NCBI GenBank assembly: GCA_027038505.1 | Contig: JALVWC010000013.1 | Coordinates: forward strand, 55,795-119,794 | Length of the DNA: 64,000 nucleotides | DNA from: Nanobdellati archaeon | GTDB taxonomy: Archaea; EX4484-52; WAPT01 | Direction of reading: 5' to 3' | Shown: positions 1 through 64,000 of the stretch, in pieces | How positions within the stretch are numbered: position 1 is the stretch's first letter | Layout of the letters: every line of letters begins with the position of its first letter | Notes under the pieces: model-generated | The model's database searches: none | What the model was told of the DNA's origin: nothing | What the model saw: the letters and a program-made list of their open reading frames with translations, nothing else | Made by a program: the position numbers and the translations under genes

Positions 1-605
1 CCGGGGTTGAGGTAAGCAAGCTCTTTAAGTCTTGATTCAATAACGGACGTGTCAAACTTCGTATCATCGAATATTTCCGGATCGGGTTTGAACCTTATTT
101 GTGTTCCCGTCTCTTCCGTCTCTCCTACTACTTCAACCGGAGTTACGGGTTTGCCCCGCTGGTAGCGCTGCTTCCATATCTTTCCGTCCCTTTTCACCAC
201 GACCTCCATCCATTCGGAAAGAGCGTTGACAACGCTGACACCCACTCCATGCAGCCCGCCGGAGACCTTATACACCTTCCTGTCGAACTTGCCGCCAGCA
301 TGAAGCTTCGTCATCACAAGCTCGAGGGCTGAGATACCGTACTGAGGATGGGTATCAACCGGGATACCCCTGCCGTTATCCTCCACGCTCACCGAACCGT
401 CAGAATGGAGAGTTACAACTATTCTTGTGCAGTACCCCGCCAGCGCTTCATCAACGCTGTTATCCACCACCTCGTTGATAAGGTGGTGAAGACCGCGCTT
501 CCCCACACTACCGATATACATCGCGGGCCTCCTTCTTACGGCTTCCAGCCCCTCCAGAACCTTGATCGCTGAAGCGTCATAGCTTTCCTTCCTTTCCTCA
601 ACCAT
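1..605 (-). CDS. gyrB: DNA gyrase subunit B, N-terminal part (gene continues beyond window start)
   Basis: Reverse-strand translation from ATG at 605 reads [33 protein letters not shown]...[10 protein letters not shown]...EDNGRGIPV. This is the canonical GHKL ATPase N-terminus of GyrB. No stop before position 1. Confidence 0.85.
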
Positions 606-735
606 GCTCAACCAGCCCCGCAGGCAGGATCCTTACAAGATTTAGAAAATCCGCGAGGAACATGCTTCATTGGGTAAGAAGCTTTTTATAGGTTTTGGGA
701 GATTTCGGCAAAGAACGAGGTTCTGCAAAGTTTTA

Positions 736-813
736 TGGTAGCGGGGGCAGGATTTGAACCTGCGACCTCCGGGTTATGAGCCCGGCGAGCACTCCAGGCT
801 GCTCTACCCCGCT
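736..813 (-). tRNA. initiator tRNA-Met (anticodon CAU), CCA encoded
   Basis: Reverse complement gives AGCGGGG-TA-GAGC...CCGGG-CUCAUAA-CCCGG...GCAGG-TTCAAAT-CCTGC-CCCCGCT-A-CCA. A1:U72 and the three G-C pairs in the anticodon stem are typical of archaeal initiator tRNA. Confidence 0.85.
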
Positions 814-974
814 GCGGGAAAAAGAGCGGATGCAGGTGAACATAATAAAAATAGAGGCAAGGTATTAAAAAATTTTCTGTTGTGTGATGAGAATTGTTAA
901 AAAATTCTGAATAATTAAACACAACCGCACGCTACCAAAATCTTTATAACCGGTTTTTGAACACATAATAAGTC

Positions 975-1625
975 ATGAGGTTGCTATCAAGACTCTTCAG
1001 CTCGATCAGAAGTTCTCTGGAGAACGAGGTTCTCAACGAACTTGTTGAACTCGCCAATCTGGGCACGAGCACATGCGTCCTTCTCATAAAAATGGTCAAG
1101 GATGATGATAGAAGTCTCGTGAGGAAAATCTCCAAGAACGAAATGCATGGAGACGAGGTAAGGAGGAATGTTGAAAGGCTTCTGTTTCAGGGGGCATTTC
1201 TCCCGCAATCGAGGCATCTCTTTTTCACTCTGGCGGAAAGAATGGATAATGTGATAGACAGGATTGAGGACTGCGCGAAAATTTATGAGGCAACGCAGCG
1301 CGTGGATGATAGCGTGAGGAATCACATTCTGGAAATTCTGGACATAACAAAGGACGCGTGTGATTGTTTCTGTGATGCGCTGCTCAGCTTTTTCAAGGGA
1401 GATGAGGTGAGAATGCAGGAAAAAATCACAAGGATCAATGAGCTCGAATCCAGAATAGATGACATCAAGCACGAAGTTTTCAAAAATCTCGTGAAAAGCG
1501 AGGATAACCTATTTTGGAGGGAGAAGTGCAAGGAAGATCTGATAGACACCGCTGAAGAAATAAGCGACAATCTGCAGGACGCTGCGGACATGCTGGGCGT
1601 GATAGCTGCTTCCATGAAAATTTGA
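975..1625 (+). CDS. DUF47 / PhoU-like (PhoU_div) phosphate-transport accessory protein
   Basis: 216 aa helical protein. The motif LFQGAFLPQSR...DNVIDRIEDCAKIY resembles the PF01865 signature (LPKGLFLP.DR). It sits immediately upstream of a PiT-family permease, the common DUF47-PiT pairing. Confidence 0.6.
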   Translation: MRLLSRLFSSIRSSLENEVLNELVELANLGTSTCVLLIKMVKDDDRSLVRKISKNEMHGDEVRRNVERLLFQGAFLPQSRHLFFTLAERMDNVIDRIEDCAKIYEATQRVDDSVRNHILEILDITKDACDCFCDALLSFFKGDEVRMQEKITRINELESRIDDIKHEVFKNLVKSEDNLFWREKCKEDLIDTAEEISDNLQDAADMLGVIAASMKI

Positions 1626-1638
1626 GAGGTGGTAAGCG

Positions 1639-2565
1639 TTGCATACGAACTTTGAACTTATGGCACTGCTTCTGCCACTCGCGACTGTATGTACCATCAA
1701 TGTCCCGCTCCTCGTCATTATGCCTGTCAGATCTGAAGTTCTCGACAAGAAAAGTTCAACAATTCTTCTCGTGAGTTTTGTGCTTGCAGGCTTCTATTTT
1801 TTCGGGAGGAAGGTTGTTACCACAGTCTCCGGCGGCATAGCTCAGATGAACACTTATTACTTTATTCTTGCAAGCATGCTCACATTTTTCATTATGTTCC
1901 TGCTCAGTCTGAGGGATGTGCCGTCCTCGGTTCAGCAGATCATGGTAATGTGTATAGCGGGAATAGCGCTGGGTGAGGGTGTGAATCTATACCTCGATAG
2001 ATTGGCAGAGGTCGTGCTTTCATGGATCATGAGCATGATTGCAGCGGTTCTCATTTCCTTTGCTGTAGCGCAGCCGGTGCGCAGCTTCCTGAACACCCTT
2101 CCTCCTGTAAAAAGAGAGTCCGTTTTGAGGCTGATGATGGTCCTCTCGCTAACTCTTCTCGCAACCGCTTACGGTTCAAGTACGGTTGCCACATCGCTTG
2201 CTCCCCTGTCCGAATTTGTGAGCAGCAGAACCGCGCTTTTGGAGGTGACAGCGATCTTTGTGATTTTCGGTGTTATTGCGAGATACTGGATGCTCTACGC
2301 GATACCACCAAAGCTGCTTGAGAACCTGGATGTGAGCATGGTGATGGTTGCGCAAACCAGTGCCGCTCTGTCCGTGTTGCTTTTCTCATCTCTGGGCATG
2401 CCGGTCAGCATAAATCACGCCATCTTTGCATCACTGCTCGGAATGAGCTACGTCAAAAACATCAAAATTCTGGAAAGAAAGATCGTTCACAACTTTGTCA
2501 GGAATGTCGTGCTTGTACCGCTTTTATCTTTCCTTGTGGGATTTTTTGTGGCGCTGATTCTGTAA
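1639..2565 (+). CDS. inorganic phosphate (PiT family) permease
   Basis: 308 aa polytopic membrane protein. The C-terminal repeat GMPVSINHAIFASLLGMSY matches the PiT G.PVSTTH..GA..G.G signature. It is paired with the DUF47 gene. Confidence 0.55.
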   Translation: MHTNFELMALLLPLATVCTINVPLLVIMPVRSEVLDKKSSTILLVSFVLAGFYFFGRKVVTTVSGGIAQMNTYYFILASMLTFFIMFLLSLRDVPSSVQQIMVMCIAGIALGEGVNLYLDRLAEVVLSWIMSMIAAVLISFAVAQPVRSFLNTLPPVKRESVLRLMMVLSLTLLATAYGSSTVATSLAPLSEFVSSRTALLEVTAIFVIFGVIARYWMLYAIPPKLLENLDVSMVMVAQTSAALSVLLFSSLGMPVSINHAIFASLLGMSYVKNIKILERKIVHNFVRNVVLVPLLSFLVGFFVALIL

Positions 2566-2601
2566 AAAACTTTATTAAGAGTTTAAACTTAATAAAACGC
2601 C

Positions 2602-2829
2602 ATGCAGCTCGGGGATGTCGGACGGATCAGAGAGGGGAGATACATACTGTTCTGGGTGCTCGGAGCCTTGCTCATGCTCGCGGGAAGCTGGATAGCGGGA
2701 CATCTGGAATGGACTGTGGGCACCACGAAGGCCGGATATTACGGGGCATTGATAATCGCTTTTCTGATGTTCCTTGTGGCGGGCCTTTGCTGGATCGGTG
2801 TGGCCGTGGGTGCGAGCAGGTATGTGTAA
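2602..2829 (+). CDS. small membrane protein (2 TM helices), hypothetical
   Basis: 75 aa with two hydrophobic helices. Its stop codon overlaps the ATG of the downstream HD gene (ATGTGTAA), which suggests translational coupling. Confidence 0.35.
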   Translation: MQLGDVGRIREGRYILFWVLGALLMLAGSWIAGHLEWTVGTTKAGYYGALIIAFLMFLVAGLCWIGVAVGASRYV

Positions 2830-3478
2830 CGACTGGTTTGAGAACCTTCTGAGGAACGTTGAGCTCAAGCCGGAAGAAGTGGAGCTCATCCTCATGCTTG
2901 AGGAGAGTGTGAGGAAGACCCTCAGCAAAGCTGAGAAGCAGTCCGCTGCACATAAACTGGATCATCTGCTTCGTGTTACAAAGAACGCGCTGGAAATAGC
3001 GAAAAGAGAGTCTATTGATGTGGATTACCTCGTTCTCATTTCTGCATGCCTGCTCCACGATGTTGACTCGCCATACGATAGAAAAAGAGAGCATGTTGAG
3101 CTTTCAGCAAGGAAAGCTGAGAAAATCATGAACGAGCTCAAATTCCCGAAAGAGAAGGTGGAGAAGGTTCTTAAAGTCATACGACAGCACTCGACTGAAA
3201 CTCCGGTAGAGATAACGGAAAATGAAGCAAAGGTTCTCTTCGATGCCGACAAGCTGGACGGTGTTGGCGCCATAGGCATAGCCAGGGTGTTTATGAGCGC
3301 GGGGCAAAGGAGTATGAGTATTAAGGAAGCGATAGAATGGTACAAAAAGAAGATGGAAATAGCCGAAAACATGCTACAAACAGAAACCGGAAAGAAAATG
3401 ATAAAAGAAAAGATGGATACGGTTCTCAACTTTCTGGACAGACTGGAGAGAGAGCTAAGCAAATATCATCAGGCTTAA
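2822..3478 (+). CDS. HD-domain metal-dependent phosphohydrolase
   Basis: Carries the LLHDVD...D H-D motif of the HD superfamily. I chose the ATG at 2822, which overlaps the upstream stop. The track ORF starts at 2774. Confidence 0.65.
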   Translation: MCNDWFENLLRNVELKPEEVELILMLEESVRKTLSKAEKQSAAHKLDHLLRVTKNALEIAKRESIDVDYLVLISACLLHDVDSPYDRKREHVELSARKAEKIMNELKFPKEKVEKVLKVIRQHSTETPVEITENEAKVLFDADKLDGVGAIGIARVFMSAGQRSMSIKEAIEWYKKKMEIAENMLQTETGKKMIKEKMDTVLNFLDRLERELSKYHQA

Positions 3479-3535
3479 CAAGCCCGGCATGCTGAACGGA
3501 TAAGTTAAGAAAAAAGAGAACAAATGAAGAATATG

Positions 3536-4195
3536 TTACCCTTTCCCCACCGGCTCCAGTTCCACCAACCGGATATCCTGATCCAGCATTGATCTCAGCC
3601 TGTTCACATCCCCCGGCAGGTCTATGTCTCTCCATTTACCGTAGTGCATTGGGACAACATATTTTGGCCTTATTAAGTTTGCTGCCCTTGCTGCCTGCTC
3701 CTCATCCATAACATATGTACCGCCGATTGGCAGCAAAGCAACATCAATGTTCTCGCCTGCCAGACTTTCCATTTCGGGAATGAATTCTGTGTCTCCGGGG
3801 TGATATATTTTCACGCTGCCAACCTGAAAGACGAAACCCACATAGCCCTTTTCCTTCGGGTGAAACGGCTTTTCGGGGTTGTAAGCAGGCACAACTTTTA
3901 TTCTGACACCTTTAACTTCCACCTCATCACCGGGCTTCACGGTAACGCTGTTTTCATACCCCTTCGTTACGCTTTCGGGTCCCACCACCACCGTGTCCTC
4001 CTTGCTTATCTTCCTTATGTTTTCATCGTCCTTGTGGTCAAAGTGATCGTGGCTGACGAGCACGATATCCGCTTTTGGTGGATCATCATCCAGAATGTAA
4101 GGGTCAAGATAAATAATAACATCCTTACCCGTTACCCTGAAAGAAGCGTGACCGAGCCACTCTATTTTTACATCTTCGATTTCAAGCCCCTTCAT
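3536..4195 (-). CDS. metallo-beta-lactamase fold hydrolase (UPF0173-like)
   Basis: 219 aa. The VLVSHDHFDHKD motif is the H.H.DH zinc ligand set of the MBL fold. Confidence 0.7.
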   Translation of the reverse strand: MKGLEIEDVKIEWLGHASFRVTGKDVIIYLDPYILDDDPPKADIVLVSHDHFDHKDDENIRKISKEDTVVVGPESVTKGYENSVTVKPGDEVEVKGVRIKVVPAYNPEKPFHPKEKGYVGFVFQVGSVKIYHPGDTEFIPEMESLAGENIDVALLPIGGTYVMDEEQAARAANLIRPKYVVPMHYGKWRDIDLPGDVNRLRSMLDQDIRLVELEPVGKG

Positions 4196-4314
4196 ACTTG
4201 GATATTGGAAACTGAAATGATAAAAAGTTTTTCATGAGGAGAAGGTAAGGTCCTAATGAAAATGTGAAAACGTAGTATTGGTCATACATCTGAGTGAACC
4301 TCAAAAACCGCACA

Positions 4315-4959
4315 TCAATTTTCTTCATCGACAATCATGCTGAAAATCGCTGAAAATTCGTCTGAAAGAAAACGGGTCACCGCCAGTATTCCTTTCTCGC
4401 TTGTTCTCCGTGTTTGTGCCGAGGTCAGAATGATTAAATCGCCTTTTTTCACATCAAACTCCTCTCTGAGCTCGTCAAAGTTCCATTTTCTGACATACGG
4501 CACTTTAATGTGCTTGTGCGTGCAGATCAGAATCATGGCCGACTCACAACCCATCCTTATAGCGTGGTCTCTCGCTTTGTACAGCGTCCTTACTCTCTCC
4601 TTAACGTAATTCTCAAGGACACCACCGTAAGGCACAAAACCGTCCTTGAACACATCAAATTGCACTCTCTTCGGAATGGTGAGGATTGCCTTGATTTTTT
4701 GAAACAGCACCTTTCCCTTCGGAGTTAGAGCATTTCCACGCTTTCTTTTAACAACCAACCCCTTGCTCACGAGGTGCTCCAAAATCGTTCTCACGCTCCC
4801 CTCTCCAAGTTCCGCAAGAGCAGCAAGACTCCCGCGATCCACAACCTCATTCTTTCCGATCAGCAAAAAGACCCGTAGGATATCAAGAGTATCAAACTTC
4901 TTCTGGGTCCTTGCTTTGCTTATTTTGGTTTGGTTATTGGAGCTGTGTCCCTTCACCAA
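4315..4959 (-). CDS. winged-helix transcriptional regulator with C-terminal domain of unknown function
   Basis: The N-terminal segment LAALAELGEGSVRTILEHLVSKGLVVKRKRG is a wHTH. It is divergently transcribed from nrdD and shares the intergenic region that holds a long palindrome. Confidence 0.5.
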   Translation of the reverse strand: MVKGHSSNNQTKISKARTQKKFDTLDILRVFLLIGKNEVVDRGSLAALAELGEGSVRTILEHLVSKGLVVKRKRGNALTPKGKVLFQKIKAILTIPKRVQFDVFKDGFVPYGGVLENYVKERVRTLYKARDHAIRMGCESAMILICTHKHIKVPYVRKWNFDELREEFDVKKGDLIILTSAQTRRTSEKGILAVTRFLSDEFSAIFSMIVDEEN

Positions 4960-4996
4960 ATTTATAAGCTTTCGTTATCTTTATATCTTTACACAT

Positions 4997-5029
4997 CCTC
5001 CATTGGATACGGTATCCAATAGATGGAGG
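4997..5029. promoter_or_regulatory. 33-bp near-perfect inverted repeat (candidate operator) in the nrdD promoter/5'UTR, overlapping the RBS
   Basis: Sequence is CCTCCATTGGATAC-G-GTATCCAAT(AGA)TGGAGG. The core ATTGGATAC G GTATCCAAT is a perfect 9+1+9 palindrome. TATA-like boxes TTTATAAG (4961-4968) and TTTATATC (4980-4987) lie upstream. The GGAGGTG RBS for the ATG at 5044 lies inside the right arm. Confidence 0.6.
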
Positions 5030-5043
5030 TGGGAGGTGTTGGT

Positions 5044-7176
5044 ATGAAGATAACGAAAATAAGAAAAAGAGACGGCAGGGTTGTGGATTTCGACAAGAGC
5101 AAAATTGCGAACGCAATATTCAAAGCCGCCAGGGCTGTTGGAGGTAGTGATTACGAGCTTGCCGAGAAACTCGCTGACAAAGTCGTGGAATATCTCGAAA
5201 AGACTCTCGATGCTGAGATACCTACCGTTGAGCAGGTGCAGGATGCCGTGGAAAAGATCCTTGTCGAGGATGGTCATTACAGAACCGCGAAGGCGTACAT
5301 ACTGTACCGCAAACAGCATGAAGAATTGAGGAAGTTCACGGATCTTTTTACCAACACCGAGATCGTTGAGAATTACATAAATCAGAGCGACTGGCGCGTA
5401 AAGGAAAACTCGAATATGACCTATTCCCTTCAGGGTCTCAACTTCCACATATCCTCCATAGTTGTCTCTCAGTACTGGCTAACCAAAGTTTATCCAAAGG
5501 AAATAAGGAACGCTCACATTGATGGAGATTTCCACATACACGATCTCGGCTTCCTCGGCCCTTATTGCGTGGGGTGGGATCTTCAGGATCTCCTCCTGAG
5601 CGGGTTTAAGGGTGTGAGAGGAAAGGTGGAGAGCAAACCCGCGAAACACTTCAGATCCGTGCTCGGACAGATCGTAAACTTCTTCTACACGCTTCAGGGA
5701 GAGGCTGCCGGAGCACAGGCGCTTTCAAATTTTGACACGTTGCTTGCGCCGTTCATCCATTATGACGGACTGGACGAGAAGGCCGTGAAGCAGGCATTGC
5801 AGGAATTTGTGTTCAACATAAACATACCGACAAGGGTGGGTTTCCAGACGCCTTTCACCAACATTACTCTTGATCTCAGGGTTCCGGAGTTTCTGAAGGA
5901 TCAGCCCGTGATAATAGGAGGTAAGCCCCAAGACAAGTGTTACGGGGATTTCCAGGAAGAGATGAATATGTTCAACAAGGCGTTTGCTGAGGTCATGATG
6001 GAAGGTGATGCCAAGGGCAGACCCTTTACATTCCCCATACCCACATACAACATAACCGATAACTTTGATTGGGAGAGCGAGGTTCTTGACCCCGTGTGGG
6101 AGATGACCGCAAGATACGGCATACCTTATTTTGCCAATTTTATAAACTCAGATATGAATCCCGAGGACATCAGAAGCATGTGCTGCAGGTTAAGGCTGGA
6201 CACCAGGGATCTCAAGAAGAGGGGAGGCGGACTTTTCGGTGCAAACCCACTCACAGGATCGATAGGTGTCGTTACGATAAACATGCCGAGGCTGGGTTAT
6301 GTTTCCAAAGATGATGACGAGTTTTTCGAGAGGCTCTCCCATCTACTTGAGCTGGCTAAAAACTCCCTGGAAATAAAGAGAAAACTGATCGAAAGGCTCA
6401 CCGAGCGCGGTCTTTATCCGTATTCCAGGTACTACCTCAGGAACGTGCATGCGAGGTTTGGAGAGTACTGGAAAAATCACTTCTCCACGATAGGCATAAT
6501 AGGAATGAATGAGTGCTGCCTGAATTTCCTCGGCGCGGACATAGGAACCAAAGAAGGCGTTGAATTTGCAGAGAAGGTTCTGGACTTCGTAAGGGAGAGG
6601 ATACTTGAATTTCAGGAAGAGACTGGGAACTTCTACAACCTCGAGGCCACTCCGGGAGAGGGTACATCATACAGGCTTGCGAAACTGGATAAGAAAAAGT
6701 ATCCCGATATCGTGGTGGCGAACGAAGAGGCTGTGAGAGAGAAAAAATCCGAGCCGTATTACACCAACTCGAGCCAGCTTCCCGTGAACTATTCCGATGA
6801 TCTCTTCCTGTGCCTGAAGTTGCAGGACAATCTTCAGTGTAAGTACACAGGTGGTACTGTTTTCCACATATTCCTCGGAGAGAGCAATCCGCCAAAGGAT
6901 GCTGTTAAAAACCTCGTCAAAAAAGTGTTCATGAACTTCAGAATGCCCTATATAACGATCACACCCACATTCAGCATCTGTCCAGTGCACGGCTATCTGA
7001 AAGGCAAACAACATACATGTCCAAAGTGTGCTGCCGAGGGCAAGAAAACGAGCTGCGAGGTTTACTCCAGAGTGGTGGGATACATAAGGCCTGTGGAGCA
7101 GTGGAATGACGGAAAGAGAGCAGAGTTCGAGGACAGGGCCACATTTGACACATCTTTTAAGGTTGTTGGCGCATGA
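5044..7176 (+). CDS. nrdD: anaerobic ribonucleoside-triphosphate reductase (class III), with N-terminal ATP-cone
   Basis: ATP-cone MKITKIRKRDGRVVDFDKSKI. C-terminal zinc ribbon CPVHGYL...CPKC. Glycyl-radical motif SRVVGYIRP. The track start at 5023 is probably 7 codons too early. The ATG at 5044 has a GGAGGTG RBS. Confidence 0.9.
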   Translation: MKITKIRKRDGRVVDFDKSKIANAIFKAARAVGGSDYELAEKLADKVVEYLEKTLDAEIPTVEQVQDAVEKILVEDGHYRTAKAYILYRKQHEELRKFTDLFTNTEIVENYINQSDWRVKENSNMTYSLQGLNFHISSIVVSQYWLTKVYPKEIRNAHIDGDFHIHDLGFLGPYCVGWDLQDLLLSGFKGVRGKVESKPAKHFRSVLGQIVNFFYTLQGEAAGAQALSNFDTLLAPFIHYDGLDEKAVKQALQEFVFNINIPTRVGFQTPFTNITLDLRVPEFLKDQPVIIGGKPQDKCYGDFQEEMNMFNKAFAEVMMEGDAKGRPFTFPIPTYNITDNFDWESEVLDPVWEMTARYGIPYFANFINSDMNPEDIRSMCCRLRLDTRDLKKRGGGLFGANPLTGSIGVVTINMPRLGYVSKDDDEFFERLSHLLELAKNSLEIKRKLIERLTERGLYPYSRYYLRNVHARFGEYWKNHFSTIGIIGMNECCLNFLGADIGTKEGVEFAEKVLDFVRERILEFQEETGNFYNLEATPGEGTSYRLAKLDKKKYPDIVVANEEAVREKKSEPYYTNSSQLPVNYSDDLFLCLKLQDNLQCKYTGGTVFHIFLGESNPPKDAVKNLVKKVFMNFRMPYITITPTFSICPVHGYLKGKQHTCPKCAAEGKKTSCEVYSRVVGYIRPVEQWNDGKRAEFEDRATFDTSFKVVGA

Positions 7177-7883
7177 TAGAGATAGGGGGATTTCAGAAAC
7201 TCACACTCATAGACTTTCCCGGGAAAATAGCATCAGCGGTGTTCCTTCAGGGATGCAATTTGAATTGCGTTTACTGCCATAACCGGCATTTGATCCCTCT
7301 TAAAAGGGGAAACATGAATGTTCAGGATATTCTGGAATACTTAGAAGGTGCGAGAGCGTTTCTGGACGGGGTGGTAATCTCCGGCGGTGAGCCCACGATC
7401 CAGAAAGGACTGTTGCTTTTTGCGCAGGAACTGAAAAGAATTGGGTATGCGGTGAAAATAGACACCAACGGCACAAATCCAGAGATGCTGGAACTCCTTT
7501 TGAGCAAGGGACTCGTGGATTTCGTGGCGATGGACGTTAAGGCTCCGCTCACTCCCGAAAAGTACTCCGGGGTGTGCGGCCACAGGGTGGATGAGGAATT
7601 CGTGGAAAAAATAAGAAAAAGCGTGGAAATCATAACAAACTACGGTGTGGATCACGAATTCAGAACAACAGTGGTTGAGGAACTGCTAACACCCGCGGAC
7701 ATTATCGAGATAGCACGATCTTTACCGCCCCGATCAAATTATGTTCTGCAGCAGTTCGTACCTCCAGAGATGTGCGCGGTTGCCAACAAACTGAACAAAC
7801 CCGCTGACAGGAAATTGCTCATTAAACTGAAAGAGGAGTGCGAAAAAATTCTCACGAATGTGCGTGTGAGGCTCTATGTTTAA
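7173..7883 (+). CDS. nrdG: anaerobic RNR activating protein (radical SAM)
   Basis: CNLNCVYCHN radical-SAM cysteine triad. Start overlaps the nrdD stop (ATGA). Confidence 0.9.
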   Translation: MIEIGGFQKLTLIDFPGKIASAVFLQGCNLNCVYCHNRHLIPLKRGNMNVQDILEYLEGARAFLDGVVISGGEPTIQKGLLLFAQELKRIGYAVKIDTNGTNPEMLELLLSKGLVDFVAMDVKAPLTPEKYSGVCGHRVDEEFVEKIRKSVEIITNYGVDHEFRTTVVEELLTPADIIEIARSLPPRSNYVLQQFVPPEMCAVANKLNKPADRKLLIKLKEECEKILTNVRVRLYV

Positions 7884-7893
7884 GAGGTATGCC

Positions 7894-7914
7894 TTTTTCT
7901 TGTTTTTGTTTTTC
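7894..7914 (+). terminator. oligo-T tract, archaeal-type terminator after nrdG
   Basis: CCTTTTTCTTGTTTTTGTTTTTC lies immediately 3' of the nrdG stop. Confidence 0.5.
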
Positions 7915-8014
7915 AGAACTCTGGAAGCTTTTTCTTGCTATTTTCTTGCCATTTCCTCCTCCCAACAATCCGGACCGAAAGCGGTAAAAATCTGCACAAC
8001 CAGATAATTTATTT

Positions 8015-8869
8015 ATGGAGAGAATTTTGAAGAACATTCCCGTCATAAAAGTTAAGGACTGGGCCGGAGAGAGGCTCGAAAAGTACAGGGGGGTTAAGAA
8101 AGCCGGAGAATCCTGGGAGGTCTCCGCTCATCCGAAAGGCATCAGCAGGGTTCTTGTAAGCGGAAGTGAAAAGCTCCTCACGGAGCTTCTGAAAGAAAGA
8201 GGGAATGATATCCTCGAGGGCTTCGGGGAGTTCCCCATCATGGTGAAGCTGCTCGATGTCGGGAGGATGCTCAGCGTTCAGGTTCATCCATCAGACGATG
8301 ATGCCAAGCTCCTCGGAGAGAAAGATAGAGGTAAGGCGGAATGCTGGATTGCTCTCAGCCGCGGTACGGTTTATCTCGGACTGAAAGATGATGACGCTGA
8401 TTTCTCCCCTTCCAGCCTCAATAGGATCGAGGCTGAGATTTTCGATGCGTTTCCAATACCTCCCGGACTCGTCCATACAGCCGAGAACATATTCCTGCTG
8501 GAGGTATCAACACCCTCAGACCTGACCTACAGGCTTTACGATCCCTACGGAAGGGAAACGCACACGGAAAAAGGAATGAAATGCATAAGGAAGCTGGAGG
8601 TCAGGAGGACAAGAATGAGGTTGGAGATGGAGGAGTTCGGTGTGGAGATGCTGACGGTTGAGCAGGGGAAGGGTCTCGCTTTCACCGATGATGTTTTCAA
8701 TGTGCTTGTTTCTACTGACAGCGCCCTTAAAGTTGTTGACGCCGAGACGGAACAGGCCCTCATCCTTGGAGAGTATGAGAGCTGCTTGGTGATGCCGCAC
8801 ACAAAGTATGAGGTGGTTGGCAGCGGTTATTTTGCGAGGATCTATCCGAAAAAGAAAAAGAAAGGGTAA
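8015..8869 (+). CDS. manA: mannose-6-phosphate isomerase, class I (cupin)
   Basis: WEVSAHPKG...IMVKLLDVGRMLSVQVHPSD matches the type I PMI signature (QVHPD). Confidence 0.7.
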   Translation: MERILKNIPVIKVKDWAGERLEKYRGVKKAGESWEVSAHPKGISRVLVSGSEKLLTELLKERGNDILEGFGEFPIMVKLLDVGRMLSVQVHPSDDDAKLLGEKDRGKAECWIALSRGTVYLGLKDDDADFSPSSLNRIEAEIFDAFPIPPGLVHTAENIFLLEVSTPSDLTYRLYDPYGRETHTEKGMKCIRKLEVRRTRMRLEMEEFGVEMLTVEQGKGLAFTDDVFNVLVSTDSALKVVDAETEQALILGEYESCLVMPHTKYEVVGSGYFARIYPKKKKKG

Positions 8870-9062
8870 GATGATCGCTTTGATTTTGATTATCACTGTG
8901 ACTGGTTATGAGTACTCCACCTGAATCTTGCACTCCGGCAATGCGAATTAGATAAGGGTGAGGCTTTTTTTCTTGCACAAATTGCGAAAAGCTCGCTGAA
9001 AGTTGAGATGCTCGAGGGAACGTTAGAAGGAAGGTTAGATACTGCGCCTAACTTAAAGGTTT

Positions 9063-9138
9063 TGGTAGCCCCGCCAGGATTCGAACCTGGGTCTGGGGGT
9101 CCAGAGCCCCCCATGCTTGGCCGCTACACCACGGGGCT
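9063..9138 (-). tRNA. tRNA-Gln (anticodon CUG), CCA encoded
   Basis: Reverse complement AGCCCCG-TG-GTGT...GGGGG-CUCUGGA-CCCCC-AGAC-CCAGG-TTCGAAT-CCTGG-CGGGGCT-A-CCA. Confidence 0.85.
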
Positions 9139-9246
9139 GCCGAGAATGAAATCAGAAAAGCTCTGTTCAATCGCAAACAATACCAAAAATAAAATCCCAT
9201 GAAGTTTTTAAATATTTTTCTCGCTACCTTTTCCATGTGATGTCTC

Positions 9247-11118
9247 ATGCGCGTGCTCCTGCTTCACTCCGACCACATAGAGTTCGAGCCCAAGAAGAAG
9301 GCAATAAAAGGAGCTGAAGAGGTAAAGCTGGAGAAGACAAGAGTGGAAGAAGCGCTCGTTGCCTTCGTTTCCGTTGAGAAGGGCGACGAAGCGGATCCTG
9401 AAGAAGCTGCAAGCATGCTTGTGGATGAAATTGAAAATGTCGCAAAGCGGGTTGATGTTAAGAGAGTTGTGCTCTACCCCTGGGTGCATCTCACCAACGA
9501 TCCGGCTCAACCGGGAGATGCTCTGAGAATTCTGAAGATAGCCGAGGGGAAATTGAAGGATAAATTTGAGGAAGTTGTAAGAGCACCTTTTGGCTGGTAC
9601 AAGGCATTTGAGGTGAGGTGCAAGGGCCATCCTCTTGCTGAGCTGAGCAGAACGATCAGAGTGGGGGAGAAGAAGGAGAGTGAGCGGGAGGAAGAGATAA
9701 GCGAGGCTCTTAAAGCCGAGGAGAAGCTCAAATCCCAATGGTACATCATGACGCCAGATGGCGAGCTCATCCCCGTTGAAGAGTTCGACTTCTCAGAGTA
9801 TCCCGAGCTGAAGAAGTTTGCAGACTACGAAATCTCGAAGGTTAGGGCTGTTGATCAGGTACCACCTCATGTTAAGCTTATGAGAGAGATGGAGCTTGTT
9901 GACTATGAACCCGGCAGCGATGCGGGCAATCTGAGATGGTATCCGAAGGGCGAGCTCATCAAGAACCTCCTGGAAGATCATGTCACAAACATACTGTTGG
10001 AATACGGTGCGATGAAAGTCGAAACCCCGATCATGTACGATTTCAATCACCCCAATCTGTCCAAGTACCTTCACAGGTTTCCAGCAAGACAATACGTGGT
10101 CTACTCCGGGAGCGATAGGTATTTTCTGAGGTTCGCCGCATGTTTCGGACAGTATTTGATAAAGCACGACATGATAATTTCCTACAAACATCTGCCAGTA
10201 AGACTTTATGAGCTCACCCACTACAGCTTCAGGAGGGAGCAGAAAGGCGAGCTTGTGGGGTTGAGAAGGCTCAGATGCTTCACCATGCCGGATATGCACA
10301 CGCTTGTTGCGGACGTAGAGCAGGCCAAGCAAGAGTTCGTCAATCAGATGAAACTCGCTATGAAATGGATGGAGGATCTGCAGCTGGATTATGAAGTCGC
10401 GATAAGGTTTGTCAGAGACTTTTATGAGAAAAACAGAGATTTCATAAAGAGCCTTGCGAAGATGTTAAACAAACCCGTGCTCATAGAACTGTGGGAGGAG
10501 AGGCCCTTCTACTTCATCCTCAAGTTCGAGTTCAATGTGGTGGATAGCCTTGGAAAGGCATCAGCCCTATCCACCGTACAGATAGACATTGAGAATGCGG
10601 AACGCTTTGATATAACCTATGTGGATAAAGATGGGAGCAGGAAGCATCCGCTGATTCTGCATGCGAGCATAAGCGGCAGCATAGACAGGAATCTGTACGC
10701 CATCCTCGAGAGGCAGTGGATGAGGAAGGAGAGGGGCGAGAAACCCTGCTTCCCTCTGTGGATTGCGCCAACACAAGTAAGAATCTGTCCCGTTAGCGAT
10801 GAATACTTGGATCATGCGCTTCAACTTCTTGAAAAAATCAGGAAAGAGAACATAAGGGTTGATATGGACGACAGGGATATTACGCTTGCCAAGAAGATCA
10901 TGGAAGCTGAAAAAGAGTGGGTACCTTACGTTGTTGTGGTGGGAAAGAAAGAAGCGGAAACGGGAAGGCTCTCCATTCGGGTAAGGGAAAAGAACAAGCA
11001 GATCGATATGAGTGTTGAGGAGCTCATTGAAGAAATACGGGAGAAAACGAGAGGTAAGCCATTCAGACCGCTCTACCTTCCAGAGAAGCTTTCAAAAAGG
11101 CCTCAATTCGTGGGATAA
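9247..11118 (+). CDS. thrS: threonyl-tRNA synthetase, archaeal type with N-terminal editing domain
   Basis: 623 aa. Class II aaRS core plus archaeal-specific N-terminal domain. The C-terminal anticodon-binding region is typical of ThrRS. Confidence 0.85.
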
Positions 11119-11207
11119 CATCCGGCTCTACAAAAAATAATGAAAATAGAAAAAGAAAAACGGTCAAAAAGTCAAAAGTTAAACCGAAATTTCGAATGTT
11201 CTGATCG

Positions 11208-11858
11208 TCACTTCTTTCTTGACCTCGTCTGTTTGCCGCCGGTCTGAATGTACTCCTTAATGTAGCTCTCTGCGACTTCTGCCACAAGGTCCTTGAGTCC
11301 AAGCCCGATTGCCAAAGCTATTCCAAAGGCAAACGCACCGACTATCAGCAACAGCAGATAGTTCAGGAGAGCCGTTGGTATGTGCAGCAGCTGAAGTGAG
11401 ATTGTTATGCCGACGTAGAGTATGAAGAGGAATATCAGCTTCCCTAGCATGTTGCCGTAGAATTCCTTTGTTCTGAAGATGTCGTCCTTGATGTAAAGTC
11501 CTATGCCGTAGCTTCCAAGAAGCACTGCCGCCGCGCCTATGATTCCCGGCACTATTACTATGATACTATTTAGAAGATTTACGAGTGCTGTTATCTTTGC
11601 AATCTCCGCTGCATACTCCAAGAAGTACAGGATGGTCACCCACTTAAAGATCAGCGCAAATATGAAAGCCACGCTTAAATACGTTCTCTCCTTGTAGAAC
11701 TTTTCTATTGTTGTCCTGCTGAGCAGCTTGAATGTCACTGTCTCAACCACCTTGCCCGCTATGTAACCGCCCACGAGCACCAGCGCTGCCAGCACAAGGT
11801 TCGGTATGTATGCTATGAGCTTCTGAACGAATGTTGTTGCAATCTCTCCTAACGGCAT
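11208..11858 (-). CDS. membrane protein built from conserved TM-helix repeats (MscS-associated TM_helix type)
   Basis: Three repeats of the pattern IPNLVLAALVLVGGYIAGKVVETV, VPGIIGAAAVLLGSYGIGLYIKDDIF and IPTALLNYLLLLIVGAFAFGIALAIGLGLKDLV. Basic C-terminus. Confidence 0.45.
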   Translation of the reverse strand: MPLGEIATTFVQKLIAYIPNLVLAALVLVGGYIAGKVVETVTFKLLSRTTIEKFYKERTYLSVAFIFALIFKWVTILYFLEYAAEIAKITALVNLLNSIIVIVPGIIGAAAVLLGSYGIGLYIKDDIFRTKEFYGNMLGKLIFLFILYVGITISLQLLHIPTALLNYLLLLIVGAFAFGIALAIGLGLKDLVAEVAESYIKEYIQTGGKQTRSRKK

Positions 11859-11935
11859 TCAAACACCACCTCGGGTATTTTGGGCTTTTGAAAGTGTATA
11901 TTGAATTGTATAGGCGAGATGCTTTATAAGTTTTT

Positions 11936-13042
11936 GTGCCGGAAAATGTGGGTATGAATGATGTGCTGAGATTTATTGAAAAAAGAAAAGAAGATCACCT
12001 AAAGCTCTGCATGAGAGAGGATATTGAGGCGGATATTTCTCCCGGGTTTGATGAGGTTCATCTAATACATAATGCGCTGCCAGAAATGGATATGGATGAT
12101 GTTGATGCCTCCTGCAGAATGTTCGGAAAAAAGATGAACGCTCCGATTGTGATAGAAGCAATCACGGGCGGGGCTAAAATAGCACGTAAGGTGAACGTGA
12201 ACCTTGCCAGAGCAGCAGAAGAATGCGGTATAGCGATGGGTGTCGGATCTGTAAGGGCCGCAATAGAGAATAAGGAGCTATGGTACACCTATCAAGTGAG
12301 GGATGTTGCTCCCTCCATACCCCTGATTTCAAATCTTGGAATCGTGCAGTTCTCCAACGGCTACGGGCTGGAGGAGATGGTCGAAGCTGTGGAGAGAATG
12401 GATGCCGATGCCATAGCACTTCACCTTAATCCGCTGCAGGAGGCTGTGCAGCCTGAAGGGGACAGAAAGTGGAGAAATGCGCTCAGCGTTGTTGAGGACA
12501 TAATAAAACATGTCAGCTTCCCCATCATAGCTAAGGAAACGGGGGCCGGCATATCGAGAGAGGTTGCCGTCAGGATTGAAAAAGCGGGCTTCAGCATGAT
12601 TGATGTTGGCGGTGCGGGAGGAACTTCCTTTGCCTATGTGGAGCACCTACGCCAGAAGGAAAATGATCTGGGCGTGGTGTTCAAAAACTGGGGAATCCCC
12701 ACAGCAATATCCGTTGTTGAGTGTGTCCTTTCAACCAACCTGCCTGTGATCGCCTCCGGCGGTGTGAGGAGCGGTGTGGATGGTGGGAAAGCGATAGCGC
12801 TCGGTGCAAGCTACTTTGGAGGGGCAAGACCATTTCTCAAGGCCGCAATGGAAAGTCATGAGGAAGTTAAAAAAATCATAGAGAGATGGATAAAGGAGCT
12901 CAAAATGCTTATGTTCCTGGTGGGTGCAAAGAACATTGAGGAACTGAAAAAGAAAAATGTAATCATAACGGGATTTGTAAAGGAGTGGCTGGAGGCAAGA
13001 GGCGTCAACATCAGCGCGTTTGCCACCAGAGAACAAGAATAA
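11936..13042 (+). CDS. fni: isopentenyl-diphosphate delta-isomerase type 2 (FMN-dependent)
   Basis: TIM-barrel FMN protein with GAGGTSFAYVEHLR and IASGGVRSGVDGGKAIALGA motifs. Confidence 0.85.
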   Translation: MPENVGMNDVLRFIEKRKEDHLKLCMREDIEADISPGFDEVHLIHNALPEMDMDDVDASCRMFGKKMNAPIVIEAITGGAKIARKVNVNLARAAEECGIAMGVGSVRAAIENKELWYTYQVRDVAPSIPLISNLGIVQFSNGYGLEEMVEAVERMDADAIALHLNPLQEAVQPEGDRKWRNALSVVEDIIKHVSFPIIAKETGAGISREVAVRIEKAGFSMIDVGGAGGTSFAYVEHLRQKENDLGVVFKNWGIPTAISVVECVLSTNLPVIASGGVRSGVDGGKAIALGASYFGGARPFLKAAMESHEEVKKIIERWIKELKMLMFLVGAKNIEELKKKNVIITGFVKEWLEARGVNISAFATREQE

Positions 13043-13081
13043 TACATGGAAAGTATTTGGAAATTCTCTGAATATAAAAAA

Positions 13082-13273
13082 TCAGAACTTTCTGTTTTTG
13101 ACTATCCTTACCATGTAACCGGCCACTCTATTTCTTGTTTTTTTTGTTGGGATTATGTTGAGTTTTTTAAGAACATTTTTGTTGTGCTCAAAATCAGCAG
13201 TAAATAGCTCCGGGTACTTCTCCACAAGTCTCCTTGCGATCTTCTTAACCATTGCTGTTCTTATTCTTCCCAT
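13082..13273 (-). CDS. rps17e: ribosomal protein S17e (eS17)
   Basis: MGRIRTAMVKKIARRLVEKYPELFTADFEHNKNVLKKLNIIPTKKTRNRVAGYMVRIVK is the typical eS17 sequence. Confidence 0.85.
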   Translation of the reverse strand: MGRIRTAMVKKIARRLVEKYPELFTADFEHNKNVLKKLNIIPTKKTRNRVAGYMVRIVKNRKF

Positions 13274-13297
13274 GCGTCACCACCACACCAAACTTCT

Positions 13298-14395
13298 TTG
13301 AGCCTTACCTTTAAAAATCTTCTCCCTAACACAGGATGTATGAGCAGTTCAAGGCCAAAGCTTTTTGTTTCCGTTTCTCCTCTGGGAATTTTCGTCGTTG
13401 ATGAAGCTGAAAAAATTGTGCATGAATTCATTTTTGAAAAAGATCCTGAGATGGTGGCGAGAAAACTTCTCGAAACTTCGGGTAAGCGGCTGAGCGATGA
13501 TGAAAGGGAGATCGTGGAGCGCTTCTCCCCATCTTATGAGGTGGTGTTCGAAAGGGAAAAGGAGGCACAGGCATTCCAGTTTCCGAACCCTGCAGGCAAA
13601 CAGGTCAGGAAAAACTTGTTCAGCATTGCCAGAAAGCACGGTTTTTCAAAGGACAAAAAATCCTTTGTCAGGTTCATGAGCGAGGTAGCTTATAATTACA
13701 CCAAACTCAGGCTTAAATCATCACAGTACCTTGACAGATATATCATACACCTTGCCGAAGCGATAGAGGAACTTGATAAGGCCATAAATCTTCTCGTTGT
13801 GAGATTGAGGGAATGGTACGGCATGTACTATCCCGAGTTTGTAAGGACGGAAGAGAATGAGGAAATAGTGAAGTATGTTGTGAAGAAACTGTACAGGGAT
13901 GAAGACAGCGTCGGGTTTGACATGAAGAATGATGAACTTGAGGTCATACAAAAATTTGCCTCGAGGATAGAGGACCTGTACAGATTGAGAGAGGAACTCA
14001 AAGCTGAGCTCAAGCGTAAGATGGAAGAGCTAATGCCGAACACAACTCACATCATCGGGGCGGAGATAGCCGCAAAGCTTTTAACGCTTGCAGGTAGCTT
14101 CGAGAAGCTTGCAAAGTTGCCTTCGTCCACCATTCAGGTGCTTGGAGCTGAAAAGGCTCTTTTCCGCTACCTGAGCGGAAAGGGAAAGTCCCCCAAGCAC
14201 GGGATCATATTTCTGACGCCGTACATCCAGAGAGTTCCTAAGAGAATGAGGGGCAAGATGGCAAGAAAGCTCGCGAGCAAAATAGCCATAGCGGTTAAGC
14301 TCGATTACTTTAACCCGGAGAAGTTTGAGGGGGACAAACTCAAAGCTGAGCTTGAAGATGAGATGAGGAGACTCCAGAAGGGAGGGGAAGCATGA
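13298..14395 (+). CDS. nop5: C/D box snoRNP protein Nop5 (Nop56/58)
   Basis: N-terminal NOP5NT, coiled-coil and Nop domain (GAEKALFRYLSGKGKSPKHGIIF). Real start may be the ATG at 13340. Translationally coupled to fibrillarin. Confidence 0.85.
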   Translation: MSLTFKNLLPNTGCMSSSRPKLFVSVSPLGIFVVDEAEKIVHEFIFEKDPEMVARKLLETSGKRLSDDEREIVERFSPSYEVVFEREKEAQAFQFPNPAGKQVRKNLFSIARKHGFSKDKKSFVRFMSEVAYNYTKLRLKSSQYLDRYIIHLAEAIEELDKAINLLVVRLREWYGMYYPEFVRTEENEEIVKYVVKKLYRDEDSVGFDMKNDELEVIQKFASRIEDLYRLREELKAELKRKMEELMPNTTHIIGAEIAAKLLTLAGSFEKLAKLPSSTIQVLGAEKALFRYLSGKGKSPKHGIIFLTPYIQRVPKRMRGKMARKLASKIAIAVKLDYFNPEKFEGDKLKAELEDEMRRLQKGGEA

Positions 14396-15042
14396 AGCTG
14401 CCTCAAAATATGATAAGAATTGGAAAGCACTTCGCAACCCTTGACGTGTGGAAGCAACAGGTTTATGATGAACAGATAATGGTGAGGGGTGGGAAGCGCT
14501 ACAGATTGTGGAATCCAAGGAAAAGCAAGCTCTGCGCAGCCCTTCATAGGGGTCTCAAATTTCTCCCTCTCGATAGAGGTACGAAGGTTCTATATCTTGG
14601 TGTAGCTTCGGGAACGACGGCAAGCCACATTTCGGATATTGTGGATAAGGAAGGCATAATATACGGTGTGGAGTTTTCTTCGAGGGTGATAAGAGATCTC
14701 ATGCTCATATGTAAAAAAAGAAAAAACATAGCCCCGATTTTGGGGGATGCCAGGATTCCTGCTGAATACGCACACCTTGTTGAGGAAGTTGATGTCATAT
14801 ATGAAGATGTTGCTCAACCCGACCAGATAGAGATACTGATGAGAAATGCTGAAGCGTTTCTCAAAAAGAAGGGATGGGTGATGATAGCGGTAAAAGCGAG
14901 AAGCATAGATGTCAGCAAGCAACCGAAGCGGATCTTTAAGGAGTGCAGGAAAAAGCTGGAAGAAATGTTTGAGATAAAGGCGGAGCTCAGACTTGATCCG
15001 TTCGAGAAGGATCACGCGTTCTTTGTGGGGATTATGAAGTAA
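14392..15042 (+). CDS. flpA: fibrillarin, rRNA/tRNA 2'-O-methyltransferase
   Basis: KVLYLGVASGTTASHISDIV SAM-binding motif. Start overlaps the nop5 stop. Confidence 0.9.
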   Translation: MKLPQNMIRIGKHFATLDVWKQQVYDEQIMVRGGKRYRLWNPRKSKLCAALHRGLKFLPLDRGTKVLYLGVASGTTASHISDIVDKEGIIYGVEFSSRVIRDLMLICKKRKNIAPILGDARIPAEYAHLVEEVDVIYEDVAQPDQIEILMRNAEAFLKKKGWVMIAVKARSIDVSKQPKRIFKECRKKLEEMFEIKAELRLDPFEKDHAFFVGIMK

Positions 15043-15200
15043 TTGATATTGATGGTTATTCCTGTATTTGTCTGTTCATACTGAAAAATTTGCTTGCCGA
15101 TCTAAGCCTGCGTGCTTTCTTCTATACTGAATGATTTTGTGGGGGACATTACATCTTAAATTCCAAAAACTTAATAAACAGGAAAGTCCTATGGATTTAC

Positions 15201-16229
15201 ATGCTTGCGTTTATTAAGGAGGTCTGCGAGATTAAGAGCATGAATTCTTCGGGAAGAGAGGAGGTGAGCACTCTTGAAATCAGACACGATCCGCTCACGG
15301 GGAGAAAGGCAAGGATAAACGTCACGAGAGCAAAGAGACCGCACGTCGTTACTGCGCTTGCCGAAAATGAAGGGGAAGCAACAGAGAACAATATGTGCAT
15401 TTTTTGTGAGGAAAGGTGGGATGAAACGCTTCAGAGATTTGCGGAGGAGGGAATCGGAGGGAAAAAAGGGAGGATTATCGTCGGCTCAGGCAAGAGCAAG
15501 GTTGTTCTTGTGCCCAACAAGTATCCTTTTGCAAAGAACCATACCATTGTTGTGCTTGGAGGGAATCACGAGACGCGGATATCGAGAATACACAAACAGA
15601 CCTGGATAAACGCGTTCCTTGCGATCCGCAAATATTACGAATGTCTCACATCGAAGCACGGCAGACAGTACATCTACATCAACCTTAACTTCATGCATCC
15701 CGCGGGAGCTTCGATAGAGCACCCGCACATGCAGGTTGTTTGCGAGGACTCCGTGCTTTATGCGCATCATCTACTTATAGAAGCTTCAAAAAAATTCAGA
15801 AAAAAGCACGGAAAGTGCTATTGGAACCTGCTGAGAAAGGAGGACAAGGAGAGGTTCGCCGGAAGCGGAGATTATTTTGATTTCGTGTGCAGCTTTGCTC
15901 CCGTGGCGAACGCTGAAACGTACGGGATAGGGAAGAGAAAGCCCCTTGACGGGCACACCAAAGAGGAAGTCAAAAAAATGGCATCCGATTTCTTCAGGAT
16001 GCTCAGAGCTTATGAAAATGCCGGATTCAAAAGCATGAACGCGACGATAATGTTCCCTCTTACCACAAAGGAGGCAGAAGCTCTTCCCGTTTTTGCAAGG
16101 TTTATTGTCAGACCGGATCCGAAGCCACATTACACCTGCGATAGAGGATTTATAGAAATTTTCCACGAGGAACCCGTTATCCACATACTGCCCGAGGAGC
16201 TTGCGGAAAAGCTCAGCAAACTTCTATGA
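15201..16229 (+). CDS. galactose-1-phosphate uridylyltransferase family (GalT-like, HIT superfamily branch III) nucleotidyltransferase
   Basis: CIFCEER zinc motif near the N-terminus and HPHMQV (H-x-H-x-Q) active-site motif. 342 aa, similar to GalT length. Confidence 0.55.
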   Translation: MLAFIKEVCEIKSMNSSGREEVSTLEIRHDPLTGRKARINVTRAKRPHVVTALAENEGEATENNMCIFCEERWDETLQRFAEEGIGGKKGRIIVGSGKSKVVLVPNKYPFAKNHTIVVLGGNHETRISRIHKQTWINAFLAIRKYYECLTSKHGRQYIYINLNFMHPAGASIEHPHMQVVCEDSVLYAHHLLIEASKKFRKKHGKCYWNLLRKEDKERFAGSGDYFDFVCSFAPVANAETYGIGKRKPLDGHTKEEVKKMASDFFRMLRAYENAGFKSMNATIMFPLTTKEAEALPVFARFIVRPDPKPHYTCDRGFIEIFHEEPVIHILPEELAEKLSKLL

Positions 16230-16267
16230 CCTTATTAACTTACTTTTCAGCAGGGTGACGAAGCGTT

Positions 16268-16714
16268 ATGAAATATGTGATAGCTCACGACATAAGAGAG
16301 CTTGCGGAAGACGTTGTGAAAACGCTGGGCTGGGAGTACATAGACCTCGGCAGAGTGATATTTCTAAGGAGTTACGGTTCATCATCGAAAAGGGTTGTTG
16401 CAAGATGCCACGGGCTTGGCAGGATATGGCAAAAAGCGCTGGGGCTCAAACCCCACTACATCATCGAAGTTATTTCTGAAAACTTTGACAATCTCAATCC
16501 CGAGGAAAAGGTGAAAACTGTGATTCATGAACTGATGCACATACCCAAATGTTTTGGCGGGGGGTTCAGGCACCACGACTGGGTAAATCCGAGAAATGTT
16601 AAAAGATATACAGATCTTTACCTAAGCAGAGTAAAGGAAACGGAAAATCACGGATCATCCCGCAAAATTCTCGGAAAAAGTCTCAGATCTTTACCTCCCT
16701 CTCCATCCCGATAG
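16268..16714 (+). CDS. HExxH metallopeptidase-like protein (SprT/COG1451-like)
   Basis: HELMHIPKCFGGGFRHHDW zinc-binding motif. 148 aa. Confidence 0.4.
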   Translation: MKYVIAHDIRELAEDVVKTLGWEYIDLGRVIFLRSYGSSSKRVVARCHGLGRIWQKALGLKPHYIIEVISENFDNLNPEEKVKTVIHELMHIPKCFGGGFRHHDWVNPRNVKRYTDLYLSRVKETENHGSSRKILGKSLRSLPPSPSR

Positions 16715-18665
16715 CATCGTGGATTCCGTCCAGCACCCTGAGCCAGTAATGTTTCGCTGCCAGCCACTTGTCCTTGCGGAACATCTCCACCCACTTCTCC
16801 AGCTCCTTATTCTGCTTATCACCCTCGTAAAGTTTCTCTATGTGTTTCCATATTACATCCACAACCCTTTCCGAGTCCCAGAATGTGGGCTTGAGACCGC
16901 ATCTCTCATCATACAGCCAGATCCTTGCAGCGAGCCTTCTGTGATGCTCGTAGAAGTTTATGTTAGTCTCAAAAGCCTCATTGACCATGCGCTCTATTGT
17001 CTTCTCGCTCCACCCCCGATGGAACCTGCAGAGCCCGTTGTTGGTGGAGTAAAGCTCCTTTATCGTGCGCTCTCCGCTCTTCCTCCCGAGCTCGTATGGT
17101 TCGAGCCACTCAGCATGGTAATATGTGAGGAACTTGCCCTGAATGGGCAACGGAATGAAAAAGCCAGGAACCCAGTACTGGCAGGGAGCTATCTCTCCAT
17201 CCTCTCCGTAAGGTGTGTAAACGGCAAAGTCCTTGAACTCTCCTTCGTGAGCGGGGTGATGGAACATTGATTCAAGGTCTTCAGCCGCAGCTCTTATGCC
17301 CTGCGCGAAGATTTTACCGAGATCCTCTCCATAAGCTATCTTTTCAACGAGTTTCACGGCAATCTCAGCGTTGTGGAAAGATGCTTTTACGTCCAGCCTG
17401 TCAATATCGAATACGGGTTTCTTTTTCAGATCAAAATCCTCTGGCTTCAGCATGTTGCGGTGCATGAGCTCCATTATCCAGGAGACTATGGTACCCGCCT
17501 GTATGGCATCAAATCCGAGCTCGTCCACCTTCTCCACCACCGTGTCCGCTGCCTTCATATCAACAATCCCGGAGTTGGGCCCGTTAGCCTCATAGGGTTC
17601 GTAATCCCTCTTGTAGTCCGAATATTTTTTGCACACGAGCGGGCACGGCTCTCCACAGTTCATGAATTTTCTCGGTTTGATAATCTCCTCATTAAACTGT
17701 TTGAGATAATGATTCTTTATCAGCTTCTCGTACACTTCCCTCCTCTTCTCCTCACTCCAGTACACGGAGGTCCAGTTGAGGAAGAGCATCCATGATCCCA
17801 GAGTGGAGAAGTTTACCCCGTATGTTCCTCCCGAGCCAACGGCGGGATCGTAATGGTATTTTTTACCCTTCTCCATAATGACTTCTATCATTCTTTTTCC
17901 AAACTCCTCCTCAAAGATCCTCTCCACAAATTGCTGATCGCTCAGCTTCTCGTGTTTGTGACAATCGTTCCCACCGTAAATTACCGCAACAACACCGTGA
18001 GCCTGAGCCATAACGCTGCCCAGGCCACCCCTTCCGGCAAATTCATTTATGCCATCAAGCATCTTGCCATCTCTTATGACTGTGGAGCATATAGCTCCGT
18101 AGGATGTATTGAGCGCTGCCGGTCCCACGGCAAGAACCCTGAACGGGATGTTGTTATCAGCGAACACATCTCCGTAGTTGTCTATAACGTACTGCTGAAG
18201 AGCGTAAAGGCCGCGCTTGCCCCTGTAGCCACCGTAGATGGCAAGCAGCTGGTCATTGTCCATCTCGAAGAACTCCACATTGAGTTTGCCGTTTATGTTG
18301 GAGATTCTTAGTATGAGAGGTGTGCTGCTTTCTCCCTCTATCGAACAGAAGTTAACATTCAACCCGCAAAAAACGTAGCCTGCTCCGCCCATGGTGGATG
18401 TAAAGAACCCTTTCCAGATGGGGGATCTCGCACAGAAGATCAGGCGGTGCGTGCCCGGAATATTGGATGCTGCGAGCGGTCCAACTCCGAAGATGAGAGC
18501 ATTTTTTGGATTGATCGGATGGTGACGCCACGACTCGTATCTGTTCAGGTGCATTTCAACAGCAAAGTCAACGACACCCAGAATTCTTTCGTCCTCAACC
18601 TCTTCAATCCTCCAGTTTCTGTTGCCGGTATCGATGAACAGTGCTTTTCGTTTTGGCATCGCCAT
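16683..18665 (-). CDS. tungsten-containing aldehyde:ferredoxin oxidoreductase family protein (AOR/GAPOR-like)
   Basis: 660 aa. N-terminal AFOR_N-like region (IFGVGPLAASNIPGTHRLIFCARSPIWKG...GGAGYVF). Length and composition fit the AOR family. Confidence 0.7.
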   Translation of the reverse strand: MAMPKRKALFIDTGNRNWRIEEVEDERILGVVDFAVEMHLNRYESWRHHPINPKNALIFGVGPLAASNIPGTHRLIFCARSPIWKGFFTSTMGGAGYVFCGLNVNFCSIEGESSTPLILRISNINGKLNVEFFEMDNDQLLAIYGGYRGKRGLYALQQYVIDNYGDVFADNNIPFRVLAVGPAALNTSYGAICSTVIRDGKMLDGINEFAGRGGLGSVMAQAHGVVAVIYGGNDCHKHEKLSDQQFVERIFEEEFGKRMIEVIMEKGKKYHYDPAVGSGGTYGVNFSTLGSWMLFLNWTSVYWSEEKRREVYEKLIKNHYLKQFNEEIIKPRKFMNCGEPCPLVCKKYSDYKRDYEPYEANGPNSGIVDMKAADTVVEKVDELGFDAIQAGTIVSWIMELMHRNMLKPEDFDLKKKPVFDIDRLDVKASFHNAEIAVKLVEKIAYGEDLGKIFAQGIRAAAEDLESMFHHPAHEGEFKDFAVYTPYGEDGEIAPCQYWVPGFFIPLPIQGKFLTYYHAEWLEPYELGRKSGERTIKELYSTNNGLCRFHRGWSEKTIERMVNEAFETNINFYEHHRRLAARIWLYDERCGLKPTFWDSERVVDVIWKHIEKLYEGDKQNKELEKWVEMFRKDKWLAAKHYWLRVLDGIHDAIGMEREVKI

Positions 18666-18683
18666 GGGATTGTAATTGGTGGA

Positions 18684-18704
18684 AAAACCATATAAAGGTT
18701 TTTG
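18684..18704. promoter_or_regulatory. 7-bp inverted repeat flanking a TATA box in the divergent AOR / rpiB promoter region
   Basis: AAAAACC-ATATAAA-GGTTTTT, centred on ATATAAAG. Confidence 0.35.
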
Positions 18705-18768
18705 TCTAGTTCCAAGACTTCATGATATGTGCCCACCTTATTTAAAATTTTATATGCGCTTTATCTTT

Positions 18769-19284
18769 ATGAGGGTTCTGATAGCCAGCGATCACGCGGG
18801 CTTTGAGATGAAGAAAGCGCTTGTCGGCTTTCTCAAAGAAAAGGGCTATGATGTTGTTGATCTCGGCCCCTATGAGTACGATGCTGAAGACGATTTTGTT
18901 GATTACGCGGAAAAGCTCTGCAGAAAGCTTCTGGAGGAAAAGGAAAGTGAGGATAGCAATGAAGACATAAGGGGGGTTCTCATCTGCGGATCCGGTCAGG
19001 GTATGTGCATAGCCGCAAATAAGTTCCCGGGCATTTACGCTGCTCAAATATGGGACGAGAGAAGCGCGAGGATAGCGGTTGAGCATGATAATGCGAATGT
19101 CGCCTGCTTGGCGGGCAGGTTTCTGGAAGAGGGTGTGGCAAAAAAAACTGTTGAAGCTTTTCTGCATGCGAGGTTCGGAAGGAAGGAAAAAAGGATCAGA
19201 AGGGTTGAGAAGATTAAAAAACTCGAGAGGGAGTTTATGAAAAGGCATGGCTGCGGTGTAACGGATGCCCGTGATAGGGATTGA
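18769..19284 (+). CDS. rpiB: ribose-5-phosphate isomerase B (RpiB/LacAB family) with basic C-terminal extension
   Basis: MRVLIASDHAGFEMKKALVGFLKEKGYDVVDLG is the RpiB N-terminus. I placed the start at the ATG at 18769 rather than the track's 18676. Confidence 0.7.
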   Translation: MRVLIASDHAGFEMKKALVGFLKEKGYDVVDLGPYEYDAEDDFVDYAEKLCRKLLEEKESEDSNEDIRGVLICGSGQGMCIAANKFPGIYAAQIWDERSARIAVEHDNANVACLAGRFLEEGVAKKTVEAFLHARFGRKEKRIRRVEKIKKLEREFMKRHGCGVTDARDRD

Positions 19285-19771
19285 TCTCGCGGGTAAGGAG
19301 AAAAACGATACAGGGATCTGTATTTACTTTCTCAAACAGCTGGGTGATGAAGAGCAGAAAATCGTAACATTCACCATGCACACCGATGGGGAAATTCTGA
19401 GGGTCATCAGCAGGTTCAAACCGGTTGTGGTTGCGATCGATGCTCCCCTTTCCCTTCCCGAGGAGGGTGAGGGTGCCTTTAGAACCTGTGATCGCATGCT
19501 GATCCAGCGCGGGTACAGAGTGTTGCCTCCCGTTTTCAGAGGTATGAGAATTCTTGTGGAAAGGGCGATGAGGCTGAAGGAGACGATAGAAAAGGGACAC
19601 AGCATCAAAATTATAGAAACGTTTCCAAGGGCTGTGCAGGAGATCTACGGCATTGAAAAACAAAAGGGTGTCAGTGAACACGAGTTCGATGCTTTTCTGT
19701 GTGCTCTCGCAGCAAAAGCTTATGTGGAAGGAAAATATGAGGATCTCCAAGGCATAATACTTCCAAAATAA
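19265..19771 (+). CDS. DUF429 family protein (predicted RNase H-like nuclease)
   Basis: IGIDLAGKEKNDTGICIY...VVAIDAPLSLP pattern of DUF429. Confidence 0.5.
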   Translation: MPVIGIDLAGKEKNDTGICIYFLKQLGDEEQKIVTFTMHTDGEILRVISRFKPVVVAIDAPLSLPEEGEGAFRTCDRMLIQRGYRVLPPVFRGMRILVERAMRLKETIEKGHSIKIIETFPRAVQEIYGIEKQKGVSEHEFDAFLCALAAKAYVEGKYEDLQGIILPK

Positions 19772-19805
19772 AATAATGAGTGATGAATGAAAGAAAACGC
19801 GGGCT

Positions 19806-20414
19806 TCATCTTGAACTTGCGGCCTCCTTTTCCCGCCTTACCCTCTCCTCGTATGCATAGCTTTTTGAAGGATCCTTGTTGTAAGCACCGAGAATCTCCT
19901 CTGCCAGAGCTTCAGCAGCACTCTTTTTGTTGTTGAAGCACTTCTGATATGTGCCCTGCGCTATGTGTCTCAGGGCGAGATCCACCCTCCTTTGGGGCGA
20001 GGTTACAACTGGCTCTCTCACAAATATACCTCCCTTCTGGTAAGTTATGACTTCTTCCAGCGGGGCAGCATTTTCTATCGCTTTAACGAGAATCTGTATG
20101 GGGTTCTGACCCGTTCTCTTGTGAATTATCTCGAACGTCTCATCAATAATGGCAAACACATTCAGAGTCTTTCCAACACAGTGACCGCTTGTGTACTTGT
20201 GTTTCTTACCCTTGTGACCCGGTACAAAAAGTTTGTTCGCAAGTCTCTCCACTATATTCATTTTGGACTTGTAAAACTGCTGTTTGGCATACCTTCCTCC
20301 ACTTTTGGGATATATCATTGGCTTCAGGTTTATGTAAGCCTCAAGCCCCTTATCATCCACCCTGACTTCCCTGAAACTCCACTTGTTGAAGAGCTTGATA
20401 TCCGCTCCAGCCAT
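19806..20414 (-). CDS. rps7: ribosomal protein S7 (uS7)
   Basis: 202 aa. Conserved uS7 sequence. Last gene of the rpo-S12-S7 block. Confidence 0.9.
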   Translation of the reverse strand: MAGADIKLFNKWSFREVRVDDKGLEAYINLKPMIYPKSGGRYAKQQFYKSKMNIVERLANKLFVPGHKGKKHKYTSGHCVGKTLNVFAIIDETFEIIHKRTGQNPIQILVKAIENAAPLEEVITYQKGGIFVREPVVTSPQRRVDLALRHIAQGTYQKCFNNKKSAAEALAEEILGAYNKDPSKSYAYEERVRREKEAASSR

Positions 20415-20431
20415 ATTCCCTCACACCGTTA

Positions 20432-20860
20432 TTATCTAGTTGTTCTCTTCTTTCTACCCCTCACCAGCTCCTTGAGCGAGATGCCGTTGACCATGACGAC
20501 CTTCCACCTAACTCCAGAGAGATCTCCAAACTTCCTGCCCTTTGGCCCTCCGATGCCCTCCACTATCACCTCATCGTGCTCCTGAATGTGATTTATTGCT
20601 CCGTCCATCGGACAGTATGCGGTTATCTGCTTACCATTTTTTATGAGCTGTACCCTGACACACTTCCTCATACCCGAGTAGGGCTGCTTAGCCTCTATCA
20701 TACGCTTCTCAAGTACTATACCCTTTGCCTGAGGCGCCCCCTCCAGAGGATCTGCTTTCTCCTTCAATCTAAGAACTCTTCTCTTGTAATACGGATCATG
20801 CCATTTGTTCTCTTTCTCCTTTCGTATAATGTTCCTTGCCGCATAAAGGCCGTTCGCCAT
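20432..20860 (-). CDS. rps12: ribosomal protein S12 (uS12)
   Basis: [16 protein letters not shown]...[40 protein letters not shown] chose the start at MANGLY. The track ORF starts 5 codons upstream. Confidence 0.9.
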
Positions 20861-20917
20861 ACCACCACACCACATAAACTCATGTTTTTCGGATTGATGC
20901 GCTAAGGTTTTTGAACT

Positions 20918-21343
20918 TCATTTAAGCTTCACGTCATCAACATCGAACTGTCTCTTTAAAAACTCCTTGATGGCCTTTATATTTTTGCCCTCTCTCCCGA
21001 TAATTATGGGCCTATCCTTCGGGTTTACCTCAACCTTTACAATTATCTTGCCATCATTTTTTAAAATTTTCGTGCTCTTGACATCCACCAGCATCAAATT
21101 CCTTAGAAATGTCTCGAGGTCATCAGCGTGTCTGAAGACTTTCACCCTCTTACCCAATAGGTTTTCTATCCGTCTTATCTTTTCACCCTTCTTACCGATA
21201 ACATTGGATATCCTGCCCTTTATAACGAAGTAAGCAACATCCCCAAAATCAAGATAATCCACCACCTCTGTTCTGGTCAGCTTCTCAAATGCTGAGATAG
21301 TTAGCAGGTCCTCGGTCGTATATCTCACTTTTACTGCGGTCAT
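20918..21343 (-). CDS. nusA: transcription termination/antitermination factor NusA (archaeal, two KH domains)
   Basis: KH motifs VIGKKGEKIRRIENLLGKRVKV and IIGREGKNIKAIKEFLKRQFDV. Confidence 0.85.
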   Translation of the reverse strand: MTAVKVRYTTEDLLTISAFEKLTRTEVVDYLDFGDVAYFVIKGRISNVIGKKGEKIRRIENLLGKRVKVFRHADDLETFLRNLMLVDVKSTKILKNDGKIIVKVEVNPKDRPIIIGREGKNIKAIKEFLKRQFDVDDVKLK

Positions 21344-21353
21344 TATGATCCCT

Positions 21354-21638
21354 TTACTTCTTTTTTATGTTCTTCATTATGCCGAGCACAGAGACTCCAA
21401 AGGGCTTCTGACAGAGAGCGCCGAGCTCCCTATTATCTTCTTGGAACTCTATGAATTCCGCTCCGGCAAGCTCAGCGTAGTACTTAATTCTTGATTTCTC
21501 TCCATCCGGATAGTTATAAGCCACAACAACCTTCGTGATGTTTCCTTTCTTGAGCTCCTTAATGGTGCGTTCTGCGCCAATCATCGCTTTACCAGATTTG
21601 ACAGCGTCCACTATTAATTGTTCGATATCGCTCGGCAT
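21354..21638 (-). CDS. rpl30e: ribosomal protein L30e
   Basis: 94 aa L7Ae/L30e fold (VDAVKSGKAMIGAERTIKELKKGNITKVVVA). Conserved position between rpoA'' and nusA. Confidence 0.85.
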   Translation of the reverse strand: MPSDIEQLIVDAVKSGKAMIGAERTIKELKKGNITKVVVAYNYPDGEKSRIKYYAELAGAEFIEFQEDNRELGALCQKPFGVSVLGIMKNIKKK

Positions 21639-21644
21639 ACTTCA

Positions 21645-22817
21645 TCACTCTCCATCTTCCTTGAGTCCAAGTCTGAACATGCCCGTTCCGATGGGCGGAA
21701 GGTTACCCACTATCACGTTGGCAAAGATGCTCTTCAGATCGTCCACTTCTCCCTTGGCGGCAGCATTGGTCAGGTGCTTTATCGTTTCTTCAAAATTGGC
21801 CTTAGCGAGCACCGATGCTTTCTCTCCAGCGATACCGTATCTGCCTATGGGCTTGACCACACCCGAAAAAGTCATAATATCTGCAATTAGCATTACGTGC
21901 CTCTCATCCGTATCAACACCCTGCTCCCTCAAAGTTTTTAAAGTTTCCTCTACGATGAGGTTTCTCGCGGCCTCAACACCGAGGACCTTCATGACCTCGA
22001 AAATGTGATTGGATTTTGTTCTTCTTGGATCAACACCATCCATAGTCAGAACCTTCTTCAAGTTTGTGCCAAGCGTCCTGATTATCCAGTCATCTTCGTC
22101 TTTCTCAACTATGACTTGTGTTATTCCTTTTATGCCTTTGATGTGAATTGTCCTGGCTTTAATCCTTATGGTTTGAAGATCCCTTAAATTAACCTCGCCT
22201 TTTTTTGATTCAAGTGATATTTTGTTTTTATCCTCCACCTTAACATCCACATTTCTCAAATTTTTCTTGAGTATCCTTGCCACCTCCTCTGCTGTCATAT
22301 TTATTTCAGCGAGCTTGTTCTCATCGAGAACTATCTCCACCTTCATCTCCATGAGGTTAAGGGAGTCTTCCTTCATTATCTGCTCGAGGTTGGTCTCCCT
22401 GATCTCGGCTGCTATCTTTCTTGCAGCTTCTTTATTGTTGTGTTCCTCATCAAGGTAGATTGTCATTGAAGGTGTGGAAGGCACTTTCCTTGCATCAAAA
22501 ATCTCTATGAGCCTCGGCAGACCCTTGGTTGTGACGAGCTGAACTCTACCTTCAGCGTGATATGCTCTCAGCGTTGTCTGAGTTGCCGGCTCGGAGATGG
22601 AGTGAGCCGCCACCATTCCTATAGCCTCTCCAATATCATAGAGCATCTCAAAATAACGTTTCCTGAGCTTCTCCTGTTCTTCTGGAGGAAACCTGCTTAT
22701 CTCTTCCTCATACTTCTTTGGGAGCCTGATGGATAGTACGGCCTTGTTGTTATCGGCCGTTACTTCAGATTTATTCATCTTCTCAGTACCCTTGTTCTTC
22801 TTCCCGGACGTCATCAT
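21645..22817 (-). CDS. rpoA2: DNA-directed RNA polymerase subunit A''
   Basis: 390 aa. Conserved Rpb1 C-terminal domains. Overlaps the rpoA' stop. Confidence 0.9.
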   Translation of the reverse strand: MMTSGKKNKGTEKMNKSEVTADNNKAVLSIRLPKKYEEEISRFPPEEQEKLRKRYFEMLYDIGEAIGMVAAHSISEPATQTTLRAYHAEGRVQLVTTKGLPRLIEIFDARKVPSTPSMTIYLDEEHNNKEAARKIAAEIRETNLEQIMKEDSLNLMEMKVEIVLDENKLAEINMTAEEVARILKKNLRNVDVKVEDKNKISLESKKGEVNLRDLQTIRIKARTIHIKGIKGITQVIVEKDEDDWIIRTLGTNLKKVLTMDGVDPRRTKSNHIFEVMKVLGVEAARNLIVEETLKTLREQGVDTDERHVMLIADIMTFSGVVKPIGRYGIAGEKASVLAKANFEETIKHLTNAAAKGEVDDLKSIFANVIVGNLPPIGTGMFRLGLKEDGE

Positions 22818-25312
22818 GCACCACCTATAAGCTTACCCCAGCTGCTCTTCGCGGGATCTATTCCATCTTCTCCGGGTATGAACTGCACGATACTGCCCGC
22901 AGCGTCCCTGACCGTCCAGTCGTGATCGACTCTCAAATCATGCAGGGCGTTCACAAGCCTCCTCTCCAAGTAACCAGAGACCCTGGTCTTGAGTGACGAA
23001 TCCATTATGCCCTCTCTACCTTTCATAACCTCGAAGAAAAACTCGATTGGATCGAGACCCTTTATAAAAGACGACTCAACAAACCCGTGGGCCTTCGGGC
23101 CGAGGTCTTCTCTCTTGAAGTGCGCAAGGGTCCTTCCCTTGAAGCCCCTGAAGGCCCTACCACCCCTTATCATCTCCTGGCCCACAAGCCCCGCCATGTA
23201 GGTCAGGTTCTGCAGACTACCTCTTGCGCCGGTCTTTGCCATGATCATCGCATCAGTCTCCTTGAAGTTTGCCTTTATTATTTCCTGGACCTCGTTCACA
23301 GCATTGAATAGCTCTGCCATGATAAGATCCTCTCTTGTCTCCTCAACGGTTCTACCCGGGTATGGTTCTATCTCCCCTTTGCGGTAGCGTTCTATTATTT
23401 CGTCTATCTTCTTGTAAGTCTTATCTACGATTTTTTTGATTTCCTTTTTGATGTTGGCGGGCAGATCAATGTCGGATACGGAAATTGTGAATCCTCTTAT
23501 CATGAGAGCGCGGATACACATCTTTGTCACTCTGTCGAGGAATTCCCTTGCAGCTTCATGTCCGTACTCCATATCTATCTTGTCAAGGAGCAGTCCCTTG
23601 AAGGGGGATATCGCCTTGCTGTCTATTGCCCCGCACACAAGACTGCCGTTTCTCACGACAACATAAGCATCATACTCGCAGTTCTCCTTCTTACACTCGC
23701 TGCACTTCTGGCAGCAAGCAGCCTTAAACTCTATGTTAAGGTCATCCGGCAGAAGCATGGAGAACAGTTCCTTGCCCTCGTACTCATCCTTATCGAGGTC
23801 AACATAAACACCTGCAGCAGCCAGGATCTGTGCCGCCTCCTCCCTGCTGAACTTGCTGCCTTTTTTTGTGAGAATATAAGCTCCGCTTATAAAGTCCTGC
23901 GTAGCACCGATTATAGGGCCGCCAAACCTCGGAGACCTTATGTTTTTCTCCACAAGCATTAACTCTTCCGCTTCAGCTCTTGCTTCGGCTGTCTGGGGAA
24001 CATGGAGGTTCATCTCATCTCCATCAAAGTCCGCGTTATAAGGCGGGCATGCCGCCAGATGAAGCCTGAATGTCTTTCCGGGCATAACCCTTACTCTGTG
24101 GGCCATGATGGACATTCTGTGAAGAGAAGGCTGTCTGTTGAAGAGAACTACATCCCCATCAAGCAGGTGTCTTTCAACTATGTATCCCTCAGCAAGCTCT
24201 TCAGCCAAATCTTCCTTGTTGTCTGGGAGTATTCTCTTTCTTGTTCCGTCCGGTCTTATTATATAATTCGCTCCGGGGTACTTATCGCTTCCATTCCTCA
24301 CAAGCTGCTTGAGGAATCCGATATTGTGAGACGTGACCTTTATGGGTATGGTCAGAGTCATTGCAACCTCCAAAGGGACACCGATATCATTAACACTGAT
24401 CAGTGGGTCGGGAGAGACAACACCCCTGGCGGAAAAATTAACCCTCTTGCCCGTCAGGTTGTGTCTAAATCTTCCTTCCTTAGTTTTTAGTCTCTGGGAA
24501 AGAGTCTTGAGCGGCCTGCCGCTCCTGTGCCTCGCCGGAGGCACGCCGCTGAGCTCGTTATTGAAATATGTGGCAACATGGTACTGGAGAAGTTCCCAGA
24601 GATCCTCTATTATGAACTGCGGAGCTCCGATTTCCAGATTTTCGGCAAGCCTCTGGTTTATCCTGACAATATCAACGAGCTTATGTGTGAGGTCATCCTC
24701 GCTTCTCTCGCCGGTTTCGAGAGTTATGGAAGGTCTTGCGGTTATCGGAGGCACAAGCAACAGCGTGAGCACCAACCACTCAGGCCTGCCTCCCTTCAGT
24801 CCAAGGGCCTGAGCATCCTCATCACTTATTTTTTCAAAATGCGCTCTTATTTCCTCGGGATTGAGCTGTTTTTCTCCCCTGTAGAAGTGGTATGGTTTTT
24901 CAAATTTCACCTTCTCTATCTTCGTACCGCAGTGCGGACACTGTTTTGGCACCTCCGCCTTGAGCCTATCCGCATCTGTCTTCACTTTAGACTTGTCAAC
25001 CAGTAGCTTTCCGCACTCCGGGCATGTCAGGCTTAGAAGTATTTTTATTTGCTTGAGATAAAGAACATTAAGTACGGGCTTTGCAAGCTCTATATACCCG
25101 AAGTGTCCCGGACATTCTCCGAACCTTCCACCGCAGGTTCTGCACCTTATGCCGGGGTCCACCACTCCGAGCCTGGGATCCGTCACACCATCTTTCACAG
25201 GATAGGCGTCAGCGTCATAGACCTCGGAAGTGGTCACTTTCATTACAGCGAGTTTCTTTACGTCCTGGGGGGACATGATCTCGAACTTTATGGCCTTTAT
25301 GACCTTACTCAT
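22814..25312 (-). CDS. rpoA1: DNA-directed RNA polymerase subunit A'
   Basis: 832 aa. Zinc ribbon CRTCGGRFGECPGHFG. NADFDGDEMN catalytic motif. Confidence 0.95.
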   Translation of the reverse strand: MSKVIKAIKFEIMSPQDVKKLAVMKVTTSEVYDADAYPVKDGVTDPRLGVVDPGIRCRTCGGRFGECPGHFGYIELAKPVLNVLYLKQIKILLSLTCPECGKLLVDKSKVKTDADRLKAEVPKQCPHCGTKIEKVKFEKPYHFYRGEKQLNPEEIRAHFEKISDEDAQALGLKGGRPEWLVLTLLLVPPITARPSITLETGERSEDDLTHKLVDIVRINQRLAENLEIGAPQFIIEDLWELLQYHVATYFNNELSGVPPARHRSGRPLKTLSQRLKTKEGRFRHNLTGKRVNFSARGVVSPDPLISVNDIGVPLEVAMTLTIPIKVTSHNIGFLKQLVRNGSDKYPGANYIIRPDGTRKRILPDNKEDLAEELAEGYIVERHLLDGDVVLFNRQPSLHRMSIMAHRVRVMPGKTFRLHLAACPPYNADFDGDEMNLHVPQTAEARAEAEELMLVEKNIRSPRFGGPIIGATQDFISGAYILTKKGSKFSREEAAQILAAAGVYVDLDKDEYEGKELFSMLLPDDLNIEFKAACCQKCSECKKENCEYDAYVVVRNGSLVCGAIDSKAISPFKGLLLDKIDMEYGHEAAREFLDRVTKMCIRALMIRGFTISVSDIDLPANIKKEIKKIVDKTYKKIDEIIERYRKGEIEPYPGRTVEETREDLIMAELFNAVNEVQEIIKANFKETDAMIMAKTGARGSLQNLTYMAGLVGQEMIRGGRAFRGFKGRTLAHFKREDLGPKAHGFVESSFIKGLDPIEFFFEVMKGREGIMDSSLKTRVSGYLERRLVNALHDLRVDHDWTVRDAAGSIVQFIPGEDGIDPAKSSWGKLIGGA

Positions 25313-25337
25313 GTGGCATCACACCCTCCTTCATATT

Positions 25338-28300
25338 TCATTCTTCCTCCTCACCGACCTTAAGTCTCGGGTTTATGTGCATCGCTCTCAGCTCATCAAG
25401 CAGCAGCTTGAATGCATAGCTTACCTCGGCCTCCTCCACGTTTTCGGACTTACACAACTGACATATCGGTCTGCCTTTTATGTAATCAAACATTGCTATG
25501 CTTCCGCAGTCCTTACACACATAGATCTTGGTGCGGTCGGAGCTGAACCTCTCCTTAAGTGTTATTGCCGCCCCGTGCGCTATGAGGCAGTCCTTCTCCA
25601 TCTCTCCAAACCTCAGACCGCCCTCCCTGCTTCTTCCTTCCGTGGGCTGCTTGGTGAGTAGGGTAACTGGGCCCCTTGCTCTTGCGTGTATCTTGTGTGA
25701 TGCTATGTGGTACAGCCTGAAGTAATGACCCACCCCTACGAGAATATGTGCCCCGTATTTCTTGCCGGTGACACCATCATACAGCACTTCCTTACCGTCA
25801 TACCTGAATCCGGCATTTTCTAAAGCCTTTATTATCATATCCTCGTTAGACTTGAAAACTGTACCGTTCACCCTCTCCCCCGCAAGAGCTGCGGCCTTAC
25901 CACCTATGATCTCAAGGAGCTGGCCAACGGTCATTCTGGAGGGAATGGCATGAGCATTTATTATGATATCTGGGGTTATACCATCCTTGGTGAATGGCAT
26001 GTCCTGCTCCGGAACTATGAGACCTATAACTCCCTTCTGCCCGTGTCTCGTTGCGAATTTGTCTCCGATTTCGGGCATTTTGGGTTCCCTAACCGTTACC
26101 TTTACAAGCCGATCACCCTCGTCGTTCTCAGTCACAACAACCTTATCCACTATGCCGTCCTCTCTCGGATTTACTGTCTCGGAGTTGTCTCTCACCGCTT
26201 TTATTCCCATCCTGACCTCCTTGAGAACTCCGAGGAACCTTATTGGAGAGATCTTACCCACAAGCACATCGTTGCCCTTAACCTCCGTCTCGGGAGGCAC
26301 GATTCCGTCCTCATCGAGATGTCTGTATGCAAAATCGCCCTTGAAACCTCTAACTGTCGGGTCGGGGATCCTTATCTCATCCTCCTGCCCTCCCCAGTAC
26401 CTCGTTGCCTCCGTTATGTATGTTCTGTAGAAGTATGACCTGCCCATTCCTCTTTCTATCGAAGCTTTGTTGACAATTAGTGCATCCTCCATATTATAAC
26501 CTTCAAAGGGCATTACGGCAATGACGAGATTCTGGCCAGTTGGATGCTCCTCCAGCCCTGCAAATTTTGAGGCATCGGATGCTATTATCGGAAGCTGCGG
26601 GTAAGCGAGGAGGTATGCTGATGTGTCTGTTCTTATGAGGTAGTTTTTCATGTAAAGCCCGAGGGACTGCACTATCATTCTCGTACCGTAGTTCAGCCTG
26701 TCACCCCTGTCCTTCTCCGCAAGCACAAGGAGGGAAGCGTCAACTCCGAGTATGAAAAGTGGATCAATCTCCAAGTGTGTGTGTTCCTCCGTAAGATCCT
26801 CTTCCCGGAGAGCGACATAAGCGTTTTCTTCCTCCTCAGCGTCGAGGTACTCAACTATTCCCTTTTCAACGAGATCCTTCCATGTTATCTCTCCCTTAAG
26901 GAGTTTCTCTTTCAGCTCATCCGTAAGTTTGGATTTTCCTTTCTCAACAACAATGAGGGGTCTCCTCGCCCTGCCGACATCGGTGTTTATGACAACCTCA
27001 TTCCTGTCAGCATAATATGCGACATTCATCTTCCTTGTTATGACACCCTTCCTCCTCTTCTCTCTCAGCATCTCGGCGAGCTTCTTGCCATCCGGGTGGT
27101 ATCCAATGAAGTTACCGTTAAGGTAAACCTCAGTTCCTACTATGTCTTTTTCATTAACACCGAGAGCATTCAGTGTGGAGATTATTTTGGTGTTTTCCAC
27201 CTCCGTGGCTTCTGTTGTTACCTCGGCGGCTATCGCAAGGAACTTCCTAAGCCCTATGTTCTGGCCTTCAGGCGTTCTTATGGCACATATCCTGCCCCAC
27301 TGAGTGGGATGGAGCTCTCTCGCTTCAAAATGTTCCTGTGCGGAGGATAAAGGTGAAACAACGCTTCTAAGATGGGCAACGCTTCTTATGAAGTTGCTTC
27401 TCTCGAGCCTCTGAGAGACTCCGGTTCTTCCACCAACCCAGTTTCCTGTGGCCATAGCTCTCATTATCTGCTTGGTGAAAACTTCAGAAACCACCGTGCT
27501 CTGCAGTTTCAGAAGCTTCCTGCCGCGCTTCATCATTTTCTGGTAGTTGTACTGCAGCCTCGCTATCAACCCCCATCTTCCAAGAATAACGGATCTGACT
27601 AGCATCTCCATGAGCTCGCCGACCATTCTGAGGCGCTTGTTTGCATAGTGATCTATGTCATCAGGCTCTATCTTGCCCCTTCTGAGCTTTATGAGTTTCC
27701 TCATCACCATGGCAAGGTATCTCGCCTTAATGAGCCTGCTTGCAGGGGTTGTTCCAAGATGCGGTAGGAAATAATTGTCAAGGAGGTGATAGACCCTCTC
27801 AGGTCTCTGCTCTTTTTGAGTTATTTTCATCTTTCTGCCAAGATAATCAACAGCATCATCCTTTCCATACACTTCAACACCATAAATGTTGAGGTACACA
27901 TCCTCCAGCTCGTCCTCCTCCGCATTTATGGCTTCGATTATATCCTTATCGCTGTCCATACCCAGAGCCTTTATCACCGCTATCAACGGGATGGGCTGCT
28001 GTACACCGGTAAGCCTTGTGGTTATTATCCCGTCCTTCTGCCTTTCGAATATGTGTTTTTGGACAAACCCCCTCCTTTCTGAGTTTATCCTAATAAAATA
28101 CTCTCCCTTCTTCTTCTGGAGTATCAACCTGTTGGGAGCTACCTCCTCAGAGATAACCACAACTCTCTCAGTACCGTTGATTATGAAATACCCGCCGGGA
28201 TCATCGGGATCCTCTCCGACCCTTATCAGCTCTTCCCTGCTCATCTTTGAAAGCGGGCAAAGAACGGACTTGACCATCACGGGGATTTCCCCTATTTCCA

Positions 28301-28631
28301 CAGTTTCGGTGTTGTACTCCACATCCTCGAAAATATGGGTCATCTCGACAAAAACTGGAGCAGCATAAGTTATGTTCCTTAGCCTCGCTTCGTGCGGAAG
28401 GATGGGCTCGATGTTCCCTCCGGGTTCTCTGACTTGCGGTTCTCCGACCATCACTTTACCCAGTTTGATGTAGAGCTCCTCTCCTGTTGGGAGCTCTATC
28501 GGAATCTTCCCTATCTCGTCGATTATTCCTTGCAGCCTTCTGGTGACGAAATCGTTATAAGATTCTATCTGGTGTCTGGCCAGCGCCCCATCCCTTGCGA
28601 GTTCGTCCAAAAAACTCTTGCCCAAGTTCAT
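25338..28631 (-). CDS. rpoB: DNA-directed RNA polymerase subunit B, unsplit (full-length 1097 aa)
   Basis: A single continuous ORF covers both the B'' and B' regions. C-terminal zinc ribbon [22 protein letters not shown]. Confidence 0.95.
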
Positions 28632-28879
28632 CCCTTAACCACCACTCTATAATATATTGATTCCCCGGCCGTCGGGCTCTTCCTCGTTATCTTTATTACA
28701 TCACCCGGCTTTGCCCCAAGAATCTTGGCAACGGGATCGGAAACATAAATCCTGGGCAGTTGTTTTTTGCTTATCCCGGGTTTTTCCAAAAGCTCTTGGG
28801 CTTCTTCCTCACTGAGAATCTCATGCTTCGGAACGAGTTCATGATTCAGGATGATCTCCTTCTTAATGTCAACCACCAT
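28628..28879 (-). CDS. rpoH: DNA-directed RNA polymerase subunit H (Rpb5-like)
   Basis: [31 protein letters not shown]... I chose the start at the internal ATG at 28879. The longer track ORF (to 28999) would run into tRNA-Lys. ATGA overlap with the rpoB start. Confidence 0.8.
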
Positions 28880-28942
28880 TGGGCAGTTATCTGGGTTGGA
28901 CAGGACGGGAGGGCAAGTATTTATTATTATAGGGGTGTTAAG

Positions 28943-29080
28943 TGGTGGGCCCGACGGGATTTGAACCCGCGACTCCCGGGTGTCTTCCGCTCCTGCCATA
29001 CGGCAGGGAGGGCAGTCTGGTTAAAAGCTTCGCCCTCCTCGTTAAGAGCCCGGCGCTCTACCAGACTGAGCTACGGGCCC
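28943..29080 (-). tRNA. tRNA-Lys (anticodon CUU) with a ~62-nt anticodon-loop intron, CCA encoded
   Basis: Reverse complement GGGCCCG-TA-GCTC-AGTCTGGTA-GAGC-G-CCGGG-CUCUUAA-[intron]-CCCGG-GAGTC-GCGGG-TTCAAAT-CCCGT-CGGGCCC-A-CCA. 138 nt versus about 76 nt mature. Confidence 0.8.
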
Positions 29081-29366
29081 ACCGGATAAGCGGCAAGTGA
29101 TATTGTTTATTTGATGGTGAACATGATATGTGGGTTAGATTTTTAATACTTTGTGCATGACCAAGAACCTTACACCCTCATCATATCATACCTCAAATTT
29201 ATAAACTTTATGGTTGGGTTGTTTGGAAAATCTGATGATGTGAGAGACAGGATATGAGATATGCTATCCCTTTTGTGGAACAGATGATAACAAAAAATGC
29301 ATAGCCGCCCAAAACATTATTGAACAGCTTGTTGAAACGCCCTTATGTTCAATCTCGATTTATTTT

Positions 29367-29681
29367 TTATTTTTGGTCCACTCTCATCCATTTCTTTATT
29401 TCCTCGGGAATATTTGGAGGGAGCTCAAGTCCCTTCTCCAGCAGTCTCTCGAGACACCGTGCCATTAGCATTGGTGCAAGCACATTTATGGTTCTGTATT
29501 TTTTCATCAATTTTTCTATGATCCTCTCATCTGAAACGCTCAACACATTTCCCTCATTGTCTATCTCTATACCATCAACCTCCTTGGCCAAAGTAACAGC
29601 GGCTTTACCCATAATTTTTCGCATACCGTACACTATCTCACGTGCCGCATATAAATAACACACATCTACCAAAGCGGTCAC
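29367..29681 (-). CDS. hypothetical protein, 104 aa, co-oriented immediately upstream of the V4R-domain gene
   Basis: ORF with no recognisable motif. 19-nt gap to the V4R gene on the same strand. Confidence 0.35.
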   Translation of the reverse strand: MTALVDVCYLYAAREIVYGMRKIMGKAAVTLAKEVDGIEIDNEGNVLSVSDERIIEKLMKKYRTINVLAPMLMARCLERLLEKGLELPPNIPEEIKKWMRVDQK

Positions 29682-29700
29682 CTCGTTGTTTACTTCATAT

Positions 29701-30123
29701 TTATTCTTTCTTTATGGTGATTTTGCACTTTTCTCCAGGGATGAGATCCGGAGTTATCGAGAGCAGGGCGCCTCTTATTTCTCGCAGCATACCCGCCACT
29801 ATTCCCCCCACCGGACAAGCTGTTTTTCGAATGGGATATCCACCCACCTTCTTTGGGCACACATTGCAGCCCTTTATCTCAACTTCCACACCATCATCGG
29901 TTTCAACTATCCTTATGTCGTCTGCAATTTTAAATTCCTCCCCCAGCTTGTCAAATATTTCTTGAGTTGTGCTGTTCTCGTTTATGCCCCGTGCCTTCAG
30001 CTCTTTGGCAATCTCTGTACCGATGCTGGCCCCGATAATGTTAACTATATCCTGCGCACCGCTCGGAAAGGTATTGTCTATACCAGCACACATCCCAATC
30101 AAAACACGATATATCATCTTCAT
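29701..30123 (-). CDS. V4R (4-vinyl reductase) domain protein
   Basis: C-terminal GCNVCPKKVGGYPIRKTACPVGGIVAGMLRE matches the cysteine-containing V4R small-molecule-binding domain signature. Confidence 0.55.
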   Translation of the reverse strand: MKMIYRVLIGMCAGIDNTFPSGAQDIVNIIGASIGTEIAKELKARGINENSTTQEIFDKLGEEFKIADDIRIVETDDGVEVEIKGCNVCPKKVGGYPIRKTACPVGGIVAGMLREIRGALLSITPDLIPGEKCKITIKKE

Positions 30124-30881
30124 TTAGATCACCCCACAAAATTGTTATCAGAGATTTTTAATTTGGCTTATCGACCGTTTGAAAGAGAGTTTGCTTCAGG
30201 TTCAATCCATTATTTTCCAGTACACTATTTTCATTACTATGGCAATACTATATATTTTTTTCGTTTTCTATACGGGAGCCATTCAAACAAGGAAAGAAAA
30301 CACCACGAGAATGCAAGTTCGGGTGAGACGCCTTCCTGTGGAGATTCAACACAACATACCTCCCACTAAGACGCAAAGATAGAAAGCCTGTAACGGTATT
30401 TTACCGGAATGGTTATTTAAATCGGTATCGATCGCGGGCCGGTGTCGAATTTTTCGAGGATAAGGATGTTATAATGGGGTGTGGAAGATTGTTCAGCAGG
30501 AATATCAACACCCCGTCCGAGTTTCATACGGATAATAAATGCGATCGATGAAATTGTGAGATTTAGCGGGATTGTACAGCCTCATTAACATTTATATATG
30601 CACACGAGTTATCAGTGTTTATTATAGAGAGGGTGGCTTATGAGAAAAGGAGAAGGAAAAGCTCAAGGAGTCGTTCACGAGAACCACGGATATACTGATA
30701 AAGCTCAAGCGCCAGATCCTCGAGTTCCAGAAGAAAATTAAGGAGTAAGGGCAGATTTTGAAACTAAAAAATTTTAAAATACAATCCACATAGGTACTTC
30801 TTGGAAGCGGGCGGTATGGGGGAGGTTCGGAGAAGTTATTCCGATATCCCGATGTTGCCTGCAACTGCTCAGTTTTGAAGC

Positions 30882-30994
30882 GCCGCGGTCGCATAGCCAG
30901 GTAGTGCGGTGGCCTCGAGAGCCACTGCCCGCAAGGGCGCGCCGGTTCAAATGCAGAGAGCCTTACCCTGCTGAAAATCCGGCCCGCGGCGCCA
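30882..30994 (+). tRNA. tRNA-Ser (anticodon CGA) carrying a 26-nt insertion (putative non-canonical intron) in the T-loop
   Basis: GCCGCGG-TC-GCAT-AGCCAGGTA-GTGC-G-GTGGC-CUCGAGA-GCCAC-[long variable arm TGCCCGCAAGGGCGC]-GCCGG-TTCA[AATGCAGAGAGCCTTACCCTGCTGAA]AAT-CCGGC-CCGCGGC-G-CCA. 113 nt against about 87 expected. Removing the 26 nt restores a canonical TTCAAAT T-loop. Confidence 0.7.
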
Positions 30995-31129
30995 GTTCAT
31001 AGTTTGATAACCTAGGCAGTACAATACGGATCTAATGGATATTCTGTCCCTTTCATCAATTGACAGATAAATAAGAAATTTTTCGATTGTCTTCCCCGCA
31101 GAATTCACATAGATATTGTGATCAGGTTT

Positions 31130-31993
31130 TTATCCCTTCACCGTTGATCCGCTCTCGTTGTCCTCCAGAAAGTATTTTAGCGCTTCCTGAATCGTACCGA
31201 CTTCCACGACCTTAACGCTAAGGTTCCACAGCGCGGTTTTTACCGGCACGTACTCCACATCGCAGAACCTGACGCCCTTTTGCCATTCGTAGCAGAACTC
31301 CCTTTCCTTGTAATCATAAAGCTGTTTCAAGCCTTTGGGTACGAGGAAGTACTTCATGTGGAGGCTGTCCGCAACCTTGGCCTTTTCCACTATCTTGCTC
31401 GCTGCCCCGATCGTGCCGTCATGGTTTATGCTCCCCGTCATCATGACATCGTCCCTGAGCTTCCTGCCTGTGAGCGCCGCATACGTTGCAACAGCTATGG
31501 AAGCGCCACCGCTTCCCCCCTCGAGCTCCGTGGCGGGAGCTTCAATATCGTAGTAGAGGTCCACTTTGCTTAAGTTTATGTCCGCAAGCTTTGCCGCCAC
31601 AAGTGCGGCCTTTCTTATGGACTCTTGAGTGTCATCGTTGACCAGCACTTTACCGATTCTTATGTAAATTCTGCCCTTCCCCTTCACGGCCCTAACGTGC
31701 ACAACCGCATATACACCGGTGTCGTTCGCCATCACCGCGGGAATGATTATGGATGCAGTGCCGTTGTTGACAAGCTCCTTTTTTCCCTCAAACGAGGACC
31801 ATGGAACAGCACCACCTTGAGATGTTCCTGTTTGATGAATTTTTGGGCTAAGGATGAACTTTGCAAGATGGCTTTCCACACCAGCGAAGACTCCGATCAA
31901 AAAGGAAAGCAGAATGAGAAGCAACACTAATCCGCCAGACCCACATGGCGAAGTTACCAATTTTCTCCCTTTTTTACCCCTTCTTTTCGACAT
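31130..31993 (-). CDS. membrane-anchored Lon-like S16 peptidase domain protein without AAA+ module
   Basis: N-terminal signal anchor (LVLLLILLSFLIGVFAGV). C-terminal GGSGGASIAVATYAALTG...DVMMTGSINHDGTIGAASKIVEKAK aligns with the Lon proteolytic domain Ser-Lys dyad region (DGPSAG...DVAMTGEI...GGLKEK). Confidence 0.6.
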   Translation of the reverse strand: MSKRRGKKGRKLVTSPCGSGGLVLLLILLSFLIGVFAGVESHLAKFILSPKIHQTGTSQGGAVPWSSFEGKKELVNNGTASIIIPAVMANDTGVYAVVHVRAVKGKGRIYIRIGKVLVNDDTQESIRKAALVAAKLADINLSKVDLYYDIEAPATELEGGSGGASIAVATYAALTGRKLRDDVMMTGSINHDGTIGAASKIVEKAKVADSLHMKYFLVPKGLKQLYDYKEREFCYEWQKGVRFCDVEYVPVKTALWNLSVKVVEVGTIQEALKYFLEDNESGSTVKG

Positions 31994-32030
31994 CCCGATC
32001 TTCCTCCGAAAAACAAAACATCCATAATTA

Positions 32031-32312
32031 CGCGGCAGGGCTTCCCGGGGGTGGAGCGATGCCTTCTCCTCCGACAGGAATGCTGCCTACCTCCCCTCCG
32101 CTGATCTCCGAGCACGGATGCAGAGGCTTAGGGCTGCTCCCTTCCGGGCCTGACCCGGTTCACCCCTGCAGCCGCCTCGGAGGGCAGAAGGTCATTGTTC
32201 AGCAGCAAGCTGCCGGAGGAGCGCAACTCGCCCGCCCCCCGGTTTTCGGCCCCGCCATGAGCCCGTTTGCGGTTACAGGGAGGGGCTAGCTCCCCGGCCT
32301 AGCCCTGCCGCA
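32031..32312 (-). ncRNA. ffs: signal recognition particle RNA (7S / SRP RNA)
   Basis: Reverse strand reads GCGGCAGGGCUAGGCCGGGGAGCUAGCCCCUCCCUGUAACCGCAAACGGGCUCAUGGCGGGGCCGAAAACCGGGGGGCGG ... GGUCAGGCCCGGAAGGGAGCAGCCCUAAG ... CCCGGGAAGCCCUGCCGCG. It shows the archaeal Alu-domain pattern, the universally conserved helix-8 motif (GGUCAGGCCCGGAAGGGAGCAGCC) and 5'/3' terminal pairing. A TATA box sits about 25 nt upstream and an oligo-U tract lies downstream. Confidence 0.85.
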
Positions 32313-32333
32313 AGTAAGAATAGAATAGTGGTA

Positions 32334-32341
32334 TTTTAAAT
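32334..32341 (-). promoter_or_regulatory. TATA box (TTTAAAAT on the minus strand) for SRP RNA
   Basis: Located about 25 nt upstream of the inferred SRP RNA 5' end at about 32312. Confidence 0.55.
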
Positions 32342-32490
32342 AGTTTTGGATTGAATGCGCTCTGCAGCTTCCACTGGAAGGAAGGTAAAAAGTAAGTGGA
32401 AAGTGCTGTGATGGTTGTGAGAGTATGTCTTTTTTATTATTTATGTTTTGTTGTGATTAAATTAAAAGTTACGCGCACAGCAAAAGTCCT

Positions 32491-33726
32491 ATGGGCAAGA
32501 TCATAGACCCTGCATTGTGTGTGAAATGCAAGGGTAAGAATCTGTGTGGAAAGCCATGCTACTTCGTGGAAATTCTGAAACTCGGCAAAAAATCCCTAAA
32601 GATAAGAGAGCGGGACGAATTCTGCTCCCCTCCTTCGGTGTTCATCGGAAGGTTCGGCTACCCGCATGTAAGTGTGGGGGCGCTCTGCGTTAAGGATTTC
32701 AGCTTTCCGCATTATTACGATGACCCCAAGCTCTGGTTTAAAGAAAGGTTAAGTGTTGCGAATGTTCTCTCAAAAAGGCTGAGCATGGTGAATCCGGCTT
32801 TCAAATCTCACGTTAAGATGAATGATGGGGTTCTCGAAACCGTGCGGGAAATAGCCATGGCGAAGAAAAGCACGCTGCTTGAGGTGGAGTTCAAAAAGAG
32901 ACCCAGGATAAAAATCGAATTCTCCCATGTCTTTTCTCCCGTGGGTATGAGAGGTCTGGTTAAGAAGCTCGCACTGGAAGAAAATCCACGAGTTGATAGG
33001 AGAATAGAGAAAGCTTACTACGACACCGATTTAAAAGCTTCAGAGGCCGTTACCGAGCTTTATCGGAGAGGAGTGAATGAGAACGCCATATCCAGAGTTC
33101 TGTCCGCGGGCATGCTCGGAAGGGAATCTCAGAGGAAACTCGTGCCGACAAGGTGGAGCATAACTGCTGTTGACGACATGCTCGGTAAATATATGATTGA
33201 AGAGATAAGATACCACAAACCCGTCGATTCGATCAGGATTCATTATGCGGAGTACAACGGCAATCGCTTCTGGGTTCTGCTGCTTCCCTCAACCTGGAAA
33301 TTCGAGCTGGTGGAGATTGCCCATCCTATCGCTGAATGGAAAAGATTCGGCAGGAGGTATTATATCACAAAGGATTACGAGGACTTCACATCCCGTAGGA
33401 GTTATGTAGAGGAGACTGCCGGCGGTTATTACGCTTCCAGGCTCGGTGTGCTCGAGCATCTCAAGAAGCTTGAGATGCAGGCAGCAGCGCTTGTTGTGAG
33501 GGAGATACTCCCGAACTACTGGGCCCCGTTGGGTGTGTGGCTCGTCAGGGAGACTGTGAGAGAAGCGATGAGAAGACCTCCAGTTATTTTCAGCAGTTTG
33601 GAAAACGCGGTTGGATTTGTTGAGAGTCAGATGAAGGCAAATGTATCTCTCAGAGCTGTCAGCACTCTCCTGAAAAAGGTAACGGAAAAACAGACATCAA
33701 TCCTTATGTGGAGAAATAAAAAATAA
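32491..33726 (+). CDS. NreA-like protein (DUF650/DUF651 family, archaeal DNA-repair associated), putative
   Basis: 411 aa with an N-terminal cysteine cluster CVKCKGKNLCGKPC. Assignment is from recollection of the Nre family architecture and was not verified. Confidence 0.35.
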   Translation: MGKIIDPALCVKCKGKNLCGKPCYFVEILKLGKKSLKIRERDEFCSPPSVFIGRFGYPHVSVGALCVKDFSFPHYYDDPKLWFKERLSVANVLSKRLSMVNPAFKSHVKMNDGVLETVREIAMAKKSTLLEVEFKKRPRIKIEFSHVFSPVGMRGLVKKLALEENPRVDRRIEKAYYDTDLKASEAVTELYRRGVNENAISRVLSAGMLGRESQRKLVPTRWSITAVDDMLGKYMIEEIRYHKPVDSIRIHYAEYNGNRFWVLLLPSTWKFELVEIAHPIAEWKRFGRRYYITKDYEDFTSRRSYVEETAGGYYASRLGVLEHLKKLEMQAAALVVREILPNYWAPLGVWLVRETVREAMRRPPVIFSSLENAVGFVESQMKANVSLRAVSTLLKKVTEKQTSILMWRNKK

Positions 33727-33762
33727 AAGGAAAAGAAGGACGCAAAGAACATCAAAACTTTT

Positions 33763-34059
33763 TTATTTTTTCTTTTTCTTTGCGCCCTTCTTCTCTATCC
33801 TTTCGATCCCGATCTTCCTTACGACGGGCTTCCACACCTCGCTTCCCATCCAGGAAGGCGCATTTGGCGGGGCAGGTACCTTCTTCCTGCTTCCCTCGTA
33901 GATGTGGATCTTGTTGGTTCCCCTCTCCCTGAGCCTTATGGTTGTGTAACCTCTTGTTGCTGCCTTCAAAGCTGCCTGTCTCGGCTGTCTTCCGGTAAAG
34001 ACCCCTATTTCATTCCCGTTTTCATCCAGCAGAACAAAGTACCTCTTCTTTCCGGCCAT
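33763..34059 (-). CDS. chromosomal protein MC1
   Basis: RYFVLLDENGNEIGVFTGRQPRQAALKAATRG...IRLRERGTNKIHIYEG...APPNAPSWMGSEVWKPVVRKIGIERIEKK is closely similar to Methanosarcina MC1 (FVLRDE.GNEHGVFTGKQPRQAALKAANRG...IRLRERGTKKVH...APKNRP.WMP...KPFVKKIGIEK). Lys-rich C-terminal tail. Confidence 0.8.
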   Translation of the reverse strand: MAGKKRYFVLLDENGNEIGVFTGRQPRQAALKAATRGYTTIRLRERGTNKIHIYEGSRKKVPAPPNAPSWMGSEVWKPVVRKIGIERIEKKGAKKKKK

Positions 34060-34163
34060 TCATGCCACCTCTTTCGCTTGTTGTGATTATTTAGGTGCTC
34101 GCAACTATATAAAGGTTTTCCGCTCCTTATGCTGTTTTTTCCAAGAGAATCGACAAAAGCCGT

Positions 34164-35462
34164 TCACAGAAAAAGCTCATGATAACTGGCGATGATCTCA
34201 CCGCTGAGCATCACATGCTTAACGCAACCCGGAAATGTTATGCCTTCGTAAGGTGTCCATCCGCACTTGGAACGTATCATGTCATTGTTAACTTTTGTCT
34301 CATGTTTAAGATCAAGAATCGTTAGATTTGCCGCACACCCCTCCTCTATCCTTCCCTCGTTCTCCAGACCCACAAATCTTGCCGGGTTGTAAGAGCACAT
34401 TCGAAGTATGAGGACCGGATCAAACTTTTCCTTCTCCAGGAGCCACGTCAAAAACAAGCCGTAGGTATCGAGCTGAGGCACCCCGCTGGGAGGGTTTTCG
34501 CTTTCCTTTTCTTCCGTGGTGTGGGGAGCGTGATCGCTTGCAAGAAAATCCGCAGCACCGCTTCTGACCATTTCGATCAGCTTCGCGCGTCTCTCCTCGT
34601 CCCTTAGGGGAGGGTTCATTTTGAGATATGCTCCCTTCTTCTTCATGGCGTTCTTGTTGAAAAACAAATGGTGAGGTGTAACCTCACAGCTCACCTTCAT
34701 CCCGCGTTCCTTGGCTTTGAGTATCATTTCCATGGCTTCGGGTGTTGAAACGTGAGCTATGTTGAAGTGAACTTCGGGAAAGCGCTCAGCAATCTTTAGT
34801 GTTTTCTCAACGCAGACGTATTCTGTTTCTGGAGCTCTTATTTCCGGATATGCAGCTATACCTAACTTCGAGTTTTTGAATTTTTCCTGTAGCACATCAA
34901 CCATGCTCTGCTCCTCGCAATGCAGCGTTATGGGCAGACACGCCTTCCTTATCTCCTGCAGAGCGCCTTCCAGAACCTCATAATTTACGGTCATGTTTCC
35001 CGTGCTCTGGCACAGAAACGCTTTGTAACCCACGATCAGATCCTTCATCCCGCTCAGCTCGGTTATGTTGTCGGTGGCCACGCCCCCGTAAAACTGCACG
35101 GGAATCTTTGCCTTCTTTGCCAATCTTACTTTGTTCTCTATTCTTTCTTTCGTTGTCCCTGTCGCCGGTGTGTTGGGCATATCAACCACTCTGGTCACGC
35201 CTCCGTTCAGAGCTGCCATGCTTCCCGTTCTGAAATTCTCTTTGTGCGTCCATTTCCCGCTTTCGTCCTCTCTCAGATGCACATGAATATCCATGAAGCC
35301 CGGGAAGATAAGGCAGCTGTGCTCAGCTTTTATCTTCTCCCTTCCTTTGATGCAGCTTAGGGAGACTTCAGCAATTTTGTCATTATCAATTCCTATGTAC
35401 CCTTCCTTAATACCGTCCAACGTTACGAACCTACCCTCAACAACGATATCCCGCATAACCAT
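34164..35462 (-). CDS. pyrC: dihydroorotase
   Basis: Amidohydrolase motifs FPGFMDIHVHLRE...DMPNT. Directly downstream of pyrK-pyrD on the same strand, with a 1-nt overlap. Confidence 0.8.
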   Translation of the reverse strand: MVMRDIVVEGRFVTLDGIKEGYIGIDNDKIAEVSLSCIKGREKIKAEHSCLIFPGFMDIHVHLREDESGKWTHKENFRTGSMAALNGGVTRVVDMPNTPATGTTKERIENKVRLAKKAKIPVQFYGGVATDNITELSGMKDLIVGYKAFLCQSTGNMTVNYEVLEGALQEIRKACLPITLHCEEQSMVDVLQEKFKNSKLGIAAYPEIRAPETEYVCVEKTLKIAERFPEVHFNIAHVSTPEAMEMILKAKERGMKVSCEVTPHHLFFNKNAMKKKGAYLKMNPPLRDEERRAKLIEMVRSGAADFLASDHAPHTTEEKESENPPSGVPQLDTYGLFLTWLLEKEKFDPVLILRMCSYNPARFVGLENEGRIEEGCAANLTILDLKHETKVNNDMIRSKCGWTPYEGITFPGCVKHVMLSGEIIASYHELFL

Positions 35463-37237
35463 TACCTTTTATGATAAGCTCCCACAGCTTCCTCAAGCCT
35501 CTCAAACCCTCTTTTTTCAAGCTCCTCCTCAAGCTCTTTCTGAATTGCGGCAAAAACGCTTATTCCTCTGTGAACTATGGCACTGCCTATCTGGAAGAGA
35601 GAAGCACCGCAGGCAGCATATTCAAAAGCGTCTCCCCCATCAAATATTCCCCCAACTCCGATGATGGGGATGTTCAGCTCTTCGTAGAGTTCATAGACAA
35701 CTTTCTTACCGACTTCCTTGTGCTTTCTTCCGGACATTCCTCCGTAACCCGTGGGATTGCCGAGCAGCTTGATCTCCTTCCCGTCCATTCTTATTGTGGG
35801 TTTAGCGCGTTTTGTGTTTATGGCGGTTATTGCGCTTGCTCCGCCTTCCTCGGCGGCTTTGGCAACAGCGACGTAATCGCAATTCGGCGAGATCTTAACA
35901 CTTACGGGCACGCTGTTCTTCTTTCCAACCCCCACCACAGCTTTTGTTATGCTTCTGACCAGCTCAGGGTCGTTCTCCACGCTGGATATCTCGGTGTGGG
36001 GACATGAAACGTTTATCTCTATCATGTCCGCGCCGTATTCTATAGCTTTGGATGCAACATAAACGCATTCCTCCTCGTTCTGGCCGAAGATACTAACAAT
36101 TAGGGGAACGTTAGCCTTCTTTGCATCCGTTATGTCGAGCCTGTAATTATCTATGCCGGGGTTGGGCAGACCCATGGCATTGACATATGTTCCCTCATCC
36201 ACCTCAGCAAAAGTCGGGTTGGGAAATCCCGTTCTTTCCTCTTTTCCCACCGACTTTGTGACCACGGCCCCAGCTCCGTTTCTGGCGTAGCGATAGAGGA
36301 GCATGCCCGAAACGCCAAAACCTGCGGCGTTCATGAAGGGATTGCCAAACTTTATGCCAAATAGCTCCATGCTCAGCCTTGGGTTCATCTCAACTTTCAA
36401 TGGAGGGATCGGTGGAGAGGAAATATCGTTGCCAGCTATCGCAATCCTTTTCCCGCTTTTGTCGCGCTTCCACCTTCCGAATTCCGTATTTAGCAGGAAT
36501 TTCCCATCAAACACAGGACCATCCTTACACACCCTGAAACCGAAGATGTCGCAAGCACCGCAGGCACCCCTCGCACATTTAACTATCCTTTCTATGGATG
36601 CCTGCACCGGAATGTTTCGAGCTGCTGCGATCTCGCACACCTTACGCATCATTATCTCCGGACCGCATGTGAATATCATATCGGGCTTTTCTTTTCGCAA
36701 CTCCTCCTTCAACAAATCCGTAACGAAACCCCTGAACCCGGCGCTCCCATCGTCTGTCGCTACCTTTACATCACCCGCTTTCCTTAAGTGTTCAGCATAG
36801 AGCAAATGTTCCCTGCCTCTCGCTCCCAGAAAGCTCGTGACATGCACGCCCTTTTCCTTCAGCTTCTCCGCAAGGAAACGGAGCGGAGCCGCTCCGCATC
36901 CTCCAGCCACGAGCCATGCTGACTCAAGCTCGTAAGACGTATCGAAGCCATTACCGTAGGGGCCGCGCAACCCCAGCTTATCCCCCGCCTTCAGTTCATG
37001 AATCTTTGATGTGCAATCCCCCACCCTCGCTATGGCAAGCTCGATGACACCTCTTGATGGATCAGCATGGGCGATGCTTATCGGAATCTCATCCACCCCT
37101 AGGAGGAGAACCATGAGAAACTGTCCTGCCCGGGCCTTTCGTGCTATGTCGGGAGCGAGAAACACGAAGGTCTTTATGGCTGGCGTTTCGTCCCTTATCT
37201 CGGTTATTTCGTAGAACTGGGGAAGTTTCGTTGTCAT
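35462..37237 (-). CDS. pyrKD: fused dihydroorotate dehydrogenase: electron-transfer subunit (PyrK) N-terminal half plus class 1B catalytic subunit (PyrD) C-terminal half
   Basis: N-terminal 260 aa has the FNR-like fold (AGGCGAAPL NAD motif) and the 2Fe-2S cysteine cluster CARGACGACDIFGFRVC. The C-terminal 320 aa has class 1B DHODH motifs (GNPFMNAAGFG, VVTKSVG, NPTF, GLPNPG, EINVSCPHT, IIGVGGI). The ORF is continuous. Confidence 0.8.
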   Translation of the reverse strand: MTTKLPQFYEITEIRDETPAIKTFVFLAPDIARKARAGQFLMVLLLGVDEIPISIAHADPSRGVIELAIARVGDCTSKIHELKAGDKLGLRGPYGNGFDTSYELESAWLVAGGCGAAPLRFLAEKLKEKGVHVTSFLGARGREHLLYAEHLRKAGDVKVATDDGSAGFRGFVTDLLKEELRKEKPDMIFTCGPEIMMRKVCEIAAARNIPVQASIERIVKCARGACGACDIFGFRVCKDGPVFDGKFLLNTEFGRWKRDKSGKRIAIAGNDISSPPIPPLKVEMNPRLSMELFGIKFGNPFMNAAGFGVSGMLLYRYARNGAGAVVTKSVGKEERTGFPNPTFAEVDEGTYVNAMGLPNPGIDNYRLDITDAKKANVPLIVSIFGQNEEECVYVASKAIEYGADMIEINVSCPHTEISSVENDPELVRSITKAVVGVGKKNSVPVSVKISPNCDYVAVAKAAEEGGASAITAINTKRAKPTIRMDGKEIKLLGNPTGYGGMSGRKHKEVGKKVVYELYEELNIPIIGVGGIFDGGDAFEYAACGASLFQIGSAIVHRGISVFAAIQKELEEELEKRGFERLEEAVGAYHKR

Positions 37238-37271
37238 TGCTGTGTTGAATGGAAAGAAAAAAATTTATATT

Positions 37272-37380
37272 TGGTGGACCGGCCGGGATTTGAACCCGGG
37301 GCCTCCGCCACTCTGGCGCGCCACCAGCTCATGGCTGCGCGGTGCCAAGGCGACGTCCTTCCAGGCTAGACCACCGGCCC
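37272..37380 (-). tRNA. tRNA-Ala (anticodon GGC) with a ~33-nt anticodon-loop intron, CCA encoded
   Basis: Reverse complement GGGCCGG-TG-GTCT-AGCCTGGAA-GGAC-G-TCGCC-UUGGCA-[intron CCGCGCAGCCATGAGCTGGTGGCGCGCCAGAG]-U-GGCGG-AGGCC-CCGGG-TTCAAAT-CCCGG-CCGGTCC-A-CCA. Confidence 0.8.
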
Positions 37381-37456
37381 ACAGAGACATGCTAAATAAC
37401 TCCGACCAGCTCAGGGGAATGGTTTTTGAACACTTTTTAAAAATTTTACTTGCGCC

Positions 37457-38215
37457 TCACAGCTCCCGTATTTCTATGCCTTTCGAAGTTATCTCAAAAG
37501 GTATGTGCTTCACCTCATGCCCTGTTTTCCTCATCTTAACTATTTTTATGCTGCGAAATTCATCCTCCCCGAACTCAAGATAGTCCATCAACACAACGCC
37601 GTCGGCTATGAACTCGGAGAGCTGATCCCTTGTGTAATACGGCTGAGAGCCGGAGATCTCGGAGGTGAGGAGCGATGTAAAACCGAGGGACTTAAGCTTC
37701 CTTATTAGCTCCGTGATGGTGGTTCTCGCCACGAGGGGATGGGTTATTTCCGCGCCGTCCTGAATCAACAGCTCCTGTTGGGCTCTTGCGTACTCCTTCG
37801 TGTAAGTGTGGAGAAGCGCGTAAGTATAGTAAAATGTTATGGAGTCGAGAACAAACCTCTGGGGTTTGAGATCTTTCTTAAGTTCGTTTAACTTGTCATC
37901 AAACAGAGGGATCTCATCCCTCTTAAGTTCCACCACCTTCAACTTGTTTTCTTCTTCCAGCTTTTCGATATCCCATCCGAAAACGGCGGCCTGCTCTATT
38001 ATGTCTTTTCTGACCTCTTCCAGCGCCACATACACGCCGGGCTCGTTGAACATAGTAGCACCGTTGATCAGGAACTGAAGGGACAGTATGGTCTTTCCCG
38101 ATCCGGGGGGACCGCACACAACAACAGCACTCCCTTTGGGTATGCCTCCATTAATGGCCCTGTCAAGTTTCGGTATGCCGAACATAACCCTCTTTATTGA
38201 CAGCCTGCTGGACAT
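37457..38215 (-). CDS. KaiC-like / RecA-superfamily ATPase (single domain, COG0467-like)
   Basis: Walker A VVVCGPPGSGKTILSLQF. 252 aa. Confidence 0.7.
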   Translation of the reverse strand: MSSRLSIKRVMFGIPKLDRAINGGIPKGSAVVVCGPPGSGKTILSLQFLINGATMFNEPGVYVALEEVRKDIIEQAAVFGWDIEKLEEENKLKVVELKRDEIPLFDDKLNELKKDLKPQRFVLDSITFYYTYALLHTYTKEYARAQQELLIQDGAEITHPLVARTTITELIRKLKSLGFTSLLTSEISGSQPYYTRDQLSEFIADGVVLMDYLEFGEDEFRSIKIVKMRKTGHEVKHIPFEITSKGIEIREL

Positions 38216-38338
38216 GCTTTAATTTACACACACCACATATTTAATAAACTTTCCGTTTGGAGTCCGGTTCTCAAGCGTTGACCCCCCCATTCAATAGCGG
38301 GAAAAATTAATAAATAAGGGTGGCGGTTTAACATCTTC

Positions 38339-39367
38339 ATGGAAGTTGGGAAGGATCAGAAACTTGTAGAGCGTTTTCTTTCGGATTTCGTGGATGAACT
38401 CGTGAAAAAGCATGGCGAAGCGATAGATTTCATACTTCTATTTGGTAGCGCTGCAAGAGGGGAGTGGAAGCGCGGCGCGAGTGATATCGATCTCATCATC
38501 GGAGTTAAGAGCAGGAAGTATGTTGAGCCCGTGAGAAGCTATGCTGAAAAACTCTTCTGGGAGCTTGACGAGAAGCACGGTACTCTTTTCCATAAAGTCT
38601 GCTCTACGGCAGGAAAAAGCAAGCTGGACAGAGCTCTGCGGAAAGCCAGGCTTTACGTACCGTTCGAGGTCTTTGCTCCTGAGGATATGGACTGGGAGAG
38701 AGGTGAGATAAAAAGGAACGACCTCAAGCTGGGAGCCAAGCTGGTGGCATCACAATCCATGCTCTTCTTGAAAATGAAGAGGGAGGGAAAGATTCTCTAC
38801 GGGAGGGATATAAGAAAGGTTATAAGGGTCAAACCCACCTTGTGGGAGAAATTCAAGGCGATAATGGTTCCGTTTTACATGACCCTCCTAAGCTCGATTG
38901 GCGCTCCTTTCTTCCCGAAGCTCTGCCTCAAGCTTTCGTCCAAAGCCGTTCTTTATTCCATTGAATCTGCTCTGCTCTTCATGGACAGGCCCGTAAGGGT
39001 TGGGGTGGAAAGGAACAAGAAAGCGCTGGAAAGGCTGATGAACAGAAAAGTTGAGATGAAAGCAAAGTTCCTTAATTCCGCGGAGCTGGACGTTGTTTTC
39101 ACCTTCAGTTACAGGAAGCTAATAGATCTGGACTTCGTTGATAAAGCTCTCGAGATAAAGTACAGCTTCGATAAAGCCTGCGAGAAAATGAGTAGGAAGG
39201 ACATTCTCGCTTTCTGTCTCAAAGCCCTGAGGTTCGTGGTAATGCTCAATTTCTTTGCCCTCTACCACAATGCTAAAACGAAACGGTACATGCAAGCATT
39301 AACACTCTTCATCATCCTGCTGATAACGTATCTTCTGCTGGTTCTCGTTGCTATCAGGCTTGCGTAG
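38339..39367 (+). CDS. Pol-beta-superfamily nucleotidyltransferase domain protein with long helical C-terminal region and C-terminal transmembrane anchor
   Basis: N-terminal LLFGSAARGEWKRGASDIDLIIGV (GS...DxD NTase motif). About 200 aa of unknown function follow. Terminal hydrophobic helix LTLFIILLITYLLLVLVAIRLA. Confidence 0.55.
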   Translation: MEVGKDQKLVERFLSDFVDELVKKHGEAIDFILLFGSAARGEWKRGASDIDLIIGVKSRKYVEPVRSYAEKLFWELDEKHGTLFHKVCSTAGKSKLDRALRKARLYVPFEVFAPEDMDWERGEIKRNDLKLGAKLVASQSMLFLKMKREGKILYGRDIRKVIRVKPTLWEKFKAIMVPFYMTLLSSIGAPFFPKLCLKLSSKAVLYSIESALLFMDRPVRVGVERNKKALERLMNRKVEMKAKFLNSAELDVVFTFSYRKLIDLDFVDKALEIKYSFDKACEKMSRKDILAFCLKALRFVVMLNFFALYHNAKTKRYMQALTLFIILLITYLLLVLVAIRLA

Positions 39368-39378
39368 AAAAAGTCTGG

Positions 39379-39879
39379 CTATTCGTAAATCTCGAGGCTT
39401 TCCTGTCCGCTTTTTTTTATTTTCTGACCGTCCCACCTCTCCTCCAGCTTCTTAAAAACAACATTTCTGAACGGTATGAACTCGTTGACCCAGAACTCGT
39501 ATATCTCCCTTATTCCCCTGCAAAGCTCCTCCTCGTCAAGCGTTGTTGAGATGCGATGAAGCATCCACATCTTGCTCTGCAGCTTGAACCACATTCTTTT
39601 GAGAGCCTCTCTCTCATCCACGGTGAGCATCTTGTACTCGTAGCTCGATCCGAGCCTCATGCCTGAGATGAGGCTTTCGAGCAGTGCAAGCATGGTGTTG
39701 ACGGTTTGGGCCATGCACTGTGCTATCTCATAGAAGATGAACTTCGCGGGTCTGCTCAGGTTTGAGACATCGAAGAGAACCGCGATCTCTTCAAAGGGCG
39801 GCAGTCCGTAAAGGTCACGCCTGGAGTCGTAGAATTCCTTCGCAGCCTCAAAGCCGTTTTTGGAAGAGTCGCTTTTCAT
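39379..39879 (-). CDS. hypothetical protein (166 aa), no recognisable domain
   Basis: ORF only. Convergent with the nucleotidyltransferase gene. Confidence 0.35.
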   Translation of the reverse strand: MKSDSSKNGFEAAKEFYDSRRDLYGLPPFEEIAVLFDVSNLSRPAKFIFYEIAQCMAQTVNTMLALLESLISGMRLGSSYEYKMLTVDEREALKRMWFKLQSKMWMLHRISTTLDEEELCRGIREIYEFWVNEFIPFRNVVFKKLEERWDGQKIKKSGQESLEIYE

Positions 39880-39987
39880 GGTGATAGGAAGCTGAACGAA
39901 AGTTTAAAACCGTTAGCTTATGTTGATGTATCGAGAGATTAGCAATTTTACAGTGTTGTTTCGATCAGGCTGGCAAAGGTGGAAACA

Positions 39988-40499
39988 TCAAAACTCCCTC
40001 ATCATAATTACCTGAGCTATCAGCGTGCCATCGTTCCACCGAATGGCATTCGGAACGCGTGCAACCTCCTTAAAGCCAAGCGTTTCATAGAACCTCCTTG
40101 CGATGTGATTGTTCTCGAAAACCGATAGAATGATGTATTTTACCTCATTCTTCCAAACTCTTTCGCACGTGCGTAACACTCGTGGAACAGCAACTTGCCG
40201 ATACCTTTGCCTCTGTAGTCTTTGCTCACAGCTATGCCGAACTCCGCAAGATGATTCTCCCTTCCCTCATTTCTCTCAAGCCTGGCCGTGCCGACAATCT
40301 TTCCGTCGGCCTCCGCAACAACAAAAACAAGCCTGTTTTCTCCCATCTTTTCGAGCTGCTCCTTGAGCTACCTTTTCTCCTTCTCTAACGTGATCTTTCT
40401 GTTACAGATTATGTACGTCCTCTCTTCCACGAGCTCGTTAAAGTAAGAAAGGAGCGCTTCGGCATCTTCCATTTCCGGCCCGCGTATCAAAACGTCCAT
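39988..40499 (-). pseudogene. GNAT N-acetyltransferase disrupted by an in-frame TAG and a 1-nt frameshift
   Basis: From ATG 40499: MDVLIRGPEMEDAEALLSYFNELVEERTYIICNRKITLEKEKR-TAG(40368-40370)-LKEQLEKMGENRLVFVVAEADGKIVG...YRGKGIGKLLFHECYARAKEFG. The frame is then lost in an A-run near 40160. The downstream frame continues KYIILSVFENNHIARRFYETLGFKEV, the GNAT motif B region. The ORF track shows two fragments (40140..40346 and 39988..40179). Confidence 0.6.
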
Positions 40500-40595
40500 A
40501 ATGGATTACGCGGCTGGGAAACTTTTTAAATTCTAACCGCTCCAGAGAACAGTAGAAGCGCTTACACATGACGATAATGATGTCCGTGGTGCTGA

Positions 40596-40669
40596 GCGCC
40601 GGTGGTCTAGTGGTATGATAGCGGCCCCCCAAGCCGCTGACCCGGGTTCGATTCCCGGCCGGCGCACCA
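40596..40669 (+). tRNA. tRNA-Gly (anticodon CCC) with C instead of U at position 33, CCA encoded
   Basis: GCGCCGG-TG-GTCT-AGTGGTA-TGAT-A-GCGGC-CCCCCAA-GCCGC-TGAC-CCGGG-TTCGATT-CCCGG-CCGGCGC-A-CCA. The anticodon loop CCCCCAA has C at position 33 instead of the near-universal U. Confidence 0.75.
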
Positions 40670-40792
40670 CAGGATCCCGAACTCAAGTAAGGATGTTTCT
40701 CCGGAGGAAGCACCGCTTGGCATTCCGGCAGGTACACGCTCATAGAAGCCGGATTACAAATTGTTATAAATTTTGTAGTCCCACATCCACTC

Positions 40793-41893
40793 ATGAACTT
40801 TGTTCGGTTTTGCAAGTTTTTCGTGAGAGAGTGGTTGTTGTCGCTTTACGCCCTGCTCTTTCTTTTGCTTATGATCTTCTATCACCCTTCCATCAGGACA
40901 CTTTTTTCCGTGCTCGATGTCCGCGCGTGCCTGTCAATCTTCGGGTTTCTTGTCGTTCTTCAGGGACTGAGAGATACGGGATTCCTCAGGTGGCTGGCGA
41001 ACAGGATCGCGGAGCGTTCCAGCAATGCGAGGCAGTTCGCTCTCGCCATGGTGGCCGGCACCGCGTTTCTTGCAGTTTTTGTCACCAACGATCTGGCCCT
41101 GTTCACATTCGTGCCCATCGTCATCGCCGCCCCCGTTAGAAGAGACCTGAAGTTCCGCATGCTCGTACTTCTTGCCCTCGCCGCAAACGTTGGCGCTTTC
41201 CTGTCACCCGTTGGTAACCCACAGAAGATCCTCCTCTGGCAGGCTTCCAGCACAGATGTTCAGCACTTTTTAAAGCCGTTTATGCTACCGTTCGCCCTCC
41301 TGATAATGGGGCTGTTCTCCTATACCGCCGTGCTTGTTCCCCCGGTACCGATCAGTGTTGAGGGGAGTCCTATCGTGCTCGACAGAAACGTGGTATATGA
41401 AAACACGCTGGTCTTTTCAGGGTATCTGATGCTGCTTTTCTTGGGACTGTGGTGGATCGGCGTCTTTCTGGCGGTTTGCTATTTCATCTGGAGACATCCT
41501 GGAGTATTCAGGCGGATGGACTGGGCGTTTGTTGCCCTGATACTCTTATTGTTTATGGATTTCGGGATTTTGTCCAGATATTTCGATATTTCAAAGTTTT
41601 TCTCTGAAAAAGTTCTATCTTCCGAAAAAGGAGCATTTCTGGTGTCGGTTCTGCTAACGCAGTTCCTGTCGGATGTCGCAACCGCAATTCTTCTTGAACA
41701 CTATTCCAGCCAGTATGTGGCCATAGCGATGGGAGCAACCGTGGGTGCCCTTGGCCTCGTTATCGCGTCCGTTGCGAATATAATATCGGTTCGCCTTTCC
41801 ACCGAACGGAGAAAGTATCTGAGATTTCATAAATATTCCCTGCCGTTTTTCATCTTTGCCCTCACCGTCGTGTGGTTGACCATGAGTGTTTAA
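40793..41893 (+). CDS. ArsB/NhaD-superfamily permease-like integral membrane protein
   Basis: 366 aa polytopic. Segment MVAGTAFLAVFVTNDLALFTFVPIVIAAP resembles the S.FLDN...P region of the ArsB/NhaD ion transporter superfamily. Confidence 0.4.
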   Translation: MNFVRFCKFFVREWLLSLYALLFLLLMIFYHPSIRTLFSVLDVRACLSIFGFLVVLQGLRDTGFLRWLANRIAERSSNARQFALAMVAGTAFLAVFVTNDLALFTFVPIVIAAPVRRDLKFRMLVLLALAANVGAFLSPVGNPQKILLWQASSTDVQHFLKPFMLPFALLIMGLFSYTAVLVPPVPISVEGSPIVLDRNVVYENTLVFSGYLMLLFLGLWWIGVFLAVCYFIWRHPGVFRRMDWAFVALILLLFMDFGILSRYFDISKFFSEKVLSSEKGAFLVSVLLTQFLSDVATAILLEHYSSQYVAIAMGATVGALGLVIASVANIISVRLSTERRKYLRFHKYSLPFFIFALTVVWLTMSV

Positions 41894-42025
41894 AACCAGA
41901 TAACGACCATTTTCCCCAGAGATGGCGCTCAGAGAGGAACGGAAGACAACGTTGACACTAATAAACATTAATATATTACCTTTCCCAAAATTTATAACAG
42001 CACTTGTGGTTATCAACATGTTGAG

Positions 42026-44050
42026 ATGAAGGGAGGTGCCGGGGTAATGGATCTCAGAACAGCGCTCCGAAAAATGGGAGAAATGCAGAAGAGGATGGGA
42101 TCTGCAGCATCAAACAAGTTGAAAACGAACAAAACAAACACGGGAATTATTTCTTCCGAAAAAAGAGGAGAATCAACAGGTTCTATCGCTTCACGAAATT
42201 CGCGTGGTGGTGATAGCTATGCTCGTACTTTAAAATTCAGCGGTTTACTTTCCAGAATGGCAAAAAAGCTAAAAGAATATGAGAGAATACAGGAGGAAAA
42301 GAAAAGAAAAAGCGACATACTACCTATTTTCGCCGCTCATGTTGAGGGCGGGATGCCTTCAGCTTCAGCCGCACCTCCGGCTTCCGGCATTGCTTCACCT
42401 CAACAGGTCAGTACCAATAATACCGGAGGAGTAGGTGGTGGGTTGGTTGAAGTGGAAGGCGCTCCTGCATTTGAATCTCTGACCGAGGTCTCGGAAGAGA
42501 CGCTCGGCTTCATGAAGGAAATGTTCTATCTGACAAAGGAAGCGAGTGAGGAATCGAAAAAGGAAATAAACCTCAAATATCCCCTCGTTCCTCCCAATCC
42601 GAAGCCCAACGAACCGGTTTATGCATGGGCTCACATCCATTGGGACACAAAACTGAGGGGTCTGATCTATGAAGTACACGAACCCGAAATAACCCCTGCC
42701 GAGAGGCAGAAACTCGAGGAGATAAAGAGGATCATGGAGGACAAAATTGACATCTCTCTCGATCTCATAGGGAAGGGAGCTGCCATCAACTACCTTAAGA
42801 GGATGCTGAATAAGGTCGTGACTGCCTACGGATTCAACCTCACCCCCAGACAGAGGGATATCTTTGAGTACTACATCCTGCGGGATTTCATAGGGCTCGG
42901 TAAGATCCAGCCCTTAATGAATGACCCGAACATCGAAGATATAAGCTGCGATGGTGTAGGTATTCCGGTTTTCGTCTATCACAGGAATCCACGAATTGGC
43001 TCGCTCCGCACCAATATCGTTTTTGAAAACAACGAAGAGCTTGACGAGTTCGTGATTAAACTCGCTCAGTGGTGTGGGAGAAGCATCTCCGTTGCTGAAC
43101 CTTTGCTTGACGGTAGCCTTCCGGATGGCTCGAGAGTTCAGGCGGTGCTCAGCACTGATATCGCGAGGCGCGGATCAAACTTCACGATCCGTAAGTTCAG
43201 CAAGGAACCTCTGACCCCTGTGCACCTCATGGAATACGGTACAATCAACGCAAAAGCTCTTGCTTATCTTTGGTATGTGGTCGAGCACAACGGTTCGATG
43301 CTCGTTTCCGGTCCGACAGCATCCGGTAAAACAACGATTCTCAATTCCATCTCCCTATTCATAAAGCCGGAGGCGAAGATAGTCAGTATAGAAGACACGC
43401 CCGAACTAAGACTGCCTCACGAACACTGGGTACCCGAGGTTGCAAGGACGAGCGTATCAGGAGGCAAGATGGGGGAGGTCACCATGTTTGATCTTGTGAG
43501 GGCAGCGCTGAGGCAGAGGCCAGATTACATCATAGTCGGAGAAGTAAGGGGTGAGGAAGCTTATGTGCTGTTTCAGGGAATGGCAACCGGTCATGCCGGC
43601 CTGGCTACGATTCATGCCGACTCCTTGGAAAAGCTCATAGACAGACTTACAACTCCTCCGATCAACTTACCTCCTTCCCTGCTTGAAATTTTGGACGTTA
43701 TCATTCTTGTCAAGAGGTTCAAGTACAAGGGAGAGTTTGTGAGAAGGGTGACCAATATTTACGAGGTCAAGGGATACGATGCTGTTAATAAAAAACTAAG
43801 ATGCGTTGAGGTGTTTACATGGAACCCCCGTAATGATGAGATAGAGGTTGCGAGCAAATCTTACCTTCTTGAAAAGATGAGGGAAATAGCGGGAATGAAC
43901 GAGAAGGAGCTCGCAATCGAGCTGAGTAACAGAGAAAAGCTGCTTCAGTGGGCCAAAGAAAAGGGCATAAAGAATTACCGGGATCTCGGAAGACTCTTTG
44001 CGCAGTACTATTCGGACCCTGTCCGTGTCATGGAAATGATCGGTGAATAA
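42026..44050 (+). CDS. type II/IV secretion system ATPase (archaeal FlaI/UpsE/TadA-like) with ~170-aa low-complexity N-terminal extension
   Basis: Walker A VSGPTASGKTT. Asp box, Walker B DYIIVGEVRGEEA and His box GHAGLATIHAD. The N-terminal 170 aa are Ser/Gly/Ala-rich and predicted disordered. Confidence 0.85.
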   Translation: MKGGAGVMDLRTALRKMGEMQKRMGSAASNKLKTNKTNTGIISSEKRGESTGSIASRNSRGGDSYARTLKFSGLLSRMAKKLKEYERIQEEKKRKSDILPIFAAHVEGGMPSASAAPPASGIASPQQVSTNNTGGVGGGLVEVEGAPAFESLTEVSEETLGFMKEMFYLTKEASEESKKEINLKYPLVPPNPKPNEPVYAWAHIHWDTKLRGLIYEVHEPEITPAERQKLEEIKRIMEDKIDISLDLIGKGAAINYLKRMLNKVVTAYGFNLTPRQRDIFEYYILRDFIGLGKIQPLMNDPNIEDISCDGVGIPVFVYHRNPRIGSLRTNIVFENNEELDEFVIKLAQWCGRSISVAEPLLDGSLPDGSRVQAVLSTDIARRGSNFTIRKFSKEPLTPVHLMEYGTINAKALAYLWYVVEHNGSMLVSGPTASGKTTILNSISLFIKPEAKIVSIEDTPELRLPHEHWVPEVARTSVSGGKMGEVTMFDLVRAALRQRPDYIIVGEVRGEEAYVLFQGMATGHAGLATIHADSLEKLIDRLTTPPINLPPSLLEILDVIILVKRFKYKGEFVRRVTNIYEVKGYDAVNKKLRCVEVFTWNPRNDEIEVASKSYLLEKMREIAGMNEKELAIELSNREKLLQWAKEKGIKNYRDLGRLFAQYYSDPVRVMEMIGE

Positions 44051-44052
44051 TA

Positions 44053-44991
44053 ATGCCGATTTTTAACAAGGATTCGCGCACAAGCCAAGCACATCAAGAG
44101 GAGGACAAACATTCCACCATGGTATATTTTGCGGGGATAGCCTACAGGTTGTTCGGAGATCTAGTTAACAGATATTTTGTGGATTTCTTTCGGGATTTAC
44201 AGGTTGATCTTAGAAAAGCAATGATACCCCTCACGCTTACCGAGTATCTCTCGCTGGCTGTGGGAGCCGCAACCTTCATGTTCTTTTTTCAAACTCTGTT
44301 TCTCAGCATCCTGTTCACCTTGCTTTTTAAAAGTGTGCTTTTTGGTGTGTTTGGAGGGGTGCTTGGAGGAGTTGTGTTTTCCATCCTTACATTTATTATT
44401 CTTTACATGTACCCCACAATAATCGTTGGAGAAAGGAAAAAAAACATTGATGACACGCTCCCCTTCGCGACTCTTTACATGGCCACCATGGTAGGAACCG
44501 GAGCACCGCTTGTAAGCGTATTCAAAATGCTTTCCCGGTTTAAGGAGTACGGGGAGGTTGCGAGAGAGGCCAAAAGAATTGTGGATGCTGTGGAGATAAC
44601 AGGGGCGCCCATAACCCGGGTGCTGGAGGATGTTGCTGAGAGGACACCCTCCGAGGCATTCCGCGAACTCCTGTGGGGGATAAAGAGCACGATAACCATC
44701 GGGGGTGATCTGAGGGCATACCTTTACGAAAAAGCCCGCGGATTCGTGCAGGAATACAGAAGGAGGCTCGCTTCCTACACAAACCAGCTCATGATGTTTC
44801 TCGAGATCTACATAAATGCTGTAATAATCGGTGTGGTATTTTTTGTGATCCTCACAAGCGTGATAGGTATCCTGGGTGTTGGAGCGAGCACAATCATCTT
44901 TATCCATTACGCTCTCATATTTGTATTGCTGCCCGTGGCGACGGTGGCAACGGTGCTGTTAATAAGGGGAATACAGCCGGCTTCCGCGTGA
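44053..44991 (+). CDS. type IV pilus platform membrane protein (T2SSF domain, TadB-like)
   Basis: T2SSF-domain pattern PFATLYMATMVGTGAPLVSVFKML...ITGAPITRVLEDVAERTPSEAFRELLWGI flanked by TM helices. Confidence 0.7.
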   Translation: MPIFNKDSRTSQAHQEEDKHSTMVYFAGIAYRLFGDLVNRYFVDFFRDLQVDLRKAMIPLTLTEYLSLAVGAATFMFFFQTLFLSILFTLLFKSVLFGVFGGVLGGVVFSILTFIILYMYPTIIVGERKKNIDDTLPFATLYMATMVGTGAPLVSVFKMLSRFKEYGEVAREAKRIVDAVEITGAPITRVLEDVAERTPSEAFRELLWGIKSTITIGGDLRAYLYEKARGFVQEYRRRLASYTNQLMMFLEIYINAVIIGVVFFVILTSVIGILGVGASTIIFIHYALIFVLLPVATVATVLLIRGIQPASA

Positions 44992-45984
44992 TTGAGGGGA
45001 AAAGATATGAGTCCTGGAATTTTTCAAAGGGCGGGTGACAGGAAGAAGTCCAAACTGGAGGAGAAGAAAACACTTTACGAATACCGTTATCTTTTCATCT
45101 TGGGTTTTTTCATCATCATATTGCTGGGTGTTGTGTTCAGCCAGATAAACTACAAGCTAATGCCACTCTTCGTAATGCTCGGTATGTTCACTTGTATCTT
45201 GCCATACTTTGTTGTTGAGTACATGGAGTTTGCCAAATACAAAAAAATGGAGGATTATTTTCCCTTCTTTCTAAGAGACTTTGCGGAAGCCATAAGAAGT
45301 GGGATGACATTTCCCGCGGCGCTGAGAATGACGGCCAAGGTAGATTACGGGGCGCTTTCGGCAGAAATAAGGAGAGCTGCGGCCCAGCTTTCGTGGGGAG
45401 TGCCGTTCGTAAAGGTGCTTTACAAGATGGGACAGAGAATAAGGGGTAGCAGAATTCTGAGGCAGTGCATAGCGATAATCATCGAGACATTCAACTCGGG
45501 GGGAGACGTCGCAACCACGATGGATTCCCTTGCTGACAGCATGACCACTCTGCGTGAAATGGAAATGGAAAGGAGAGCCGCATTAAGCCAGCAGATAATC
45601 GTCATATATCTCGTGTTTTTCATTTTCCTCGGGCTTCTCATAGGAATGGATAAGTACCTACTGCAGAGGTTCATGACAACATTCCAGAGCGCATCAACAG
45701 CGACAACCGAGGTGGGTGGAATCGGAGGCTTATCCATCAGAATGGAAGATTACTGCAATTATCATATCGCTCTTCCGATATGCGTATTCGGTAAAATGTT
45801 CGGATTTAGCGGTACAGACCTTTATTTCAAGAGCATGTTTTTGATTATGGCCATAATCCAGAGCGTGTGTCAGGGAGTACTTATAGGTATCATGGTGGAG
45901 AACAACGCAAAAGCGGGATTTAAACACATAGCCATAATGCTCAGTATATCGCTCGTGGCACTCCCACTCTTCCTGGGAGGTTGA
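44992..45984 (+). CDS. type IV pilus platform membrane protein (T2SSF domain, TadC-like)
   Basis: Second T2SSF domain FPFFLRDFAEAIRSGMTFPAALRMTAK...IIETFNSGGDVATTMDSLADSM. Abuts the preceding gene. Confidence 0.7.
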   Translation: MRGKDMSPGIFQRAGDRKKSKLEEKKTLYEYRYLFILGFFIIILLGVVFSQINYKLMPLFVMLGMFTCILPYFVVEYMEFAKYKKMEDYFPFFLRDFAEAIRSGMTFPAALRMTAKVDYGALSAEIRRAAAQLSWGVPFVKVLYKMGQRIRGSRILRQCIAIIIETFNSGGDVATTMDSLADSMTTLREMEMERRAALSQQIIVIYLVFFIFLGLLIGMDKYLLQRFMTTFQSASTATTEVGGIGGLSIRMEDYCNYHIALPICVFGKMFGFSGTDLYFKSMFLIMAIIQSVCQGVLIGIMVENNAKAGFKHIAIMLSISLVALPLFLGG

Positions 45985-46724
45985 GAGACATGAAGAGAGC
46001 TCAGACCAACGTGGATTTCGCGATAAGTATTACCATTTTTATAGTGGCATTATCGTTCTATTTCTACACCGCTGCCGGAAAAATCATAGGAAGTAATGTT
46101 GCACTGAGAGAACTTAAAAGGGAAACGCAGTGCGGAGGGGCTGCAGCAATTCTTATGGGAAAGCTCATAAACCCAGATATGAGCATCAACACCAATTACT
46201 ACAACGCATTCGTGAAAGATTGCCCTCTATCCCCTCCACCCAACACCGTGGACTGGAATAAATACGAGGACTTCCTCAAATCCATACACGGGGAAAATAT
46301 TACGGCATACCTTCGTATGGATCTGTTCATTGTGAGTTCTTACCTCTCGCCACAACCAGGAAACGATAAAATAAAAGAGGGCACTATATCTTTCAACGGC
46401 ACCACTTATCCGGTTGTAATGTGGGAAGAAAACGGGGTTGTTTATGCCAACATCTCCGGTGTTGGGAATTGGATAAAAAAAGGAGACGTAATTGACATAT
46501 TTGGCGGTAAATATGTTGTGGAGGATGAATATATTGAGAAAAAAAATGTGCCGGATGAGGACAAAGGAGGGTACATCCTTCTTCGAAAAAAAGATCCTAT
46601 CAAACAGTGCGGTGCTTTACCCCCATCACCCACAGAAGAGGGACGTGTTAGTGCGATAACTTACCGCTTTTTCGCGACATATAACGGGCAAATAGTCAGG
46701 GTGGACTTTATATGCATGGATTAA
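45981..46724 (+). CDS. pilin-like / FlaF-G-like protein with N-terminal class III-type signal/anchor
   Basis: MRDMKRAQ-TNVDFAISITIFIVALSFYFY is a basic N-terminus followed by a hydrophobic helix. 247 aa. Start overlaps the previous stop. Confidence 0.45.
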   Translation: MRDMKRAQTNVDFAISITIFIVALSFYFYTAAGKIIGSNVALRELKRETQCGGAAAILMGKLINPDMSINTNYYNAFVKDCPLSPPPNTVDWNKYEDFLKSIHGENITAYLRMDLFIVSSYLSPQPGNDKIKEGTISFNGTTYPVVMWEENGVVYANISGVGNWIKKGDVIDIFGGKYVVEDEYIEKKNVPDEDKGGYILLRKKDPIKQCGALPPSPTEEGRVSAITYRFFATYNGQIVRVDFICMD

Positions 46725-48487
46725 ATGTCAGGAATTACCGAACCACGATTAAAAAGCGGATCTTCGGGAATCAAAAACGGAAGGGGTTTTTGAAAACACT
46801 CGAGGCAGTAATAGCGGGTTTAATGTTGCTGATGTACATGAATTACTTCTCCGCTGCTCCACTTAAAATCAAGGGTACAGAAGCCAGGAATTACATGACA
46901 TACTCAACATTACTCATGGCCACAACAATGTCAGACGCTCAAAATACACTATACAGCCTGGACGAGGACGCATCAGGCAGACTGCTCAGAATTCTAAGCG
47001 GGAGAGAGTCCAAAATAAAATTTTATCTTAATGGAATACCCCGCAAATACCTTTATGTGGGATTCCTTTTGCCACCAGAGGGAAAATTCAGCGTGAGTTT
47101 GAACACCATTAACCAAGTGCCATGCTCGAATACAACCAACTGCACCGCGATTACTGGAAAGTGCATAGAGTTCGATCTTGACGGGAATACCGCATACTTC
47201 GTTAATGAAAGTGTCATTGCGCTTCTCAATGAGAGTGGTCTGTGTGATCCCAATCGGCCGGACCTCATGATTTATCCTCAAATGCAATTCGAATACGGAG
47301 GGCATTACTACAAGTTCTTAAGAAAGGTCGAGACAGGATCACGAACAATAAACCTAGATTTTCTCAAAATCGATAGATATGTTGCATTTCACCGAAAATA
47401 TCCGGAACTCAGTACGGGATCGTTTTATCTAAACGGGAAGGACATACACATTTATTTTGATCCCATAACTTACCAGTTCCTGACACCAGATCTAGATGCG
47501 GTGTTAATTTTCAACCGCAGTAATGGCTTCAGTCCAGAGGAGGTTGAGGCTCTGCGGGAATTTGCAGAAAAAGAAGGAGGTATTCTGTGGGTTGCTGATG
47601 TTAATGCGAGCTTCCCGACCCTTCTGGGAGACCTTGTGGGTGTGCGATGGAATGGCAGTTATACCTATCCGGGGTCGGCAGCGCCCTCCATCTTTAATTA
47701 TTATCTGAGCAATTTATCCAACGCCAGATACATCGATGGTTATGAAGTTGTGGAATATTTCGAGCATCTCTGGATAGGGATTCCTACACACCTCCTTAAT
47801 CTCTCCGCTCCGGGAGTTAATATCTCGTGCATCGTCAGCGGGAACACAACCCGCCCGATAAGATATGGATGGCTAAATGTTTCCGGGGAACCCCACGCTT
47901 TCATAGTATTGAACGAAAGCTCGCCTGTTTACAACACACTCTATATCGCGAAACACCCCGACGATCTTGACCTGTGTGACGCTCCAAACGATTATATCAG
48001 GGTGAATGAAACCAACAATACTTTCTGGCTGAATGTGAGCATTGGGGGACAGTACTATCTAAACAACATTACCCTGCGGAAAATCCAGCCGTATAGCGGA
48101 TCACCAATCTACTTTACCTTCAACAGAACACATGTGTTCAGGGACTTGACTCCCGTGGAAGAAGGATACAATGCTATAATACCGATTAAGAACGACTCCA
48201 CAAGACTAATAGTTCATTCCCTTTATGACAGGGTTGCAGACGGTCAGTTTCCAGCACCCGTGCTGATCTTACAGGAAATAAACAACACCTACAGATCTGG
48301 ATGGATGACCGCTCAGATCAACGGAACCGATGAGGAAGAACTTTTCGCTGATGCATTGTTATGGGTGATGAGAAAACACAGCTACAAGATGCTTACGGAC
48401 AGGGGCTACCAGTACAGTTTTGTTATTCCTGTTGCTTGGATTAACGAAACAAAGTTGATTGGGTCCGCTGAAATCCGGGTGTGGTGA
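46712..48487 (+). CDS. large secreted protein with type IV prepilin-like (class III) signal peptide and ~30 N-glycosylation sequons
   Basis: N-terminus KRKG-FLKTLEAVIAGLMLLMY has G at -1, F at +1 and E at +5 as in type IV prepilins. 591 aa with many N-x-S/T sequons (NTTNCT, NESV, NRSN, NASF, NGSY, NLSN, NISC, NTTR, NVSG, NESS, NETNNTF, NVSI, NITL, NRTH, NDST, NNTY, NGTD, NETK). Confidence 0.6.
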   Translation: MHGLNVRNYRTTIKKRIFGNQKRKGFLKTLEAVIAGLMLLMYMNYFSAAPLKIKGTEARNYMTYSTLLMATTMSDAQNTLYSLDEDASGRLLRILSGRESKIKFYLNGIPRKYLYVGFLLPPEGKFSVSLNTINQVPCSNTTNCTAITGKCIEFDLDGNTAYFVNESVIALLNESGLCDPNRPDLMIYPQMQFEYGGHYYKFLRKVETGSRTINLDFLKIDRYVAFHRKYPELSTGSFYLNGKDIHIYFDPITYQFLTPDLDAVLIFNRSNGFSPEEVEALREFAEKEGGILWVADVNASFPTLLGDLVGVRWNGSYTYPGSAAPSIFNYYLSNLSNARYIDGYEVVEYFEHLWIGIPTHLLNLSAPGVNISCIVSGNTTRPIRYGWLNVSGEPHAFIVLNESSPVYNTLYIAKHPDDLDLCDAPNDYIRVNETNNTFWLNVSIGGQYYLNNITLRKIQPYSGSPIYFTFNRTHVFRDLTPVEEGYNAIIPIKNDSTRLIVHSLYDRVADGQFPAPVLILQEINNTYRSGWMTAQINGTDEEELFADALLWVMRKHSYKMLTDRGYQYSFVIPVAWINETKLIGSAEIRVW

Positions 48488-48499
48488 GGTGAAAAAACC

Positions 48500-48889
48500 A
48501 TGTTTAGGTTTAGAAGAGAATCTCTAAGAAGGAAACGAAGAAAAGGACAGTTTTATCTTCTTGCGGTCATAGTCCTTCTTCTCAGTTTTGGTCATTTACT
48601 GTCCTCTTTGGGTGGTAATCTCGTCTTTGACCTCAGCAAGGTGATGGGTAATGAGTATTATCTGATAAACTTCAAAATCACGAGAGACATAGAGTTGCTA
48701 AACAAAACGTGCACAAGAGAACAGCTAGATATTTATGTTCCCTGGTATATGAGCGTGGTATCACGTGAGTATTCCAAACGGGGTATCGTGATCAAGTGGT
48801 TCTACGGTTATGGGTTTACTCCACGGATTTTGAAGTTCACCATAGCATCTGAAGACTACTACTTAGAAAAAATTATGACTTTGAAGTAA
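48500..48889 (+). CDS. small pilin-like protein with archaeal class III signal peptide
   Basis: MFRFRRESLRRKRRKGQ-FYLLAVIVLLLSFG has the [KR]GQ cleavage motif followed by a hydrophobic helix. 129 aa. Confidence 0.55.
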   Translation: MFRFRRESLRRKRRKGQFYLLAVIVLLLSFGHLLSSLGGNLVFDLSKVMGNEYYLINFKITRDIELLNKTCTREQLDIYVPWYMSVVSREYSKRGIVIKWFYGYGFTPRILKFTIASEDYYLEKIMTLK

Positions 48890-48917
48890 GACCTTGGGGG
48901 AAGAACTCCGGTGGATT

Positions 48918-50099
48918 TTATACTACCGATGCGGCAACATCGCCAAACATCTTGCGGAATGCTTCTTTATCCTTCTGCTTCATAAGCCTGAGCAGAGGTA
49001 TGTAGGTTCTTGCCACATTTCTGGAGCAGTGCAGCTTCTTGGACAGTTTCTCCAGCAGCTGGAGTAACTGCTCCCTTTCCTCCTTGCTCTGACTGAGCCG
49101 CTTGAGTTTGGCGGGATATCTGTACTTCACGAACTTTCTGTACTTTTGATCTTTGGCCGTAGCCACACCCACGGAGAGAAGCTGCATGATGTAAACTATG
49201 AATCTCCAGTATTGCTGTCTTACGATCCTCCCTCTGAAAACATCCGCCCTTGAAATAAAATAGTATGCCCTGAGCAGATCATCGACCTTCTCATACTCAA
49301 GCGGGACGTTTTCCCTCACCCATAAAATGAACTCATCAGGATCCTTTTCGAGGTTGGAAACGGCCCAGTTTGCAACGTCAGCTTTCTCCGTCTTGAAAAT
49401 TATGCGCAACGCCTCGAATATATTTCTCTCAGTGTCTCTGTAACCGGCGATTTTAACATCCTCGAGTGTTATTTTGCTCTTCCCTTCCGCTATCAGCTGC
49501 AAATCGTTTATCGCAGCTTTCAAATCGCCGTTAGCATTGTTCGCGATCATGCTGATCGCTTCCTCATCAAACTGAATTCCCTCTCTTATCAGTATCTCCT
49601 TGAGCCTTCTGGCTATGCTCCTCGCATCCACTTTTTTGAATTCCACCATCTCGCACAGGTTTCTCAGCGGACGTAATGCTGGCACATACGGATCGTTCGC
49701 TATCAGAATAATGGGGAATCTCGTTTTCCTGATTATCTCGATGATGGCAGCAACAGCACCTTTGTCCTCAGCACCCGCTATTCCATCAACCTCATCGAAA
49801 ACCATGAGCTTTCCTTTATAGAAGAGTGATGATTGCTGCATAGCACTTTCGAACTTGTCCTTTATGACTTCCCCCGCCCTGAGATCGGAAGCGTTCGTCT
49901 CTATCAGGAAGAGGTTGAATTTTTTTGCAAGCAAACCCATGAGCGTTGTCTTGCCCACACCCGGCGGGCCGTAGATGAGGAGGGCCTTTTTCGGTTCGTT
50001 CTTCCAGTTGGAAAGCCAGTTGAGAATCCGCGCTACAGCTTCTCTGTTCCCCACGAACTCCTCAAGGGTTTTTGGAGCATGCTTGTGTATCCAGAGCAT
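48918..50099 (-). CDS. rfcL: replication factor C large subunit
   Basis: HKHAPKTLEEFVGNREA...LLIYGPPGVGKTT...MVFDEVDG AAA+ clamp-loader motifs. 393 aa. Confidence 0.75.
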   Translation of the reverse strand: MLWIHKHAPKTLEEFVGNREAVARILNWLSNWKNEPKKALLIYGPPGVGKTTLMGLLAKKFNLFLIETNASDLRAGEVIKDKFESAMQQSSLFYKGKLMVFDEVDGIAGAEDKGAVAAIIEIIRKTRFPIILIANDPYVPALRPLRNLCEMVEFKKVDARSIARRLKEILIREGIQFDEEAISMIANNANGDLKAAINDLQLIAEGKSKITLEDVKIAGYRDTERNIFEALRIIFKTEKADVANWAVSNLEKDPDEFILWVRENVPLEYEKVDDLLRAYYFISRADVFRGRIVRQQYWRFIVYIMQLLSVGVATAKDQKYRKFVKYRYPAKLKRLSQSKEEREQLLQLLEKLSKKLHCSRNVARTYIPLLRLMKQKDKEAFRKMFGDVAASVV

Positions 50100-50198
50100 A
50101 TTTTACTTTGGGAGACGAACAAATTTAAAGAAAACCTCTCCAAACCACAGGTTTAGCATCAGAGACTAAAAAATTGATTAAAAGTGGGGTGGTGACGA

Positions 50199-52478
<2,280 letters not shown>

Positions 52479-52503
52479 TTAACGAAGAGGGGAAGATACT
52501 GTA

Positions 52504-52968
52504 TTACTCGACCTTCACTCTGGTGCCTTTCGTGCCCTCCTTGGCCTTCGGTATCCTTATCTCCAGCACACCGTTCTTGTAGGTGGCCTTGGCTTCTTCC
52601 GGCTTCACCTCGGCAGGTAATGGTATGACTCTGTAGAAGCCCCTGTAACTCCTCTCCATTCTGTAAATCCCTTCTTTCTCTTCCTTGTGCTCTTCTTTTA
52701 TCTCGGCCTTTACTTCTACAGCATTCTCCGTTACGTTGACCTCGATGTCATCCTTCTTCACCCCTGGTAGCTCCACGGTAACAATGACCTCCTTATCAGT
52801 CTCAAAGACGTCCGCCAGTGGCTCTCTGAAACCTTCAAGGGCCGGGCCTTTCCATCCGAATTTTATTCTCGCGGGACCGAACTCGAAGTCCCAGTCCTCC
52901 TCAAACAGCCTTTCCATCCTGTCTATAAGCCTATGCATCTCTTCAAAAGGATCACGTCTCCACACCAT
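52504..52968 (-). CDS. hsp20: small heat shock protein (Hsp20/alpha-crystallin family)
   Basis: Alpha-crystallin domain VTVELPGVKKDDIEVNV...RMERSYRGFYRVIPLPAEV. 154 aa. Confidence 0.85.
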   Translation of the reverse strand: MVWRRDPFEEMHRLIDRMERLFEEDWDFEFGPARIKFGWKGPALEGFREPLADVFETDKEVIVTVELPGVKKDDIEVNVTENAVEVKAEIKEEHKEEKEGIYRMERSYRGFYRVIPLPAEVKPEEAKATYKNGVLEIRIPKAKEGTKGTRVKVE

Positions 52969-53086
52969 ATCCCATCACCTCCTGATCTTTGTATAATTGA
53001 TTTTGTTTTTGACGAAATCATCTCAACAATAATTATAATTTATCGAAAGATTTAAAAAAGTTTTACAGTGGTAAATATGATTAATT

Positions 53087-53488
53087 ATGAGGAAGGAGAT
53101 CACGGTAAAAGAAAAAAAGCTCCCGGATGAAGAGAGTTTTGAGGAAATGCTCGAGTGGATTTGTGATTGCCTGGGATTGGTTAAGGGAAGGGATATCGAA
53201 AAGACATCCGCAAAGCTTTTGCTGTGCATCCTGAAACATTCCATAAAAAACGAGCCTGCAAAGCCTGAAGTTCTCGCTCGGGAAGTGAAGCTCTCCAGGA
53301 GTACGGTGATACACCACATCCAGAAGTATGTGAGGGCGGGCATGATCGTGAGGACGCAGGGCGGCTACGAGTTAAGGGAAAGGACGCTGGAAGGAACCAT
53401 AAGGGAAATAGAGAGGGATATAGAAAAGGAGTTTGAGAGAATAAGAAGGATAGCAAGGAAGATAGATGAGGAACTGCGCAGTTCATGA
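53087..53488 (+). CDS. winged-helix transcriptional regulator, candidate heat-shock regulator (Phr/HSR1-like by context)
   Basis: wHTH segment PEVLAREVKLSRSTVIHHIQKYVRAGMIVRTQGGYEL. Divergent from the hsp20-cdc48 pair. Confidence 0.45.
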   Translation: MRKEITVKEKKLPDEESFEEMLEWICDCLGLVKGRDIEKTSAKLLLCILKHSIKNEPAKPEVLAREVKLSRSTVIHHIQKYVRAGMIVRTQGGYELRERTLEGTIREIERDIEKEFERIRRIARKIDEELRSS

Positions 53489-53669
53489 AAGATCGCCTTA
53501 TTTTTTGCACATTCAATTCGGCTTCCCCCAACGGCGAAAAATTAAATATTTAAAAATCTTACCCAACACAAACAGTACATTACCCTCATGACCCAACACG
53601 GAAACATAACAAAGTTTCCTGATGCTGTAAAATTAAACCATACAAAAAATTCTACAGGACGGTGATGGA

Positions 53670-54194
53670 ATGGCAACGGTATATGATGTGGATCCGAACA
53701 TGCTGATTGAGAGAGCGGCACAGAAGCTGAAGGGGGTCGATGCCATAAAACCGCCAGCATGGGCTGCTTATGTGAAAACAGGCAGACATAAGGAAAGAGT
53801 CCCCGACCAGCCGGACTGGTGGTACTACAGGGCTGCTGCCATCCTGAGGCAGATATACATAAGGCCGAGGGGTATTTCAAGGCTTAGAAGGAAGTATGGA
53901 GGCAAGAAAAACAGGGGGCATGCGCCCGAAAGATTTTATCCGGGAAGTGGGAGCATAATAAGGAAGTGTCTACAGCAGCTTGAGGTGGCGGGGTTTGTTA
54001 AGAAAGGCCCGAAAGGGAGGGAGGTAACTCCCGAAGGTAGGAGCTTTTTGGATAAAATTGCAACTGAGATTGTGAGGGAACTGGAGGAGAAGGAAAGGAG
54101 CACAACTTCACAGACTGAGAAGGGGGACGTGAAGGAAAAGAAGGATAAAAAGGGGAAGAAAGAAAGCAAAACCAAAACAAAAAATTCAAAGTGA
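53670..54194 (+). CDS. rps19e: ribosomal protein S19e (eS19) with K/E-rich C-terminal tail
   Basis: [57 protein letters not shown] is the eS19 signature. Confidence 0.85.
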
Positions 54195-54227
54195 GGTGCA
54201 CAACCGTTCTTTTGGGTGTGGTGTCTC

Positions 54228-54563
54228 ATGGATGAGCTCGCTGAGATAAAGAGAAGGAAAATGGAGGAATACATGAAGGCAATGCAGCTCCAGAATGCTG
54301 AAGAAGCTGAGGCTGCCAGACAGCAGGCAGCCATTGAAATGCAGATAAAAGCCCTCATGCAGAGGCTGCTTGAACCTGCAGCCAGAGAGAGGCTCGCAAA
54401 TGTAAGGCTTGTCAAGCCGGAGCTGGCAAAGCAAGTTGAGATGCTCATACTCCAACTGTATCAGTCGGGAAGGATAAGGCAACCGATAACTGAGGAGCAG
54501 CTTAAGAGCCTGCTGAACGCTCTTTCAAGCGGAAAGAAAGAATGGAATATCAAAAGGCTGTGA
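54228..54563 (+). CDS. PDCD5-like dsDNA-binding protein (conserved member of the S19e-L39e-L31e-aIF6 cluster)
   Basis: MDELAEIKRRKMEEY...LEPAARERLANVRLVKPELAKQVEMLILQL is the PDCD5/TFAR19 fold pattern. I used the ATG at 54228. Confidence 0.7.
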   Translation: MDELAEIKRRKMEEYMKAMQLQNAEEAEAARQQAAIEMQIKALMQRLLEPAARERLANVRLVKPELAKQVEMLILQLYQSGRIRQPITEEQLKSLLNALSSGKKEWNIKRL

Positions 54564-54577
54564 TGTGGTGAGCATCT

Positions 54578-54757
54578 ATGGGCCGTTACAAAACGGGATG
54601 GCAGAAGATGAAACTGGTCAAAGCCAAAAAAAGCGCAAAAGCGGCTCCACGCTGGATAGATCTGCGCGTCTTTGGCCTCGGAAGAGCGAGGTTCAGATCC
54701 GTTAAGAGGTTCCGCTCAAGACACTGGAGAAGGGGTGCAAGCAAAATAGACTTTTAA
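54578..54757 (+). CDS. rpl39e: ribosomal protein L39e (eL39)
   Basis: 59-aa ORF MGRYKTGWQKMKLVKAKKSAKAAPRWIDLRVFGLGRARFRSVKRFRSRHWRRGASKIDF. It is not in the ORF track (under 60 aa) but sits at the conserved position between PDCD5-like and L31e. Confidence 0.7.
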   Translation: MGRYKTGWQKMKLVKAKKSAKAAPRWIDLRVFGLGRARFRSVKRFRSRHWRRGASKIDF

Positions 54758-54770
54758 GGCGGTGGTCTGA

Positions 54771-55244
54771 ATGACCGAGGTGAAGGTTGAGATACAAAGG
54801 GAGATGCTTTACACAGTCCCGCTCAAGTATGCGTGGTACGGGCCTCACAACGATAGAACGAGAAAGGCTGTTGACATACTCAAGAGATTCATCATGAGAC
54901 ACATGAAGGTTAAGGAGGTAAAGATAACGCAGGAGCTTAACGAGAAGCTGTGGGAAAGGGGGATGAAAAATCCGCCCCGCAGGATAAGAGTCAGGGCCGC
55001 AAAGGTTGGTGAGGACCTTGCATGGGTAACCCTGCCGGAGCATAAGTTCCCGTTTGAGAGGGTAAAGAAGGAGGAAAAGGAAGAGGCTGCTGAAAAACCC
55101 GAAGAAAAGAAGGCTGAAGGAGAAGAGAAAAAAGCAATTGAGGATGAAGGTAAAACGGTGGTAGAAACAAAGGAAAAGGAAAGCAAAGTAAAAGAGAAAA
55201 AACGGGTGGGGAAAAAGAAGCTGAGAAAAGCACAGCGAAAATGA
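54771..55244 (+). CDS. rpl31e: ribosomal protein L31e (eL31) with long K/E-rich C-terminal extension
   Basis: REMLYTVPLKYAWYGPHNDRTRKAVDILKRFIMRHMK...RIRVRAAKVGEDLAWVTL. Confidence 0.85.
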   Translation: MTEVKVEIQREMLYTVPLKYAWYGPHNDRTRKAVDILKRFIMRHMKVKEVKITQELNEKLWERGMKNPPRRIRVRAAKVGEDLAWVTLPEHKFPFERVKKEEKEEAAEKPEEKKAEGEEKKAIEDEGKTVVETKEKESKVKEKKRVGKKKLRKAQRK

Positions 55245-55335
55245 AAGAAAAGGAGAAAACTAAGGAAGAAGGGGAGGAAAAGAAAGAGAGTGAGGAGAAT
55301 AGCGGAAAAAAATAAAACTCCGGTGATGTTCTCGG

Positions 55336-56007
55336 ATGGTTCATGTTGCAAAGATAAGCTACAACGGAGATATAAACATAGGGTTGTTCGCAACAGCAAC
55401 CGACAGGTTCGTACTCACACCCCATGATTACCCGAGGGTGGATGAGGTTCTCCATGTGCCTCAGATATTCTGCAGTATTGCAGATACACCTCTTATAGGT
55501 CTGTTCGTGGCAGCCAACTCAAATGGACTGCTTCTGCCGAAAATAGTGGAGGAAAAGGAAAGAGAGACCATAAAGAAAGCTTTGAGGGATGCGGGCATAG
55601 ATATCAACATCGCCACCCTCAGATCCAAGCACACGGTGCTCGGCAACCTCGTGGTTTGCAATGATAAAGGAGCTGTGATATCCGAAAACCTGAAATCATC
55701 GAAAAAGAAGATAGAGAACACCCTCGGTGTGGAGGTGAGCATCTCAAGAATCGCAAGGAGTAAGCTCCCCGGGAGCTACACGGTAGCAACAAACAAGGGC
55801 TTTTTACTCTCCAACCTCGGCAGCGAGGAGGACTACGAGGTGCTGGAAAAGACCCTGCATGTTGAGGGTGATCTGGGTAGCGTGAACTTTGGTAGCTGTT
55901 TTGTGAGAAGCGGCATTGTTGCTAACTCTTACGGCTACGTGGTGGGCGAGCAGACAACCGGAGTTGAAATAGCAAGAATAGACGAGGCGCTTGGCTTTCT
56001 GAAATAA
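55336..56007 (+). CDS. eif6: translation initiation factor 6 (aIF6)
   Basis: ISYNGDINIGLFATATDRFVLTP...LIGLFVAANSNGLLLP pentein repeats. Confidence 0.85.
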   Translation: MVHVAKISYNGDINIGLFATATDRFVLTPHDYPRVDEVLHVPQIFCSIADTPLIGLFVAANSNGLLLPKIVEEKERETIKKALRDAGIDINIATLRSKHTVLGNLVVCNDKGAVISENLKSSKKKIENTLGVEVSISRIARSKLPGSYTVATNKGFLLSNLGSEEDYEVLEKTLHVEGDLGSVNFGSCFVRSGIVANSYGYVVGEQTTGVEIARIDEALGFLK

Positions 56008-56053
56008 AAATGTGATAAAAAAAGAGCGGAATTTGGAGCTTAGCTTTAATATC

Positions 56054-57364
56054 TCACGGCACAAGCCTCTCCGGATCCCTGGGTGTTAGTGATGCTTCTC
56101 TGACATTTTTCAGGTTGAGCATTTTCATCGTTAACCTCTCTATTCCGAGGCCAAAGCCAGCATGCGGTGGCATTCCATACTTGAAGAAGCGCAAATGATC
56201 GAATTGCTCCACGGCAAGACCTTTGTCCTTTATGTTCTTCACCCTCTCCACATACCTGTGCTCTCTCTGCCCTCCTGAAGTTATCTCAAGCCCACGATAA
56301 AGCAGATCGAATGAATGCGTAATTTCGGGATTGTCCTCATGCCTCATGAGATAAAATGGCTTCTTAGCAAATGGGAAGCTGTGTACCAGCACGAACTCGC
56401 TTTCCTCATTTTCTGCAAAGTAGCTGCAGAGCCTTCTTTCACCCTCCGGAGTTAGATCGTGCTCATCAGTTTCAACACCCAAACCCTTCAGAATTTCGTT
56501 GGCCTCCCAAAAACTGACCTCCGGAATCTTTTTGGGAAAGGTGATCTCAACACCCATTTTCTCAAGGAACTTCATCACCAACTCGTCCTTATTTAATTTT
56601 TCAAACGCATATCTTAACATCCCTTCCTGAATTTCAAGCACATCCTTCATGGTTGTCACAACCATTTCCACATCAAAGGAAACGTACTCACAGAGGTGCC
56701 TTGGCGTGTGGTGCGGCTCCGCTCTGTAAACCATACCAACATCGTACACCCTATCTATGCCGGAGACGAGCACGCTCTCCTTATAAAGCTGCGGACTCTG
56801 GGCAAGGAAAGCTTCCTTGTTGAAGTAGAGAATCGGGAAATAGTCCGCTCCACCTTCAGTAGCGGCGCTCGTTACCCTTGAGGTGAAGATCCTCACAAAG
56901 CGATTCTTCCTCAGGAATTCCTCCATGTATCCCACGAGCTTGCTCTGGAAGATGAAGATTCCAAGCACATCCGGATTTTTCATGTCTATGAAGCGCCAAT
57001 CAAGCCTTTTGTCCAGCGTGCTCTCTATTTTCCCGGACACATCTATTGGAAGCGGTGCCTCACTTTCAGCCATAACTTCAATTTTGGATAGAACAACCTC
57101 CCTTCCACCGTAGGGGGCTTTCTCGTTAGCAACAGCCTTGCCTTCCACAACAACAAAATCTTCTTTTGAGAGGTTCTTCACTTTCTCGAATACCTCATCT
57201 CCGCACGCCTTTCTATTTGCCACAACCTGAATTAGGCCTGTCGGATCACGAAGTATTACGAATGCGAGCTTGCCAAGATCCCTTATCTCATAGACGTGGC
57301 CGGCAAGCTTCACCTCCTCATCCGGCTTGATCTCGGCTATGTATCTGTTCCTCAGCATTGTCAT
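56054..57364 (-). CDS. aspS: aspartyl-tRNA synthetase, archaeal type (class IIb)
   Basis: ATEGGADYFP, AFLAQSPQLYKE, GGQREHR, KYGMPPHAGFGLGIERL and TPRDPERLVP motifs match archaeal AspRS. 436 aa. Confidence 0.8.
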   Translation of the reverse strand: MTMLRNRYIAEIKPDEEVKLAGHVYEIRDLGKLAFVILRDPTGLIQVVANRKACGDEVFEKVKNLSKEDFVVVEGKAVANEKAPYGGREVVLSKIEVMAESEAPLPIDVSGKIESTLDKRLDWRFIDMKNPDVLGIFIFQSKLVGYMEEFLRKNRFVRIFTSRVTSAATEGGADYFPILYFNKEAFLAQSPQLYKESVLVSGIDRVYDVGMVYRAEPHHTPRHLCEYVSFDVEMVVTTMKDVLEIQEGMLRYAFEKLNKDELVMKFLEKMGVEITFPKKIPEVSFWEANEILKGLGVETDEHDLTPEGERRLCSYFAENEESEFVLVHSFPFAKKPFYLMRHEDNPEITHSFDLLYRGLEITSGGQREHRYVERVKNIKDKGLAVEQFDHLRFFKYGMPPHAGFGLGIERLTMKMLNLKNVREASLTPRDPERLVP

Positions 57365-57420
57365 ACCCCCAAAACAGTTGTAATGCTGTTTGTTTTTTCA
57401 AGCTGAGTTTTTTATTTGTA

Positions 57421-57744
57421 TCATCCGGCGAGATAATTGTAGAAAAACACCCAGGCGGCATACCATGCTGTCAAAAAGGGAAAGACGGTCAGACCTTTTA
57501 TTTCCCCTTTTTCAAGAGATTTTATTGCTCGAACCATCCCCTGGTGGTAAACAAAAAGGAAGAGCAAACCGGTGATTATTGCTGTGCTGCTCTTTGAGAT
57601 GAGCGCGGCAGAAGCGTAACCCATCATGATGCCGAGGAGTATGGAAAGTGTGGTTACAATCAGGCCAATATTTTCGCGCGATTTTTCATCAGCTTTGCCA
57701 TCCTTTTTGCTTTTTTCGTGCTTTTCCTTCTTATCACCCGCCAT
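57421..57744 (-). CDS. small membrane protein, hypothetical
   Basis: 107 aa. Lys-rich N-terminus followed by 2-3 predicted TM helices. Confidence 0.35.
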   Translation of the reverse strand: MAGDKKEKHEKSKKDGKADEKSRENIGLIVTTLSILLGIMMGYASAALISKSSTAIITGLLFLFVYHQGMVRAIKSLEKGEIKGLTVFPFLTAWYAAWVFFYNYLAG

Positions 57745-57776
57745 GCTCTTAAAGTGCAGCGGGAGCTTTTTAAATG

Positions 57777-58879
57777 TTAGTCAAACAACATCTCCTCCTC
57801 GATTCTCGAAGCAAGAGAGAAGACGAGCAGCATAGCACCTAAGACCACAAAGGTAAGGTTCAGGTTAATGTCCATGCTTTTTCCCACGGCAGGATTCATG
57901 AAGACGAGCAGCAGGGATCTTGTCATACTTATGAAGGAAAGAGTCGTGGCTCTTGTCTGAGATTCAAGAAATTTGTTTATGTAATTTATCATAACTTGTC
58001 CCCTTGCCATTCTGAACGCTAATCCGAGGGATATAGCAACTATCAGCGCAATCCAGTTTGAGGATGTTCCAAGCACAAGGTAACACACAGCAGGGAGCAT
58101 GGCAGATAACAACAGATAGTTCTTTTTTCCACCAACCATTCTCTCCATTTTCTCAACAAGATGAAGCGTGATTATTTCGCTTGCTATTATACCAGCATGG
58201 ACAAAACCAAAGAGTGCAATGGGAAATCCAACCTGCATCAGCTTGGCCTGATAACACCAGATGAAAAAGTAGGTTAATGTATTGACTACAACAGCATCCA
58301 GCGCAAGCGTCCTGACCTCCCTCGAACTTCTGATGAGTTTAATGCTCCTTTTCAAAATCTGGGAGTAGGCGACATGGTCATGCTTTTCATGCAGTGCCGG
58401 CTCCTTCAGTGTTAATGCTATCAGAAACGCGAGAAAGAAGGGAATAGCCGTTAAAAGCATGGTTGCCCTCACACCAAAATAATGCGCGATCACACTGCCG
58501 ATAGGAGCCGAAATTCCCATTCCAAGCAGGTCAATCTGCCCAGTCGTATGAAAACCCTCTTTGATTCCTTCTCCCTTCCGATCTCCTTCAGCGTGTCGTA
58601 AACAAAGGCCTCCTCAGCTCCGGAGAGAAAGCTAATTCCTGTTCCAAAAAGGGATTCAGCAAGAACAAAGATCCAGAAATCCGGGTAGCTGGTATAGATG
58701 ATGGCTCCAGCTGTAATGAGGAGAAAACCGATGGCGATGGAAACCTTTCTCCCGAGTTTGTCAGCCACAACACCCGTTGGTGCCTCCCCCACCAAAATCG
58801 TACCCTGAAAGATGGCCTGCAACACCATGATTCGGGTGAAATCCAGACCGCCCCACAACGTAAAAAACGGGATAAGCAC
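57777..58879 (-). pseudogene. MFS transporter disrupted by frameshift and lacking a canonical start codon
   Basis: Two overlapping ORFs in different frames (58490..58879 and 57777..58520) together give an MFS topology. Upstream in-frame sequence ...IKELAGNIKKVYILNFLTSFEFFSAVLIPFF has no ATG/GTG/TTG before TM1. Confidence 0.5.
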
Positions 58880-59012
58880 AGCTGAAAAGAACTCGAATGA
58901 TGTTAGGAAATTGAGAATGTAAACTTTCTTTATGTTTCCCGCGAGCTCTTTTATTCATGGAATGTTTGAATACGGAATCCATATAAAAAGGTTGTTGCCG
59001 AACAGAAATGAT

Positions 59013-59480
59013 ATGGTGGAGATCCGTGAGGCGTCTTTGCGGGATGTTGAAGCCATAGTCGAATTGAACAAGAAACTGGCAGACATCCATGCTGAAATTG
59101 ATGAGATTTATAAGAGAGGGTGCGAAACTTCCAAGGGCTTCAGAAACCATGTTGAGAGCTTAATCTCCAGCGAGAATGCTTCGCTGTTGGTTGCCGAAAT
59201 GGATGGCAGAGTAGCGGGCTACATGATTGGGTTAATCGAGAAACCAAGACCGTTCTTAAAGCTTGAGAAAATTGGCAGGATTTCCGATGCGTACGTTGAC
59301 TTTGAGTACAGAAAAAAGGGTGTCGGTAGAGCGCTTCTTAACCGCTTGCTGGAATGGTTCAGGAGTAATGGAGTTGAGTACATCACGCTTTCCGTTGATG
59401 TTAGAAACAGAGCTGGTTACTCTTTCTGGAGGAAGATGGGCTTTGAGGACTGGATGGTGAGGATGATAAGGAGGGTTTAA
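59013..59480 (+). CDS. GNAT family N-acetyltransferase
   Basis: LVAEMDGRVAGYMIGLI...DAYVDFEYRKKGVGRALLNRLLEW...ITLSVDVRNRAGYSFWRKMGF are the GNAT motifs. I chose the start at MVEIREASLRDVEA. Confidence 0.75.
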   Translation: MVEIREASLRDVEAIVELNKKLADIHAEIDEIYKRGCETSKGFRNHVESLISSENASLLVAEMDGRVAGYMIGLIEKPRPFLKLEKIGRISDAYVDFEYRKKGVGRALLNRLLEWFRSNGVEYITLSVDVRNRAGYSFWRKMGFEDWMVRMIRRV

Positions 59481-59482
59481 AA

Positions 59483-59761
59483 ATGCTGGAAGAGATGGGA
59501 GATGGCACTGTGTTGCACGTTATTGTGGTGCCAAACGCAAAAAAGAACGAGATTGTCGGAGTGGATGAAACCAGAGGAAGGCTGAAGGTGAAGATAAGAG
59601 CACCTCCTGTTGAAGGAAGAGCAAACAAAGAGCTTGTTGGCTTTCTCTCCAAACTTTTTGGCGCGAGAGTTGAAATTTTGAGGGGGGAGAAAAGCAGGGA
59701 GAAAGATGTGCTCGTTGCTGGAAAGGGTGTTGATGAGATCAGAGCATTGCTGCATTTGTAA
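59483..59761 (+). CDS. DUF167 (YggU/UPF0235) family protein
   Basis: VLHVIVVPNAKKNEIVGVDETRGRLKVKIRAPPVEGRANKELVGFLSKLFG is the typical DUF167 sequence. Confidence 0.7.
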   Translation: MLEEMGDGTVLHVIVVPNAKKNEIVGVDETRGRLKVKIRAPPVEGRANKELVGFLSKLFGARVEILRGEKSREKDVLVAGKGVDEIRALLHL

Positions 59762-59843
59762 ATTATGAAGATTCGCAGCCCCTTCGCATGAGCTTCCACA
59801 CACTAAAAAAGTTTTATAGTCGGAAATCATCACATTAAATAAA

Positions 59844-61076
59844 ATGTCCTGCTTCAGGAACCTGCGGGTTTTTTACATCAATTCGATACTGGACGAGATT
59901 CTGTACGCGCTCCTCAACCCGATCTTCGTCATCTACATGCTAAATGCCGGCATCACGCAGATGCAGCTGGGCACATTAATGGCGATATATTTCCTCCTGC
60001 CAACGGTACTCATGCCGGTTGTAAGCGCTCTTGCAGACATCTGGAGCAGGAAAAAAGTGGCCATGCTCTGCTTCTCGCTGTTCCCGTTTGCTTACCTTCT
60101 GATGTATTATGGCGATTATCATGCTTTCCTTCTTGCAATTCTGCTGATGGGAGCTGGTTCGACTGCAAACACATCCTTCACAGCATGGATGATGGACGAG
60201 ATAAAGAGGTATTACGGCGAACATACCTGGGTGGAGCACACGAGCAGGATCGAAAAGTACGGGAAAGCAAGCTTCGTTCTGGCAAGTTTGACAGCTTTTG
60301 TCTTCCTTTTCAGGATGAGCGAAATAAAGGGGGATGTTACCCGCATACTCAGGTATTTTTGGATCATAGCCATGGTTATTGAAATTTCAAACCTCCTGAA
60401 CATCGCTCTTGCGGAGGAGACGGTTGTGAGAAAAAAGACAGCGAAATTAAAGATGAAAGAACGCCTGCGGGGAATTTTAAAAGTTTACGGGCAGGCAATA
60501 AGGACAATAAGAAGCTCCACCACGCTCAAATATCTCATGCTAAGCTTCCTGCTTTATACAGCTGCTTACTCCATCCTATCGGTTGGCTTTTTTCCTTACA
60601 TAAAGAGCGTTCTCGCTATAAAGGAGCAGTTTTTCAATCTGATCTATCTCGCATCATCGACCATAGCAATTCTGCTCTACCATTACAATTCGCGCATAGT
60701 TGCAAAGATGAAAGGAGAGATACGGGCAATTATTTTTGTGGAACTGATCGTGCTGTTCCTTATCTTCATCCTGCTTTTTAATGTCAGCTCCTTGCCCGCT
60801 CTATTCTTGCTTGTTCTGATCATGGGGATAGAGGTCGGCACAACACCCATCTATAATTCCCTGATCAACAGGCCGATACCTTCAAAAATAAGGAGCACCC
60901 TGCTCTCGTTTATGGCTGTTCCCGCCGGTATTATGGGTGCATTTGCATCCCTGCTCTACGGATTTGTTGCGCAGAACTGCGGTATGACTGCGGTACTTCT
61001 GCTGGTGTTCGTGTTCGCATGCATTGGAGTTGTTCCTCTCTTCATCATCCTGCGGACGGATGACAGCGCTTTTTAA
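59844..61076 (+). CDS. MFS transporter
   Basis: 410 aa with 12 predicted TM helices. N-terminal region resembles the degraded MFS upstream. Confidence 0.65.
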   Translation: MSCFRNLRVFYINSILDEILYALLNPIFVIYMLNAGITQMQLGTLMAIYFLLPTVLMPVVSALADIWSRKKVAMLCFSLFPFAYLLMYYGDYHAFLLAILLMGAGSTANTSFTAWMMDEIKRYYGEHTWVEHTSRIEKYGKASFVLASLTAFVFLFRMSEIKGDVTRILRYFWIIAMVIEISNLLNIALAEETVVRKKTAKLKMKERLRGILKVYGQAIRTIRSSTTLKYLMLSFLLYTAAYSILSVGFFPYIKSVLAIKEQFFNLIYLASSTIAILLYHYNSRIVAKMKGEIRAIIFVELIVLFLIFILLFNVSSLPALFLLVLIMGIEVGTTPIYNSLINRPIPSKIRSTLLSFMAVPAGIMGAFASLLYGFVAQNCGMTAVLLLVFVFACIGVVPLFIILRTDDSAF

Positions 61077-61205
61077 GTTGCAAGCGATAAAGCCCGTTTC
61101 AAAAGGAGACGAGTTTTCAACAGGCTGAACCGTAACACGGTAACTACAATTCCGCCGCATATTTTTCCAGAATTTTTGAAACTTCGCCTTTTTCATCCCT
61201 CATTA

Positions 61206-61769
61206 TTATTCGTTTCGGCAGTGTATCGAGAAATACCATAACTTTGCCGTTTGTTTTTTATAACCCTTAACTTTTTCCCATTCTATGAATCTGGCTCCAA
61301 AAACTATGCCCTTTTCGTAAATTTCATACGACCTTTTCATGCTGACGACAATAAACCAGAAGGGAATCCAGAGGAAGGAAAGGAGCGGAGACATTGATCC
61401 GATATTGTGGTTTTTCGTTGTGATGTACTGAACCATGGCGATCACTATTGCAACCGAACCCGCAACCAGAACACCCAAAGTCATGAACTTCCATTCCCTT
61501 GTCTCATCTTTGAGAGGGTAACAAATGGCGGTGGCGAGCTTTTTACCTTTGTCCAGTTTTTCAATTTCCTTTTTTGCTTTGCTTATTGAATAGACAAACA
61601 AAAACCCGCTGAATCCCAGCAAAGATGCGACAACCACCAGGAGGGTGTTCAAACCTATTTTTTGGTAATATACCGCAGAGGCAGTTATCGTCGCACTAAC
61701 TATACTTATCACCACAAGAAGTACGATCGCCTTAGCCAAAATATTATTTCTGGTTTTCATTTCATCCAC
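61206..61769 (-). CDS. membrane protein, hypothetical (4 TM helices)
   Basis: 187 aa ORF with hydrophobic helices. No motif recognised. Confidence 0.35.
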   Translation of the reverse strand: MDEMKTRNNILAKAIVLLVVISIVSATITASAVYYQKIGLNTLLVVVASLLGFSGFLFVYSISKAKKEIEKLDKGKKLATAICYPLKDETREWKFMTLGVLVAGSVAIVIAMVQYITTKNHNIGSMSPLLSFLWIPFWFIVVSMKRSYEIYEKGIVFGARFIEWEKVKGYKKQTAKLWYFSIHCRNE

Positions 61770-61870
61770 CTTACGGGTATTTTTGATAACAAGCGGAGTT
61801 TTTATCGGCTCAGGATTAGTTTACCAATCAAAGCGCAAACATTAAAAATCTTACCCACTTATATTTTCTC

Positions 61871-61989
<119 letters not shown>

Positions 61990-62072
61990 TCCTTTTCCAC
62001 ACTTTATATTGATTTTTACCGTTTTGCCTTTGATTTCTCTGCTCTTGCCATAAAAAATAAAAAAAAGGAGGA

Positions 62073-62357
62073 TCAAACCTTTCTAACAGTATATCCTGCA
62101 ATAACACCTTCCTTCAGCCACTTGGTAAGCAGATCATCCACCTCCCTGCTTCTCAAGGGCAGAACATCGCGAGGGCAGTCAAGAACCCTTTCCTGCCCGT
62201 TCTCCCTCACATAAACTTCAAGGTGTGTTATCACAAACTCATAGTTCGGTGCAGAATTCGAATCTCTGATTCTATAGGGTTTCAAATTCTTTTTTAGAAA
62301 CTCCTCATCCACAGGACCGTAGACCACCCTTTCGGTAGGTTCCACAAAGACCCTCAC
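62073..62357 (-). CDS. hypothetical protein (94 aa)
   Basis: ORF only. Confidence 0.3.
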   Translation of the reverse strand: MRVFVEPTERVVYGPVDEEFLKKNLKPYRIRDSNSAPNYEFVITHLEVYVRENGQERVLDCPRDVLPLRSREVDDLLTKWLKEGVIAGYTVRKV

Positions 62358-62449
62358 CCGCCATTACATCACCTCCGTGCAATTTTTTGTTCGGATGATA
62401 TGGATATGAGTCCCATGATATAAAAATTTTTCTAAAGGAATTCAGAAGC

Positions 62450-63676
62450 ATGCATGCCTATAAAGCAAGGATACTTTACGACGGAAATTCCGTGCTTAGG
62501 GATGTTTACGTTGTGGTGGAAAATACCGACATCGCGGATGTTACAGAGATAAAGCCGGATTGTGAGGTCATTGAGTGTGAAGTTATCACTCCCGCTTTTA
62601 TAGACGGGCACAGCCACATAGGTATGGTAAGGCACGGCGAGCCTTATGAAGAAGATGAGACCAACGATCTTCTTGCCCAAATAATGCCCTCGAATAACCC
62701 CTTAAATTCCATATACTTCGATGATAGGGCTTTTGAGGAAGCTGTAAGCCACGGCGTGCTTTACTCTGTTGTTGTTCCAGGCAGCGGCAACCTGGTGGGA
62801 GGACAGGCGATACTTATAAGGAATTTCGCAAGGAACAGAGCGGAAGGCTTTGTCAGGCAGGTGGGTTATAAAATGGCACTTGGTTATAACCCCCGCTCAA
62901 CAACATCCTGGAAGGGCACGAGACCCTCGACAAGAATGGGAGTTTATGCCATGCTTGAGGCAAGGCTCGAGAGGTTGAAGGCAAAACTAAAGCTGCACGA
63001 GATGGAGAAGGAAAGGAAAAGAAAGAAGCTTCAGAAAATGGTCGATAGAGGTAAGATGAGCAGGGAGGAGATGGAGAATGAGCTTAAAGAGATGGAGGAA
63101 GAATTCCAGCTCTCTCTCAGCGTCACAGAAAGGCACCTCATCTCTCTCCTCAGGAGGGAGAAACTCGCCAAGGTTCATGTTCACAAGGAAGATGATGTTC
63201 TTTACCTTCTCGAGCTGAAGAAGAAATTCGGCATAAACTTCGTGGCGGACCACCTTTGTGATGTTTTCCGCAGGGATATCTTTAATTTACTTGCAGAGGA
63301 AGGCGTGTCGGTAACCTATGGCCCGATAGATGCATTTGCATATAAGGTGGAGTTGAAGCACGAGAGCTACCGCAATGTAAAACAGCTTGTGGAGTCCAGC
63401 GCTTCCTACTGCCTGATGACGGACTATCCCGTGGTGCTTGCAAGGAACCTGTTCTTGCAGACAAGATATCTCCTCATGTACGGGAAAGAGAAGCACGAAG
63501 CTATAGGTGTTATCAGTAAAAAAGCTGCTGAGATCCACGGTTTCGATGACATTCTGGGCACGGTTGAAAAAGGCAAGCTTGCGAGCTTTCTCATCTGGGA
63601 TGGAGATCCCTTTGTTCTCGGAAGCAGGGTTGTGGGTGTGGTTGCTGAGGGCAAATACATGGATGTTGAACACTGA
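62450..63676 (+). CDS. amidohydrolase-family metal-dependent hydrolase with internal K/E-rich coiled-coil insertion
   Basis: FIDGHSHIGM metal-binding HxH motif near the N-terminus. 408 aa. Central segment RLERLKAKLKLHEMEKERKRKKLQKMVDRGKMSREEMENELKEMEEEF is inserted within the barrel. Confidence 0.6.
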   Translation: MHAYKARILYDGNSVLRDVYVVVENTDIADVTEIKPDCEVIECEVITPAFIDGHSHIGMVRHGEPYEEDETNDLLAQIMPSNNPLNSIYFDDRAFEEAVSHGVLYSVVVPGSGNLVGGQAILIRNFARNRAEGFVRQVGYKMALGYNPRSTTSWKGTRPSTRMGVYAMLEARLERLKAKLKLHEMEKERKRKKLQKMVDRGKMSREEMENELKEMEEEFQLSLSVTERHLISLLRREKLAKVHVHKEDDVLYLLELKKKFGINFVADHLCDVFRRDIFNLLAEEGVSVTYGPIDAFAYKVELKHESYRNVKQLVESSASYCLMTDYPVVLARNLFLQTRYLLMYGKEKHEAIGVISKKAAEIHGFDDILGTVEKGKLASFLIWDGDPFVLGSRVVGVVAEGKYMDVEH

Positions 63677-63720
63677 AATCCCTTTTCTGTTTAAAAAATT
63701 TTGAACCCAAAATATAAACA

Positions 63721-64000
63721 TGCGCGGAACACAGATACTGATTTTGTTCGGACTGCTCACGCTTGTTTTGATAACATCCGGATGCGTTTCCAACACCGAT
63801 AGATCTGCAGGTATAACCACCAAGGAAAAATTGACCGTCAATCTCCCCAAAAAACCCCTGAACAAGAGCGCCCTTCTCATAATAGCACCGCAGAATTTCA
63901 GGGATGAGGAGTATTCCGTGACAATGGATGTATTGAAACGAAGCGGAGTGCGTGTTACTGTAGCATCCCTCAAAAAGGGTGTGGCGAAGGGCATGCTGGG
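63721..64000 (+). CDS. DJ-1/PfpI family protein with N-terminal signal peptide / lipobox-like cysteine (partial, continues beyond window)
   Basis: MRGTQILILFGLLTLVLITSGC signal then ALLIIAPQNFRDEEYSVTMDVLKRSGVRVTVAS, which is the DJ-1/PfpI N-terminal pattern. No stop codon before the window end. Confidence 0.5.

Follow-up and report, generated by a model that had tools for sequence, protein, structure and literature searches.

Modular pilins illustrate the way in which new functions are added to simple type IV filaments, and the characterised examples are almost all bacterial. They include PilB and PilC of Streptococcus sanguinis, CofB/TcpB, ComZ and GspK, and a location at the filament tip is predicted for such proteins (PMC8179133). 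Large SPIII adhesin-like proteins also occur in loci of archaeal type IV filament (TFF) systems (PMC4858521; bioRxiv 10.64898/2026.04.22.720090). For euryarchaeal clade 2 T4P a FlaFind-positive signature minor pilin of variable length (arCOG02911, 250–550 aa, all-beta) has been described, and KaiC-family ATPases are listed as T4P-associated (PMC4858521). Here we analyse a locus in a stretch of 64,000 nucleotides, referred to as the window. One of its genes, the target, on balance probably specifies a surface glycoprotein of modular, pilin-like build. It would belong to a minimal archaeal TFF system of a DPANN-affiliated archaeon and most likely act as a modular minor pilin or adhesin. It would represent an archaeal example of a modular pilin-like protein, probably from DPANN.

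Operon organisation

The target is the fifth gene of an operon with the following features (↓ marks predicted cleavage; slots are positions behind the platform genes).

37457..38215, minus strand: KaiC-family ATPase upstream of the operon (Pfam KaiC 2.2e-60)
41988..41998, plus strand: putative archaeal BRE/TATA element AAAATTTATAA, as read from the sequence, about 30 nt 5′ of the ATPase start codon
42026..44050, plus strand: ATPase for type IV filament assembly, FlaI/PilB-like, 674 aa, extended by about 200 aa at the N-terminus (Pfam T2SSE 8.7e-38)
44053..44991, plus strand: platform protein, first TadC/FlaJ-like half, 312 aa (Pfam T2SSF 1.6e-15; NCBIfam ArlJ/FlaJ N-half 7.4e-25)
44992..45984, plus strand: platform protein, second TadC/FlaJ-like half, 330 aa (Pfam T2SSF 3.2e-20; NCBIfam ArlJ/FlaJ C-half 2e-15)
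45981..46724, plus strand: slot-1 pilin-like protein, 247 aa, MRDMKRA↓QTNVDFAISITIFIV, recognised by the FlaFind-style rule given below
46712..48487, plus strand: slot-2 modular pilin-like protein (target), ATG start, 591 aa including the leader
48500..48889, plus strand: slot-3 small pilin-like protein, 129 aa, ...RRKRRKG↓QFYLLAVIVLLL (G↓QFY), with an SD-like GGTGA 5′ of it

The genes are tightly packed or overlapping, and three consecutive genes with class-III-signal-like N-termini follow the T2SSE gene and the two T2SSF genes. The slot-1 stop overlaps the target start. The BRE/TATA element is likely to be the operon promoter. Besides T2SSE, the ATPase matched Pfam PilB3_C below threshold (1.4e-5) and the NCBIfam FlaI model with 2.5e-131, where its 439 bits stay under the 550-bit cutoff. 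The six-gene order is identical in the genome of a 47%-identical homologue (L001) and in a MAG of about 93% nucleotide identity (L003), both with an ATPase orthologue in the same position. The adjacency to pilus machinery in related genomes, which the earlier note had proposed to look for, is thus real: the ATPase and the two TadC-like genes share the operon with the target, and this arrangement is conserved.

The slot-1 protein carries Gln at +1 and Asp-Phe at +5/+6 (A↓QTNVDF), an Epd/Flp-like register. It matches Pfam DUF7287 with an E value of 3.2e-5 just under the cutoff (25 vs. 27 bits), and its positional counterparts in other loci show weak matches to DUF7287 and Class_IIIsignal. Its place between the second TadC gene and the target family is conserved across loci. 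The published description of arCOG02911 fits this neighbour no worse than the target. The slot-3 protein, a candidate filament subunit, has no match in Pfam or NCBIfam; orthologues are present in L001 and L003, and in three further loci (L014, L101, L114) its position is taken by KG↓Q[FI][FY] proteins. The KaiC-family ATPase may be a regulator of the system, with uncertain membership; in L001 a KaiC-like gene lies directly 5′ of the ATPase gene.

Signal sequence and protein family

The earlier note had described a protein of 591 aa encoded at 46712–48487, with the N-terminal string ...KRKGFLKTLEAVIAGLMLL and a mature part of about 560 aa, far larger than ordinary pilins. All of this was confirmed: the frame lies on the plus strand and starts with ATG, the string is present in the translation, and the mature part after Gly25 comprises 566 aa. 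An SD-like GGTGG is found about 8 nt 5′ of the ATG, and there is no alternative ATG, GTG or TTG between this start and the motif. The N-terminus consists of two elements.

46712..46786, plus strand: basic leader peptide, residues 1–25, ending in Lys-Gly, with eight Lys/Arg and no Asp/Glu; its length varies in homologues
46787..46849, plus strand: hydrophobic N-terminal helix of the mature protein, residues 26–46, FLKTLEAVIAGLMLLMYMNYF, with the conserved Glu31 at +6

The class III signal peptidase site is predicted after Gly25. Residues 25–51 are the sole hydrophobic segment of the target, and AF2 places a helix at residues 14–46. A regex that emulates the FlaFind program, with the rule [KRDE][GA][ALIFQMVED][ILMVTAS] and a hydrophobic stretch behind it, recognised K24-G25-F26-L27 together with the hydrophobic segment, and this motif supports the proposed pilin-like nature of the target, i.e. 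a class III signal. The Pfam models Class_IIIsignal (PF04021) and Pilin_N (PF07790) did not match the target. Among the open reading frames examined in the window, no gene for a class III signal peptidase (Peptidase_A24-like) or for AglB was recognised.

The motif had been taken for the bacterial G↓FxxxE. Gly at −1 and Phe at +1 are indeed present, but the glutamate is located at +6 and not at +5 (G25↓F1 L2 K3 T4 L5 E6, i.e. G↓FxxxxE), in the same register in all family members. The PROSITE-type pattern for bacterial prepilins is G-[FYLIVM]-[ST]-[LT]-[LIVP]-E. In Pfam and NCBIfam no N_methyl (PF07963) or TIGR02532-type profile matched the target at E ≤ 0.1, and a prepilin cleavage-methylation profile was not matched by any of the 13 family members at E ≤ 1. 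N-methylation by archaeal class III peptidases is not known. Given the position of the glutamate and the lack of a match to these bacterial models, the motif can no longer be called a classic bacterial processing and methylation signature; it reads as an archaeal signature with Glu at +6.

A different conserved start in homologues would have spoken against the pilin-like reading of the earlier note. The [KR]-[GA]↓[FIM] boundary is kept in all 12 family members that bear an N-terminus and in metagenomic open reading frames. While the leader varies between 3 and 25 aa among homologues, the K/R-G↓F boundary stays fixed, and the glutamate is invariant in the same 12 members. The large family comprises only 13 clusters among 1.84 billion representatives and has no Pfam or NCBIfam model. 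The N-terminus [KR][GA][FIM]x4E[AG][VI][IF]A is retained in all ten additional members with a preserved N-terminus, which were retrieved by a whole-protein profile and not by the motif.

A metagenome scan revealed KGF-x4-E-[AG]-[VI]-[IF]-A at the extreme N-terminus of 68 open reading frames, mostly of about 135 aa, behind a short MNKKG-type leader; since the search pattern fixes the motif residues including the glutamate, their conservation in these matches is circular. Of the 22 frames with at least 2.5 kb of upstream DNA, 20 have a TadC gene on the same strand no more than 2.5 kb upstream, mostly at a distance of one gene (ATPase-TadC-TadC). G↓F-x4-E-A-[VI]-[IF]-A is common to many small archaeal pilin-like proteins of DPANN-rich metagenomes that occupy the same operon slot. 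A compact cassette recurs on many metagenomic archaeal contigs: the ATPase gene and two TadC genes are joined by one gene for an A/G↓Q..[DE][FW] protein and one for a G↓F-x4-E protein. This cassette may supply the pilins that were missing for nanoarchaeal ATPases in the 2016 census.

The slot-2 proteins form a size series. The forms of about 135 aa share the signature only, those of 338–442 aa add a post-helix domain and both halves of a glutamine-amidotransferase (GATase)-like domain, and those of 520–694 aa have in addition two to four copies of a beta module. Detectable sharing with the smallest forms is limited to the N-terminal 30–90 residues or so, and orthology across the series therefore rests on position and signature. 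On this footing, the sequence of the target reads as an expanded version of the slot-2 pilin-like protein of about 135 aa.

Ectodomain modules and sequons

Behind the helix the target is divided as follows.

46853..47077, plus strand: post-helix domain, residues 48–122, three helices and the first beta strands (AF2 secondary structure)
47078..47416, plus strand: beta-rich insertion module 1, residues 123–235, with four of the six Cys and four sequons; pLDDT about 86–93
47417..47656, plus strand: N-terminal half of a non-catalytic class-I GATase-like (GIFT/ThuA-like) domain, residues 236–315, DAVLIF...EEVEALREFAEKEGGILWVAD
47759..48241, plus strand: beta-rich insertion module 2, residues 350–510, a paralogue of module 1, with 11 of the 22 sequons
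48251..48484, plus strand: C-terminal half of the GATase-like domain, residues 514–591, ...GWMTAQINGTDEEELFADALLWVMRK..., with the family-invariant W531 and D540

AF2 modelling from a 13-sequence alignment yielded a pLDDT of 70.7 and a pTM of 0.64, with low confidence at residues 316–352 and 472–512. The core of the target is modelled as a GATase1-like alpha/beta fold. Structurally, this fold comes closest to non-catalytic members, namely STM3548, 3rht, IFT52, ThuA-like proteins and OST48, and a Foldseek search of the model against the PDB gave nothing significant. Profile matches stayed below threshold (ABC_transp_aux 16.5 bits, cutoff 34.7; DUF4350 16.5 bits, cutoff 30.4; LBP_M 19.2 bits on L080, cutoff 25.2). 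The ABC_transp_aux/DUF4350 and LBP_M matches map independently to the two GATase-like halves, and the equivalent of the C-terminal half in L080 corresponds to the end of the GATase1-like Pfam domain LBP_M (9.8e-4). A sub-HMM of this half also matches the intermediate members.

The post-helix region is predicted as three helices (pLDDT 54–74) and not as a canonical alpha-beta pilin roll; at this moderate confidence, the pilin module may be the N-terminal helix alone. The strand YLYVGFL in this region is probably the start of the GATase-like fold in the model. The post-helix sub-HMM matches all large and intermediate members (E values 1e-5 to 1e-25), but not the slot-2 proteins of about 135 aa. 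Module 1 is the most confidently modelled part of the target and is missing from the 338–442-aa members; sub-HMM cross-matches relate it to module 2. Its four Cys residues, as all six of the target, are conserved in P0002, the 47%-identical homologue. Across the family only Y411, W531 and D540 are invariant, and the 13-sequence alignment contains no conserved Cys or His column. A catalytic glutamine amidotransferase was rejected, since this alignment shows no conserved Cys-His-Glu triad.

Instead of the roughly 30 sequons claimed before, 22 N-x-S/T motifs were counted, none of them with Pro. Nevertheless, the exceptional richness in sequons was borne out: 2000 composition-preserving shuffles gave 5.3 ± 2.1 sequons with a maximum of 15, which corresponds to a 4-fold enrichment over composition (z = 7.7). 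The density is 3.7 per 100 aa in the target vs. 0–1.2 in eight other open reading frames compared. Half of the target sequons (11 of 22) fall in the same alignment column as sequons of P0002, and sequons are enriched in 10 of 11 other full-length family members (z 2.4–6.5). These sequence features suggest that the target is probably a sugar-coated (N-glycosylated) surface protein.

Possible roles and comparison with known systems

As a modular minor pilin or adhesin, the target would insert into the membrane N-in/C-out, as the basic leader and the single helix suggest. The conserved K/R-G↓F boundary points to a class III signal peptidase, encoded elsewhere, that would remove the 25-aa leader after Gly25, and the 4-fold, positionally conserved enrichment indicates that the 566-aa ectodomain may be N-glycosylated at many of its 22 sequons. 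The ATPase and the split TadC-like platform (44053–45984), co-operonic with the target, would pull the N-terminal helix out of the membrane, and the helix could then be assembled with the products of 45981–46724 and 48500–48889, possibly also with pilins encoded in trans. Glu at +6 may take the role of Glu5 of bacterial pilins; this analogy is an assumption, since the residue is not at +5 as in characterised pilins. By analogy with PilB of S. sanguinis, CofB and GspK, the target would cap the tip of a pilus or short pseudopilus, the most likely location for an ectodomain whose bulk does not fit into the filament body. The surface adhesin exported via the pilus machinery, as proposed earlier, remains the best reading in view of the pilin-like N-terminus and the pilus operon, without the bacterial signature that had been attached to it.

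Should the ectodomain be an adhesin that binds a host or glycans, the target is a concrete candidate for cell-cell attachment in DPANN episymbiosis and, with its 22 sequons, a good substrate for the study of archaeal N-glycosylation. Sugar binding has been proposed for GIFT domains (PMC7226087). A bolder version, which we consider quite unlikely, would make the K-G↓F-x4-E-A-[VI]-[IF]-A proteins the long-missing cognate pilins of DPANN ('nanoarchaeal') machineries and the target a 60-kDa glycan-covered GIFT-domain lectin, tip-presented or a giant major pilin, that attaches an ultrasmall archaeon to its host. If true, a GIFT/GATase1-like adhesin module would be seen on a type IV filament for the first time, and the search for determinants of host recognition in DPANN would gain a starting point.

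An alternative that is unlikely but deserves attention is that the target is no filament subunit but a bitopic membrane protein, cleaved or not, with an accessory or structural function in the machinery or envelope: a stator, alignment or S-layer-piercing component (cf. FlaF/FlaG, PilN/PilO) or a helix-anchored S-layer-like glycoprotein. The single N-terminal helix with a large, putatively glycosylated ectodomain, the fixed operon place beside the platform genes and the post-helix region without a recognisable pilin fold are consistent with such a role. Archaeal T4P loci include S-layer-like and other membrane proteins (Makarova et al., PMC4858521), and in the intermediate-size loci L080, L094, L124 and L067 no obvious small major pilin follows slot 2. 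However, a plain membrane anchor needs neither the invariant K/R-G boundary nor the following Phe and buried Glu. The same signature is found on proteins of about 135 aa, a typical pilin size, and the sister class III motifs of the flanking genes (A↓Q...DF, G↓QFY) resemble sets of minor pilins.

It is distinctly improbable that the arrangement is bindosome-like, with the target as a protein that carries a class III signal, binds a ligand or substrate and, from a short pseudopilus near the membrane, scavenges nutrients rather than mediating adhesion. DPANN archaea depend on scavenged nutrients, which counts for this possibility, as does the sugar binding proposed for GIFT domains. The functionalisation of TFF machineries by SPIII-bearing binding proteins has been proposed as a widespread feature of archaea (bioRxiv 10.64898/2026.04.22.720090). 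The ATPase has a secondary NCBIfam match to the bindosome ATPase BasE (5.8e-71), but its score is far under the FlaI score and under the cutoff of the BasE model itself. Furthermore, none of the adjacent genes encodes an ABC transporter, the region of the upstream CitMHS transporter gene is different in the closest relative, and the fold of the target differs from that of periplasmic binding proteins.

A giant pilin or sheath, with the target as major subunit of a glycan-coated filament of unusual thickness, is in our view very improbable; the idea of a sheath comes from the earlier note. In giant bacterial flagellins the outer domains extend radially, and the target ectodomain could do likewise. 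In most related loci the slot-1 gene and a slot-2 gene for about 135 aa are the sole pilin-like genes beside the machinery, so slot 2 may encode the major pilin there. A mature pilin of 566 aa would, however, exceed every characterised major pilin several times over in size. The translational coupling of the target, whose start overlaps the slot-1 stop, is typical of low-abundance minor pilins, and a small pilin-like gene (48500–48889) comes next, as it does after the 694-aa homologue in L014. Archaeal major pilins are, moreover, often encoded in trans (PMC4858521). Finally, it is hardly credible that the pilin-like signal merely exports an enzyme (amidotransferase, peptidase or glycosidase-associated domain), secreted or anchored at the surface, in the manner of type II secretion pseudopilins or substrates, as the Cys-His-Glu triad is lacking, the nucleophile-elbow position reads [ASTVQ]-[DN], the best structural matches are non-catalytic and no catalytic Pfam or NCBIfam domain was detected.

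The preferred reading, a modular pilin-like surface glycoprotein, agrees with the layout of archaeal clade 2 or system 1–2 T4P loci as given by Makarova et al. 2016 (PMC4858521) and by Sivabalasarma and Albers 2026 (bioRxiv 10.64898/2026.04.22.720090). These share with the present locus a PilB3_C-like ATPase C-terminus, two tadC-like genes, several downstream FlaFind-positive genes, one large SPIII protein and a KaiC-family ATPase nearby. The adhesins described in archaeal T4P loci are PilY/DUF2341-like or Ig-rich, unlike the target. Compared by description only, arCOG02911 is all-beta and Ig-like, whereas the target has an alpha/beta GATase-like core.

The weak matches to two haloarchaeal families suggest that a cassette of the same two genes is present in the pil loci of haloarchaea: the slot-1 protein and its counterparts reach 25–26 bits vs. 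the 27-bit cutoff of DUF7287 (PF23958), and slot-2 N-termini weakly match the first 25–45 positions or so of DUF7288 (PF23959), all of these matches being sub-threshold and confined to the N-terminal helix. The target itself does not match DUF7288, which with only 184 positions lacks the GATase-like and beta modules. Methanococcus Epd pilins (DUF361, Q-x-S-x-E-F) and bacterial Flp/TadE/TadF (G↓xxxxE[YF]) share with the present system the split TadB/TadC-like platform, and with the target an acidic residue that is conserved near the start of the mature helix. Such a residue near +5 is already known from Epd/DUF361-type archaeal pilins, and A↓QTNVDF of slot 1 fits this register exactly. The target differs by Phe at +1, Glu at +6 and a following Ala instead of an aromatic residue.

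GIFT-domain and other non-catalytic GATase-like proteins (GldG, IFT52 N-domain, OST48/Wbp1, ThuA-like, STM3548) are 10–16% identical to the target. Unlike in these, the domain of the target is split by two beta modules and fused to a pilin-type N-terminus, and a functional connection with ABC transporters, intraflagellar transport or oligosaccharyltransferase is lacking. No description of a GIFT/ThuA-like GATase1 fold with two beta insertions on pilins was found, leaving aside the 264 architectures of Dataset S1 of PMC8179133. The bacterial modular pilins resemble the target in the class III signal and hydrophobic helix that bear a bulky effector module, in the joint encoding with an assembly ATPase, a platform and small pilin genes, and in the expected tip location and ligand-binding role; in GspK and ComZ the module is likewise inserted inside a domain. 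In contrast to them, the target has Glu at +6 and no match to a bacterial N-methylation domain, is probably heavily N-glycosylated and belongs to an archaeal machinery with a FlaI-like ATPase and a FlaJ/TadC-like platform.

Operon and N-terminus of the pilin-like gene

The open reading frame of the pilin-like protein proposed in the earlier note (here, the target) was recovered exactly, at 46712-48487 (+) with an ATG start and 591 codons, and the strand opposite to it is stop-rich throughout. It is the fifth of six genes in a tightly packed, same-strand cluster, in which the genes before and after it are termed slot-1 and slot-3 and its own position slot-2.

Features of the gene cluster (arrows in N-termini mark predicted cleavage)
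about 30 nt 5′ of the ATPase start: BRE/TATA-like element AAAATTTATAA
42026-44050 (+): FlaI/PilB-like ATPase (Pfam T2SSE, 8.7e-38; PilB3_C just sub-threshold; NCBIfam FlaI, 2.5e-131, below cutoff)
44053-44991 (+): first half-size FlaJ/TadC-like platform gene (T2SSF)
44992-45984 (+): second half-size FlaJ/TadC-like platform gene (T2SSF)
45981-46724 (+): slot-1 gene, 247 aa, class-III-type N-terminus MRDMKRA↓QTNVDFAISITIFIV; DUF7287 just sub-threshold
46712-48487 (+): target gene, 591 aa
48500-48889 (+): slot-3 gene, 129 aa, N-terminus ...RRKRRKG↓QFYLLAVIVLLL

The target begins with MHGLNVRNYRTTIKKRIFGNQKRKG↓FLKTLEAVIAGLMLLMYMNYF, cleavage being predicted after G25. Its leader carries eight basic and no acidic residues, and residues 25-51 are the sole hydrophobic segment in the entire protein. 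The ATG overlaps the stop codon of the preceding gene and lies about 8 nt downstream of an SD-like GGTGG; as no alternative ATG, GTG or TTG was found between it and the motif, an internal start shortening the 25-aa leader was ruled out. The N-terminus had been taken for a bacterial G↓FxxxE motif with Glu at +5. The actual motif is G↓FxxxxE, since F-L-K-T-L-E puts the Glu at +6 (Phe = +1). With this spacing and no N_methyl profile match in Pfam or NCBIfam, a bacterial-type prepilin of the N-methylation family was rejected. By motif and context the target belongs to the archaeal class III signal proteins, while the Pfam models for these do not match it.

In the slot-1 protein, position +1 is Gln and +5/+6 are Asp-Phe, a register it shares with Epd (DUF361) pilins and with bacterial Flp/TadE/TadF; positional counterparts of its gene are present in nearly all related loci. 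The slot-3 protein matches nothing in Pfam or NCBIfam and is perhaps the true filament subunit of the system. Residues 1-200 of the ATPase (42026-42630, +) form a Ser/Gly/Ala-rich, low-complexity N-terminal extension outside all profile matches, which begin at about residue 200. The counterparts of the ATPase in the locus of the 47%-identical homologue (L001) and in a close relative (L003) are of similar length (662 and 670 aa), and many metagenomic ones have about 510-550 aa.

The operon lies among housekeeping genes typical of archaea (RFC large subunit, CDC48, KaiC-like, ribosomal proteins, RNA polymerase). Neither a class III signal peptidase nor AglB was recognised within the 64-kb window. 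KaiC-like ATPases are proposed regulators of archaeal type IV pili; a KaiC-family ATPase gene lies upstream of the operon (37457-38215, −; Pfam KaiC 2.2e-60) and also in L001 (4109-4873, −). The window shares about 92-93% DNA identity with the L003 contig. A CitMHS-family transporter gene (40793-41893) adjoins tRNA-Gly (40596-40669), and the stretch containing it (40681-41961, about 1280 bp) does not align with L003:4539-5260 (about 720 bp); the difference amounts to an indel or replacement at strain level, next to the tRNA gene. Two neighbouring ORFs at 57777-58879 (−), one of 247 aa and the other of 129 aa with a 31-nt overlap, match the C-terminal and N-terminal parts of MFS_1, respectively, suggesting that an MFS gene has been split or frameshifted.

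Relatives of the target and a recurrent cassette

Relatives of the whole protein are few. A word-indexed search of 5.8 billion proteins returned only the target and one 47%-identical homologue of 562 aa, and repeating it with a 13-sequence alignment gave no further homologues. A HMMER scan of 1.84 billion cluster representatives yielded 13 proteins in all, four of them at E ≤ 1e-30, and in a genome-collection scan with the four closest sequences no genome came up beyond the two known before. No family member could be assigned to Pfam or NCBIfam, and PDB sequences searched with a profile yielded no meaningful match. All 12 family sequences with an N-terminus have [KR]-[GA]-[FIM]-x4-E-[AG]-[VI]-[IF]-A in common behind a leader of a few to 25 residues. 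The members had been retrieved by a whole-length profile, so that their agreement in the signature was not built in by the search.

A metagenome collection was scanned with a degenerate DNA pattern for KGF-x4-E-[AG]-[VI]-[IF]-A, yielding at least 120 loci. In at least 68 ORFs from new loci the signature stands at the extreme N-terminus, a position independent of the search pattern, typically after a leader like MNKKG. Lengths of only 125-210 aa predominate among the matches listed. On contigs that extend far enough, ATPase, TadC1 and TadC2 are followed by one gene and then by the signature-bearing gene. The expectation that homologues adjoin pilus machinery was borne out: the 47%-identical homologue has the same six-gene order, with RFC and CDC48 downstream and the KaiC-like gene upstream, and among the matches listed a same-strand TadC lies within 2.5 kb of the ORF in 20 of the 22 cases where the upstream DNA extends for 2.5 kb or more, usually at a distance of 450-800 bp. 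The N-terminal motif is thus not an imported bacterial feature but the archaeal signature of one component in a recurrent minimal type IV filament cassette.

The slot-1 genes (150-410 aa) have a signature of their own, [KR][GA]↓Q/x...[DE][FWM] (e.g. RRA↓QVNIEF, KA↓QISIEF, KKG↓DVHIDW); the acidic residue at +5 and the aromatic one directly after it make this an Epd/Flp-like register. Their products repeatedly match Pfam DUF7287 just below threshold, and slot-2 N-termini match the start of DUF7288 weakly; no paper on DUF7287/7288/7289 was found. In L014, L101 and L114 a slot-3 protein starting with KG↓Q[FI][FY] follows the slot-2 gene, like the 129-aa gene of the window.

The compact form of the cassette occurs in many metagenomic contigs (L005-L124; e.g. 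L046:1-4996, L061:986-6201, L083:4448-9479), several of them from Hainich groundwater 0.1-µm-fraction assemblies. It comprises the ATPase, TadC1, TadC2, an approximately 240-aa [KR]G↓..H[VI][DE][WM] protein and, as last gene, an approximately 135-aa MNKKG↓F[ILVM][RK][TI][LV]EA[VI]IA protein. None of the small cassette proteins tested had a significant Pfam or NCBIfam match. They may be the missing pilins of the DPANN archaea, which make up the kingdom Nanobdellati, and the cassette is a candidate source of pilins for nanoarchaeal ATPases. At L114:664-1623 and L101:5689-6129 the slot-1/2/3 cassette is adjoined by genes for PilA-type pilins whose N-terminus, MKKGISPL[IV]..., is the one customary in archaea; this ties the cassette to the PilA-based clade 2 systems (Makarova et al.).

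Modular architecture and fold

The slot-2 proteins form a size series of about 135, 338-442 and 520-694 aa. The smallest have only the N-terminal helix region in common with the target; a sub-HMM of target residues 48-122 detected no homology beyond the helix, and thus only shared signature and operon position are claimed for them. Six forms of 338-442 aa (L080, L088, L067, L094, L124, L026) add the post-helix domain (48-122, target numbering) and a middle block (236-315), and mostly also a C-terminal block (514-591). The target and the other forms of 520-694 aa have further beta-rich modules, in the target at 123-235 and 350-510 (47078-47416 and 47759-48241). The sub-HMM of either module matches the other one, which identifies the modules as paralogous repeats, and L014 has more copies. 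In distant relatives (P0007, P0009-P0012) each copy carries a D-x-D-x-D-G-like Asp-rich loop (e.g. IDTDGNGVLDEP, YVDFDKDYNF) resembling calcium-binding loops. In the target these loops are degenerate, and each of them contains a conserved Cys (C178, C422).

AlphaFold2 with the 13-sequence alignment gave a model with pLDDT 70.7 and pTM 0.64, best defined at residues 110-310; a two-sequence alignment gave an unusable model (pLDDT 37), so that only the former was used. Structural matches to this model were a GATase1-like protein (score 11.7), the IFT52 N-terminal GIFT domain (11.3 and 9.8), lacto-N-biose phosphorylase (11.1), ThuA-like proteins (11.0-10.6) and OST48 (9.6), true glutaminases scoring lower. 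Foldseek against the PDB gave no match at E ≤ 0.001, and its top weak matches again included IFT52, ThuA-like and OST48 structures. Weak sequence matches to ABC_transp_aux/DUF4350 (target residues 258-299) and to the end of LBP_M (C-terminal block of L080) fall independently on either half of the domain (236-315 plus 514-591). As modelled, the domain is GATase1-like at the level of fold only. No Cys or His is conserved in the target family and only Y411, W531 and D540 are invariant, which indicates a non-catalytic domain; lacking a triad, a catalytic amidotransferase was ruled out. GIFT domains are proposed sugar binders (PMC7226087).

Sequon enrichment and comparison with known systems

The count of roughly 30 sequons in the earlier note was too high, the target having 22 N-x-S/T sites, but the dense enrichment holds: 2000 composition-preserving shuffles gave 5.3 ± 2.1 with a maximum of 15. 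Sequon density is 3.7 per 100 aa vs. 0-1.2 in eight comparison ORFs. Half of the sites (11 of 22) share an alignment column with sequons of the 47%-identical homologue, and enrichment is family-wide (z 2.4-7.7 in 11 of 12 full-length members).

The description that suits the target best is that of a modular pilin-like protein, in which a class-III-signal helix bears a large effector module which, judged from its sequons, is probably heavily N-glycosylated. The co-operonic ATPase and platform would assemble it, and the small pilin-like proteins encoded on either side would be its partners. An accessory or envelope protein that stays in the membrane, outside any filament, would fit the single hydrophobic segment; set against the conserved signature and the class-III-type N-termini of the flanking genes this reading is unlikely. 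A bindosome-like binding protein, with which a GIFT-like domain would agree, is a still more doubtful reading. That the target is a giant major pilin is highly improbable, in view of its size and of the small pilin-like slot-3 gene that follows it. An exported enzyme is effectively excluded by the non-catalytic domain.

For bacterial modular pilins (PilB and PilC of S. sanguinis, CofB, ComZ, GspK), a place at the filament tip and ligand binding have been predicted or demonstrated (PMC8179133), and large SPIII "adhesin-like" proteins are recognised in archaeal TFF loci (PMC4858521; bioRxiv 10.64898/2026.04.22.720090). By analogy with both, we favour an adhesin or lectin that would sit at the tip of a pilus or short pseudopilus and bind a putative ligand there. 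Large SPIII proteins and modular pilins in TFF loci are known as a general kind. As far as our searches show, no description exists of the target family, of its GIFT-like effector and the inserts repeated in it, or of the G↓F-x4-E signature and the conserved cassette that goes with it.
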